Source of the DNA: Mobula birostris
Lineage: Eukaryota
Direction of reading: 5' to 3'
Assembly: GCF_030028105.1 (NCBI RefSeq)
Contig: NC_092372.1
Span: forward strand, 127,705,492 to 127,769,491
Length of the DNA: 64,000 nt
In this document: positions 1 through 64,000 of the stretch, piece by piece
Layout: every line of letters starts with the position of its first letter
Position numbering within the stretch: the first letter of the stretch is position 1
Program-made: the position numbers and the translations under genes
Notes under the pieces: model-generated
The model's database searches: none
The model's input: only the letters and a program-made list of their open reading frames with translations
Told to the model about the DNA's origin: nothing

Positions 1-389
1 AAGCATCTGCATCCTTCTGGAGTTGATGCATAGGAGCTTGTGTTGTCTGCTTATTGCTGTGGTTATATTGTCCTGTAGGCACTGATTACCACAACACTTC
101 CAGACTGGTGAGTGGTGCCACTTGTTGATGCCTTACCCTGGTACCATTTTGAGTTGCTTGGTGCTTTGACCTGGCACCTTTATGAAGTGCTGACACTTTA
201 CCTGGTGCCTATGCAGGCTGGCTGACTCCTTGCCCCGCTTAAATGGAGGGTGCTTATGGCTGACTGCAGCTGGACGTGAACAGGGGACAGTGCAGGCCCC
301 CCCTAGTTTCTGTACCAGAGAGGAAGTGAGCTGCTCTATATGTGCACAGGGGGAAAACAATGAAAAGAAACAGCTAAGAAGCTGAAAGA

Positions 390-1262
390 GAACCTGTCTG
401 AGATGCCAGTGCTGGGTTATGGACTGTAGTTTTTGATGGACTCTAGATCAAGGTCTCTTTGGGGGGGCTTTTGCTATTGCTTACGAAACCACCTGTTTTC
501 CTTGGCTGCGTAAGTCTAGTGAATACACAGTCCAGGCCCATTAAACCCATGAGATTGAAACGGTTCTCCCGCCCCTAAACCCCTTTTTATGTGAATGCTG
601 GGTAACCTGGTACCCTGTTACAACTCAGTGCTCAGAAATAACAGACAACACACTGCATAAGATTAAAGGAATTATAAATATGAATCTTAACTAAAGGGTT
701 AGTAAAGAAAAGAAAGGAAAAAAAACAAAAAGGACTCATTATAATTAAGCAGTCAATGTACACGTTGGAGCTCAACTCTTCCAAAAGTCATATTTACAAA
801 TCTCCAGTAGACCCTCACACCATTGAATCACGGCCCCCACCGGGTCCAATCCTATGACCGGTTCTCTCCAGTGTCTTCTTTCTTCATCTACTGCCAAACG
901 AAAGGACACAGCTCACACCGGTATCGGGCACATAACAGAAAAACACACTCCCCTCATTGGACACCTCACATTCCAAAGCACCCATTATCTCTAACCATAA
1001 CCCAAACATTGCTTCTACAGACAGACAATTACGTTAGCAGTGGGGTGGGGGTCAGTGTTTCTGCTGGCACAGGTGGTGGGAGGGAAAGGGGGAGGGTCGA
1101 TGCTTGTGCAATAAGAGGGGGAGGGGACCTTCACGGTTCTGATGTTGCTATCTTTCATTCTATGGGGTTTCTTGTTTCGTGCATGTCTGTGAAGAGAAGA
1201 ATTTCAGGTTGTATGCTTTATATGTTCTCTGATATTAAATTGAACTACTTGAACCATTTGAA
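390..1262 (+). mobile_element. Non-coding interspersed repeat (3' part, TTGAAC-type tail), same family as 22394-23073 and 23121-24484; interrupted by an LTR
   Basis: 1130-1262 aligns by eye with 24350-24484 (ggttct...tcattct...aagaatttcagg-tgtat...attaaa...ttgaac). Boundaries approximate. Confidence 0.55.
481..1041 (-). mobile_element. Truncated solo LTR related to 23224-23803
   Basis: The reverse complement of 980-1041 (cactgctaacgtaattgtctgtctgtagaagcaatgtttgggttatggttagagataatggg) matches 23277-23338. Further patches of similarity occur along its length. Confidence 0.65.
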
Positions 1263-1548
1263 AGAAAGCAAGGTCTTGGACAGAGTGCCACAAGAAGTCA
1301 ATTGACCTCACTCATGTGATCAAAGTCAATGAGTGCTCCTAGGAATGATATATCCCACCTACTGGTGGCACTCCCACCAGTCACTGTCTACTGCTCCACA
1401 TCCCAACACTCCCTACCAATATCTTCTTAGTCTGGATGGGTCATTCACTCCCCACTGCTCCAAGGCTTCCAGCCACATTTCAGAGCTTTCACATGGAACT
1501 GGCAATTAAACTGTGTCAAACTCCTCTCTCAAACCATGATGATCACTT

Positions 1549-1552
<4 letters not shown>

Positions 1553-1579
<27 letters not shown>
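1553..1579. repeat. (CT)n microsatellite
   Basis: Direct dinucleotide run. Confidence 0.9.
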
Positions 1580-1580
<1 letters not shown>

Positions 1581-1635
1581 TCCTTTTTGCAGCACACAAC
1601 AGCGTCAGTAGCCACCTACTGTAACTCATTGTATA

Positions 1636-2146
1636 GGCACCTCCGCTCCATCTGGCAAAAGCCGAACTTCCTGGTGGCCACACATTTTATTTCCATTCCA
1701 GTTCCAACATGTCAGCCCATGGCCTCCTCTTGTGCCGAGGTGAGGCCACCCTCAGGGTGGAGGAGTAACATTGTATATTCTGTCTGGGTAACCTCTAACC
1801 TGATGGCATGAATATGGATTTCCTCTTCCAGTAAAAGAAAATGTCCATTCCACCCCCCCCCACCTCTTTTATTCCCCACTCTGGCCTCGTACTTCTTCTC
1901 ACCAGCCTATCACACTTCCCTCTGGGTCTCCTCCTACTTCCAGCCCTTATCTTTCCTACCCACCTGACTTCACCTATTAACTTCTAGCGATCTTTCTTCC
2001 TCTTCCCCCACTTTTTTATTCTGGCAACTTCCCCCTTCCTTTCCAGTACTGTTGAAGGGCCTCAACCCAAATCATCAACTATCTATTCATTTCCATAGAT
2101 GCTGCCTGACCTGCTGAGTTCTTCCAGCAATTTGTGTGTGTTGCTT
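1636..2146 (+). mobile_element. Penelope-like (Neptune) 3' fragment: GIY-YIG C-terminus, pyrimidine-rich UTR, decayed hammerhead tail
   Basis: HLRSIWQKPNFLVATHF resembles HLRSVRQRKQDLPVATHF at 39374; shares the tail tagatgctgcctgacctgctgagtt...tgtgtgtgttgct. Confidence 0.85.
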
Positions 2147-2249
2147 CATGAATTTAAACCCTTGGAAAGAGACAATATTTGCCATTGAATTTTATGCCCA
2201 TGACTTGTGTGGGGCTGATACCTTTGTATCTAAGGGCATTTAGAAAGGC

Positions 2250-2400
2250 ATGTTGGAACAGCAGTTGGTGATGTTCCCTCACAGTTCCAGTGACTCAGAT
2301 TCAATTCTGACCTTGGGTGCTGTCTGTGTGAGGTTTGTATATCAGTGTTTGGGCTTCCTTTGGATCTTCCAGTTTCCTCCTCTGTCCCAATGACACACCA
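2250..2400 (+). mobile_element. Decayed tRNA-derived V-SINE (HE1/MER6-like)
   Basis: B-box-like gattcaattc, then gctgtctgtgtgaggtttgta...gggcttcct...ccagtttcctcc...tcccaatgac, typical of the V-domain. Confidence 0.65.
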
Positions 2401-2451
2401 CAGGTCCACAGGTCAAAGGCAAAAAGAAAACAAAGGGAGCTGGTGGGCCTG

Positions 2452-2960
2452 CAGTACTGTACAAAACACTTAGGCACATATATATAGCTTATAACTTTTA
2501 CACAGAACTGTATTTATGAACATGGAGCAGAGAGCGAGTCCATAAACCTGGTGGGAGCAGAGGAAGCTGGGAATAGCGATGGTGGAGTGCCATGGGAGTG
2601 GCGTGAGGCATGTAGATGAAAAGGAGTGCCGGGGTGGCAGGGAGGAGCGAGTGCAGACACACCCAGCCATGAGACATCAGGCAAGGCCATTTGATTCCAA
2701 ACAATTGGTTTATTGATCATTAGAGAATGCTTCTCCAGAGCTTCCCACTCCCTCCTGTCTCCCTTCACCACGATTCCCTTCTCCCTGCCCCCTTCCTACT
2801 TTCGGTCAGCAACAGAGACCCATATCAGGATCAGGCTTATCATTACTCACATATGTCATGAAATCTGTTTTTTTTTGTGGCGGCAGTATGCAATACACAA
2901 AATTACTACAGTATTGTGCAAAAGTCTTAGGCACCCTAGCTATATGTATGAGTGCAGTTC
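2452..2960 (+). mobile_element. Composite non-autonomous element bracketed by Tc1/mariner-like mini-MITEs (copy 1)
   Basis: Both ends carry cagtactgtgcaaaagtcttagg-type TIR units. The core is shared with 4975-5490, 19147-19580 (minus) and 35024-35525. Confidence 0.75.
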
Positions 2961-3319
2961 TGTGTGTGGGAGAGAATAAAGTGAATGGGTGGAACTGATG
3001 AGGTTACTCTCCTCTAAGAGCTGGAATGGGCCCAAATGGACCAAGTAGCCTCCTTGGTGTTTTCAGTGTATAACATAAGGTGGAGTATCAATTCCTGACC
3101 CTCACCCCTTGCCCCTCACTCCTGGCAGCACTCATGGTTTACTTTTCCTCCATCGCTCATCACAAGCCTATCACTGGCTCTCTATGCTTCCAAATGGACA
3201 AGGCCGTGGTTCAAGAGCAAAAGAATAAAAACCAAGCCATTGTCCACATGTAAGTTTTGATGCTGAGGACTCTGGTGCAGATTTCCCCATCTGGCCATGA
3301 TGAGTTAGCATCCATTTCC

Positions 3320-3872
3320 TGATTATTAATCTGTCAGATATAAAGACCTGGATAGAGATATGGAGAGGATGTTTGATCATTATCTGTCAGATATAATAAA
3401 TAAAGGCATTCGTTAGTCTTGCAAGACCATGGATCTGCGCCTGGAAAGTCCTCACTCTCCAGGGTGCAGGTCTAGGCAAAGTTGTATGGAAGACTGGCAG
3501 TTGCCCATGCTGCAAGTCACCCCTCTCCATGACACCGATGTTGTCCAAGGGAAGAGCAAGGGCCCATAGAGCTTGGCACCAGTGTCGTTGCAGAGCACTG
3601 TGTGGTTAAGTTCCTTGCTCAAGGACACAACACGCAGCCTCGACTGGGTCTCGAACTCACGACATTCAGATCGCTAGTCAAATGCCTTAACCACTTGGCC
3701 ACGTGCCCTTTATATCTGTCAGATATAAAGGCCTGGATAGAGATATGGAGAGGATGTTTGATCATTAATTTGTCAGATATAAAGGTCTGGATAGAGATAT
3801 GGAGAGGATGTTTGATCATTAATCTGTCATACATATAAAGGCTTGGATAGAGCGGATATGGAGAGGATGTTT
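3320..3872 (+). repeat. 54-bp tandem repeat (~4 units) at the 5' junction of a CR1 fragment, interrupted by a SINE
   Basis: Unit tgatcattaatctgtcagatataaaggcctggatagagatatggagaggatgtt; period 54 (3759 vs 3813). Confidence 0.85.
3397..3708 (-). mobile_element. tRNA-headed CORE-type SINE
   Basis: Minus strand reads gggcacgtggccaagtggttaagg (A box), gagttcgagac (B box), tgtgtccttgagcaaggaacttaac (CORE-like) and a (TTTA)n tail. Flanked by tatctgtcagatataa (3381-3396 / 3713-3728). Confidence 0.85.
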
Positions 3873-4198
3873 ACAGTCTTGAGGGGTCTAGGACCAGAGA
3901 ACACCATCTCAGAATTAAAGGGCATCCCTTTATAACAAATTTGAGGAGGGATTTCTTTAGGTAGATGGTGGCGAATCTGTGGAATTCTTTCCCAGAGATG
4001 GTTGTAGAGGCCAAGTCATTGGGTATATAGATATAAAGTGGAGGTTGATGGGTTCTCAAAACGTGTGTCAAAGGTTGTGGGAAAAGGCAGGAGAACAGGG
4101 TTGAGAGGGAATGATAAATCACCATTGATCAAATGGCAGACAAAACACAATGGGCCGAATGGCCTGATTCCACTCCTGTGTTTGATAGTCTTATGATC
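3835..4198 (+). mobile_element. CR1 LINE 3' end
   Basis: Typical CR1 end: ggtggcgaatctgtggaattc...gaggccaagtcattggg...gggccgaatggcct...tcttatg. Confidence 0.85.
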
Positions 4199-4974
4199 GA
4201 TAATATAAGCAAATATAATATGTTTATAATATAAGCAAAACGCACTGGAAACGTACATCAGATCAGGCAGGTTCTGTGGAGGAATGCAGGTACTGGGAAT
4301 ATTTCTGATTGGATGTTATCCTGAACAGTTACCATTCACTGTACAGAGACTGCCTGCCCTGCACCACAGCAGTTTCTGTTTGTATTTCAGCCTCTGTCGT
4401 CTGCAGCAACTGGTGTCTGGATTCCTGGTCCAGTAACATCACCACAAAGTTACCCGCCCCACAAGCATGCTCCTATAAAGCACTGCAAGGGACTACATTG
4501 TGATTGCTTTCTTGCTGAATCTTGTTGTAGACTTCATTACAAAAGAAACAAGTTGTCACAAATAATTGGAAAATCCTGATGTCAACAAAGGCTCTGTTAG
4601 TCTTCCCTTGTTCTTTTTAAGAGGATCAGATGATTTTGTTAATGTGAGAACTGAGATGTACAAAGTTTATCTCCTGTGTAAAACAGATTGAACTTAATGA
4701 CTCAGTGCATCTTCTGCTGTTTGCCCTGTATTTATCAGACTTAAAGACCAAGATAGAAGAAATGACCATGTATATCTTCTTTATTGTCAATATTGTCCCT
4801 GTGTTCTTAAAATGGCAATATGCATAAAACTCCAAATTTCCAAATCTGGGTTTGTTAATGATCCATATTAAACTGAAATAATTCTTTCTAATCAGAATCT
4901 AAATTGTTTTGTGCAAGATAAACTACACTAAAGCCTTTGGAGGGAAATAAAAAAGATTATTGATGTAGAACTGT

Positions 4975-5490
4975 CGTAATCAGTTGTGGATGGGCTGATC
5001 GTAGAATATGGTACAAAAGCGGAGAGCCAGCTTGTAAATCTGGCAGGAGCAAGGAAGGTTGAGAATGGTGAGAGTGGAGCAACGAGGGAGGGGTGTGGGA
5101 CAGGTAGCAGAGAAAGATTACCAGGAGAGGGAGCGGGTGGGTGCAGAAACAAAGGTGCAGGCACACCCAGTCCTGAGTCACCAGGTAAGGTCATTTGATT
5201 CTGAACAATGGGCTTATTGATCATTACAGAATGTCTCTCTGGTGCTTCCCGCTCCCTCCCCTCTCCCTTCCCCTTACTTCAACTATGATTCTCCTCTCCC
5301 TGCCCCCTTCCCACTCTCAGTCCACAACAGAGTCCATATCAGTCCATATCAGAATCAGGTTTATTATCACTCATATATATTATGAATTTTTTTTTGCAGT
5401 AGCAATAGAATGCAATACATAAAATTACTACAGTACTGTGCAAAAGTCTTAGGGACCCTAGCTATATATATATGTGCCTAAGACATTTGC
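4975..5490 (+). mobile_element. Mini-MITE-bracketed composite element (copy 2, left MITE mostly lost)
   Basis: Same core as 2452-2960; right unit cagtactgtgcaaaagtcttagg...tgcctaagac. Confidence 0.75.
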
Positions 5491-6362
5491 TTTTAATATT
5501 TGAAATACAGTATTATTATGTTTATAGATTGTTTTCCACACTGAATCCTAATAATCTCCCACTGTTACATAATCAAATGTAAATTTACTCTGCAGATAAA
5601 TTTATGCTTTTGAATAATTTTCCGATCTTCTCAGGTGAATTTATTCGAGTGATGGTGAAATAAAACATGAGGCACACATTTGATTGAGAAATGATCACCT
5701 CACTTCACAGGTGGTGGCAAAGTAATTTCCTGAACAAATCTCCCATTTATGTAGTCATTTGTAAACAAACCTTTCACAGTTTAGGCCCCACGGGTGTTTG
5801 GTTAATTAAGCATCTGGGGAAGAACTGAGATTATATTGAATATGCATGATTTATGTGATTTCAGAACTGTGATATATTTGTGGACAAAGATACCTCAGAG
5901 TGGTGCTATCCTGAAGTGTTACCTTGGCTCAGTTCTATAAAATTTAAATGTGGTAGAAAATCAAATGTTTAAACGAATCAAGGTTTTAGACTTGCAGTCT
6001 AAACTTGCTCATTAGTGTAGATGTGTGTGCTTCATTGTTGGAAGTGTTATATTTGAGTGTGATGTCAAGCCAAAATCTCACTAGCTCTCTGTGGTAGGCT
6101 AGTAAGATCTCTTCAACCAGTTTCATGAAGATCAGAGGAAGAAGAAAATAGACAGTGTTGAAAAGTATGTGTTGGATTTGTGTTGTATAATTAACCTTTG
6201 CTTGCTTGGCCGAGTACAAATCATGTATGAAACTCTATTAGTCTATTCCCACCTTCTCTTCTTCCCTGAGGGGCTGACTACATCTTCCTTCTTCTCCAGT
6301 TCTGTGGGCGTTGAGGTCACCGCAGTCTGCTTCACAGGTCGTGTTAGACAGGCTTGACAGGG

Positions 6363-6677
6363 CAACACACACAAAGTGCTGGAGGAACTCAGCAGGCCAG
6401 GATGCATCTATGGAAAAGACTACAGTCAATGTTTCTGGCCGAGACCCTGGAGATTTTCTCTTGTTTGAGACTTGTCAGGCTGGCTAGTTTCGGAGAGGTA
6501 CGCTCCTTCCATACGTGTCCGGCCAAATGGGCTCGAGACACAGGAAATTTGGCAAATGCTGGAAACCTTGAGCATCACACATACATACATTTCCTAAGGA
6601 ACTCTGCAGGCCAGGCAGAATCTATGGAGAGAAATAAACAACTGATGTTTTAGGCCGAGACCCTTCATTAGGATTAG
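6363..6677 (-). mobile_element. Two short Penelope pLTR/hammerhead-tail fragments
   Basis: 6363-6450 and 6536-6677 are reverse complements of the PLE tail; the hammerhead cores are truncated or mutated. Confidence 0.75.
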
Positions 6678-6982
6678 CGATTGTCAGCACCATTCTGAAT
6701 GTTGCACCTCTATTTTGAAGAATAGAGAGACAGGGTAAATCTGCCTACAACATCAAAAGGAAATTAGGCAGTTTGGAATATGGTCAGGACTACCCTGTTC
6801 ACAATTCTACTTATTCTTATTTGTCCTTGCTATCATAAGCCATCAATGGGCCAATCATTGGATTGACCAGGGATGAATGGAGATGTGAAAGATCTCAAAG
6901 TCAGTCGAGTTTATCAACATATGCACAGGTACTGTTCATGTATGTACAGGTGCAATGAAGAGCATGCAGAAGCAGCACAATA

Positions 6983-7142
6983 GAGACCCATATCACAATC
7001 AGGTTTATCATCACTCACATATGTCATGATTTTTGTTTTTGTGGCAGTAGTACAGTGCAATACATAAGATTACAACAGTACTGTACAAACATCTTAGGGA
7101 CACTAGATAATTATAAAGTGCCTGAGACTTCTGAGGACTGTA
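6983..7142 (+). mobile_element. Right half of the mini-MITE composite element
   Basis: agagacccatatcacaatcaggtttatcatcactcacatatgtcatg followed by cagtactgtacaaacatcttagg...gtgcctgagact...gactgta. Confidence 0.7.
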
Positions 7143-7166
7143 GTTCATGATGTCGACAGTAGAATA

Positions 7167-7548
7167 ATCAAGTCAAGTCAAGTCACTTTTTTTGTCATTT
7201 CGACCATAACTGCTGGTACAGTACACAGTAAAAACGAGGCAACGTTTTTCAGGACCATGGTGCTACATGAAACAGTACAAAAACTACACTGAACTACGTA
7301 AAATAACACAAAAACTACACTAGACTACAGACCTACCCAGGACTGCATAAAGTGCACAAAACAGTGCAGGCATTACAATAAATAATAAACAAGACAATAG
7401 GCACAGTGGAGGGCAGTAGGTTGGTGTCAATCCAGGCTCTGGGTATTGAGGAGTCTGATGACTTGGGGGAAGAAACTGTTACATAATAGTCTGGTCGTGA
7501 GAGCCCGAATGCTTCAGTGCCTTTTGCCAGATGGCAGGAGGGAGAAGA
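7167..7548 (-). mobile_element. LINE 3' end (Rex1/Babar-like) with (ACTTG)n tail
   Basis: tcaagtcaagtcaagtca tail; the minus strand encodes LLPSGKRH-SIRALTTRL, the Rex/Babar C-terminal motif. Confidence 0.7.
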
Positions 7549-7549
7549 G

Positions 7550-7952
7550 AAAGGAAAGGACTTGTCTTTCTGTGGAGACTGATGTGATGTCAGAATGTCC
7601 CAAATCCTTTTACAGACAATAAAGGATTACTGAAATGCTGTAAACTGGAAATATGGAACTTATTTTGCACACTACAAGTTCCCACAAGCATCTATGTGTT
7701 AATAACTGGCTAATCTGTTTTATTAACCCAGCTGGACAAATTAGAGTTGCCAGTTGCAAAGAACAGAGCTCTTTTATTCTTCATCAAACATTCCTCTGAG
7801 GTGGTAGATTCAGCTTCAGTTTAATAGGAGACAGAAGGAATTTCTCTCAGTAACCACTGAAACCTCAGGTCGAGTTGTGTACATACAACTGGAGTGAGCT
7901 TGAACCCACAGCCCTTCTGATTTAGGTGGAGGGTGTGGCCCACTGAACCACC
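7550..7952 (-). mobile_element. Highly decayed Deu-domain SINE (SacSINE1/AmnSINE1-like)
   Basis: Collinear remnants tgtcccaaatccttttacagacaat, ttttgcacactacaagttcccacaa, taatctgtttt, and tRNA head ctggagtgagcttgaacccacagcccttctgatttagg...cactgaaccac. Match is to my recollection of the consensus, not a search. Confidence 0.6.
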
Positions 7953-8747
7953 ATTATCAGGAGAAATGTTGAACTCCTTTTCCTGAACCTTTCACAAAAG
8001 TCTTGCATTTGGCGTCTTTCAGCCATTTCAGCTCATAAGGAATGACAACACCAAATTATAAAAGTAAAGGATGCCATCACCTCAAGCAAACAAGCCAAGA
8101 GGCTTCCAATGCAGAAAACATTTAGTGTAATTCGTTGTCCTTAGAATATGCTTATTTTGACAGCAGAGGTACAGTACAATGGTTGGTTTGCAACACTATT
8201 CCGGACTTATGTCAAGTAATGCCACAGAACTGTTACTGGTTTAAATTTTAGATCCAAAGATCCCATCAGTTACTGACTGAAACTATTGAGTCATGGATAA
8301 TCACATGTGAGCCTGGTAGGTAAACATAGGAAACCAGTTTACCCATAGACAGTAATGAGACGAAGGCAAACATGAGCCTCACTCAACACTATCTGCACCA
8401 GTAGGCAGCAGACAAAGCTACCAGCACTAAAGTTTAAAGTTACATGCCAGAACATTCCAGAGGAGTTCTGTTAGTTTAATGTGGATTGGAAACAAAGCTA
8501 ATATCATTGTATTTTCCATGTAACAGACTATCTAGTACAGGGTTTCTCAACCGGGGTTCCGTGAGAGATCGTGATTAAAAAAATAAACGTAGTTTTTTGA
8601 ATATCACGTAACGTGCAGTGCTAGCTCTTGCAATGGTGGGCAGTGACCGAGTAGCCCTGTTAGCAATCTCATTAGAGGTCTCTCAGCCCAGTGTGGCCGT
8701 GCACAGTAGGACCATGTTTATTCTCAGTTTTTAGTGTGAGATAGGGA

Positions 8748-8985
8748 AGGCTGCTGCTAATTGGTGAGCGCTGTATTGCACAGAGGGGAGGACGGTAGGC
8801 TGATAATTGGTGAGTGCTGTATTGTTCAGAGGGGAGGACTGTAGCTGATAACTGGTGAGTGCTGTATTGTACTGAGGGGAGGACGGTAGGCTGATGGTGA
8901 GCACTCTATTGCACGCAGGGGAGGACAGTAGGCTGATAATTCGTGAGCGCTGTATTGCACGGAGGGGAGGACAGTAGGCTGATGA
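8748..8985 (+). repeat. ~46-bp subterminal tandem repeat (5-6 units) inside the hAT
   Basis: Unit aggctgataattggtgagcgctgtattgcacagaggggaggacggt. Confidence 0.85.
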
Positions 8986-9304
8986 GGAGAGTGAAGTGCG
9001 TTTTCAAAGCATTGAATGGACTCACCCAAAAATTTAGCTGTGACGCCAGCCTCTCCCTTCTGAACTACCTCCCCCAACTTCCCCTAACGCACTACTGACT
9101 GACTTATCAGAGCGAACAAATTCTATCAGTGTAGTAGGAAATTGGAGGGACATTTTCATTCCAAAGGTGGTCCAGAATGGCAATTTTTGAAGAGGAGATG
9201 TGAGGTGGAAGGGGAGGATTCCTTCTAGGAGGTTAATGATGAAGAGTTACTCATTTTCTGAGTCATTTCACAGAAGTAGTGCAACAATGGGCACAAAAAT
9301 GTTT

Positions 9305-11420
9305 GTCTTTTTTACAAAACTATAAAAGTTTATTTACACAACAAATATACAAAGGACAAACAAATTATTTACAAGATAGTGAATAAATTCAAATTAAAGT
9401 ATGATTACTACTGTCTATAAAACAGTCAATTTTCTGGGGGGCCCACCACTCTCGGAAAACCCCCACTGCAGCCATCACGACCGCATGCTCCCTCTCCGAG
9501 GACAGCCGAGCACGAACGTACCCTCAGAAGAGAGGCAGGCCATGGCAGAGCCCCTTGACTTTCCACTGCCTAGACGCATGAGTGAGCATCTTGGCCAGGC
9601 CAAGGAGCAAGCCATCCAGGAGATACTCTTTGCGATTCTTCCTCTTCCGTACTGGGGGCCCGTATATAAGGAGCATGGGGCTGAAGTGCAGACAGAACCT
9701 GAGCAGCCCCTTCAGATACTGAAACAGGGGCTGCAACCTCTCACACTCCATATAAGCGTGGTACACTGACTCCTCCCGGCCACAGAATGGACAGGTGGAC
9801 TCGGGGTATCAGTGAACCAGTTTAAAAACCTTCTTCATGGTACTGCCCGATGCAACACCTTCCACCCCAGATCCCCAATGTACAGGGGATGGACCCCTGC
9901 ATAAAGAGATTTCCGATGGGGGCCTCTTGCACAGCCAGATGGTAAAACAGACTACCAGCGCGAGTCTGGTCGGCTGACGAAGGCAAGGAAGTGAAAGGAG
10001 TGCAAGTGCAGCCCGTACAAGGAATGCTTTGGAGCATCAGGAAACGACATGTGGACATCTTTGCAAGATGGCTCACGTTGTGCGGGTCCTTCTCCCACGG
10101 CCTGGGTCCGATGAACATTTCCAGCCCACCAGGTAGTGGTGGCCTTTGGTACTCCTCCACTTCCCTGAGCCCCCTCGACACTCACCATGATAGGATGGGG
10201 GCCAGTCCCCCACCGGCACAGGAGCACCCTGTTTGGGTGACCACATACCCTCAACAGCTCTCAGTAAAACGAGGCAGTTCCTCCAGTGCAGCTGATGCTG
10301 TGCTGTCCGCTGGAAGTCCCGTGCCCTCCTGCAGACAGTGACCCGGCTGGAGAAAGAGCATTGACAGCACATGCCATCTCAGAGGGTGGCCGCTGTACAG
10401 CTATCTCTGCAGGGTCCTGAGGCTGAGAGCTGCCAGCTGGGTGCACACACGCCAATGACTGACAGCCCTTGGAGATCTGTGACGAAAAACCAAGTTATCA
10501 GAAGATTGATGCTAATGAGAGAGATAAGTGAGACATGGAGAAACATTCAAAATGTTAATGAGAGAGGAGAGAGAGATAACGGAAAGAGACACCAGTCCGA
10601 GTATTGACAGACTGGTTGCTTTGAACCTGAACTGTTTGAAGTTTGACGGACCGGCGATACCCCAGCAGGGGGATAAAAAGAACAGGTTTGCTAAGGCAAG
10701 AGACAGACACCACGAGATCACGAAATAACGAGACCTTGGAAAAGCGGTGTGCCCCCACAAGTTGGTGGGAGTTTGGAGGTCAGGACGCGGGAACAGACCA
10801 TAGACGCACAGGGTGAAAAGGTACGATCGGCGGGAACCTGGTGTGTGTGTCCACCCTTGCCTGGGTGCCGGGTTCACCGTGGAAGAACAGTTGTATCCGG
10901 AATGGAGGGGTCACAGTCAGTGACCACAGAAGACATAAAAGGATTCGCCCGAAAGCTAACTGCGAAGAACATCATGGTCTGTCTGAATCAGATTTGCATA
11001 TCATCCTCTCCCTCTCTCTCCAACGGCACAACAGCCATTACTGTGAACTGTACTAAGCTGAACAGAACTCTGCGTCACTTGAGACTGATCATTTTACCCC
11101 TAGACTGCGATAGAGCTTGGTTGATTCCTATTACCCTAGTTCTGTGTACATGTGTGTTTTATCATTGCTAATCTGTTGCATTCATATCCTTACGATTAGA
11201 GTACTGTATTACTTATTTCTTTAATAAAACTTTCTTAGTTCCAGTAATCCAGACTCCAACTAAGTGGTCCATTTCTGCTGGTTTGGCAACCCAGTTACAG
11301 GGTACGTAACAGATCGAACGACTCAGGACCGCAGCAGAGACCCAATGCCTCCTGTTGCCCCAGAAGAAATCCTCCAGCCTCTTCTGGGCCTTGGAGGCAA
11401 AAGAAGTGGGCAGGACTAAA
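9305..11420 (-). mobile_element. Tx1/L1-clade LINE 3' fragment (ORF2 C-terminus), split by a solo LTR
   Basis: Minus strand CPFCGREESVYHAYMECERLQPLF...LLLGLAKM (CCHC-type C-terminus); AATAAA and A-rich tail near 9310-9335; resumes at 11312. Confidence 0.8.
10478..11311 (+). mobile_element. Solo LTR (834 bp)
   Basis: TG...CA ends (tgtgacg / cgtaaca); 4-bp TSD GATC; AATAAA near 11223; sister copy at 24807-25662. Confidence 0.92.
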
Positions 11421-11449
11421 GTAATCAGCTGGTAACATACCTTTACAGT

Positions 11450-12510
11450 ATCAATGGGTTTTACGTGGACTGGTGATCCTAGTTGTCCTAGTCTGTAGCA
11501 AACAACTTACAAATGCAGCAATGGCCCCAGCAAAACTGAAGAGACATTTAACTACAAGTCACAGCCGTATGACACATAAAAGTACTGATTATTTTAAACA
11601 ACTATTGGAATCTCAAAACTAACAGATTAAAGCTTTTGAAAATAAAGTCACAGTCAGTAAATGGGTAATGAAGCAAATTATTTAGTAGCTTTAAGACCAG
11701 TTCACTTGAGGATGTTTAAAAAACTGTGTGAAAACCCAGACAAAGAACACACCAATCTCCAGGCTCAGCACAGGAAAAGTTTCCAACAGGGTGCTTGAGC
11801 TGAAAGGTGAATTGCAGGAGTAATTTCAAGAAAATAGTGGGCCAAATTTTGCGCAGTGCTTTGAAGATGAAGAATGGCTGCAGAAACTAGCCTACTTAAC
11901 AAGCACTTTTCATCATATGAACCAGTTGAACAAGTCTCTGCAAAGCCGTGGAAAAAAAAACGTTTTGACTTCAAATGACAAGATTTTTGGATTTAAAAGG
12001 AAAATAATCTTTGGAGAAATCATGCTGCAAAAGGAAATATTGAAATGTTTTTACTGCTTCTTGAGCTTGAGAGTGAGGAAGGACATCAGAAAGTTTCGAG
12101 TTTTATTGAAAACTACCTGGAAGAACATGCAGAATGAAATTGAACAGTACTTTTACTCCTTTCAACACAAGTGTATGTCTGAATGAGGAACCCTTTCTCT
12201 GAATCTTCTGCTCAGCCTGAGAACTTGACTTTGGGAGAAGAGGAAGAACTTAGAACTGCACTCTGATCGTGCACTCAAGATGAGATTTTCTCACCTGCAT
12301 CTGGAGAGGTTCTGGGTTTTTGTGAAAGAAGAGTATCCTGCTATTCATAGGAAAGCAATGAACATTTTTGCTACAGTTTTCAACTTCTTTCATGTGTGAG
12401 CAAGCTTTTTCTTGTTTAACAAGCATGAAAAGCAAGGATAAAGATTGTCTCATTTCAGCTGAAGGTGAAATCCATGTGTGCTTATCTCAGGTTCAACCCA
12501 GAATTGAGAA
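11450..12510 (+). pseudogene. Degenerate hAT transposase fragments
   Basis: MAPAKLKRHLTT (BED finger end), EEWLQKLAYL, MNQLNKSLQ...NDKIFGFKRK and the dimerisation motif FSTSFMCEQAFSCLTSMKSK; many frameshifts. Confidence 0.85.
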
Positions 12511-13578
12511 ATTTATTGTATTTACCTTATGAGTTTTTAAAATTTATGAAAGAGAAAGAAAGAGTAATTTCAAGTAAGGTAAGCTAAACTTAAATATGTT
12601 TTTTTTTCAAGGAAGGTTGGCTAAAAATTCATTCTCTACTTAAAAGAGAATTGACAATTAATTTTGGATTATTATATTCTACAACTTTCTGATCACGCTG
12701 ATGTACTGTGAGCTCTAGATATAATGATTTTTATACAGGGGTTCCCTGAGACCTGAAAATTATTTCAAGGGTTCCTGCATGGCAAAAAGGTTGAGAAAGC
12801 TGATCCAGTATATGCTCCTAATTTTCTATCAGGGATTGCTCGGGGGAAACAGTGGTGTGGTGATGATGAGAAGATGTCTGTTGGGGGAATTCATAATTCC
12901 ACTCCCAATCATACAAAACCCTTTATTTTTCCTTATAAAAGGTTATAGATTATTGACAAGAAATTACCATGATTGGACAAATGCATTTTAATAATTTAAA
13001 ATTAAACATAGATGTTCAGTGTTCCAGCAAACTTAGGAACTGTTAGTTGTATATATCTATCAATACCTCCAGTTGAACTCTGTCTTTTTGCATGTTTCAT
13101 TCTGCGGTTTTGTATTGCCATGTGCTCTTGTTTGTTTTCGTGCTCATGCTCCTGTCCCCACCCCTGCTCTACTCCAGCCCCTATATCACTGAGTACCCTG
13201 CCTCTCACCTGTTTCTCATTATTACCTGTATTGCTGCCACCTGTGTCTCATTGTGCTCCTCCTATCATCTGCCTCTCTGTTTATTGCTCAGTGTATTTCA
13301 GGCCTGTGTTTTCACCTGTTTGTTGCTAGATTGTGCTATGAGTTTTCCTGAGCCTTTTCAGCATTTGTATCTGAACTCTGTCTGCCTGAATATTGACTCT
13401 GCCTGTTTCCTGATTCTGGTTTTTGGATTTCTCTGGGTTTTTTGATCTCTGTCTGAACTTTGATGCCAACTTTCTTTGCACCTTGGGATTTGTTACACAA
13501 TTAATGTCACGGTATGCCCAGTACTGGGTCTGTGATTGGATCCCTGCTTCAGGGTCCTGACAGTACAATCTGGCCAGG

Positions 13579-14570
13579 ATGGATCCAGCAGACCCTGGTT
13601 GTCTGAGAGCTGTCCTGGAACAACAGGGAGTGATGCTGGGGAGATACCAGAACCAGCTGGACTCTGTGGTCAGGGCAGTGGAGTTGATTTCTGCCAATGT
13701 AGCTGATCCTGTGGCCCAGACTCAGTCACTCCAGCTGTCCCAGAGCACCCATCAGCATTCTGCAACTGCATCTTCTGCCTTACCCTCTGTGTCCTCGCTT
13801 ACTCCTCACATCCAACAGCCCCGTCTGCCTCCTCCAGAAAAGTACTCAGGTGAGCCCGGTACCTGCTGCTCTTTTCTTTCCCAGTGCACCCTCATTTTTG
13901 AATTACAACCAACAACCTTTCTGACAGATTGAGCCAAGGTGGCCTATGTCATCACCCAACTATTCAGTCAGGCGAGAGAATGGGGAACAGCTGTCTGGCA
14001 GGCAGGCTCCCTTTTCTGCAGTAGTTTTCAGTTATTTTCTGAGGAGATGAGAGAAGTATTTGATTGCTCCAAACATGGGAGAGAGGCTGCCTGTGAAATG
14101 CTACACATGCACCAGGGGTGCAGATCTGTGTCAGATTACGCCACAGAGTTCCAGACGCCAGCCGCCTCCAGCGGCTGGAACTCGGAGGCACAGTATGACA
14201 CCTTCCTGAGTGGCCTCTCAAAGACATCAAAGATGAGCTGGTCACCCAGGACCTTCCTGCCAGCTTTGAAGCCCTGGCGGATTTGGCCATCCGTATTGAT
14301 GTTCACCTTCAGCAGTGCCACAGAGGGAGGGGTTCCAGAGGGTCCCTGGGGGTACTGGTTGAGTTCCTAGCTCCTCGTCAGTCTACCTTGCCCTGCCGCT
14401 TGCCTCCATCTACAATTCCCACTCCAGAGCCTGAGGCTATACATGTTGACCGTACCTGCCTGACGCTGACTGAAAGACAAAGGAGAATCAGCTCCCGCTC
14501 CTGTCTGTACTGTGGCCAACCAGGCCACTATATCTCCACCTGTCCAGTAAAAGCCAGCGCTCACCAGTAG
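13579..14570 (+). pseudogene. gag: Sushi-like Gag with CCHC zinc knuckle (stop and frameshift)
   Basis: MDPADP...PRLPPPEKYSGEPGTCCSFLSQCTLIF; VAYVITQL..AREWGTAVW; CLYCGQPGHYISTC. Confidence 0.93.
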
Positions 14571-17500
14571 GACGAGGAGTACTGGTGAGGTGAGCGTGAC
14601 CCCTGTCCTGCCCTTCTCGACACCACTCACTCTCATACCCGCTTCTCTGGAGTGGGGTGTCCAACGGTGAGCAGTCTCCGTCTTGGTCAATTCCGGTGCG
14701 GAGGGGTGTTTTATCAATTCCGGCTTGGCTGTCCAGTGGGGATTACCCACGTCTGCTCTCCAGTCACCATTGATGGCCAGCGCCTTGAACAGTCAGAGAC
14801 TGGCTAACATCACCCATGTCACGGCCCCAGTGAGTCTGCCTATCCCGCAACCATCATGAACAGTTAATCCTTTATGTTATTGACTCTCCTCAAATTCCAA
14901 TTGTCCTGAGCCATCCCTGGTTAGTTAAGCACAAGCCCCATATTGACTGGCTCAGTTGCAAGATTATAGGCTGGAGCCCATTCTGTCACTCCCACTGCCT
15001 CCACCATGCTCAGATCCCCTTGTCCCCAAGCCCAGATTCCCTCTGAGAAATTTCCAGACCTTAGTGCCCTCCCTCCTGAATACATGGACCTCGAGGCTGT
15101 GTTCAGCAAGTCCTGGGCCTCTTCCCTGCCACCTCATCGTCCATATGATTGTGCCATTGACCTCTTGCTGGGCACATCTCCCCCAGGGGGCCACCTGTAT
15201 TCCCTGTACTCCCTGTCCGTACCTGAAACAGAAACCACGTGTAAGTACATTCAAGAGTCTCTGGCTGTAGACATCATCCAGCCGTCTTCATCCCCTGCTG
15301 ATGTCGGTTTTTTTTCTTTTTGGAAAGAAAGATGACTCCTTACATCCATGCTTTGATTACTGGGGACTGAATGAAGTCACTGTTAAGAACCGTTACCCTC
15401 TTCCGCTCATGACCTCAGCATTTGAACTACTACAAGGAGCCTCAGTTTTCACCAGGCTTGATCTCTGTAACACCTACCATCTCATCCGCATCCGCAAAGG
15501 GGATGAGTGGAAGACGGCCTTCAACACCACCTCAGGCCATTACGCGTATCCAGTCATGCCATTCAGTCTCACCAATGCCTCCACTGTCTTCCAAGCCCTG
15601 GTAAATGACGTTCTCAGGAACATACTGAAACAATTTGTTTTTGTGTATCCCGATGACATTTTGAATTTGTTTTAAGTCCCTTGCTGAACACACAGGTCAC
15701 GTCCGTGGAGATCTCCAGCACCTTTTTGTAGAACCACCTCTTTGTGAAGGCTGAGAAATGTGAGATTCATCACAATAGTCTCCTTCCTGAAGTATGTAAT
15801 TTCAGGCGGTTCCATTCAGATGGACCAACAGAAGGTCAAGGTGGTGGTTAAATGGCCCCAACCCTCGACTCAGGAGTTGCTACACTTCTTGGGCTTCGCT
15901 AACTTCTAATGCCACTTCATCAGAAATTACACTACACTGGCTGCACCACTCACGGCTCTTACCTCATCTGCTGTCAGATTCTCCTGGTCCCCTGCTGCTG
16001 AAAAAGCATTCTCTGACCTGAAGGAACGTTTCACCTCTGCCCCCATCCTGATTCAGCCCAACACCAACCAGCAGTTTATTGTGGAGTTGGATGTGTCTGA
16101 CATTGGTGTAGGAGCTGTTCTCTCTCAGCGCTCGGCCAAAGATGAGAACGTATACTCTTGCGCCGCCTTCTCTCACCACCTCATTCCGATGGAGCAGAAT
16201 TACGATGTCGGAAACCGGGAGCTGCTGGCTGTGAAGCTAGCTCTGGAGAAGTGGAGGCATTGGCTGGAGGGAGCCAAGGTACCAAGCGTCTCAACTCCCA
16301 TCAAGCTTATTGGTCCCTGTTGTTTTTGTCAAGATTCAATTTTACTCTGTCCTTCCACTCCGGCTCTAAGAATGGAAAACCTGATGCCTTCCCCTGAGGA
16401 TTTCTTTCCTCTGAGACCCCTGAGGTACCCGATGTCATCCTCCCTGCTCACTGTCTCATGGGTGCAGTGCAATAGGACATTGAAGCCATGGTGCAAACCG
16501 CTCAACAGAGCGAGGCAACCCCTAGTCAATGCTCCGCTAACCGTGTTTATGTTCCCAGCTCTGTCCGCTCACAGATATTGCAGTGGGGTCATTCTTCCCG
16601 GTTATCCTGTCACCCTGAAACCAAACGTACTCAGGCCTTCATCAGTCAGTGGTTCTGGTGGCCCTCCATTGGAGATGACATCCGCAAATTTGTCTCAGTC
16701 TGTGCTCAAGGCAAGAACTCTAACTGGTCACCCGCTGGTCTGTTACAAACCCTGTCTATCCCCAAGAGACCTGGTCCCACGTTGCCCTGGATTTTGTCAC
16801 TGGTCATCCCCCATCAGATGGTAACACCACCATTCTCACAGTAGTTGATCACTTCTCCAAGTCTACACTTCATTCCTTTACCTAAACTCCCCTCTGCCAA
16901 AGAAACGGCAAATTACTAATACTGCATGTTTTCAAATTACATGGTTTACCTGTAGATGTCGTGTCAGATAGGGGCTTTCAATTCACATCCAACTTCTGGA
17001 GGGCATTCTGTAATTTTCTAAGTGTCTTTGTGAGTCTGTCTTCAGGATTCCGCCCACAGACCAATGGCCAGACCGAGCGGGCCAGCCAACAGCTAGAGAC
17101 TGTATTGCGGTGTCTGGTCTCCCAGAACCCCTCCGCGTGGAGTCAGCAGCTACCCTGGACCATAAACTCTCATCTGTTCTCATCCACTGGTCTGTCCCCC
17201 TTGGCTATCCTTGAAGTGCTGCCTTGGCTATCAACCTCCACTGTTTCCTACCCAAGAGAAGGAGGTTGGTGTTCCATCTGCCGAGGCATTCATCCGCCAT
17301 TGTCAACAGACGTGGAGGTGCACTCGCTCTGCCCTTCTCCGTGCCTCAGCTAGGATCGAGTGTCAAGCTGACCGTCATTGCTCCAAGGCCCCATGTTACC
17401 GCCAGGGACAGCGTGTGCGGCTTTCAACCCGAGAGCTGCCGCTCAAGGTGGATTCCCGCAAGCTTCACCTCGCTTCATCAGCCCCTTTCCCATTGCTAAA

Positions 17501-17807
17501 GTCATCAGCCCTGCTGCCGTCCGTCTCAAGCTCCCCTCCACTCTCCGCTGCATTCATCCCACATTCCATGTGTCCTGCGTCAAGCCTTTCATGACCCACC
17601 CCTGTGTCCTGTCCCCAACCCCCTCTTCCCCCACGGCTTATCAATTGTTCAGAAGCCTTCACGGTGCATCAACTGCTGGACGTTCATCGTTGGGGCCATG
17701 GCCTCTTGTACCTTGTGGACTGGGAGGGCTACGGTCCTGAGGAGAGGTGCTGGGTCCCCGCCAGTAACCTCCTGGTCCCCTCTCTCATCAGGGACTTTCA
17801 TCGCTAG
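14571..17807 (+). pseudogene. pol: Sushi-like Pol: protease, RT, RNase H, integrase, chromodomain (disrupted)
   Basis: VNSGAEGCFI; KNRYPLP...DEWKTAFNT...VYPDDIL; [14 protein letters not shown]...[13 protein letters not shown]; SDRGFQFTSNFW...PQTNGQTER; [17 protein letters not shown]. Confidence 0.95.
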
Positions 17808-19146
17808 TATCCAACTCCACCCGCTGTGACACCAAGAGGCATCCGTAGAGATGGGGAAGGGTTACTGTCAGTACCTCCGGTTGAACTCTATCTTTTTGTG
17901 TGTTTTCCTTCTAGCTGTCATTCTGTGGTTTTGTATTGCCATGTGGTCCTGTTTGTTTTCATGCCCCATGTGCTCTTGACCCCACTCCTGCTCTACTCCG
18001 GCCCCTGTATTACTGAGTACTCTGTCTCTCACCTGTTTCTCATTATTACCTGTATTGCTGCCACCTGTGTCTCATTGTGCTCCACCTATCATCTGCCTCT
18101 CTGTTTACTGCTCAGTGTATTTCAGTCCTGTGTTTTCAACTGTGCTTTGCCAGTTTGTGCCAATGAATTTTTCTGATCCTTTCCAGCATTTGTAGTTGTA
18201 CTTTGTGTATCCAAATATTGATTCTGCCTGTTTCCCAATTCTGGTTTTTTGGATTTCTCTGGATGTTTTGATCTCTGCCTGAACTTTGACACTGACTTTG
18301 TTTGCACCTCGGGATTTGTTACTCAATTAATATCACTATGTGCACAGTACTGGGTCTGTGATTGGATCCCTGCTCCAGTGTCCTGACAATATCAGGCTTT
18401 ACCTTGTTCAAGAACTGTTAGTCGTATATAATCCGGCTTTACTTTGTTGACTCTTCATCACAGTGCAATAGGATTACTGCCTTCATGAGAATAATTCCTT
18501 TCCAGTTAGTCTATATAGAGACACAGCCATGAGATGCAGAAACTACCAGAGGCGTGGAGAACTCTGTGATCTAGATGTAAGGTCAACCAGTCCTTCTAAA
18601 TTTGCCACAAGGCCACCTAGACATCTACCTCCATAAAGATGCTGTTACTTTCAGTGAAAATGAACATTGGTTTTATTTTAGAGTGAAAGGCAATAGTGAT
18701 AATTTCCAAATTGTTTGGAATCACTTGAAAAAATTAGCCTCACAGTTCCTGTTGTCTGTCACCTTTGTGACCCCGACATGCTTTTTGTTTTGCAGAAGGG
18801 ATATGTGTGATGACAGGACTCAGAGTGTGTCTGATATCTTCAAACCACTGTGGGAGGCTTGCAGGGTAATGTTGAGTTTACGTTCGTCCTTGGACCCTTC
18901 CCTGTACCCGTCTCCAGAGACCTAAAATGATTCTACCAGCACCCTTTCACTTCCAGGCCAGCTCCCAATCTATGATCCCATCCTTCCTAAGAATCGCAAC
19001 CATGACTGCAGTCCTGGCTGGGCATGTAGCTAGCTGGTGACCTTCTAAGTTTAGTGATGGGAAAGGAGAACCGAAAAGCCTAGGACCATCTCGAACACAT
19101 TCCCATTGTTTGAAGAGGTGAACCAACAATCAAAATTGGTCATCTT

Positions 19147-19580
19147 AGGCCTGGACTTTTTTTTACAGTACTGTAATAATTTTATGTTTTGCACTGTACT
19201 GCTGCAAGAAAAAACCCACACTTCATGACATGTATTTCACTGTACTGCTGCTGCAATAAAAAAAAACAAATTTCATGACATATGTGAGTGATGATAAACC
19301 TGATTCTGATATGGGTCTCCATTGTGGATGAGAATGGGAAGCTGGACAGGGAAAGGGAGCTATGTTTGGGAGAAGGGGAAGGGAGAGAGGAGAGAGTGGA
19401 TTACATCAAAGAGACATCTGTAATGACCAATAAACCAATTATTGAGAATCAAATTACCTTGCCTGGTGTCTCAGGGCTGGATGTGTCTGCACTCGCACCA
19501 CCCCTGCCCCTGGTACTGATTCTCTGCCACCTGTCCCATACACTCTCCATTCCTAACTTCCTTTGTTTTGGTCCGAAAAC
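19147..19580 (-). mobile_element. Mini-MITE composite element (copy 3, inverted)
   Basis: Reverse complement of the shared core (accaataaaccaatt...ccttgcctggtgtctcagggctggatgtgtctgcac). Confidence 0.75.
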
Positions 19581-20442
19581 CCTTTTTAAGCGTAACCTCA
19601 TTTAATCTTTGATACTGTGTTTGACAACCTTGAACTTAACTCAAAAGTATGACTTTGTAACATATTAAAATTATATCTAATAGCTGACACAGATACCAAG
19701 CATAGGGTGGGCTATGAGCTGAAGATCCTGATTAGATCATGAGGAAAGGAAGTACAAAACTCACTGTAAGATAAATGGTGAAATGTAATTTGACTTTTAA
19801 GTGGCTGGTGAGAATTTGCATTATAAGGTCTCACAGGCGTGAGGTCAGGCTGACTTGATCAGGCAATAGAAATCTTACTTCATTGAAACAACGGTGAATT
19901 GCCTGTTAAAAGTGACTTGGCTATTCTGCTGCAAGTATATCTCATTGAATCAATAATGAATAGAATCCTAGAATTGCCTGAGTACATGTGGGGGGGGGGG
20001 GAAGCATAGAGGGAAAGAAAAAGATATTAAGATGTTAGTTTTCATATTAAATGCACTGTAATCTTTTGACCTCAATAAAACCATAAGATATAGGAGCAGA
20101 ATTAGGTCATTTGGCCCATCGAGTCTGCTTCGCCGTTTCATCATGACAGTATATTTCCAAATAATAAGGAATTCATCATTCCTTATTCCCTGGTCAGGAC
20201 TTTTGCACAGGCTGCTCTAATTCAATTACTTTCCCATTGCAATGTAAGTGTGCAGGGAAAGATACAAGCTTTACACTGCCTTTCTCTATTTCCTTTTAAT
20301 CCTCTCTGTCTTGTATTACCACAATTACAGTACATATTGCTTTCCAAATGTGGTTGCTGTGGTATTTTGTAGAGTCACACTGACCTTGTTTGCTAGCAAT
20401 GCCCATATCACAAAGATGAATACAAAAATATTGATAGCCATG

Positions 20443-22136
20443 ACGCTTCACTATCAAGACGAGCTCAACACCTTTTATGCACACTTTGAAAGGAAGAATA
20501 AAAGTACAGTTATGAGGATCCCTGCAGCACCTGGTGACCCTGTGATCTCTGTCTGTGAGGTCGACTTCAGGCTGTCTTTCAAGAGGGTGAACCCTCGTAA
20601 GGTGACAGGCCTTGATGGAGTACCTGGTAAGGCTCTGAAAACCTGTGCCAACCAACTGGCAGGGCTGTTCAAAGGCATTTTTTAATCTCTCATTGTTACA
20701 GTCAGAAGTTCCCACGTGCTTCTAAAGTGCAACAATTATATCAGTACCCAAGAAGTGTAGGGTGAGCTGCCTTAACAACTATTGTCCAGTAGCACTCACA
20801 TCTACAGTGATGAAGTACTTTGAGAGGTTGGTTATTGCTAGAATCAACTCCTGCCTCAGCATGGACCTGGACCCATTGCAATTTGCCTATCACCACAAAA
20901 GGTTAACGGCAGATGCCATTGGCTCTTCACACTGCCTTAGACCACCTATACAAACACTTACATCAGGGTGCTGTTCATCGACTATAGCTCAGTATTTAAC
21001 ACCATCATTCCCACAATCCTGATTGAGAAATTACAGAACCTGGGCCTCTGTACCTCCGTCTGCAATTGGATCCTCAAATTCCTAACCGGAAAACCATAAT
21101 CTGTGTGGATTGGTGATAATATTTCCTCCTCGCTGACGGTCAATACTGGTGCACCTCAGAGGTGTATGTTTAGCCCACTGCCCTACTCTCTCTAAACCGA
21201 TGACTAGATGGCTAGGTATAGCTCAAATATCATCTATAAATTTGCTGATGACATAACCATTGTTGTTAGAATCTCAGATGGAGCTGAGAGAGTGTAAGGG
21301 AGCAAGATATGCCAACTAGTGGAATGGTGTCACAGCAATATCCTTACACTCAATGTCATTAAGATGAAAGAGCTGATTGTGGACTTCAGGAAGGGAAATA
21401 CGAAGGGACACATACCAATCCTCATAGAGGGATCAGAAGTGGAGACAGTGAGCAGTTTCAAATTCCTGCATGTCAAGATTTCTGAGAACCTAACCTGGTC
21501 TCAACATATTGATACAGCTATAAAGAAGGTAAGACAGCGACTATACTTCATTAGGAGTTTGAAAATATTTGGTATGTCAATAAGAATACTCAAAAACTTC
21601 TATAGATGTACTCTGGAGAGCATTCTGATAGGTTGCATCACTGTCTGCTATGGGGGGACGGGGATGGGGGTACTACTACACAGGACCGAAAGAAGCTGCA
21701 GATGGTTGTAAATTTAATCGGCTCCACCTTGGGTACTAGCCTACAAAGTACCCAGGATATCTTCAAGGAGCAGTGGCTCAGAAAGGCAGCATCTATTATT
21801 AAGAACCTCCAGCACCCAGGGCATGCCCTTTTCTCCCTATTACCATCAGGTAGGAGGTACAGAAGCCTGAAGGCACACACTCAGTGATTCAGGAACAGCT
21901 TCTTCCACTCTGCCATCTGATTGTTAAATGGACATTGAACCTGTGAACACTACTTCACCTTTTCAATATATATTATTTCTGTTTTTGCATGATTTTTGAT
22001 CTATTCAATATACGTATACTATAATTTATTTATTTATTTGTTTACTTTCTTCTTCTATGTTATGTATTGCATTGAACTGCTGCTGCTAAGTTAACAAATT
22101 TCAAGACACATGCCGGTGATAATAAACCTGATTCTG
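20443..22136 (+). mobile_element. Rex1/Babar-clade LINE, 5'-truncated, degenerate RT
   Basis: DELNTFYAHFE, NPRKVTGLDGVPGKALKTCANQL, NYCPVALTSTVMKYFERLV, LDPLQFAY, KFADD, LFSLLPSGRRYRSLK; aataaacctgattctg tail. Confidence 0.92.
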
Positions 22137-22393
22137 CTTCTTCTGATGTCACACCATTTCCGTTATCTTTGAAAAGCCACACTGCTTTGTTCATCGTAAA
22201 TTCTTCCCACTCTGCAGTAATGTGTTCACGGGGTGGAGCACATGCTTGTCAGGAACTTGTTATAGTAATTGACAAATCCTAAAAATGACCTCAACTGTGA
22301 CGTGTTCTTTAGCCTTGGTGTGTCCATCACTGCTTTAATTTTCTCAACACACTTGTGTAATGCTTGTGTGACAATGGTATGACCACAGTAAGT

Positions 22394-23073
22394 CTTAAAG
22401 GTTTCAGAGGTACATTTAATGTCAGAGAAACGTATACAATATGCATCCTGAAATTCTTTTTCTTTGTAAACATCCACGAAAACAGAGGAGTGCCCCAAAG
22501 AATGAATGACAGTTAAATGTTAGAACCCAAAAGTTCCCCCAGCTCCCCTCTCTCACGTATAGACAGCAGCAAAGCAACAATCCCCTCTCGCCCACCAGCG
22601 AGAGGAGAGACACAAATAACATAACAAACAACTCACTGATTAGGGTGTTAAAAGTCCATTGCGTTGCTTTATCTGAGCTCTGTGCCCAAAGAACTCAGGT
22701 CTCTGGGCACACAGCCAGCAGCCCGCTTGCTGCTTTCGACCTTCCGTCTCCCATGACACACCAGATTCCTGCAGAGGCACTGACCTTCGGTCCGCCCGTC
22801 TCCAGAGCCACGAAATCCCGGAACTCTGAAGGTGAACTAATCTCCTAGGCTGCATCCTTGGCATATCGAATAATGGCCAGTCATGAAACCCTGAGAGCAG
22901 GTCCCATTCCTGCAAAGAACCGAAATCAGCGTGTAACTCCAGGTCAGGGTCTTCAAAAGAACCCTGAAAGGGAAAAATAGAGATATTAAAGATAGAAATA
23001 GAGCTTTTACCAAAGATGCAAGCAAATGGGTCATCGATAAGTGCTATTGCTTCTCCTAAGCTCCTCCTCCTCC
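22394..23073 (-). mobile_element. ~680-bp non-coding element (copy A)
   Basis: Inverted homologue of 23121-24484; interrupts the Gypsy RT between KPSI and TYCGH. Confidence 0.8.
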
Positions 23074-23120
23074 TGATATAATGCTTGGTTTAAATAATTC
23101 ACACTTGTTTTGTCATGCTT

Positions 23121-24484
23121 CCACTCTTAGTGATGATGGTGCTTGCCTCTTCGGAAACAACTTTATTTCTATCTTTAATGTCTCTTTTTTCCATTTCAAG
23201 GTTCTTTTGAAGATCCTAACTTGTGTAACACGCTGTAAGGTCTCACTGCTAATGTAATGGCTTCTCTGTAATGTTCCACTGCTAAGGTAATAGTTTCTCT
23301 GTAGCAGCAATGTTTGGGTTATGACTAGAGATAACGGGACATGCTAACCAATGAGCTGGATGTTGTTCTTTCTTGTGTGTCTGGGAGCCGGGAATTTGTG
23401 AGTCTTTTGCTAGGGAGAGATGAGGAGAGAAGACGCGAATGGAGAGAGTTGGTAGACCTCGGACGGAGTGGACTTGGGAGCGAGGGTCCAAAGGTCAGCC
23501 ACGATCGGAGGAGGTCGATGGTGGATGAACAGCCTTATCAGTGAGCTCCAACCTTGAGCAATAGACTGTTTCATGAGAATGGGCCCTTTTTCTTTTTTGT
23601 TTCTTTACTAACCATGTAGTCAAATGAAGAATTATAAAGCTCAATCGTTTAATCACATGTTGTGTACTGTTGGTTATTTCGTGGTACTGATTTGTAACAG
23701 GGGACACATTGCACAGCATCCACCCAAACGAGATTTCTTAAGTTTGGCTGGGCCGGGGGCTATCATCCCCTATATTAAGCGCCTAACTGGACCAGGAGTT
23801 ACACCTGGAGTTACACTCTGAATTCAGTTCTTTGTGGGAATAGGACCCACTCTCAGGATCTCATGACCGGACACTTTTCGATATCTGAAGGAAGTGGCCT
23901 GGAAGACTAGTATGCCTTCAGGGTGTCCGATTTTTGTGGCTCTGGAGGTGGGCTGATTCAAGTTTGGTGCCGCTGATTAACGTGTCTCGGGAGAACAAGG
24001 AAGATCAGAAGCAGTGGGCTTGTTGCTGGCTGTGTGCCCGGAGGTACAGAGCTCAGAAAAAGTGACACAACAGACTTTTAACACCATAAATCAGCAAGTT
24101 GTTTTGTTATGTCTCCCCTCTCGCTGTGAATTGGGATCACTTCTTCCTTTATTAGGGAGAAAGAGCCTGTGGTATGTCGAATACTGGGAGAATGAGTAGT
24201 CTTTGGAGTACTGCAAGTCTGTGGCTTTATTGATGCTTTGCTGCACGGTTGAGTGCTTGGTGGGGGACGTTGAAGATTTTTGCTGGTGGGGGAGGGTGGC
24301 CATTGCCTTGCTGCTGCTTGTGCATGAGTAAGGGGAGCTGAGGGGGGGCTATGAGGTTCTAAAGTTTAACTGTCATTCATTCTTTGGGGAACTCCTCTGT
24401 TTTCGTGGATGTTTGCAAAGAAAAAGAATTTCAGGATGTATATTGTATACATTTTTCTGACATTAAATGTACCTATTGAACCTA
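23121..24484 (+). mobile_element. Same non-coding element (copy B), interrupted by a solo LTR
   Basis: gaagatcctaac|LTR|ctggagttacac matches the uninterrupted gaagaccctgacctggagttacac of copy A. Confidence 0.8.
23224..23803 (+). mobile_element. Solo LTR (580 bp)
   Basis: tgtaac...gttaca inverted termini; 4-bp TSD cttg/cctg. Confidence 0.85.
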
Positions 24485-24806
24485 TCTTTTTAACAGTATC
24501 TTGAGATTTTGCAGCTGTTACCTGTCATCATACCCAGTAATAATTATAAGACCATAGACCATAAGACATAGGAGCAGAATTAGGCCATTTGGTTCATCGA
24601 GTCTGCTCTGCCATTCAATCATGATTGATTCTTTTTTCCCTTCATCAGCCCCGCTCCCTAGCCTTCTCCCCGTAACCCTTGATGTCATGTCCAATCAAGA
24701 ACCTACCAATCTCTGCCCTAAATACACCCAACGACCTGGCCTCCACAGCTGCATGTGGCAACAAATTCCACAAATTCACCACCCTCTGGCTAAAGAAATT
24801 TCTTTG

Positions 24807-25100
24807 TGTTACGTACCCCGTAACTGGGTTGCCAAACCAGCAGAAATGGAACACTCGTTGGAGTCTGGATTACTAGGAACTAATAAAGTTTTATTAAAGA
24901 ACTAAGTAATACAGTACTCTAATCGTAAGGATATAAATGTGACAGGTTAGCAATGATAATACACACACATACACAGAACTAGAGTAATAGGAATCAACCA
25001 AGCTCTGTCACAGTCTAGGGGTAAAATGATCAGTCTTAAGTGATGCAGAATTCAGTTCAGTTTAGTGCAGTTTACAGTAATCGCTGTTGTGGTACCATTG

Positions 25101-25132
<32 letters not shown>

Positions 25133-25662
25133 TGCAATTTGGATCAGACAGACCTTTGATGTCTTCGCAGTTGGTTTCGGGCCGACCCTTTTATGTCTTC
25201 TATCCCACTGTGGTTACCGACTGTGACCCCACCATTCCAGATACAATCGTTCTTCCGCGGGGAACCCGGCACCCAGGCAAGGGTGGACACACACCCCAGG
25301 TTCCCACCAATCGTACCTTTGCACCCTGTGAGCCTCTGGTCGGTTCCCGCAAACCGGACCTCCAAACTCCCACCGCTTGTGGGGGCACATTGCTCTTTCC
25401 AGGGTCTCGTTGTCTCATGCTGTCGTGGTGTGTCCTGTGCCTTAGCGAACCTGTTCTTTTTTATCCCCCTGCTGGGTTATCACCTGTCCATCAAACTGCA
25501 AACAGTTCAGGTCCAAAGTAACTGGTCTGTCAATATTCTGAATTGTGTTTCTTTTCTGTTAATCCCTCTTTTCTCTCTGATTATCAGTTTGAGTGTTTCT
25601 TCATTGTCTTTCTTATCTCTCTCATTAGCATCAATTGTCCGATAGCTTTGTTCGGCGTCACA
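24807..25662 (-). mobile_element. Solo LTR (856 bp), same family as 10478-11311
   Basis: tgttacgtacccc...cgtcaca; 4-bp TSD TTTG. Confidence 0.92.
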
Positions 25663-25745
25663 TTTGCAACTCTGTTTTAAATGGACGCCCCTCTAGCCTG
25701 AGGCTGTGTCATTTTGTCCTAGACTTCCCCACAACGGGAAATATG

Positions 25746-25851
25746 GTGGTCTCTAGTCCTGCCGAAGGGTTTCGGCCTGAAATGTCACTGCACCTTTTTT
25801 CTGTAGATGCTGCCTGTCCTGCTGAGTTCCTCCAGCATTTTGTGTATGTTG
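25746..25851 (+). mobile_element. Hammerhead-bearing mini-PLE insertion
   Basis: agtcctgccgaagggtttcggcctgaaatgtc plus PLE tail; TSD gggaaatatg / gggaaacatg. Confidence 0.8.
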
Positions 25852-26828
25852 ATGGGAAACATGCTTTCCACATCTACTCTGTCTCGACCTTTCAACATTC
25901 AAAAATGTTTCAATAAGATTCCCCGCTCATCCTTCTAAATTCCAGCGAGTACAGGCCCAAAGTCATCAAACATTCCTTGCATGATAACCCTTTGCTTCCT
26001 AGACTCGTCCTTGTGAACCTCCTCTAAACCCTTTCCAATGCCAGCACATCTTTTGTCAGTTGAGGATCCCAAAACTTTTCACAATGCTCAAGGTAAGGCC
26101 TCACCAGTGCCTTACAAAATGCGCACATCACGTCCCTGCTCTTGTATTCTAGACCTATTGAAATGAATGCTAACATTGAATTTATCTTCCTCACCGCCAT
26201 CTCAACCTGCAAGTTAACCTGCAATTAGGGTGTTCTACACAAGGACTACCAAGTCTCTTCACATATCAGATTTTTGGATTTTCTCCCTGTTCAGAAAATA
26301 GCCTGCACATTTATTTCTACTACCAAAGTGCATGACCATACATTTTCCAACATAGTATTTCATTTGCCACTTCCTTGCCCATTCTCCTGATCTGTCTAAG
26401 TCCTTCTGCATCCTACATGCTTCCTCAACACTACCTGCCCCTCCACCAGGCATTGCACTCTGTGGTCCACATCCCAGCTACTGTTGGGAGGCCTGTATAT
26501 AACTGCCATCACCCTTTCGCCCTTGCAGTTTTTTTAACTCAACCCACAAAGATTCAACATATTCCAATCCAATGTCTCATTTTTCTACCGATTTGATACC
26601 ATTCTTTACATGCAGCGCTACACCACCCCTCTGCCTACCTTCCTATCCCTCCGACACAATGTATAACATTGGACATTTGGCTCCCAGCTACAATTAGCCA
26701 CATCATCATACCTGACAATCTGAAATAGTACAACAAGATCATCCATCTTATTTCTTATGCTCCATGCATTGTGATATTACACTTTGAGTAATGTATTTCC
26801 TACCCTTTTTGATTCTGCATCCCTAATT

Positions 26829-27464
26829 GGGAGGGAGGAGAAGATGGCGGCGCGACGCAGTGCGCGTAGCCTCTCCGGTGAAATGACATTGTATCTGTTA
26901 AATAGGGGCCGTGTACAATTCTGATTTGATGGAGACAGCCGTGAGAGCACGGAGGAACGTCTGGAGTAACTTCTGAAATGCCAGGTTTGCTGCCGCTGCT
27001 ACTGTGCGATCGAGAATCTCCAGAGGGAAGGCCCCAAAATCCTTGGCTTTGCCTGCTGCTGGCGACCCGGGCTGGGGTTAAAGCGTTCGGCAGAGATGGT
27101 GCTCGGTGTCGGAGGGCTGTTCGGAGGCTCGAAGTTTTCAGATGACTCAGAGTCAGACTGCGGTCAGGTGTGGCAGGGAGAGTTTTCTTCCTTCTGCCAT
27201 CTGCGTGAGATGTGGGACTTTTCAGAGACTTTGAACTTTTTTTACTGTGCTCACGGCCTGTTCTTCATCATGTTATGGTATTGTTGCACTGTTGCAACTA
27301 TATGTTATAATTATGTGGTTTTTTTCAGTGTTTCAGTCTTGGTCTGTCCTATGTTTCTGTGACATCACACCGGAGGGAATATTGTATCATTTCTTAATGC
27401 ATGCATTACTAAATGACAATAAAAGGGGACTGCGTGTCCTCATAACCTAATCTAATCATCTAAT
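26829..27464 (+). mobile_element. ~635-bp non-autonomous retroposon with CpG-rich AAGATGGCGG head and (CTAAT)n tail
   Basis: Starts gggagggaggagaagatggcggcgcgacg; AATAAA then ctaatctaatcatctaatctaatt; ctaatt on both sides; interrupts the CR1. Confidence 0.75.
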
Positions 27465-27629
27465 CTAATTCACTAATGCTCACCCTGCTGGCTGTAATTT
27501 TCTCCTATCATCTGCCTGCCTTTCCTGACAGTCTAGCTGCATGCTATCTTTGCTTTTTTACCATCCGTCCTATCTGGCGAAGATGGAGGAATTGAGAGAA
27601 GGCGATGGGGAGGGAGAGAAGGGAACTCC

Positions 27630-28472
27630 CTTCTCTTAGTTCCTTCATCTCCAGGGGATCTGCTCTCAGGATGAGGCTTTTCATTCTAGAACAACTGAGG
27701 TGCCCTCCTTTTTCAAAGAAAGGGGTTCCCTTCCTCCACCATCAATGCCGCCCTCAACCGTATCTGTTCCATTTCACGTACATCTGCTCTTACCCTCCTG
27801 CCACCTCACCAGGGATAGGGTTCCTCTTGTCCTCACCTGCCACTCCACCAGCCTCCACGTCTAGCACATAATTCTGCCATCTACAACAGGATCCCGCCAC
27901 CAAGAACATCATCCCTCTCCGCACCCCCAAGTTCTGCTTTCTGCAGGGATCACTCCCTATGCAACTCCGTTGTCCATTCATCCCTCCCCACTGATCTCCC
28001 TCCTGGCACTTAACCTTGCAAATGGCACAACTTCTACACCTGCCACTACACCACCTCCTTTACTACCATTCAGGACCCTAAACAGTCAGGTTGGAGGAAC
28101 AAAACCTTATATTCCGTTTGATGGCATGAACATCAATTTCTTGAACTTCCAGTAATGCCCCACCCCCCCTTCACCATTTCCCAACCCCTTTTCCTTCTTT
28201 CACCCTATCTCCTCGTCTGCCCATCACCTTCCTCTGGTGCTTCTCTGCCCTTTTCTTTCCTCCATGTCCTTCTGTCTCTTTCACCAATCAACTTCCCAGC
28301 TCTTTACTTCATCCCTCCCCCTTCAGGTTTCACCCGTCACCTTCTGTTTCTCTCTCCCCTCCCCCCCTTTAAATCTACTCCTCAGCCTTTTCTCTCCAGT
28401 CCTGCTGACTGTATTCTTTTCCATAGATGCCGCCTGGTCTGCTGAGTTCCTCCAGCATTTTGTGTGTGTTGT
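27630..28472 (+). mobile_element. Penelope-like 3' fragment with internal deletions
   Basis: Collinear with 38800-39975 (caggatgaggcttttcattc..., ggttggaggaacaa...). Confidence 0.88.
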
Positions 28473-28823
28473 TGAGAACAATGGTGTATCCCCTGGGCTC
28501 CACTCAAACTTGAAAAGAGTTCCTTCAATCTCAATGTGATCTAGCTCATTTGGCCACTTTATTGTGGATGGTGTAAGAAACCAGAGGGGTTTTGTAAAAC
28601 ATGGGTGTGGCATTTTCATTTAACACTATTTTACCCTTGATACGTTTGAGTTTTCCAATGCCACCCTTGAACACTGCTGTGGCATCATCCAGTACCTTTC
28701 CTAATTCACTTGCGGTTGATTTGAGAGCAGGGAATGTAGCATGCAATCAATGGATGGATTGCCATTGAAGTTATAATTATCGTAACCAATCCACCCCCAC
28801 AATGCTGGCCCTCCTGTTTTTAA

Positions 28824-28965
28824 AAACGCAAACACGAGGAAATCTGCAGATGCTGGAAATTCAAGCAACGCACATAAAAAATGCTGGTGAACACAACAGG
28901 CCAGGCAGCATCTATAGGAAGAGGTACAGTTGACGTTTTGGGCCGAGACCCTTCGTCAGGACCAG
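28824..28965 (-). mobile_element. Hammerhead-bearing mini-PLE insertion
   Basis: Minus strand ggtcctgacgaagggtctcggcccaaaacgtcaactg; perfect 10-bp TSD ctgtttttaa (28814-28823 / 28966-28975). Confidence 0.88.
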
Positions 28966-29480
28966 CTGTTTTTAACCATGTAAAAGCCCAAAGTGGCTTG
29001 TTAGTTGTTGTACTTCACTGCTGCAAACATCATTCCCGCAGAAATCACTGTATTTTTTCTCCAGTATAAGTTCTTAGGAGGATATCTGTAGGCTTCAGTT
29101 CAGTATCTTAGAAATGCTTTTCAAACTCATTTTGTGTAATGACTGAAACAGCCTGAGCCACTGTCACTTCTGGTGTCTCGCCATATTGCTTGTTTTCACA
29201 TTTAAATCTCAAAGCTACTCAGTCCTGTGTCACTCTCATCATTATCAGATATTTCATCAACAGCATCCAGATTAGTACTTTAACTGCAAATTGACCTTTC
29301 AGCACTTTCTCTTCCCTGTACAATCCATCTACTTTTGTCTGCTGGATATGCTCTCTTTATGCACCCTACTGTGTTGCATTTTCTTCAAGTTTCGCCTTTA
29401 AACCTACATTAGTCTGGTGTATGTGAGCCTCTGCCATAACAGTAACATAATGTGTTAGGCCAGGCAGGTTTTATTTAGAC

Positions 29481-29559
29481 CAGGGGTTCCCAAACTGTTC
29501 ATGACATGGACCTATTCCATTAAGCAAGGGGTCCGTGGACCCTTGGTTGGGAACTCCTG
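29481..29559. mobile_element. 79-bp hAT (Charlie/MER5-like) MITE
   Basis: TIRs caggggttcccaa / ttgggaactcctg; 8-bp TSD atttagac / gtttagat. Confidence 0.85.
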
Positions 29560-31179
29560 GTTTAGATGTTGCAATTTTGTTCACACTCTCATTCCTGACT
29601 GCAACTCAATTGCGTGACGGACTGCTGTTTCCATTGTTACAGAGATTTCAACTGTTCTTTTAGATGTGAGCTGTGCTTCAATTAGGAGCTATTTTTGAAC
29701 AGATTCTTGTAAGATTCCACAAAATAAATATATCTCTATGTATCATTAAGCCCATCACTGAACTCACAATGTTTCAATTCAGCCTCTTACATTGAAATGG
29801 ACTCCTCTTCATTTTGATTCCACTTATGAAACCTAAACCATTGTGTAATCCACAATGGTTTCAATTCTAAGTGCTCCTGCAATACTTTTACAATATCAGC
29901 AAAACTTATTTCAGCAGGTTTGGTTGGAGAAAACTGTCTGTTCTTCCACCTATTGTACTCAGAAAATCTGGCACTCACTTTTCATTGGTTATTCCATTTT
30001 TGCTTCAAAGCTCTGCCCAATTTGCTTGGTATACAACAACTAGTTATCTTTTGTACAACTGAAAGTGTCTGTCTTTCTGATGTTCTTTCCTTTTAAAATT
30101 CATTACTATTATCACCCGGTACTTACTGTTTATAAGCTCATGAATTTGGTCCATTTTCTGCATTCTCCCTCTAGGCGCTGCCTGACTTTCTGAGCTGGTC
30201 CAGTATTTCCAACTTTATTTCAGATTTCCAGCATCTGCAAATATTTGCTGGGATTACTGTAACTGAGAATGCTGAGATTGCTATGAAAGATGGAGTGTTT
30301 TACTTTGACTAAATGTTGATCTTTCAGTACATCAAATCCTCTGATTTACTTCAGACACCACATTTAATAACTAACTTTGGAAATCCCTCACTAAAATCAT
30401 GGAAATGAATTTCGTGTTGGCTTCAAGGTGATTTATGATTCGTATTTAACATCGGAAGGAAAATTGATGTATAGAATGTATCTAGGATGGATCTTTCTTA
30501 CTAATTTCTTTTCACTTTTTAAATTAATTACTTGTATGCTATTTAAATATTAATGATTGAAAGCATGATATTCGTTGGGAGATGTGCTTTGATACTCTTT
30601 TCCTTAGTTAATCATTTCCCATGATTTTGCTATTATGGAAAGCGCCTCTTTGTGTCCTTGAGGAAGCCGTGATGAGCAGCCTTTCTATACGCTGTTGTCC
30701 TTGCAGTGAAGCTACATTGACAGTGTTGTTGTGTGGTGAGTTTTGTAGGTTCATATCAGCAATAACATATAATTATCACAGTGTCTGTCCACATCTGAAT
30801 ACAATGTGATGTGAAGGGAAATGCAGAGGTTATAGTGTTCCCATGGTCCATTGAAATTGGAGAAGTTACGAATTTCGAACAAGCTGTCAAAAGGCCCTTA
30901 GGCAATATGCACCAAGGTGATGAGAACAAGTGTGTTATACTCGACAGCTGTGTTGATTTATCAGCATGCTATTAAACCCTTTGACTGCTTCGATTTTTAC
31001 GGATCCTTGCAAATGGGGACTACTCCATTATCCTCTGGCCTGGCCTAGGTGGCAGAGTGAGAGGATGTGTCATTTGCCATAGAATATCCAATCTTGAACT
31101 TGATGTGTTCATCTAGTTGGCCTAGTTAAGCCTCTGGTTGACAGTTACTCCCAGAAGGTCAATTATGAAGATTCAGTGA

Positions 31180-31590
31180 AACAAGAGAGACTGCAAACGC
31201 TGGAAATCTGGATCAGCAGACATAAAGTGCTGGAGGAACTCAGAAGGTTGGGAAGAAAATGAATAGTTGACACTTCTGGCTGAGACTAGGACTTGGTGGT
31301 GAGATTGGGATTAGTCCAGAGAGAGCGGAGTGCAGTGCATCCAGAAAATGAAACCCTGCTGAAGGATTTCAGTTAACAATGTTGATTCAAACACCATCTC
31401 TTATAATCTCTACTTTCAGTTAGTCCTGACGAAGGGTCTCGGCCCGAAGCATCGACTGTACTTCTTCCTATAGGTGCTGCCTGGCCTGCTGCGATCCACC
31501 AGCATTTTGTGTGTGCTGCAACAATGTTGACAATTCATTTTCCTCCGTTGATGTTGCCTGACCTGCTGAGTAGCTCCAGAATTTTGTGTA
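31180..31590. mobile_element. Old inverted pair of PLE tails with a younger hammerhead mini-element (31386-31519) nested inside
   Basis: Minus copy 31180-31290; plus copy 31353-31590 interrupted, with 11-bp TSD aacaatgttga. Confidence 0.75.
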
Positions 31591-31594
31591 TGAA

Positions 31595-31937
31595 GATTTA
31601 ATCAAAAAGCAGTCCCTCAAAAAGGCATCCAATTTTAAGGACTCCCATCACCTAGGACGTGCCCTCTTCTCGTTGCTAACATCAAGCATGAGGTACAGGA
31701 GCCTGAAGACACACACTCAGTGTTTCAGGAACAGCTTCTTCCCCTCAGCCATCAGATCTCTGAATGGACACTGAAATCATGGGCACTAACTTCGTATTTT
31801 ACCCCTCTCTTTATTTATTACTTATTTACTTTCAATTATATATATAGTTATTTTATTATTATGTATTGCAACGTGCCACTGAAGCAAAACAACAGATTTC
31901 ACAAAATATGCTAGTGACATTAAATCTGACTGATTCT
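31595..31937 (+). mobile_element. Rex1/Babar 3' fragment
   Basis: ALFSLLTSSMRYRSLKTHTQCFRNSFFPSAIR plus tail. Confidence 0.85.
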
Positions 31938-33293
31938 AATGATTGAACTGCCTGCCAATGCCAAGAGGAAGTTTCATGAAGATGTAAAGAAACTAAAGAT
32001 ACCGGAAACCTGAACTTGAAACAGAAAATGCTAGAAACACCCAGCAAGTCAGGACGCATCTGTGGTTCGAGAAAGAGTTAGTGTTTCAGCTTATCAGGAG
32101 GTGCCTGCATTTGTCTTGCTGGAAGTTATTTACTCATCCAAACGTTGTTCATGCTTTGTTTCAAATGTAACAGAAAACCAGAAGAATCAATTAAACTCCA
32201 CTCCTCTGACCTTGATTTAAGTCAAGATCCAATAAAGTCCTGTGTCTGAGATGGTTGGACACTGACATTTGCCTTGGAATATGAACAGTCTTTTAGAAGC
32301 ACAGGTTTTTATATTTAGAACTATTTATATGCGTAGGTTTATAAATATTAGATTTGTTTCTGCATACTAATCCCACTTCAAAGACAGAGGATATGTTATC
32401 TTCACAAGTGGCTAAAAATGTCAGTCAGCAGTTGTTCCTATTTCGTCCCCTCTGGGCATTTGAAACAGTAAACAATGCTTGTCTTGACTTTTTGAACTTA
32501 CTTTTTATATCTGACATAGCCCAAGAATATGGAAATAATATGCTATGGGGTTAGGTGCAACCGACCAATGAAAGCTAATTTTATAAACCTTGGTTTCAAG
32601 CCAAACAGTGTCTTCATGGACAACGTTAGTGATAAATGGGAACTAGATGATAAACGAGTTGCAAGGATTTATACACTGGATCTACTCTTGGTACAGTTCC
32701 TCTATCATATATACTGTTCAGCCATTTCTCAAAACCTATTGGGTTGGGTCACAAGCAGAAGAGAGAGCTAGCAACTGTATGTAGTGTATATTACATATAA
32801 TATAAGCAGTACATACACTAATTGCATGTGATGCATCTTATCCAAAACTCTGCTGTCAATACCCATCCCCGGTTATGTTCAGGCAGTGCCCCTTAGCTCA
32901 TGCTGGTTTCTGCTCAGTAATGTTTGATGTTCCTGTTCTTATTCTTGTTCCCATAACCCTCTGAGTCTGCTGCTCTCTCTAGCTCTGTAGTCTCAGCTTG
33001 CCCTACAACTTTTCAAGAAAGGAGGGTGTTTTTCAATTAATTTCATTGACTTTAATTTGTGACAGAAGATATCACCTCCCTCTTTCCCCCCACCCTGCTG
33101 GTTGAATTGGAAAATGAACATAAGGTTCTTCATTGGGTTCATGCCATCTTTAGTGTGGGAACTGTAACCACACCGCAACCAGAACCTGTGCTCTATAAAC
33201 TCCCAATCATTCAATGCATGTGAAAGGATTGAACCACTTTCTAATCTATTTTTCTTTCTTTTCAATGACAAAGCCAACGTGGACTTTATTGTC

Positions 33294-33997
33294 GTAAACA
33301 TGAGGAATTCTGCAGATGCTGGAAATTCAAGCAACACACATCAAAGTTGCTGGTGAACGCAGCAGGCCAGGCAGCATCTCTAGAAAGAGGTACAGTCGAC
33401 CTTTTGGGCCGAGACCCTTCATCAGGACTAACTGAAGGAAGAGCTAGGAAGAGATTTGAAAGTGGGAGGGGGAGGGGGAGATCCAAAATTTTAGGAGAAG
33501 ACAGGAGGGGGAGGGATGGAGCCAAGAGCTGGACAGGTGATTGGCAAAAGGGATATGAGTGGATCATGGGACAGGAGGCCCAGAGAGAAGGAAAAGGGGG
33601 AGGGGGGGAACACCCAGAGGATGGGCAAGGGGTATATTAGAGGGACAGAGGGAGAAAAAGGAGAGTGAGAGAAAGAATGTGTGTATATAAATATATAATG
33701 GATGGGGTACAAGGGGGAGGTGGGGCATTAGCAGAAGTTAGAGAAGTCGATGTTCATGCCATCAGGTGGGAGGCTACCCAGACGGAATATAAGGTGTTGT
33801 TCCTCCAACCTGAGTGTGGCTTCATCTTTACAGTAGAGGAGGCCATGGATAGACATATCAGAATGGGAATGGGATGTGGAATTAAAATGTGTGGCCACTG
33901 GGAGATCCTGCTTTCTCTGGCGGACAGAGCGTAGGTGTTCAGCAGAACGATCTCCCAGTCTGCGTCGGGTCTCGCCAATATATAGAAGGCCACATCG
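33294..33997 (-). mobile_element. Young Neptune PLE 3' fragment (GIY-YIG end plus hammerhead tail)
   Basis: CGLLYIGETRRRLGDRSAEHLRSVRQ; close to 39310-39975; 13-bp TSD ggactttattgtc (33281-33293 / 33998-34010). Confidence 0.95.
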
Positions 33998-34187
33998 GGA
34001 CTTTATTGTCATATGTATGCACAGGTGCAATGAAAAACTTACTTGCTGCAGCATCTCAGGTACGTGACATCATATACAATTTTTACAGGTCAGACATAAA
34101 TTATACAAGAAAGAACACACTTTGAATCAGAAAGAAGTCCATTGTAGTGGAAAGTGCTCCAAATGGTCATAGTGTTGCAATGCTCAG

Positions 34188-34432
34188 AAACCCAAGGAAG
34201 TCTGCAGATGTTTGAAATCCAAAGCAACACGCTCAAAATGCCAGAGGAACTCAGCAGGTAAGGCAACATCTATGGAAATGAATAAACAGTCGACATTTCA
34301 GGCCAAGATCCTTCTTCAGAATTCGAGAAGGGTCCTGAAGAAGGGTCTTATTCCAAAATGCTGACTGTTTATTCATTTCCACAGATGCAGCCTGACCTGC
34401 TGAGTTTCTGCAGCATTTTGTGTGTGTGTTGC
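34188..34432. mobile_element. Palindromic dimer of PLE hammerhead tails
   Basis: Minus arm 34188-34323 and plus arm 34331-34432; flanking duplication gtgttgcaatgctcag (34172-34187) / gtgttgctatactcag (34426-34441). Confidence 0.85.
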
Positions 34433-35023
34433 TATACTCAGGTAGTGATTATAGTTTGGTAGATTGTATCAGATATCTAGTCGGGCATTTCACTGCTTGG
34501 CAATGGATACTATTGAACATATCTGAGCTCTTCTTTACAGACAGAAAATTGTCGACTTAAGGTGATTTGTTATCTGGCTAATGGAAATTAATTAACATTT
34601 TTTGAGCTAGAAAGAAGCTGTGATTCATGGCTCTGGTCTATGTTGATTTATCTACAGCTTGCTGAGGGGTCTGGTCACATACTTGCCCTCGTGTGCACCT
34701 GCTTTGTAGTGCATTATTTCAACAGAAATATTAAGCTCGTTGGGCTAGTTATGCCCAATAATAAAGTTGATCAAGGTGCCAGCCAAAAGCCTACAGATCA
34801 TTCCTAGATGGAATGACTGATATAGGAACTTGTAGCCTATTTAGTGCTGACCTATAAGTCAATCTTATGTTGTCAGCAAGTAATATCTGTAACAATCTCA
34901 AGGTGATTCTGGAGGCTTAAAAACATAACTGAGTACTTTATTGCTAAATACAGAAATTAATAAGTATGCTCATGTTACAAGTTGACATCATGATATCTCT
35001 TACACACATGATTTACATATGGA

Positions 35024-35525
35024 CAGGACTGTGCAAAAGCCTTAGATAGATATATAGCTAAGGTAGCTAATATTTGTGTTCAGTTCTGCATTTGTCAATG
35101 TGGAACAGATAGCGCGTTTGTAAATATGGTGGTGTAAAGGGTTTTGGGAATGGCGAGAGTGGAGCACCATAGGAGGAGTGTGGCACAGGTGGTAGAGAGG
35201 GAACACAGGGGAGGGGGATAGCGCGGGTGCAGACACATCCAGCCCTGGGACACCAGGCAAGGTAATTCGATTCCAAACAATTGGATTATTGATCATTACA
35301 GAATGTCACCCTGGTGCTTCCTGCTCTCTCTGCTCTCCCTGCCCCTTCCCTCTCTTGGTCCACAATAGAGACCCATATCAGAATCACTCACATATGTCAT
35401 GAAATTTGTTTTTTTTTGCAGTAGCAGTACAGTGTAATACATAAAATTACTATAGTACTGTGCAAAAGTCTTAGACATTTTAGCTACATGCAATATATGT
35501 GCATAAGACTTTTGCACAGTACAGT
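35024..35525 (+). mobile_element. Mini-MITE-bracketed composite element (best-preserved copy)
   Basis: Left unit caggactgtgcaaaagccttag...cagttctg; right unit tagtactgtgcaaaagtcttag...taagacttttgcacagtacag. Confidence 0.8.
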
Positions 35526-36474
35526 AGATACAAATTTACCGTAGATTCCCAGTGCTGTTTGAGTTGTTCTTAGTCAGAACTAAAGCGAGAAAAGTTACTG
35601 CACTAAGATGGGGACAAAGACTGGTTGTGCCAAACCTCATTTCATTCATCTGGTGTTAGCGAGCTAAAAGTGAGCCCACAAAATCAACTTACAGGCTGAT
35701 ACAGACCACCCACAGTTTTCTTGCCAAATGCCCATAAGATTCAAGCAGGCAAACTGAGGTCTTTAAACAGGTATGATTCAGTTTCAAAATGCAAATACGC
35801 TGCATGCACCCTGCTGCTTTTTAGCAGACAACCGATAAGCCAACAAATTGCTCCAAGCTTGGTTTCAGATGCGCATGGTGACATAGTACAGATAGAATGG
35901 CCAATTTGTTTCGAAAGTACTTTATTTAGAAACTAGAATAGCATTTCCAGTAAGAACAGATCAGCTTGGATTCCCCTCTGCACTGCAGAGGATAATTACA
36001 TTTTGCATTATGAGCCTAACCTCAGTTCTGGCACCTACAGTCGTTTGGTTATTGAGTTCAGTTGCCCAGAGTATTTCCCAATCACTGCCGTGTGGCTTGC
36101 TATGGGCATTAGCACCACATGCCATCTTTTGCATAATAGACCATTTCAAGGTTGTTCAATAGAGGTATCACTCAGAAAGAAAAAGTCAATAGCCAAGAAT
36201 ATAATCTGGAACATCCAAGTGAATACTGTACCATCTGGGGAATCTTTACAATAAAAACCACCCACTCTCCCTGATGTCCTGGACTAACCACACACTTGAT
36301 GCAAAATATTGATCTAAAAATATATTTAATACATGTAATCAAAATATTGTTACCTCGTTACTAGTAACCCTTCTCACGGATGTGATTGGCTGTGCGAATC
36401 TGCTAGCTACCTCATGGCTGCAGATAAATAGGTAGAGGCTGTGATAATGTGTGGCTTGTAGAAACACGTGGGTG

Positions 36475-36858
36475 GATGGGTGGGTATGCGTATGTAGCAA
36501 AGGAGGTGTAAGGCACTCCTTCTGTCTGCTAGCCCTGCAGGTCACCCTTGGGCAAGGTGTAGCACCTACTTAGCACCCCCTGCCCAGCCCACCAGATCAG
36601 GGTCATGTGAAGCCATGGGAGCAGGTAGTAGATTGCTGTATGAGCAGCTGGTACAGATCACAAGTCCTGGTTATGCGACCACTGACACATGCAGACGATC
36701 TCTGAAGAGTATTGATAATGGCTGTGGCCACCCATCTTGTAAAGACACTGCCCAGAAGAACCAATGACAAACTACTTCTGTAGAAAAATTTGCCAAGAAA
36801 TATCATGATCACCATGACTCCCCACGCATGACATAATAATAATGATGATGATGATGAT
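36475..36858 (+). mobile_element. Non-autonomous RTE-type retroposon with (AAT)n(GAT)n tail
   Basis: 3' block aatgacaaactacttctgtagaaaaatttgccaagaaa resembles RTE/BovB ends (aatggcaaaccactcc...ttgccaagaaaa); no Pol III boxes evident. Confidence 0.65.
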
Positions 36859-37656
36859 TATAAACATGAAGTAGTTATCTGGAGCTAATCAGCTGGGAAA
36901 AATAGATAAATAAGAAAGAAGTGTCGGTTGAATGAATGAAAGAGGCAAGGAACATAAAACCACTCAGATGTAACATAAATAACTATTAGCAAGATAGAAG
37001 TGCTCCATTGCACGAGCAAGCAATAGAGAAAACAAAGGAGAAAAGTTAATTTGAAGTTTCTAAGCAGATAGAAAATATGATGAAAGGATGTGACAAATTG
37101 TATGAAATAAAAATCAATGGAAATGAGATAGCTTTAAATAGCAACCAAAAATCCATAGAATTCATTTATTGCAATGCAGAGAATGTGGGAGTTAAACTGA
37201 AGATTTAGCAGCAATTCTATCACAGGAAGCAATCGATTTTTGAGCAGCAAAAAAATTTCTAGCTGTGAACTAGGCAGAAGGGAAAGTTATTAGGTTTTGT
37301 TATTTATAGGAAGAATTGAATTCATAAGAACAGAGGAAAGGAAAGTAAGGAAAAGCATGCTGTGAAGACATAAAAGGAAAGTGCGGTGAGGATCAATATA
37401 GTTAGAGATCAAAGAGAAAATAGAGGTAAGGCATTAGCAGAGAAAATAGCATGCATAAAATTTTGTGAGGAAGCTGGAAGAAAAGATCAAAGATATGAAG
37501 AAGAAACTTTAATCACATTCACAATGATCGAAACAGGGAGCAAGTAAATAAACGTAAGGGAATTCTAAAGGTGTGGATTCTGCCTTGAACCAAGGTTACT
37601 ATAGGAGATGAAACGCCTGAGAAAAAAAGAGTAATGAACAGAAGGAAATTCGTAGG

Positions 37657-39582
37657 TCTTCTGCCTGCTTTGGATCTCTTTATCACTAACTGCCGACGGG
37701 ACATCAACCGTCTTGACTTCACCACATCTTGTTCCCATTCCAACCTCACTCCTTCCGAACGCTTTGCTCTCCACTCCCTCCGCACTAATCCTCACCTTAC
37801 TATTAAACCCGCCGATAAGGGGGGTGCTGTTGTAGTCTGGCGTACTGACCTCTACCTTGCCGAGGCACAGCAACAACTCACGGATACCTCCTCTTATTTA
37901 ACCCTTGATCGTGACCCCACTAAGGAGCACCAGGCCACTGTCTCCCACACCATCACCGACTTTATCCGCTCAGGGGATCTCCCATCCACTGCTACCAGTC
38001 TTATAGTTCCCACACCTCGCACTTTCCGTTTCTACCTCCTACCCAAGATCCACAAACCTGCCTGTCCTGGCAGACCTGTTGTCTCAGTTTGCTCCTGCCC
38101 CACCAAACTCGTTTCTGTATACCTCGACACGGTTTTATCCCCCCTTGTTCAATCCCTTCCTACCTATGTTCGTGATACTTCTCACTCTCTTAAGCTTTCT
38201 GATGATTTTAAGTTCTCAGGCCCCCACCGTTTTATTTTCACCATGGATGTCCAGTCCCTATATACTTCCATCCCCCATCAGGAAGGTCTCAAAGCCCTCC
38301 GCTTCTTTTTGGATTCCAGACCTAATCAGTTCCCCTCTACCACCACTCTGCTCCGTCTAGCGGAATTAGTCCTACTCTTAATAATTTCTCCTTTGGCTCC
38401 TCCCACTTCCTTCAAACTAAAGGTGTAGCTATGGGCACCTGTATGGGTCCTAGCTATGCCTGTCTTTTTGTTGGCTTTGTGGAACAATCTATGTTCCGTA
38501 CCTATTCTGGTATCTGTCCCGCACTTTTCCTTCGCTACATCGACGACTGCATTGGCGCTGCTTCCTGCACGCATGCTGAGCTCGTTGACTTTATTAACTT
38601 TGCCTCCAACTTTCACCCTGCCCTCAGGTTTACCTGGTCCATTTCCGAAACCTCCCTCCCCTTTCTAGATCTTTCTGTCTCTGTCTCTGGAGACAGCTTA
38701 TCCACTGATGTCTACTATAAGCCTACTGACTCTCACAGCTATCTGGACTATTCCTCTTCTCACCCTGTCTCTTGCAAAAATGCCATCCCCTTCTCGCAAT
38801 TCCTCAAGATGAGGCTTTTCATTCCAGGACGAGGGAGATGTCCTCCTTTTTTAAAGAAAGGGGCTTCGCTTCCTCCACCATCAAGTCTGCACTCAAACGC
38901 ATCTCCCCCATTTCACGCACATCTGCTCTCACTCCATCCTCCCGCCACCCCACTAGGAATAAGGTTCCCCTGGTCCTCACCTACCACCCCACCAGCCTCC
39001 GGGTCCAACATATTATTCTCCGTAACTTCTGCCACCTCCAACGGGATCTCACCACCAAGCACATCTTTTCCTCCCCGCCCTCTTCTGCTTTCTGCAGGGA
39101 TCGCTCCCTACGCGACTCCCTTGTCCATTCGTCCCCCCCCATCCCTCCCCACTGATCTCCCTCCTGGCACTTATCCTTGTAAGTGGAACAAGTGCAACAC
39201 ATGCCCTTACACTTCCTCCCTTACCACCATTCAGGGCCCCAGACAGTCCTTCCAGGTGAGGCGACACTTCACCTGTGAGTCGGCTGGGGTGATATACTGC
39301 GTCCGGTGCTCCCGATGTGGCCTTTTATATATTGGCGAGACCCGACGCAGACTGGGAGACCTCTTTGCTGAACACCTACGCTCTGTCCGCCAGAGAAAGC
39401 AGGATCTCCCAGTGGCCACACATTTTAATTTCACATCCCATTCCCATTCTGACATGTCTATCCACGGCCTCCTCTACTGTAAAGATGAAGCCACACTCAG
39501 GTTGGAGGAACAACACCTTATATTCCGTCTGGGTAGCTTCCAACCTGATGGCATTAACATTGACTTCTCTAACTTCCGCTAA
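37657..39582 (+). pseudogene. PLE reverse transcriptase - GIY-YIG endonuclease (frameshifted)
   Basis: IKPADKGGAVVVW, FYLLPKIHK, MDVQSLYTSIP, GVAMGTCMGPSYA, RYIDD, CKWNKCNTC linker, VIYCVRCSRCGLLYIGET; frameshifts near 38380, 38805 and 39140. Confidence 0.95.
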
Positions 39583-39876
39583 TGCCCCACCTCCCCCTCG
39601 TACCCTATCTGTTATTATTTTTATACACACATTCTTTCTCTCATTCTCCTTTTTCTCCCTCTGTCCCTCTGACTATACCCCTTGCCCATCCTCTGGATTC
39701 CCCCCCCCTTTGTCTTTCTCCCTGGGCCTCCCGTCCCATGATCCTCTCATATCACCTTTGCCAATCACCTGTCCAGCTCTTGGCTCCATTCCTCCCCCTC
39801 CTGTCTTCTCCTATCATTTTGGATCTCCCCCTCCCCCTCCAACTTTCAAATCCCTTACTCACTCTTCCTTCAGTTT

Positions 39877-39910
39877 GTCCTGACGAAGGGTCTCGGCCTG
39901 AAACGTTGAC
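39877..39910 (+). ncRNA. Minimal type-I hammerhead ribozyme motif
   Basis: GUC-CUGACGA-A-GGGU(CUCG)GCCU-GAAAC-GUU/GAC: conserved core, stems I and II, and a palindromic AACGUU mini stem III. Confidence 0.8.
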
Positions 39911-40744
39911 TGTACCTCTTCCTAGAGATGCTGCCTGGCCTGCTGTGTTCACCAGCAACTTTGATGTGTGTTGCTAGAAATTCGTAGGAATTTTGTTTCA
40001 TTGTTTACAAATGAGAAAGGATCAAGAAAAATTTTCAGTCCCATGAAGCAGCAAACTTCCTGCAACTGGTCTCTGCATTGCTACTCACCTTAAACATAAG
40101 GATTGCAGCTGAATTGAAAAAGCACCAAACCTTCTAGGCAACCCTCAGGGTCAAGTTTCACAGCAGTTGGAATCCAGAGGCAGAGCACAAAACACTGCAA
40201 ACCATCTCATGGGAACATATCTGCAGAACTGTTAGCATGCTGATAACCTAAATCTGCTTTTATTGTCTTATGGTCTAATGTTAGTTTTGGTGTGGTGCAG
40301 CCAGCCACAGGAATGGCTACATGTTAGAAAAGCATGTACAAAGTTATTGCATAGATTTAATAAATTGAATTTACTTAAAAATACTTAATTGCTTCAAACA
40401 ATTGCACCTGTTTGTCCTTTAGTGTTGACTTCAATCAACTTAGGTTCCTGCCAAAGTGTGTTTCCACCATTGTATATTTACATTGTAGCTCAGAGGGGTA
40501 ATGAAGAAAAAGGAATTGGTTGATCAGATCAATTACACTAACTGTCCTGAATCAGCACGCAAACATTCATAGCAGACGTTCTACTTTCAGACGTCGAGAG
40601 AAACGGAAACGAAGACAGAGACAGACAGACAGACACAGACACTCTCATGTACCAACATCCACGTTCATCCGGACATCAAATGTTCAATATTTGCATATGT
40701 TAATTTATGCTCTCAGCCTCAGTTCTCACATGAATCCAAATAAG

Positions 40745-40976
40745 TGACCATTCACAATCACAATTTCATTGACCATCCACCCATATTCCAATGGACCATC
40801 CACACGCTCAATTCCATTGACGATCCACACTGTCATTCCCATTGGCCATCCGCACTCTCATTCCCATTGGCCATCCGCACTCTCATTCCCATTGGCCATC
40901 CACTCTCACATTTCCATTGGCCATCCACACTCTCATTCTCATTGGCCATCAACACTCTCATTCCCATTGGCCATCT
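40745..40976. repeat. 25-bp minisatellite
   Basis: Unit cattcccattggccatccgcactct; ~6 good copies at 40834-40976 and decayed copies upstream. Confidence 0.9.
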
Positions 40977-43342
40977 AAACTTATTTTTATTGACCAACCA
41001 CTCCCACATTCCCAGGGAGCAACTTGCATATATTTTTGTATTCATGATAGCTTGACCATGTCATTATTCACACTGAATATTCTCCATCGAGATTCACACT
41101 AAACTCACGTGGACTGTTTTGGATCACCTTTCCTACTCCGTCTCAGCCTGCTCATCCTCTGTCATCATTTATAATGAACCTCACACTATCCCTGTTTTAT
41201 CAGCCTTGGGAGCCAATTTTCCATTTACTCTGATTGCCTTGTGTGAGCATTCTCACTCACACTGACTGCTTTATCTTCATTGTCACCGTCCTTTGTGTCA
41301 AGTGAGATTTAATAGATCAGGCTGAGACATAGCAGATATAACCCATTTCCACTCCCTGATTTAGCTGAACGCATCAGAAAATATTTGTCAGCAGTGTTGA
41401 GTGTTGTGCATTTGATGAAGAAGACATCTCACCCTGAAGATTGATGGAAGCTGTGTGCAAAAGGGAATCACCTTTCCCATGTATCGTTCTCTATCACTGT
41501 GAGTATTATTTAATGTCATCTTACTTCAAAATCGATATCCACATTGTTTGGCAGTACACAATAATAGCCTATGCTCATATAGCTTGACAGGATGGCTTCA
41601 ATCTACTTGCATCACTTGTTTCTGATCAGCTGATACTGAAAGGATCAAATTTGGAACACCTTTTTCCCCATTCCTTGTTGCTTGCCAGCTGTCCTCATCT
41701 CATATGCCTCTCCTCTTTCTCTCGCATGAGACAACTGCAGCAGTGCATGGAACTTTCATCAGCAACATAATGTTGATATCACTTGTGTAGATTTTCACAA
41801 ATAATAACAGCAGAGGCATTTTATGTTTAATGAATGCCTTAAGAACTCATTTATTGTACCCCAAACACTGAAAATAATGCATGGTTATACATTTTACATA
41901 ATTACCTCATCACATCAGACCAGCCTCTTAAAGGGAACCCAACTTAATGTTGGTGGTTGTGAATTATGTAAATTTCTCCCATTATGTCACCCTGCAAACC
42001 CCCCCCCCCACCCCCCAGAATTAACTAAAACCGGCACTGTGAACCTCTCTGGAGATCAGACGAGCAGTCTCGCTTGCATCCTATGTTTCATGGATAGAGT
42101 AACAGAAGGTTCCTGGCTTATCCAGAGGCGAGTTGTCACACTCACAATCATGTCATGACACTGGGGACATGATAATTGAATCCTCTAAATCTGGTGGGCT
42201 GGTTTAAGATGATCCACTGAAAAACATTCAGGTTTACCCTTTTATCTATGATCAAAGACTTTTCTCCCCATTCTAAAATGTGGAACAGGCCATCATCAGG
42301 TGGCCTTAGGGGATGTTGGTGTGCGTCATGGTGGACCATACAAACGAGGTGGAATGTGGGTCAACAGGAACCCAGGCGTGCTGTACACCATGGTGGGAGG
42401 TGGGAATAAGCAAAGAGGAATTGAATTTACTGAGCGTGGTGGAACGCTATCGAGAGGCCGACCTGGCAGTTGAGGCATCAGGAATAAAATCCTCTGGTAC
42501 TCGTAACAGCTGTCCATATACCAACTCAGACACGGCCGACAGCAGGACTCATGGAAGATGATCATGCCAACACTCTTCGCTCAGGGAAGCCCTCAGAGCT
42601 GCCCTTAAGGAATGGTGAAGCCGGCCACGTGTGGGTGATATGCTGTGGTGTGATGTAGCCCAATGCTGAGGCTCTGGGCCATCACAACCCAGAGGTCTGA
42701 TATGAACTGGGGACTGCAGTCAGAGGAAATATGAGATGGGGTGCCAAACTGAGTAAACCAGGTGGTGATGAACGCTGGAGCCACGTCTGTGGCTGTTGTT
42801 GATGCTAGGGGGATAACCTCTGGCTCCCTGGTGGTTCTGTCAACCTTAGTAAGGAGGTTCGTTAAACTGCAGGGGGAGGAACAACAAGATCCACATTGAC
42901 ATGGTCAATCCATCACTCGGGGAACTCAAAAGGTGCCAATGGCACCTGAACATGACAGTTCACTGTTGCCCACTGGCACTCCACATAGGCTGCAGTCCAA
43001 TCACACACATCCCTTCTAAAGCCATGCCACACAAACTTTAGTACAATCAGTTTCTGTGAGGCTTTCCAGCCCAGATACGAGAGACCATGTGCGGAGACAA
43101 AAGCAGTCCGCCTCCAGTATGGGGTGAGAGCATCTGCTCAGGAGGGAAACCCCAGCTTTCCTGAACTTATCGTAAGCCAACCACAGGCCCATAACTGACG
43201 TTCGGTAAGCCTGGACTGCTGGGTCACTAGCTTGGATGGCTGCCATGTCAGCATAGACAACCCCTATGTGTATGACCTCAATGGCTGGCTGTGAGAGGCA
43301 AGCAGTCATGGCATCATTTTCGCCATGATATGTTGTATATTA

Positions 43343-43632
43343 ATCAGAATCAGAATCAGATTTATTATCATCAGCATGTGACGTGAAATTTGTTAACTTA
43401 GCACCAGCAGTTCAATGCAATACATAATATAGAAGAGAGAAAAATAAATAAATAAATAAATAAATAAGTCAATTACAGTATACCTATACTGAATAGATTA
43501 AAAAACAAAAAAAACAGAAATAGTGTATATTAAAAAAGTGAGGTATTGGCCAAGGGTTCAATGTCCATTTAGAAATCGGCTGTCAGAGGGGAAGAAGCTG
43601 TTCCTGAATCGCTGAGTGTGTGCCTTCAGGCT
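43343..43632 (-). mobile_element. Rex1/Babar 3' fragment nested in the Gypsy
   Basis: (AATCAG)n tail; reverse complement of 21860-22136. Confidence 0.88.
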
Positions 43633-44035
43633 TAGCCATGAACTCTGATATGTAGGCCAGTTGGGATTGCTGCCATGCAAACCAAGGGTCTGATATTTTG
43701 GGCATCACATGCACAAGGGGTTTGTGGCCAACAAACACTGTGAAATGGTGACCCTCTAGAAGAAAACGAAAATGGTGAACAACAGATAGAGACAAAGAAG
43801 CTCACAGTCAAATGTACTGTACTTGCTTCAGTAGGATGGAGCTGTTGAATGAAGAAGGTGAGTGGCTGCCACAGACCTCTGACCAATAGTTCATGCACAG
43901 CACCCACATCGGTAGGTATTAGCAGTAATGTCTACAGGGACATTGGGGAGTGGGTGTCGTATTGCAAAGAGCTTGTTTGGTATCATCATATGCCCAGATC
44001 ATATCTGCTGACCAGCCAATCATTGATTAGGGGTA

Positions 44036-44133
44036 ACACACATCAAAGTTGCTGGTGAATGCAGCAGGCCAGGCAGCATCTCTAGGAAGAGGTACAGTAG
44101 ACGTTTCAGGTCGAGACCCTTCGTCAGAACTCG
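44036..44133 (-). mobile_element. 98-bp hammerhead mini-PLE insertion
   Basis: Perfect 12-bp TSD tgattaggggta (44024-44035 / 44134-44145); minus strand ctgacgaagggtctcgacctgaaacgtc has an intact core. Confidence 0.92.
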
Positions 44134-46653
44134 TGATTAGGGGTATTGTCTTTAAGCACACTATACAGGGGGAGCATAAATACAGCAGCTCATGGAATGA
44201 ATCGTTGATAGAAATTGGCTACGCCTAAAGAGTCCTATAGTTTTTTAGTAGTGTGGGGTGATGGAAATTGATAATAACGGTTACTTTTGATGGGAGGGGT
44301 TTTGCACCTACTGAGGAGATGTGATGGCCGAGAAAGTCAATGTTGACAACCCAGACTGGCAGCAAAAGTTTTCAGGGATGAGATACTGGTTCGGATTTGG
44401 ACACACTAGTGAGCAGTATGCCATCCAGGTAAACTAAAAGAAAATCTTTTATACAGGGTCCATCAGCTGTTGCAAAGCCTATGCTGCATCTTTCAGCCTG
44501 AGCGGCATGCACAGAAACTCAAAGAGGTCAAACGGGGTTATCACAGCTGTTTTGGGAATGTCCTCAGAGGACACATGCACCTGATGGTACCCCTAACTAG
44601 ATCAACTTCAGAAAAAATTAATTTTCTGGCTAAACTTACTGAAAATCCACGGATGTGTGGGGCTGGGGAATGAGGGGCAGTGGTGGCCTCGTTAAGGCTT
44701 TGGTAATAACCACTTGGGCAGCAACCACCATCGGACTTAGGGACCATATAGAGGGGTGAAGCCCAGCAGCTGCTCGATCGGCATACAATGAGGGACAAGA
44801 GACTTTATTGCTCTTTACCTTCTCACCAATAGGCAATTCTGGCAGCACTCTCACTCGGGCACCCGTGTCACACAGGAAGCGTTGTCCTGAGAGGGTGTCT
44901 GTGATAAGCAGTAGACTACCTTGGCAGCTGGAACCCATGGTGTTCACAGACCTCTGATGTCCCAGTGCATTGGAACTGTTAAAGCAGCAAGGCAGTCGGC
45001 ACTTCCTAGTGCTCATACCGATGTGAGTGTGGTAAGAACACAGGTCCTGGGTCATCTATTTACGTCCTTATATCGGGGGCCTTGCTGACCGGGCTTATTG
45101 AGGTTAGAGAAAGGAGGAGGAATGATGCACCGCTGCCCGGCTGCGTGTAGACCATCAGCCATTTTAGCAAGCTCCCTATGGTCCTTCATAGGTTCATTAG
45201 CGAGGGCTATGCAAACTGGATCAGGCATTTGCTGCATGAAAAGTTCTTTGAAAATAAAACAGAGATTTCCCAGGAGAGACAGGGCATGGTCCATTAGCTC
45301 CGGTGGCTTAGCATCACTGAGGCTGGGCAAGCAGAACAACTGCTTGGCACACTTCCCATTGTCCGAAGTCTGAGTTTTCAGCGATCAGTATTTATCATGT
45401 TCGGGCGGGTATTCTAGTAGAATCACCACTCTTTCAGCCATAGAGTGGTGAGTTGCACCACCATATCGAAATATTTGGTGTTGTCGGTGGAGATTTCTCA
45501 CAGCGCGAATTGGACCTTGGCCTGTACAAACCAAACGCCAGCATTTTGCTCCCAAAACTCCGGCAGTTTCAAAGTGACTGAATTGGCCAACATGTTCAAT
45601 AACTCTGGATTAGTCCTAGAGGATCAGAGTCACAAATATAGATTTCTGCAAATAAAATGGAAGAGGTGTTTAATGTTTTAAAAAAGCCATAACAACTCAT
45701 TTATTGTACTCAAAACACTGAACACAAAGTGTGGTAAAAACTTCATGTAGGTAGACCAGCATGTCAGACAGTTTCTTCATGTCAAACCTCAACTCAATGT
45801 CAGTGATTGTGAATTATGTACATTTCCACCAGTTATGTTACCCTACACTTATACCTCTTATGATTCACATATCTCGTCGAAGTCAGTGCATCCACACTAA
45901 GACACAGCTTTATCAGATGTTATTCTCAATGTAGAATAGCTTGCAGTTTCTAACTGCATCTGAAGAATGTCTCTGTTGGGCTTCTGCAGCTAAATTTTAT
46001 ATCTGCATATTTGCAAAGGACCAACATGGTCTACAGTCTTTTGTTTTCATACTGGATCTAGCAGTTGATAAAGTGGTAATAATCCAATTGTATGAAAACA
46101 TCACATTGTGAACTGTGAAATAACTTCGCCTACAAGACTCAGAACCTGAGACAGGGACTACAAAGATTGTAAGTGGAAAAAATGTTTCAAAGAACCTGTC
46201 TGAGCAACGTTATTTTAATCTTTCAAATTTTTGTAGCTTTATTCACCAACTGTTAAATCTTCCACTTTCTACCTGTAATTAATATATTTGACTACAGATC
46301 TTGGCATCTTGTTCAGGGTATTTCTTTATTTTCACCCACTGTTTAAAGAAATTTACTCAGTTTCTAGCTTTGATCTCAATAAAAAGGTCTCCACATGAAA
46401 CAATAACCTGTCACTTTGGGAACTTCTGGATTTGTCTTTTATCTCTAAAATGTTAGCGGTTATGTGATAGTATTCTCTTTTAGTTTTCCCTTAACATCTG
46501 AGGGAAGTTGTGGCAGAGAAGAGTACTGTCTCACTGTACTCATTATGTCAATCACCTGTGACGATTGGCTTCTTGTTATGATGGTTCCTCTGACTGCTGA
46601 GCACTAATTCTCCAAGTCTTTTTGAAATACATAATTTCCTTGTTTGCATATAT

Positions 46654-47230
46654 GTTGTTGTTGTTGTTGTTGTTCGTCCATCGTTGACGTCGAAGAGGAC
46701 CTCGACATCATAATGATGGTGTCGAGACTAGCGCGTGATTTGGATTTAAGTGAGGGAGAGTTGTGCAGCGTCAGCCTCACTCTCTCTTCCCAATTCCCAT
46801 CTGGATCCAGTGGCAAGACAGAGTCTAGACGGCTGGAGATGGGACTAGGCGCAGTGGATGACCAGGACGTCTTCTGTGTCTTGTCCTGCTCTACACGTTC
46901 CACGACGCTTGCAGAGACCGCCTTCTTGACCGTTGGACCTTCCGCTGGTCTCGTCCGCTCAATCCGCCGGAGTCTGTCTTCACATGCTGGGATAGACAAC
47001 TCCCTATCTCACCGAGGGTTTGAGACCCGTCGGCTACCCTCACCTGGTTTAGCCGGTTTGTCGAAGCCGTTGCCCGGGGTGTGGCCGCTGACGCATGCAA
47101 ACAGCTACGGGGAGCCACAGGTGAGAGCTGAGTGCCAGGTGGGGACCAAAGGTGGACTAACCGCCTTGAAAAGGACACGACATGTTCCCCCACCAGAGGT
47201 GCTACCCCTCCCTGACACCCCATACACCCA
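46654..47230 (-). mobile_element. Young, CpG-rich non-autonomous RTE-type retroposon with (CAA)n tail and 5' HDV-like ribozyme
   Basis: (TTG)n at 46653-46674; TSD tgcatatat (46645-46653 / 47231-47239); many intact CpGs; no tRNA A/B boxes. Confidence 0.85.
47036..47221 (-). ncRNA. HDV-like self-cleaving ribozyme (predicted)
   Basis: P1 GGGGUGU/ACACCCC; P2 GCUCUCACCUGU/A(C)CAGGUGAGGGU; P3 GGC/GCC; L3 UCCCCGU plus hairpin; P1.1 CC/GG; GCAA; P4 CGG..CCG; J4/2 G-C-U-A-A. Confidence 0.8.
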
Positions 47231-48029
47231 TGCATATATACATGCATATATATAAATGTACCCAAACTGTAAGGGAGACTTCAGCTTGAAGTACAAGTGT
47301 AAAGCAGTGCATCATCTATCTGGATGGACACTTGAACCACCAAGGCATAGGGGCCTGTTATGTGGTGGGTCAGTCAAAAGTCATTGAGTGGCCCGTTTGA
47401 AGAATGCAGCAGCTCTTACACATCAGTTGCCTTGAGTGCCACGGCACTGGTGTCCGGTTTCAGACTCCCCCGTGGTATAAGAGTAGCACATGCAGGAGGC
47501 TCAGCCTCTTTTCTTTCTTCCCCACGGCCCACCGCAGGCTGAGGTTGTGATCAGTGCTGAAGAACCGTTGGGGAAAGTATGCTGCACATGTAAAGGAACC
47601 CGCACACCCTCTGCTTGTGGAATTTTAGTATCATAGTTTGTGTAACTTAGGGTGGCTTAGTTATTTGGTTGACCGTTTTACTGTTTCTGTCAATAAATAA
47701 TTAATGTGCTTATTCTTAATGAGTGTCTTCTGTCTCACTTATCAAACTATGAACTTGCTTCTTCCTAACAGAGGCTATAGACCAAATACTGGTAACTGGG
47801 ATTAATATAGACAGGCACTTGAGGGTTGGAGTGGAGTGGATGGGCCGAAGGGCTGGTTTGTGTACTGTATGATAACATGACTCTCCGAGGTATAAGAAAT
47901 CTTCCAATTTGGTTTTACATTGGTCCCAGTTTTCAGTAAGTATTGCACATTGACAACCATCTGAACCATTAACTTCAATGATTCTTTGAATGCGAGTGGG
48001 TACCTACAGTGATAAGTTAATTGCCTGGT

Positions 48030-48298
48030 ATTGATAAAACTTTCCATCCATTTGAAGCTCACCCCGGAAAGCCACTATATGACTGCCATCCAATTTCTGA
48101 GTGGACTTTGAATCCATGAATGCTATCTCGCTACTTTCTATTTTTTATTTTCACGCTAATTTAACTATTTTATTTACACACACCTACTATAGTACACGGT
48201 TTTATCTCTTTTTTTATGTATTACGTTGTACTGCTGCCACAAAACAACAAATTTCGCAACATATGCCAGTGATATTAAACCTGACTGATTCTGATTTC
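48030..48298 (+). mobile_element. Rex1/Babar 3' tail fragment
   Basis: actgccatccaatttctgagtggac...tgtactgctgccacaaaacaacaaatttc...aaacctgactgattctgatt. Confidence 0.7.
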
Positions 48299-49348
48299 TG
48301 GTTATAGCACTTAACAGCAATAATTCATTATCCCGGAATGTCCTGAGGTAAGTAAGAATAAATCAGGTAAAAGTAGTTTATTTATTCAATTTACTTCAGG
48401 AAAAAATATTATCCTTTACAATGAATGTTTTCACATTCAGAGAATAAAATGACCAGCCTAATTCTAGACTAATTTTTGACAAGCTAGTGTTAGTAATACT
48501 GTTCAATGATTAGTCTCTCATTCTACTCTTATGCAGTCAAGTAAGATCTGTTATTTTAAGCAACAATTTAAAATGATAATAAACCACCATTAAACTGAAG
48601 AACTACTGGAGAAAGGATGCAAGAGCCAAAAAATTGTGTCACACGGAGTGTCACTGGAGAATGTGGAAGCAGGGTGCAGAGAGTGGTAACGCCATTAGCT
48701 GCAGGTCTCTGTAACTTACAGTAATGACTTTCCAGGAGAATTTGCACATAAAGTTGTCAGCATTGTGGCAGCTCTTTATGGTCTCTTTTTATAGCCTTGG
48801 TTACTGAATTTGATGAAAGAATAGGACATAAGGATAATTAATCCCAAGACAGCTGTTAACTGGACTAAAACCCACAAGGCCACTATTAATGGAAAAGATT
48901 GTATGGATAATTTCTTGCATTCTGAGCTTTGACGTATACTAAGTTCTGACAGATAAAGTAGGGGTATTCTTCATGCTTTGAAAATTCATAAGCATAACAG
49001 AGGAAATATCACTACAGGCAAAACCACATTTTTCAAACTCATGGCCTGTTTCATCTGCATTTACATTTCCTTTTGATTTAGGCTCTGAAAATTGAATTTC
49101 ATTGCTTTTGCTACTAAAATTCGCTTTCAACTTGTGTTTTAGTACCAGAATTGTCAGCCTATGTGATAAATAAACACAGACGTGGACAGAGGGAGACATG
49201 GCCTGAAAACAGGCCCCATGGCTCACCAAGTCCCCGCTAATCAAGAATCATCCATTCACGTTGATGGTGCATTAATCCCTGCAATCTCATCCAGTCTACC
49301 TAGATCCTATTCCTCACCTTCACACCTGTGCACCAGGCCAGATACTGT

Positions 49349-49810
49349 GGGGCGCCACAGTGCATAGCGGTTAACGCGACACTTTGACAGCTTAGGGTGT
49401 CGGAGTTCTGTGTTCAATCCCGGCGTCCTCTGTGAGGAGTTTTACATCCCCTCCATGGAATGTGTGGGCTTCCCCCGGGGGTTCAGATTTCCTTCCACAG
49501 TCCAAAGGCATACTGGGTAGGTTCACTGGTTGTTCTAAGTTGCCCCGGAACTTGGTCAGGGTTAAATTCGGGTTGTTAGGGTGTTGCTGGAGCAGCGCTG
49601 CTCGAATGGCCAGCAAGGCCTACTCGATGGTGCATTGTTAAATAATAAATAAATAAACAAACCTATGAACCTGCATGTCTTTGGGATGTGGGAGGAAAGT
49701 GGAGCATCATGTGGGTCATGGGGGGAAAATGCAAACTCCACACAGACAAATACGAAGACCGAACGTGGGTCTCTAGTGTTGTGATGCAACACGTATACTA
49801 GTCATACCAC
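49349..49810. mobile_element. Two V-SINE (HE1-like) copies, plus (49349-~49640) and minus (~49655-49810)
   Basis: tRNA-like head catagcggttaacgcg...gttcaatcccgg and V-domain tgtgtgggcttccccc...ttccttccacagtccaaag; minus copy gcatgtctttgggatgtgggaggaaa...tgcaaactccacacagac. Confidence 0.8.
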
Positions 49811-50394
49811 TATAGCACTCTTAAATACAGGGCCAGATGATTCACCCCATGGCTTGAGCTCTCTGCTGTCCTGTACTGGATACAGAGGCCTGACTGAATG
49901 CTGACCCACTCAAAGATGTCTTTCAAGACAGAAGGGATTTCATGCATCAGATCCTGAAACCATTCCCCAAGGTGTGTTCTGTAGCCAATGGAACTGATTA
50001 TAAATAATGACAATAACAAGATTTAGATGTTCCACCATCTGACCTCCAGTGTGGATCCAACCTCCACATTTTGAACATTGGGCAGGAACTGCTCATAGTT
50101 TCAACACGACCACCGACAAAAAGTCCTGTTCGTACTTCATCGCACATGTGTGAAGTTGCCAAGACACCAAAGGTCACACAGTGATTGAGGCATCAGCCAA
50201 CTGGGCTTCACCTTTTCTAGAATGAGCTTGCAATTTTCGTATTTCATATTTTTCCTTCTGACGCATACAATCAGCCTATCAAGCCTGGGCCAGTTCCCCT
50301 ATTTATTTCTCTGTAATCTTTCTCTTAACACTTCTCTATTCTCCCATCAGCCACGTGAACTGTGGGATAATTTCACTAAATTATTCTGCCAAGC

Positions 50395-50545
50395 GGCAGG
50401 CCTTTGTGATGTGGGAGGAAGCCGGGAGGAATGCATGTGGTCACACAGGCAGGGTGTACAAACTCCACACGAGCAGAAGTAGAGTTCAGAAATGATCCTA
50501 TGTTATTGGACTTGCACTTCCTGCAGTGTCACTGTGACACCTGCT
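50395..50545 (-). mobile_element. Decayed V-SINE
   Basis: gatgtgggaggaagccgg...ggtcacac...tgtacaaactccacac. Confidence 0.65.
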
Positions 50546-50852
50546 GCACCTTTCATCACCTCACTTTAATCCAACGTGCTTCAGAAACCAACTAAGTATT
50601 TCTGAAAACATGGGAACAGAAGCCTGCTCTGCTGTTCCCCCTAAACCCACTCGTGTTTAATATTATACTTCTCTCACTGTCCCACATTCCCCACACTACC
50701 TTTTTCACAATGTGCTCTTTATTTCAACTCTTTGTCAATCAAAAATGTATTTACGTTTCATGATTTATTCACCAGACCAGGAAATGCAAGCAACATTTTG
50801 CTTGAGAGATTATATCGTGCGTGAGAGATATTTCATTGATGCTGGCTTTCAT

Positions 50853-51530
50853 TAGAATCAGAATCAGGTTTATTATCACTGACATACTGTATGTTGTGAA
50901 TTCTGTGGCTCTGCAGCAGCAGTACAGTGAAATCCATTAAAATTACTACAAATTACAAAAAGAAATATATATGAAAAAGAAATTAGTGCAAAAGGAGAGC
51001 AAGGTACTGAGTTATCATTCATGGGTTCATGGACCAGAAGAAGCTGTTCCTAAAATGCTGAGTGCACGCCTTCAGGCTACCGTACCTCGTTCTGGATGGT
51101 AGAAATGAGAAAAGGGCGTGTCCTGCATGGTGAGGGTCCTTAATGATGGAGGCACCGCCCGTTGAAGATCTCCTCAATGTTGGGAGACTAGAGCTCATGC
51201 TGGAGCTGGCTGAAACTACAACCTGCTACAACTTTTTTTGATCTTGTACATTGGAGCTTCAAGTGGTGATGCAACCTGTCAAAATGCTTAAGCCTACCAA
51301 ATCTCCTCAAACTCCTAATGAAGTACAGCTACACATACAAAACGCTGGCGGAACTCAGCAGACCAGGCAACATCTATGAGAATAAAGTACAGTCAAATTG
51401 CTTGGATTTCCAGCATCTGCAGACTTTCTCCTTTTAATGAAGACAAACTGGCTTGCCTTCTTTGTGATTATACCAATGTGTTGGGCTCAGGATAGACAAC
51501 TCAGAACTTGAAGCTGCTCACTCTCTGCAC
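50853..51530 (-). mobile_element. Rex1/Babar 3' fragment containing an inverted PLE-tail remnant (51330-51433)
   Basis: agaatcagaatcagg tail; the PLE remnant is flanked by taatgaagtaca / taatgaagaca. Confidence 0.75.
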
Positions 51531-52314
51531 TTCGCTGGTTGCATATCCATGTGCAACTTCTGCTCTGTTACACCACTGCAGAGAGTGGTTGCATATTCTG
51601 CCTCCTATTTTATTTTGGAACAAACTTTTCTGTTCATACATAAAAAGAAAATGTCTGCACTTTTCCAAATGTCATACATGAAAAAAGCATCATTAAAAAT
51701 CCAGTAAAGTTGAAATATTCAGTAGGTCAAGCACTGAGATACTGACCTGGTATAAGTAATAAGATTTTGCCAGGGTATGACAGGAGAGTTATCATATAAC
51801 ATTTAGCTGGGGAAATGTATAATCTGATCCTGTCAAGCTATAGTTTCACAGCATCACAATGGAGTTCTCTAAATGGGGAGTTTCATTCTGTTATCTGATA
51901 CAGACAAAGCACAATTCTATTAGAGGCAAGTTCAGAGTATACACAGAATTTTAAATCTCATGTTAGAACAGCATGCGTAGTGACAACAAACCCCACCTTC
52001 AGTTCTGTCAACCCCATGTCTAGGAAAGCTGAACCAGGACAAAGCACTATTCCATTATTCTGTAATTAATCCACATTACGCATTACATAAATGGCAAAGC
52101 AAAATGTTTGAAGAGTGGTTGTTGCAGTGGATGAGGAGATCCTTGAACCAAATCCAGCTCAAAGCTTTGCTGCAATGCCAAGGTCTATCTTCAGTGCAAG
52201 TAGTGAAGAGATATCGTGAAAGGCTTATTGAACTGATAGCTTTGTTGTTCCTTTATGATTCTGTAGGATACAGATATTTGAAATCTAGGCAAGGTTTAGA
52301 CTTGTGAGCACAGA

Positions 52315-54175
52315 ATGCTTTTATCCAAGATTCACAAATCTGTTTATCTGGGTAGGTCCATTGTTTCTGCCCCCTCCTGCCCCACTGAACTCATGTCTGC
52401 AAACCACAAAACTATTTTAACCTTCTTGGTGCAGTCCCTTCCCACTATCATCCACAACACTTCACATTCTTTCAATCTGCTCTATGACTTCCACTTCCTT
52501 GGCTCTGATCACCTCATTTTCACCCTATACAAACCCATCCTCCATCATGAAAACCTTAAAGCTCTTCACTTCTTTCTCGACAACAGACCCAACAAGTTCC
52601 CATTCATGACCACCCTCTTTTGTCTAATCGAACTGTTCCTCTAAATAATAATTTCTCTTTTGGCTCCTCCTACTTTCTCCAAAATCAAGGCGTAGCCACA
52701 GGCACCTGCATGCGCCCCAGCAGTGCCTGCCTTTCTGTTGGCTACTTGGATCAGCCCATGTTCCAAGCCTTCTCTGGGAATGGTCCCCAACTCTTTCAGC
52801 ATTGCATTGGTGCTGCTTCATGCAACTTCCACCCTGCCTTTAAATTCACAGTAAATTTCTGACACCTTTCTCCTCTTCCTCGATCTCTCTATCTCCATCT
52901 CAGGAGATACATTGCCTACTGATATCTTGTATAATCCTACTAATTCTCATGGTTAGCTTGACTATACCTCTTATCAGCCTCTGTCCTGTAAAAATGCCAT
53001 TCCCTTTTCTCAGTTTCTTTGCCTCTGCGTCATCCATTCCCAGAATGAGGCTTTCCTTTTTAGATGTCCTCCTTCTACAAAGAACAGGGTTTCCCTTCCT
53101 TCATCATTGATGCTGCTCTTACTGCATCTCCTCCATTTCCCAGACATCCGCATTCATCCCACCTTCCCCCAGCCCTAATAGGAATAGAGTTTCTCCTGCC
53201 GTCAACTATCACCTTATGAGCCTCCACAACCAACATATCAATCTCTGCAACTACACCCATCAACAGGACCATGCCACCAAACACATTTTCCCCTCCCCCG
53301 CCCCACTCTCCGCTTTCCTCAGTTCTCGCTCCCTTTTTGGTTCCCTTGTTCATTCTTCCCTCTCCACTAATCTCCCTCATGGCACTTATCCCTATAAGTA
53401 ACCGAACTGCTACACCTGCCTATATACCTCCTCCCACATCTCTATTCAGGGCCCCAAACAGTCCTTCCTGGTGAGGCAACACTTCACCTGCAAATTTGTT
53501 GGGGTCAAATCCTAGGTTCGGTGCTCCCAATGTGGCCTCCTTTACATTGGTCAGACAAGACATAGATTGGGGAACCGCTTTGTCGAGTACCTCTGCTCCA
53601 TCTGCAAAGAGCAGAGTTTCCTGGAGCCAACCATTTAAATTCCTATCCTCATTCTCATTCTGATATGTCAGTCCATGGCCTCCTCTTCTGCCACGATGAA
53701 GCCACTCTCAGGTTGGAGGAACAACACCTCCATCTAGGTAGCCTTCAACCTGATTGCAAGGACATCAATTTCTCCAACTTCAGATAATTTTTTCGCTCTC
53801 CTGCTTCCCTCTTTTTCATTTCCCCACTCTTGCCACTTACCTCTTCTCCTCACCTGCCTATCACCTCCCCCAGTGCCCCTCTTTCCCTTTTATTCATGGT
53901 TCACTCTCCTCTCCTATCAGATTCCTTCTTTTTCTTCAACCCTTTACATTTTCCACCTATCACCTCCCAGCTTCTTACTTCATCCATCCTCTCTCAACCA
54001 CTTGTTTGACCTTTCACCTTCTAGCTTGTACTCTTTCCCCTTCTTCCATCTTATTATCCTGTCATCTTCTCCCTTATTTTCCAATCCTGAAGAAGCGTCT
54101 TAGCCCAAAAAGTCGACTGTTTTTTCATTTCCGTAGATGCTGAGCTGAGTTCCTCCAGCATTTTGTGTGTGATGC
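52315..54175 (+). mobile_element. Older Neptune PLE (RT to GIY-YIG to decayed hammerhead tail)
   Basis: LLSKIHK, GVATGTCMRPS, CSQCGLLYIGQT; tail aatcctgaagaagcgtcttagcccaaaaagtcgactg. Confidence 0.92.
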
Positions 54176-54584
54176 TTTTACAATCTACAGTGCACGGGGA
54201 GAAGTCATGTTAGAGAAAATCTGTTGTATTGATTGGAATGTAATATGTATAATTTATTCATCTCAGTCCTTTTGATTAAGTTAGTCTACATGTTGACCTT
54301 TCAGATATTTTCATTCCTTACTGATTTGTCTCTGTTAGTAAGAGGACAATTGATCAGAGCTTCCTGAGCAGATTGCTTTCCAGGGAGCTTGATAGCCATT
54401 TGGTTGGAAACAAGATTTCATTCTGTTATAGTGCAACTTTGGTCAAAGAATCTAATGACACCCATAGTCAAAGCCAATGGATGAATAGCAGCCTCGACAC
54501 CTGTAGAATGATAAATAAGCATTCATTGTATGTGGTACCTTTTACCACCTCGGAACTTCCCAAAGCAGTTCACAGGAAAGTTGT

Positions 54585-54805
54585 TTCCACTGGTAGGTGA
54601 AACTAGAACAAGGGGACATAGCCTCAAGATTTGGGGGAGTAGATTTAGGACAGAAATGAGGAGGAACTACTTTTGCTAGAGAGTGGTGAATCTGTGGAAT
54701 TCTCTGTCCAATGGAGTAGTGGAGGCTACTTCACTAAATATATTTAAGACAGGGTTGGATAGATTTTTGCATAGCAGGGTTTTGGGGAAAAGGCAGGTAG
54801 GTAGA
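54585..54805 (+). mobile_element. CR1 3' fragment
   Basis: actagaacaaggggacatagcctcaag...gagtggtgaatctgtggaattctctg. Confidence 0.85.
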
Positions 54806-54811
54806 GATCTG

Positions 54812-56520
54812 ACTCAGCTATTCAGGACCAACACACTTGACTATTGTTACACCATCAAGAACACTTCTCGTGTCATCCCAGGCTCTCCCTTATGGCAGGT
54901 CTGATCACTCGGCTGTACATCTACTCCCACCATACAGGCAGAGCCTGAGAACCACAGCACCAGTCATGACGACCAGGAAGGTATGGTCAACGGAGGTGTA
55001 GGAACACTTGCAGTACAGCTTTGAATCAGTGGAATGGTCCATATTCAGGGATTCATCTTTGGATCTGTATGAATATGCCTCATTTGTCACCACTTCGACA
55101 AGAACTGTGTGGATGAATTTGTGCTTTCAAGAACATGCCAGACATACCCAAACCGGAAGCAGTGGATGAATCAGATTTGCTAGATCAGTAACATTCAAGA
55201 CCGGTGATCCAGAACTCTCCAAGAAGTCTAGGGATGACCTGTGGAATGCTAGCTTAAGAGCGAAAAAGCATTTCCATGTAAAGATAGAGACAGAATCAAT
55301 TGCTCACTGCCTATGGCATAGTTTGCAGGATTTCACTTCCTAGAAGGCAAAACCTAACATCATAAATGGCTGTGGTGCTTCACTCCGCAGTGAGTTGAAT
55401 GCCTTTTATAAATGCTTTGAAAGGGAGAATAAAACTATACCTATGTGAATCTCTGCAGCATCTGGCATCCCTGCCAATGACGAAACATCTTTCATGCAGG
55501 TAAATTCTCTAAAGGCATCAGGTCCCGATGGTATACCTGACAGGGTGCTGAAAACCTGTGCTAACCAACAGCAGGAGAGTTCAAGGACAGCTTCAAGCTC
55601 TCACTGCTTTAATCAGAGGTTCCCACTTGCTTCAAAAGGGCATCAGACATACCAATGCCCAAGAAAAGCAGGATGAGCTGCCTTGACAACTATTACCCAG
55701 TTGTATTCATATCTACTGTGTGCCGTGCTTTGAGAGGTTGGTCATGGTTAAAATTAACTCCTGCTTAAACAAATGCATGGATCCACTGCAGTTTGCCTCC
55801 TCCACAATAGGTCTACAGTGGATGCAAACTCTCTGCCTCTCCACTCAGCTTTGGACCATCTGGCAGACAGCAATACTGAGGTTAGGCTGCTGTATACTGA
55901 TTATAGCTCAGCATCAGTATCTTCATCCCTTCAGTGCTAATCAAGAAGCTTCAAAACATGGACCTTTGTACCTCCCTCTGTAAATGGATCCTTGACTTCC
56001 TCATTGGGAGATTACAGTCAGTGCAGATTGGAAATAACATCTCCTCCTCACTGACAATCAGCACAGGCACACCTCAAATATGTGTGCTTAGTCTACTGCC
56101 CTACTTGCTCTACACACATGATGGTGTGGCTAGGCACAGCTCCAACATCGTCTTATAAATGTGTTGATGATACAGCTGATGTTTGCAGAATCTCCAATGG
56201 TGATGAGGAATTGATTGTAGACTCCAGGAAAAGAAAGTTGAAGGAACACACACATCAAGGGAACAGCAGTGGAATGAGTAAGCACTTTCAATTTCCTGGC
56301 TGTTAATATCTCTGAAGATTTATTTGGGTCCGACATGTTGATGTAATTATGAGGAAGGCATGTCAGTGTCTACATTCATTATGAGTCTGGGGAGATTTGG
56401 TATGTCACCAAAGACTCTAGCAAATTCTTACAGTTGCACTGTGAACAGCAATTTGACTGGTTGCATTAGCATCTAGTATGGGAGTGCCAATGCACAGAAT
56501 TTGAAAAATCAGCAGAGAGT
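54812..56520 (+). mobile_element. Rex1/Babar LINE, degenerate; its probable 3' end resumes at 59070-59197
   Basis: [48 protein letters not shown]. Confidence 0.88.
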
Positions 56521-59055
56521 TGGAATCAGAATCAGGTTTAATATCACTGGCATATGTCATGAAATTTGTTGTTTTGTGGCAGTAGTACAGTGCAATACAT
56601 AATAATAGCAACTATAAATTATGATGAGAAGTAGACATAAAAAATTAATTAGATAAATAGTGCAAAAAGAGAGTGAAAGTACTGAAGTAATGTTAATGGG
56701 TCCGTTGTCCATTCAGAAATTTGATTTTGGAGGGGAAGAAGCTGAGTCGAGGAGTATGTGTCTTCAGGCTCCTGTACCTCCTCCTTGATAGTTAAAATGA
56801 GGAGAGGGCATGTCCTGGGTGATAGAGGTCCTTAATGACAAACTCTGCCTTTTTGAGGCATTGCATTTTGAAGGTGTCCCTGATCTTGGTTGAGTTTACA
56901 ACTTTCTGCAGCTTTTTCTAATCCTGTGCAGTCACCCCTCCACACCGGAAGGTGATGCAACCCAATAGAATTCTCTCCACGATAATCTATAGAAAATTGC
57001 AGGTGTTTTTGGTGACGCACCAATTCTTCTCAAACTGCTAATGAAGTAAAGGCACTGTCTGTGCGTTCTTTGTAATTGCATCAATATGCTTGGCCCAGAA
57101 TAGATCCTCAGAGATGTTGACACGAGGAGCTTGAAACTGATTGCTCATTCCACTGTTGATCCCTCAGTAACCACTCAACCAGCTGATCCATCTTGCTCCT
57201 GTACACTTCCTCATCACCATCTGAGATGCTTCCAACAAGTTTTGTCATCAGCAAAGTTATAGATAGTGTTTGAGCTGTGCCTGGCCACATAGTAGACAGA
57301 GTAGAGCAGTGGGCTAAGCACGCATCCTTGGGGCGTGTCAGTGTTGATTGTCAGTGAGGTGGAGACGTTATTTCTGATCCGCACTGACTGTGGTTTCCTG
57401 ATGAGGAAGTCAAGGATCCAGTTGCAGAGGAAGGCACAGAGGCCCAGATTTTGGAGCTTGTTGATTAGAATTGAGGGTATGATTGTGTTAACCCTGAGCT
57501 GTAATCAATAAACAGCAGCCTGACATTAGTATTGCTATTGTCCAGGTGATCCAACGCTGTGTGAAGAAACAGTGACATTGACCTTTTGTGATGATAGGTG
57601 AATTGCAACATGTCCAGGTCTTTGCTTAGGCAGGATTTGCTTCTGGCCTTCACCAACCTCTCAAAGCACTTCGTATTAGATGTAAGTACCACTGGGTGAT
57701 AGTCATTGAGGCAGCTCACTCTGCTCTTCTCGGGCACTGGTATGATTGTCACCCTTTTGAAGCGGCTGGGAACCTCTGACTGCAGCAATGAGAGATTGAA
57801 GATGTCCGTGGACACTCCTGCCAGTTGGTTGGCACAGCTTTCAGAGTCGAACTAGGTACTCCAACAGGGCCTGACACTTAACGAGTTTCACTCTCTTGAA
57901 AGATGTTCTGTTGTTGGCCTCTGAGACAGAGATCACAGGGTCACCACAGGTGTAGTTTTATCCTCCCTTTCAAAGTGTGCATAAGAGGTATTGAGCTCGT
58001 CCAGGAGTGTCATTCATCACTGCCATTCATGATGGTGGGTTTCACTTTGTAGGAAGTAATGGACTGCCAGAGCTGACGTGCATTCGATTTTGTCTCTAAC
58101 CTCAGTCTGAATTGTTTTTTTGCCCATAAATTGCCTTCTGTAAGTTGTACTTGGACTTCTTGTGTATCTCTGGATCACTGATTTTGAATGCAACAGATCT
58201 AGCCCTCAGCAGACTATGAATTGGCTGGCTCATCCATGCCATTTGGTTTGGGTATGCCTGGTATGTTCTCAAAGGCACTCACATGTTCACAGAGGTCTTG
58301 ATGAAGTCGATGACAATTGTGGTATATTTACTCAGCCTTGGTGATGAATCCCTGAATATTGACCAGTCAACTGTCTCTGAGCAGTTCTGTAAGTGCTCCT
58401 CTGCCTTCATTGACCATTCCTTCTTGGTCATCGTCACTGATGCTGCAGTGTTTAGTCTCTGCCTATATACTGACAGTAGAAGTACAGCCAGGTGATCGGA
58501 CTTTTCAGAGGGTGGGTGTGGGATGGCATGATAAGTGTTCATGATGGTGGTATAACAATGGTCAAATGTGTTGACTCCTCTGGTTCTACAGGTGGTAGTT
58601 GTTCAGGGACTTCTTCAAGCTGGCCTGGTTAAATTCTCCTGCAATGATAAGGAAAGCATCACGGTGCAGAGCTTCGTGTCTACTGATTATATTACTCAAT
58701 TCCTCCAGTGCCTGCCTCGTGTTGGCCTGCAGTGGAATTCACACAGTTACCGAGATAATGGCAGAAAACTCCCTTGGCAGATAAAATGGATGACATTTCA
58801 ATGCTAGATGTTCCAGGTTGGCTGAGCAGGAGTGAGACAGAATTGTCACGTCTGTGCACCACAATGAGTTAATGATAAAGCATACTCTACCTTCTCTGAC
58901 TTTAAAAGACACAGCTGTCCTGTCTTTGCAAAGTTTCGTGAAGCTATCAAGCTGCAGTACTGTTGCCTGAAATGGTGGGGGATAGCCATGCTTCCATGGA
59001 GCAAAGTACACAGCAGTTCCTGATATCCATCTGGTACACCAATCTTGCTCTGAGT
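56521..59055 (-). mobile_element. Rex1/Babar LINE (endonuclease and RT), degenerate
   Basis: [67 protein letters not shown]; gaatcagaatcagg tail at 56523. Confidence 0.92.
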
Positions 59056-59197
59056 TAAACTAAGCTAGCTTCAGCATCTTCCCTCTGTTATCAGATTTCT
59101 GAATGAACCATCCCATGACACTACTCACTTTTTGCATGATTTACTTTTTTATATTGGTTATTGTAATATAGTAATTTTTTAATGTATTGCACTGTGA

Positions 59198-62100
59198 TGA
59201 TGATGATAGCTGGTTCTTCGCTTGTGAAGATCAGGATGGAAGAAGAGTCCTCAGGATTGTTGGTGACTGTAGAGGCCAATTCTGGATCTACAGACTCTGG
59301 AGCTTTAGGGAGACAGGAACACTTGGGATATGGATGCTTTGGTAATAGGATCCTTCCTGCATCTCCTCTTCTCTTCAGCAACCACTCTTCTCGGTTCCTC
59401 AACATTCTTGGCTGCTCCTTGGATCAGCATTCTCCTGCGATCTCTGAAATAAGCCAGCTACTGCCACTCATTAACTCTGCCGAGAGAGCTACTGTTCAGG
59501 GCAACACAATCTCTCTTGCCTTGAGAGAGTTTTCTGCAGATTACTGCTTTCCGTAACCTGGAGCTATCGATGTGAGACATGTGGCCTGACCAGCGAAGCT
59601 GCTTGAGCAGCAAAGTGGCTTCAATGCTTGAATGTTCAGCCTTCTCTAGGACCTCATTGTTGGAAATACAATCCTGCCAGGTGGTACCCATAATGGAGCA
59701 GAGGCAGAGCTGATGAAAGAGCTCAAGTAACTGGATTTGCTTGCACTATAAGACCCAGGTTTCAAAGCAGTGTTGTGACTCTTTTGTACAACCTGCCAAA
59801 TGCGCTGTTTGCCTTTGCCAGTCTGTTGTCGATCTCTTTGTCGATCTTGGCATCTGACGAGACAGTGCACCCCAGGTAGCTGAACTGGTGGACTGTCTTC
59901 AGCTCTACCTCACCGATAGTGATGCGGGGAGGGTGGTAATCTCCCTGAGGTGCGGGCTGAGGGAGAACTTCTGTCTTCTTCAAGCTGACTTCCAGTCCGA
60001 TGAGCTTGGCAGCCTCTGCAAAGCAGAATATTATACGCTGCAGGGCTGTCTGTGTGTGGGCAACAAGGGCAGCATCGTTGGCGAAGAGTAGCTCTCGGAT
60101 GAGTTGCTCCAATGTAATCCCCTCAGGTTGAACAGGCTGCCATCGGTGCGGTATTGGATGTAAACACCACCCTCGTCATCAAGGTCTTCTCTGGCCCTTT
60201 CGAGCATCATGCTGAAGAAGATGGTGAAGAGAGTTGGTGCGAGGACACAGCCTTGCTTTACTCCGTTACCTATTGGGAAGGGTACTGAGAGGTCGTTGTT
60301 GTGTCTGACTTGGCCACTCTGAACTTCATGTAGCTGGATGATCATGCTGAGGAACTTTGGGGGGCATTCCAGTTGTTCCATAATTTGTCACAGACCTTCT
60401 CTGCTCACGGTGTCGAATGCTTTGGTAAGGTCGACAAGCGTCACGTATAATCCCTTGTTCTGTTCCCTACATTTCTCTTGGAGCTGCCTGAGAACAAATA
60501 CCATGTCGGTGGTGCTCCTGTTGGCTCTGAAGTCACACTGGCTCTCTGGGAGGTGTTCTTCTGCAATGATGGGCACCAATCTGTTCAGGAGTACTCTTGC
60601 GAGGATTTTTCCTGCAATAGAAAGCAGAGTTATCCCCTGGTAGCTGGAGCAGACTGACTTTTCTCCCTCGTTCTTATACAGGGCGATGATGACTGCATCA
60701 TGGAGGTCCTGTGGTAGTTTACCTTGTTCCCAGTAGCAGACAAAGAATTCATGGAGTTTGATGGGTAGTTCTGGGCCCTCATGCTTCCAAACCTCTGGTG
60801 GGATTCCATCAACTCCCACTGCCTTGCCACTTTTCAGCTGCTCTATGGCCTTGACTGTCTCTTCTAGGGTTGGAATCTTGTCCAGTTCTGTTTCCTCTGG
60901 CTGTTGTGGGATGTGATGAGTTGCTGAGTCTTAGACCATGCAGTTGGTGCTGAAGAGAGTCTGGAAATGTTCTGACCACCAGATCAGGATGGACGCCTTG
61001 TCTGTGAAGAGCGCCTGATTGTCTGCACTGCGCAAGGCATTCTGAACCTGGTGCGAAGGGCTGTACACTGCTCTCAGGGCTCCATAAAACCCTCTGTAGT
61101 CACCGGTGTCTGCGCAAAGTTGAGTTCTGGTACTGTGGAGGAGCAGAGGGATCTGGGGGTACATGTCCACAGATCCCTGAAAGTTGCCTCATAGGTGGAT
61201 AGGGTAGATAAGGAAGCTTATGGGGTGTTAGTCTTCATAAGTCGAGGGATAGAGTTTGAGTCATGAGGTAATGACACAGCTCTATAAAACTCTGGTTAGG
61301 CCACACTTGGAGTACTGTGTCCAGTTCTGGTCGCCTCACTATAGGAAGGATGTGGAAGCATTGGAAAGGGTACAGAGGAGATTTACCAGGATGCTGCCTG
61401 GTTTAGAGAGTATGCATTATGATCAGAGATTAAGGGAGCTAGGGCTTTACTCTTTGGAGAGAAGGAGGATGAGAGGAGACATGATAGAGGTGTGCAAGAT
61501 AATAAGAAGAATAGATAGAGTGGATAGCCAGTGTCTCTTCCCCAGGGCACCACTGCTCAATACAGGAGGACATGGCTTTAAGGTAAGGGGTGGGAAGTTC
61601 AAGGGGGATATTACAGGAAGGTTTTTTGCTCAGAGAGTGGTTGGTGCGTGGAATGCACTGCTTGAGTTTGTGGTGGAGGCAGATACACTAGTGAAGTTTA
61701 AGAGACTACTAGACAGGTATATGGAGGAATTTAAGGTGGGGGGTTATATGGGAGGCAGGGTTTAAGGTTCGGCACAACATTGTGGGCCGGAGGGCCTGTA
61801 CTGTGCTGTATTATTCTATGTTCTATGTTCTAGGTTCTCTTTGCAAGGCTGGTCCACCACACATTCTGAATCTCTTGAAACTTACGCTGGAGGTTGCTGC
61901 ATACAAGGTGGAAGGCTGCTTTCTTATCAGGACAAGATGGCTGAGCAAGGTGCGCCTGGTGGTCAGATCTCTTTTTCGCCAGCAATTCTTGGATCTTCTG
62001 GTTGTTTTCATCGAACCAGTCCTTGTTCTTCTTTGTGGAAAACATTAGGACTTCTTCAGAAGTTTGCAGGATGGTGGTTTTTAGGTGCTCTCAAAGCACT

Positions 62101-63828
62101 TCTGGAGAGGAATCTGTGGGGAAAGTGGGATCCTGAAGCCTTGACTGAAGATTCGTCTGGAAGTCAGCTTTCACTTCAGCTGAGTGGAGGTTGCCAAAGT
62201 GAAACTTCTTCCTTGGAGCGCCTCCTCTCTCTGGCTTGGGTTTGAAATGGAGACTGAGTTTGCAGCGGACAAGACGATGGTCCGCATGACACTGTGCGCT
62301 GGGCGTCACTTGGGTGAGTAAGACGTCCCGAAGGTCTCTCTGGCACACCAAGATGTAGTCTATGAGGTACCAATGCTTAGACCGAGGATGCATCCAGGTT
62401 GACCTCAGACTGCCTTTCTGCTGGAAGATGGTGTTAGTGCTGGTGAGTTGCTGCTCTGCGCAAAACTCTAACAGAAGGTGCCCGTTGTCGTTGCAGTTTC
62501 CAACACCATGTTTGCCAAGAACTCCTTTCCAGGCTTCTGAATCTTGGCCTACTCTGGCATTGAAGTCGCCAAGGATGAAGACCTTGTCGTCTGCAGGGGC
62601 GTTCCGTACGAGGTTGTGCAGATCAGCGTAAAACTTGTCCTTCTCTGCAGGATCCGCTTGAAGAGTGTGGCATGCTGCTTGGTTCGAAGTGGGAGGCGCA
62701 TGGAGATGATGTGGTCGGAGTGACCCGCTGGCAATTTTCAAGTTTGGAGGCAATGGAGTTCCTGACCATAAAGCCAACGCCAGAAAGGCGTCTCTCAGTC
62801 TCTGGCTTGCCCGACCAGTAGAGGGTGTAGCCGGCGCCATGTTCTTGAAGGTTGCCTTCCTCTGGGAAGCGGACTTCTCTGAGAGCAGCAATGTCGACAT
62901 TCAGTCTTGAAAGTTCCTGCACAACTAGAGCAGATCATCGTTCTGGGTGACCACTGTCTATTGTATCGAGCGTGGTTCTGACATTCCAGCATGCAAGTTT
63001 TCGTCCTTGCACTCCTTGGGAGGCAGGTGTATACCTTTTCTTTTTTTGTTGTCGTTCAACCACATTGAGGATGCCTGTTGACAGCGGCCAGCCAACTGGG
63101 AAAAATGGAAGTGAGCTTTGGTTAGGCCAACTTTTCTGGGCCCGTCTCCATGTGGAGCAGCAGTGCTGTCCCTAGAGAAGGCTGCTTGGTCGTTCAGGGT
63201 GCTGCCGAATGATATCATCATCTCCGGGGTCAACATCAGACGACCCGTACACCTGAACCGCCTGCACACAGGATCGGAACTGCGGCTTCCAGTGTCATCT
63301 TCCACCTGCTGATTTCGCCCCTTTCCCATCACTGCAGGGCTTGATGAATGGTCGGGGAGGGTGGTCATAGATGTGGGCATGTCCTTTGGCCTGCGCAGTG
63401 GTATTTTAAGTGGAATGCAGTGTGCGCGTTACTGGCCCCACCCTTTACACCCAGGGTACATCTGCCATAGCCTAGCAAGCTGGGACGGTGTCAGCGAGGT
63501 CTTCGGGTCATAGGATTTACGTCGGAGTGTCCTTCTCCTAGGTGGATGGCCTGACAGGGCTAACGAGCCCAGCCTACCCATCCAGTCACACCTCCGGACA
63601 CTTGGTCACGCCATGACGTAGCAAGCTCGGTGGAAACGGCAGGCATCGACGGGAAGGTGTTGCTACGGACGCAGTAATGTAGGAGAGGCCATTTGCAGTG
63701 GCCTCCTGCCGAGCAGGCCAGACAGTGACCACGCAGCGATTACTAAACCGGAAAAGGAAAGGCGATGTATTGTACGTACACTTACCCTGGGTGAGCGGGA
63801 CGTCAGGCCCGGACCCCACCCACCCCCC
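59198..63828 (-). mobile_element. Near full-length RTE-clade LINE with ~800-bp 5' UTR and (ATC)n tail
   Basis: APE domain KLACWNVRT...ILGDFNARVG...TWMHPRSKHWYLIDY...DHRLV; RT VDLTKAFDTV, GVKQGCVLAP, LLFANDAAL, FSYLG; CpG-rich 5' end; no clear TSD. Confidence 0.95.
61129..61833 (+). mobile_element. Young CR1 3' fragment nested in the RTE (ORF2 C-terminus open at 61256-61765)
   Basis: [39 protein letters not shown]; (TTCTATG)n tail; gttct duplicated at 61124-61128 and 61834-61838. Confidence 0.95.
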
Positions 63829-64000
63829 AATTCTGAATGTAGTAACACAGGAATTTGCTTGTAGCAGCACAACTTCTGACTGAGCAGGAATGAGCTCTGC
63901 AGATGTCACCTGTTGTACACATAGTGAGCAGTCACAATTAATTGGATCTGTCTATTCAGAACTGTTCTCCAAAATGCATGCCTCATCTGAGCGGTTAAAT

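What the first reader, a model, noticed from the sequence alone, without database searches (positions are those of the whole stretch)
47036..47221. Complete HDV-like ribozyme defining the 5' end of a young non-coding RTE-type element
Seen (minus strand): every element of the nested double pseudoknot maps in the HDV order. P1 GGGGUGU (47221-47215) pairs with ACACCCC (47082-47076). P2 is 47128-47117 with 47048-47036 (one bulge). P3 is GGC (47116-47114) with GCC (47085-47083). L3 starts UCCCCGU, and P1.1 uses GG at 47075-47074. The GCAA-C strand is identical to genomic HDV, a P4 hairpin follows, and J4/2 reads G-C(47052)-U-A-A. The predicted cut lies 9 nt inside the TSD, and those 9 nt (tgggtgtat) look like a partial duplication of the P1 strand. 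Established: HDV-like ribozymes process the 5' ends of R2, RTE and L1Tc/Ingi elements. Inference: this is a promoter-independent, ribozyme-headed SINE that cuts itself out of read-through transcripts. It could also truncate any host pre-mRNA transcribed on the minus strand.
Basis: partly seen in the sequence, partly recalled or inferred. Interest (0 to 1): 0.85.

Follow-up and report, generated by a model that had tools for sequence, protein, structure and literature searches.

The report
Ribozyme-headed RTE deletion element, manta ray
A 577-base stripped-down copy of a jumping gene in a ray genome starts with a fold of the hepatitis-delta self-cutting RNA type, a known arrangement that here carries an extra hairpin in the catalytic loop and a doubled first strand, so the cut probably lies at the element's very first bases.

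Summary
The combination is far beyond chance. The candidate has 4 of 4 HDV-specific extras. None of 20,289 relaxed-descriptor hits in 957 shuffled windows has 3 or more.

The element (47230-46654, minus strand) has a 9-bp TSD and an (AAC)7 tail. It belongs to a very abundant ray family: 13,917 and 7,887 contig pieces laid in two organisms.

A 76%-identical head sits at the 5' end of an EN+RT LINE in metagenome contig L001. That LINE's endonuclease relatives are named 'craniofacial development protein 2-like', which is RTE-type.

The family majority, a subfamily and L001 keep or restore P4, the L3 hairpin and P2.

In L001 and P0030 the upstream unit keeps P1. The cut is therefore probably at the TSD boundary, not 9 nt inside it.

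No Rfam HDV model matches, and cleavage is untested. The scan has noted this family before on other DNA of this genome (49 notes).

The parts
47231..47239 (.). Target-site duplication, 5' copy (atatatgca in minus-strand reading)
   Evidence: Read; identical 9 of 9 to 46645-46653
46645..46653 (.). Target-site duplication, 3' copy
   Evidence: Read
46654..47230 (-). Whole non-autonomous element (577 nt): LINE head plus short 3' end and tail
   Evidence: Bounded by the TSDs. Contig depth from other copies spans 46685-47228 only (the tool skipped the flanks as repeats). Its two long sense-strand ORFs have no Pfam domain. No tRNA.
47224..47230 (-). Unit A: T47230 plus GGGUGU 47229-24. Upstream copy of the P1 5' strand and the proposed main P1 strand, with the cut at the element's first bases.
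   Evidence: Forms 6 bp with 47077-82, -10.1 kcal/mol. A unit in this place occurs in 10 of 13 family heads. In L001 it shows a compensatory U-A to G-C change against the P1 3' strand.
47215..47221 (-). An alternative P1 strand and the 5' half of the P1.2 basal stem.
   Evidence: 7 bp with 47076-82, -14.1 kcal/mol. With its extension it forms 10 bp with 47130-39, -18.3 kcal/mol.
47130..47220 (-). Structured J1/2 domain (P1.2-like hairpin); basal stem 47220-11 with 47130-39
   Evidence: MFE -42.7 kcal/mol, z -2.66, 2 of 200 shuffles as good. Changes that keep the stem: U15.G35 to G.U in L001, U15.G35 to U-A in family variants (47135 C>T), and G.U to A-U in P0030.
47117..47128 (-). P2 5' strand
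   Evidence: Lies in the most conserved block of all 14 translated copies. Identical in L001.
47114..47116 (-). P3 5' strand GGC
47106..47113 (-). L3 proper, UCCCCGUA; C47112 and C47111 form P1.1
   Evidence: L001 reads UCCUCGAA. Positions 47110 and 47109 vary C to A in the family.
47087..47105 (-). Hairpin inserted in L3: stem GCUG/CAGC, loop containing the palindrome GCAUGC
   Evidence: Stem kept in L001. The family majority adds a U101-A91 pair (47091 A>T, 88-99.8% of depth depending on the run). P0028 implies G105-C87 changed to A-U.
47083..47085 (-). P3 3' strand GCC
47076..47082 (-). P1 3' strand ACACCCC
   Evidence: ACCUCCC in L001.
47070..47075 (-). P1.1 GG (47075-74) and J1.1/4 GCAA
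   Evidence: Identical in L001. A subfamily reads UACA instead of GCAA (loose ends).
47054..47069 (-). P4 hairpin
   Evidence: 3 bp here. 6 bp in the family majority (47057 T>C, 88-99.6% of depth depending on the run). A subfamily carries the compensatory change G68-C55 to C68-G55 (47068 C>G with 47055 G>C in the same 2 contigs of X12; loose-end consensus in X1 and X9).
47049..47053 (-). J4/2 GCUAA, with C47052 in the place of the catalytic cytosine
   Evidence: Identical in L001. No listed variant (41 rows not shown).
47036..47048 (-). P2 3' strand with bulged C47046
   Evidence: L001 keeps 12 bp with the bulged C moved (read).
46701..46726 (-). 3'-terminal stem-loop just upstream of the tail; inferred recognition site for the LINE protein
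   Evidence: 11-nt arms, 91% complementary, 4-nt loop. The function is inferred.
46654..46674 (-). (AAC)7 microsatellite-like tail
   Evidence: RTE-related retroposons end in such repeats (PMC6007223 abstract).

Best explanation
The stretch is the head of a 577-nt internal-deletion derivative of an RTE-type LINE. That head is an HDV-like (nested double pseudoknot) self-cleaving ribozyme inherited from the LINE's 5' end.

The family head carries two tandem 9-nt units that can each serve as the P1 5' strand.

Most likely mechanism (inferred):
- In a read-through transcript the upstream unit (47229-24 here) pairs with 47077-82 as P1. The RNA is then cut at the element's first bases, next to the TSD.
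- That hairpin holds P1 and the long P2 together, like helix P1.2 of the mosquito RTE ribozyme drz-Agam-2-1.
- Cutting at the downstream unit is an alternative that yields one-unit copies.
- The 5'-OH RNA is then copied by the LINE's protein, which recognises the 3' stem-loop and (AAC)n tail.

This particular copy is a slightly decayed, probably dead-end insertion. It lacks the first G of unit A and has one broken pair in P4 and one in the L3 hairpin.
For: - Geometry and conserved HDV nucleotides are all present. The candidate has 4 of 4 HDV-specific extras, against 0 of 20,289 shuffle hits with 3 or more.
- The family is very abundant: 13,917, 7,887 and 28 contig pieces laid in three organisms.
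- The family majority restores C66-G57 in P4 and U101-A91 in the L3 hairpin. A subfamily has a compensatory G-C to C-G change in P4.
- None of the 38 listed variant places falls in P1, P2, P3, P1.1 or J4/2.
- Translated copies show P2 5' + P3 5' + L3 start as the most conserved block: Q46 L47 S48 V50 A51 P52 are invariant in 15 rows.
- L001 is 75.8% identical over 414 nt. It keeps every helix and continues into EN and RT ORFs.
- Unit A is present in 10 of 13 heads.
- L001: unit A with the P1 3' strand forms 6 contiguous bp including a U-A to G-C change. Unit B loses 2 of 7 pairs.
- P0030: G19 to A breaks P1(B) but gives A-U in the P1.2 stem.
- Energies: P1(A) plus P1.2 gives -28.4 kcal/mol, against -14.1 for P1(B) alone in the window.
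- P1.2 domain z-score is -2.66.
- P1.2 with short linkers and a long P2 speeds drz-Agam-2-1 almost 1000-fold (PMC4908430).
- Tandem duplications of the P1-forming strand occur at R2 5' junctions (PMC3774820).
Against: - No Rfam HDV-type model matches the window or L001, even at E up to 10.
- L3 carries a 19-nt hairpin at the active site. I found no precedent for this.
- In this copy unit A gives only 6 bp and leaves C47076 unpaired, while unit B gives a perfect 7 bp.
- 2 of 13 heads (P0027, P0003) start at unit B, as expected if cutting happens there.
- The choice between units rests on one DNA comparator plus one back-translated protein. With two sequences, 120 of 500 shuffles reach the observed covariation.
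- L001 has an A.C mismatch in P4 and a U.U mismatch in P1.2.
- P0003 implies a break in the middle of P1.
- The read-laying tool skipped 47229-47320, so family 5' ends could not be read directly. 41 variant rows were not shown.
- No RNA ends and no cleavage data.
Confidence: 0.55

Rival explanations
1. The only P1 strand is 47221-15 and the cut is at 47222/47221. The 9 nt upstream are made anew at each integration, by duplication or template slippage at the 5' junction, and play no role in the fold.
For: - Perfect 7-bp P1, -14.1 against -10.1 kcal/mol for the upstream unit in this copy.
- 2 of 13 heads begin at this unit.
- Junction duplications of characteristic length are made at R2 insertions (PMC3774820).
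- Unit A differs between lineages in its last 2 nt (AU in the window and L001, CA implied in the ENA family).
Against: - In L001 this strand loses 2 of 7 pairs while the upstream unit co-varies.
- P0030's change breaks this P1 but improves the P1.2 stem.
- P1(B) and the 10-bp stem with 47130-39 (-18.3 kcal/mol) exclude each other.
- A duplication regenerated in 10 of 13 independent insertions, with a fixed 9-nt length and no fixed target, lacks a known mechanism.
Confidence: 0.25
2. The fold resembles HDV ribozymes but does not cleave. The conserved 5' region serves another purpose in the LINE, such as an internal promoter, protein binding or translation start. Alternatively the ribozyme was inactivated by the L3 hairpin.
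For: - No Rfam HDV-family hit.
- The 28-nt L3 departs from every HDV-like ribozyme I know of (recalled). I found no paper describing such an insertion (listing only).
- Identity to L001 is only modestly higher in the core (76 of 94) than downstream (139 of 198).
Against: - All catalytic-core motifs are kept across lineages that are 24% diverged: UCC.CG, GG, GCAA, GCUAA with the C.
- Helices are maintained by compensatory or wobble changes.
- The fold sits exactly at the element's 5' end, where such ribozymes act in R2, R4, L1Tc and RTE (PMC3774820).
Confidence: 0.15
3. Chance resemblance in an ordinary repeat.
For: A relaxed descriptor hits 11.5 loci per shuffled 128 kb. Whole-stretch MFE z is only -0.57.
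Against: - 0 of 20,289 shuffle hits carry 3 or more of the 4 HDV-specific extras.
- The fold is conserved in L001 and in 14 translated copies.
Confidence: 0.02

Closest known systems
drz-Agam-2 ribozymes of Anopheles gambiae RTE elements (drz-Agam-2-1)
   Same: An HDV-like ribozyme with a structured J1/2 helix (P1.2), short linkers and an extended P2 that together 'pinch' P1 and P2 (PMC4908430; passages and section 2 read). Its RTE location is recalled from Ruminski et al. 2011, which I could not open. It is cited as ref 12 for RTE in PMC3774820.
   Different: - No sequence or covariance-model match.
- A hairpin is inserted in L3.
- The P1 strand is present twice in tandem.
- The host is a vertebrate, with a very high copy number.
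R2 ribozymes and R2-derived internal-deletion elements (SIDEs)
   Same: - A ribozyme at the 5' end releases the element RNA from a co-transcript.
- Non-autonomous derivatives keep only the ribozyme end and the 3' end (PMC3414825, search listing and start of abstract only).
- Tandem duplications of the strand that forms P1 occur at 5' junctions, and extra nucleotides are added at run-off (PMC3774820 passages).
   Different: - R2 is specific for 28S rDNA, and its upstream P1 strand can be 28S sequence. Here the target is not fixed and both units belong to the element.
- The LINE clade differs.
L1Tc / NARTc HDV-like ribozyme (trypanosomes)
   Same: A ribozyme in the first bases shared by a LINE and its truncated non-autonomous partner (PMC3185411, PMC4035085, PMC3383444; search listings and starts of abstracts only).
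   Different: There the 77-nt head doubles as an internal promoter. It has no L3 hairpin, no P1.2 domain and an unrelated sequence.
Genomic HDV ribozyme
   Same: Same order of helices. L3 has U-C-C-x-C-G. After P1 comes GG then GCAAC. J4/2 has C followed by xAA. The HDV sequence is recalled, not taken from a call.
   Different: HDV has an 8-nt L3, a very short J1/2, a long P4 and a circular RNA context.

Membership tests
HDV-like self-cleaving ribozyme | P1 of 6-7 bp beginning at the cleavage-site G | tested here: met
   Two candidate strands: 47221-15 (7 bp) and 47229-24 (6 bp), both with 47076-82. Which one is used remains unresolved.
HDV-like self-cleaving ribozyme | P2 closing the outer pseudoknot, with its 3' strand after J4/2 | tested here: met
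   12 bp with one bulge. 12 bp kept in L001. 91.7% of cells paired in fixed columns.
HDV-like self-cleaving ribozyme | P3 of 3 bp closed by a short L3 (about 7-8 nt; the size is recalled) | tested here: not met
   P3 GGC/GCC is present and invariant. L3, however, is 28 nt: 8 nt, then a 19-nt hairpin, then 1 nt. The hairpin is conserved in L001 and in translated copies.
HDV-like self-cleaving ribozyme | P1.1: two C-G pairs between L3 and the bases just after P1 | tested here: met
   C47112 and C47111 with G47074 and G47075. Invariant in L001 and in 11 of 13 back-translated copies.
HDV-like self-cleaving ribozyme | Catalytic cytosine in J4/2 | tested here: met
   C47052 in GCUAA. Identical in L001. 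Only its position was tested, not its role.
HDV-like self-cleaving ribozyme | P4 hairpin between P1.1 and J4/2 (dispensable in minimal forms; recalled) | tested here: met
   3 bp here and 6 bp in the family majority. A subfamily has a compensatory change.
HDV-like self-cleaving ribozyme | Match to a curated HDV-type covariance model | tested here: not met
   0 matches at gathering score in the window. No HDV-type family at E up to 10 in 46600-47500 or in L001 400-720.
HDV-like self-cleaving ribozyme | Site-specific self-cleavage giving 5'-OH and 2',3'-cyclic phosphate ends | not testable with these tools
   No raw RNA reads were available. The one read-laying run used contigs only.
RTE-clade LINE derivative (non-autonomous) | Head shared with a LINE that encodes AP-type endonuclease and reverse transcriptase | tested here: met
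   L001:439-849 is 75.8% identical to 47240-46845 and continues into EN and RT ORFs.
RTE-clade LINE derivative (non-autonomous) | The partner LINE belongs to the RTE clade | tested here: inconclusive
   - L001's EN is 50% identical (E 2e-23) to a 'craniofacial development protein 2-like' protein of Narcine.
- The homologous LINE in the window has 62-79% identity to many proteins of that name.
- That this name marks RTE/BovB-type endonucleases is recalled. No tree was built.
RTE-clade LINE derivative (non-autonomous) | Microsatellite-like 3' tail instead of poly(A), and a TSD | tested here: met
   (AAC)7 at 46674-54 and a 9-bp TSD. The feature is described in the PMC6007223 abstract.
RTE-clade LINE derivative (non-autonomous) | 3' end shared with the partner LINE | tested here: inconclusive
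   L001 ends before its 3' end, and identity falls to 26 of 95 over 46719-46655. The window's own RTE-type LINE shows no similarity to the element.
Classical SINE (Pol III head) | Head derived from tRNA, 7SL or 5S | tested here: not met
   No tRNA found and no Rfam match. It is better called a deletion derivative (SIDE-like) than a SINE.

The most novel reading that the evidence does not exclude
The ray RTE family represents a distinct structural subclass of HDV-like ribozymes that current models miss. Three features would define it:
- Its catalytic loop L3 is a three-way junction with a conserved hairpin, whose loop holds the palindrome GCAUGC.
- Its P1 strand is duplicated.
- That duplication makes the downstream unit a switch: it can pair either as P1 or as the closing stem of a P1.2 'pinch' domain, giving two cut sites and one-unit and two-unit progeny.

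With tens of thousands of copies, many in introns, it would also be a large source of self-cleaving sites in ray pre-mRNAs.
Probability: 0.3. Interest if true: 0.65.

Novelty: new variant of a known kind. Interest (0 to 1): 0.45.

Why it matters
HDV-like ribozymes at LINE 5' ends are an established way for promoter-less retrotransposons to free their RNA from host transcripts. This example therefore adds a vertebrate RTE family with very high copy number rather than a new principle.

Two things would interest a ribozyme specialist.
- A conserved hairpin sits inside L3, the loop that builds the active site. This tests how much that loop tolerates, and it explains why model-based searches miss the family.
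- The P1 strand is doubled. Together with a P1.2-like domain, this offers a natural case of alternative pairing that could set the cleavage site and the 5' end of the progeny.

The family also gives a ready data set (thousands of copies) for covariation analysis, and a possible cause of intron-borne RNA cleavage in rays.

Tried and rejected
**Steps that led nowhere**
- Rfam found no HDV-type hit at gathering score or at E up to 10. I take this as weak evidence, because of the two large insertions.
- Whole-stretch MFE significance is z -0.57. This is uninformative for a pseudoknot.
- Self-blast and tandem-repeat search found no second copy in the window.
- phmmer with the sense ORF 46999-46607 gave 16 hits. 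Of the 8 I scanned in Pfam, 7 had no family and P0019 matched a bacterial PPC domain, which I take as spurious; the other 8 were not scanned. None carried an RT or EN domain, so the element's own sequence cannot place it in a LINE clade.
- The antisense ORF search gave 3 proteins (Mobula birostris, M. hypostoma, one ENA) but no DNA.
- Back-translation of 14 sense-frame 'proteins' leans towards the window's letters at silent positions. For that reason the A45 to U45 change in P2 of the main ENA family could not be judged.
- The snail protein P0032 aligned too poorly to use for pairs.
- X21 raw reads laid 0 reads, so they gave no test.
- The 20-mer scan of viral and prokaryote collections gave 0 hits.
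- Covariance model R1, built from the core of the window and L001, found only the candidate itself (121.6 bits). The next best hit had E 0.66. The degraded RTE-type LINE at 60-63.8 kb therefore has no recognisable core.
- I looked by eye for a fold at 63830-63640 and found none convincing.
- Other descriptor hits (25326/25296-25220, 54732, 47326-47540) are at chance level.
- Paper search was badly targeted: all 20 listed papers had 0 occurrences of 'HDV-like' or 'ribozyme'. It therefore says nothing about prior reports in elasmobranchs.
- One search ('hdv-like', 'l3 loop', 'ribozyme') returned 5 papers. I saw only the listing, and no title or abstract start describes a natural L3 insertion.
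- Ruminski et al. 2011 and Webb et al. 2009 were not seen (recalled). Supplements were not opened.
- I did not test whether a host gene runs on the minus strand.
Full report
**1. What is in the sequence**

On the minus strand, a 577-nt insert (47230-46654) lies between perfect 9-bp direct repeats (atatatgca, 47239-31 and 46653-45). It ends in (AAC)7.

- P1: 47221-15 with 47082-76 (7 bp).
- P2: 47128-17 with 47048-36 (12 bp, C47046 bulged).
- P3: GGC with GCC.
- L3 begins UCCCCGU.
- GG at 47075-74.
- GCAAC.
- J4/2 GCUAA, with C47052.

Three features depart from the usual pattern. P4 has only 3 bp, L3 is 28 nt, and J1/2 is 86 nt.

Other checks on the stretch:
- The window holds no second copy.
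- There is no tRNA-like head.
- The two long sense-strand ORFs of the element have no Pfam family.
- Rfam gives nothing at gathering score in the whole window.
- Rfam gives no HDV-type family at E up to 10 around the site.

**2. Chance**

A relaxed HDV descriptor is not specific. It finds 11 hits in the real window and a mean of 26.5 per dinucleotide-shuffled window (12 shuffles).

I then asked for four features known beforehand from HDV ribozymes: P2 of at least 10 bp, GGGCAA after P1, L3 of the form U..CG, and J4/2 of the form GC.AA.
- The candidate has all four.
- Of 20,289 hits in 957 shuffled windows, 18,977 have none, 1,294 have one, 18 have two and none has three or four.

The HDV sequence features themselves are recalled, not drawn from a call.

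**3. The family**

The antisense ORF finds proteins of Mobula birostris and M. hypostoma, so the genome is a manta or devil ray or a close relative.

Contigs of three organisms were laid on 46600-47320 at 80% likeness. They gave 13,917 (X1), 7,887 (X9) and 28 (X12) pieces, with depth only over 46685-47228. The tool skipped both flanks as repeats. X21 raw reads gave 0.

This copy differs from the family majority at about six places: 46764, 46944, 46945, 47057, 47091 and 47177. That is about 1% of 544 nt, so the copy is young.

Two of these private changes break pairs that the majority has:
- 47057 T>C (88-99.6% of depth, depending on the run) makes C66-G57. P4 then becomes CGGCUU/AAGCCG (6 bp).
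- 47091 A>T (88-99.8%) adds U101-A91 to the L3 hairpin.

A subfamily carries 47068 C>G together with 47055 G>C. They occur in the same 2 contigs in X12, in 52 and 77 contigs in X1, and in the loose-end consensus in X1 and X9. This changes G68-C55 to C68-G55, a compensatory change in P4. The same subfamily has 47058 T>C (U.G).

The 40 listed variant rows cover 38 places. None lies in P1, P2, P3, P1.1 or J4/2. The 12 that fall inside 47036-47128 hit P4, J1.1/4, the L3 insert and L3 positions 4-5. Forty-one more rows were not shown, so this is suggestive only.

**4. Translated copies**

The sense-frame ORF 47265-46894 finds 14 'proteins' that are translations of other copies: ENA, Logan and one from Biomphalaria pfeifferi.

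The invariant columns are Q46 L47 S48 V50 A51 P52. These correspond to the P2 5' strand, the P3 5' strand and the start of L3. LNQVRV (J4/2 plus the P2 3' strand) is also well kept.

Parsimonious back-translation shows:
- C66-G57 in 11 of 13 rows.
- An implied G105-C87 to A-U change in the L3 hairpin of P0028.
- A wobble in P3 of P0029.

This method leans towards the window's letters at silent positions.

**5. A DNA relative and the parent LINE**

A 20-mer from the conserved block hit one metagenome contig, L001. It hit none in the viral or prokaryote collections.

L001:439-849 is 75.8% identical to 47240-46845. It then runs on into ORFs with endonuclease and reverse-transcriptase motifs. By tblastx these are 45-71% identical to a degraded LINE in this window at 60115-63350 (EN and RVT_1 by Pfam).

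- That LINE's endonuclease has 422 relatives at E up to 1e-5.
- Most of the named ones are 'craniofacial development protein 2-like', from an electric ray, birds, octopus, urchins, oyster, coral and shrimp, at 51-79% identity.
- L001's own EN piece is 50% identical to one of them.
- I recall that this name marks RTE/BovB-type endonucleases. No tree was made.

A microsatellite-like tail fits RTE-related retroposons (PMC6007223 abstract).

Identity between the window and L001 by segment:
- 21 of 23 in P2 5'/P3 5'/L3.
- 76 of 94 in the core.
- 66 of 93 in J1/2.
- 139 of 198 just downstream.
- 26 of 95 at the 3' end.

The element is therefore the LINE's first ~510 nt joined to a different short 3' end, which has a stem-loop at 46726-46701.

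**6. The cut site**

This is a family trait.
- 7 of the 9 main-family translations read [G/W]CQ directly before GCQGG.
- P0030 has two such units.
- L001 has GGGGGGCAU before GGGGUGG.
- P0026 is partial.
- P0027 and P0003 lack it.

In all, 10 of the 13 heads that reach the 5' end have the unit.

This closes J1/2 into a hairpin of -42.7 kcal/mol (z -2.66, 2 of 200 shuffles).

Duplex energies in kcal/mol:

| Pairing | Window | L001 |
|---|---|---|
| Unit A with P1 3' strand | -10.1 | -12.0 |
| Unit B with P1 3' strand | -14.1 | -10.0 |
| Unit B with the J1/2 end | -18.3 | -15.1 |

Pair counts on the two-sequence alignment A4:
- With P1 = unit A plus the J1/2 stem: 92.0% of 88 cells pair, and 2 pairs change on both sides. 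These are U-A to G-C in P1 and U.G to G.U in the stem.
- With P1 = unit B: 89.9% of 69 cells pair, no pair changes on both sides, and 2 of 7 P1 pairs are broken in L001.

P0030's G19 to A breaks P1(B) but makes A-U in the stem. The family variant 47135 C>T turns U.G into U-A in the stem.

With two sequences these counts are not significant: 120 of 500 shuffles do as well.

The resulting layout is P1, a 2-3 nt linker, a stable helix, a 1-nt linker and a 12-bp P2. [quoted passage not shown]

Tandem duplications of the P1-forming strand, and extra nucleotides at run-off, are described for R2 junctions (PMC3774820, passages).

I therefore favour a cut at the element's first G, with unit B as an alternative site that would give the one-unit copies. 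In this copy unit A lacks its first G (T47230 stands there), so its own head is impaired.

**7. What speaks against a working ribozyme**

- No curated model matches.
- The L3 hairpin sits in the active-site loop, and I found no precedent. One search gave a listing only, and one search was uninformative.
- L001 has one mismatch in P4 and one in the stem.
- P0003 implies a mid-P1 break.
- There are no RNA-end or cleavage data.
- Four runs guessed to be RNA hold 42-48% of the sampled words, but that label is a guess.

**8. Comparison and verdict**

HDV-like ribozymes at the 5' ends of R2, R4, L1Tc and RTE elements are established (PMC3774820). So are deletion derivatives that keep ribozyme and 3' end (PMC3414825, listing only).

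This is a new variant of that kind. It sits in a vertebrate RTE family, has an L3 hairpin, and has a doubled P1 strand with a P1.2-like domain.

The scan had already noted this family on other DNA of this genome (49 notes). One follow-up likewise moved the cut site outward.

Noticed in passing
window 60115-63350 (minus), possibly up to about 63830: A degraded RTE-type LINE. It has an endonuclease ORF at 62091-62900 and an RVT_1 ORF at 60388-60819, and is 45-71% identical by tblastx to the LINE in L001. A G-rich run (GGGGGGTGGGTGGGG, about 63828-63812) might be its head. However, the core model R1 finds no ribozyme there, and I saw no convincing fold by eye.
   Followed up: partly
window 62094-62900 (minus) and its homologues: The endonuclease is 51-79% identical to proteins of birds (Manacus, Lepidothrix, Pitangus, Willisornis), octopus, sea urchins, oyster, coral, shrimp and an electric ray. 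This spread suggests horizontal transfer of this RTE lineage. Three hits are filed under a bacterium (Thiolapillus sp., contigs of 554-847 nt), which is probably contamination.
   Followed up: no
P0032 (Biomphalaria pfeifferi) versus window 47265-46894: A snail 'hypothetical protein' matches the translated ribozyme region at 58% over 49% of the query, including the QLSPVAPRSC block. A related head therefore seems to exist in a mollusc genome. The alignment was too poor to use for pair counts.
   Followed up: partly
window 47093-47098 (minus), loop of the L3 hairpin: The self-complementary hexamer GCAUGC sits in the hairpin loop. It is kept in L001, and CLHA in 11 translated copies is compatible with it. 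It could allow loop-loop pairing between two RNAs. This is pure speculation.
   Followed up: no
window 47229-47252: The 5' flank is a 12-mer (tatatatgcatg) repeated twice. The last two letters of the second copy coincide with the first two letters of the insert. This may be microhomology at the 5' junction, or chance.
   Followed up: no
window 46851 and 46889: Many contigs leave the element here: 89 and 64 loose ends in X1, and 75 at 46851 in X9. Other family forms must therefore carry different sequence on either side. L001 is nonetheless colinear across this point.
   Followed up: partly
The Rfam gathering-score scan of the whole window returned 0 matches of any family.
   Followed up: partly
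window 16081-16824 (plus): This ORF has RNase H domains of the LTR-retrotransposon type: RT_RNaseH_2 at 3.8e-16.
   Followed up: no
run X19: A freshwater metatranscriptome holds 8% of the sampled words of the element.
   Followed up: no
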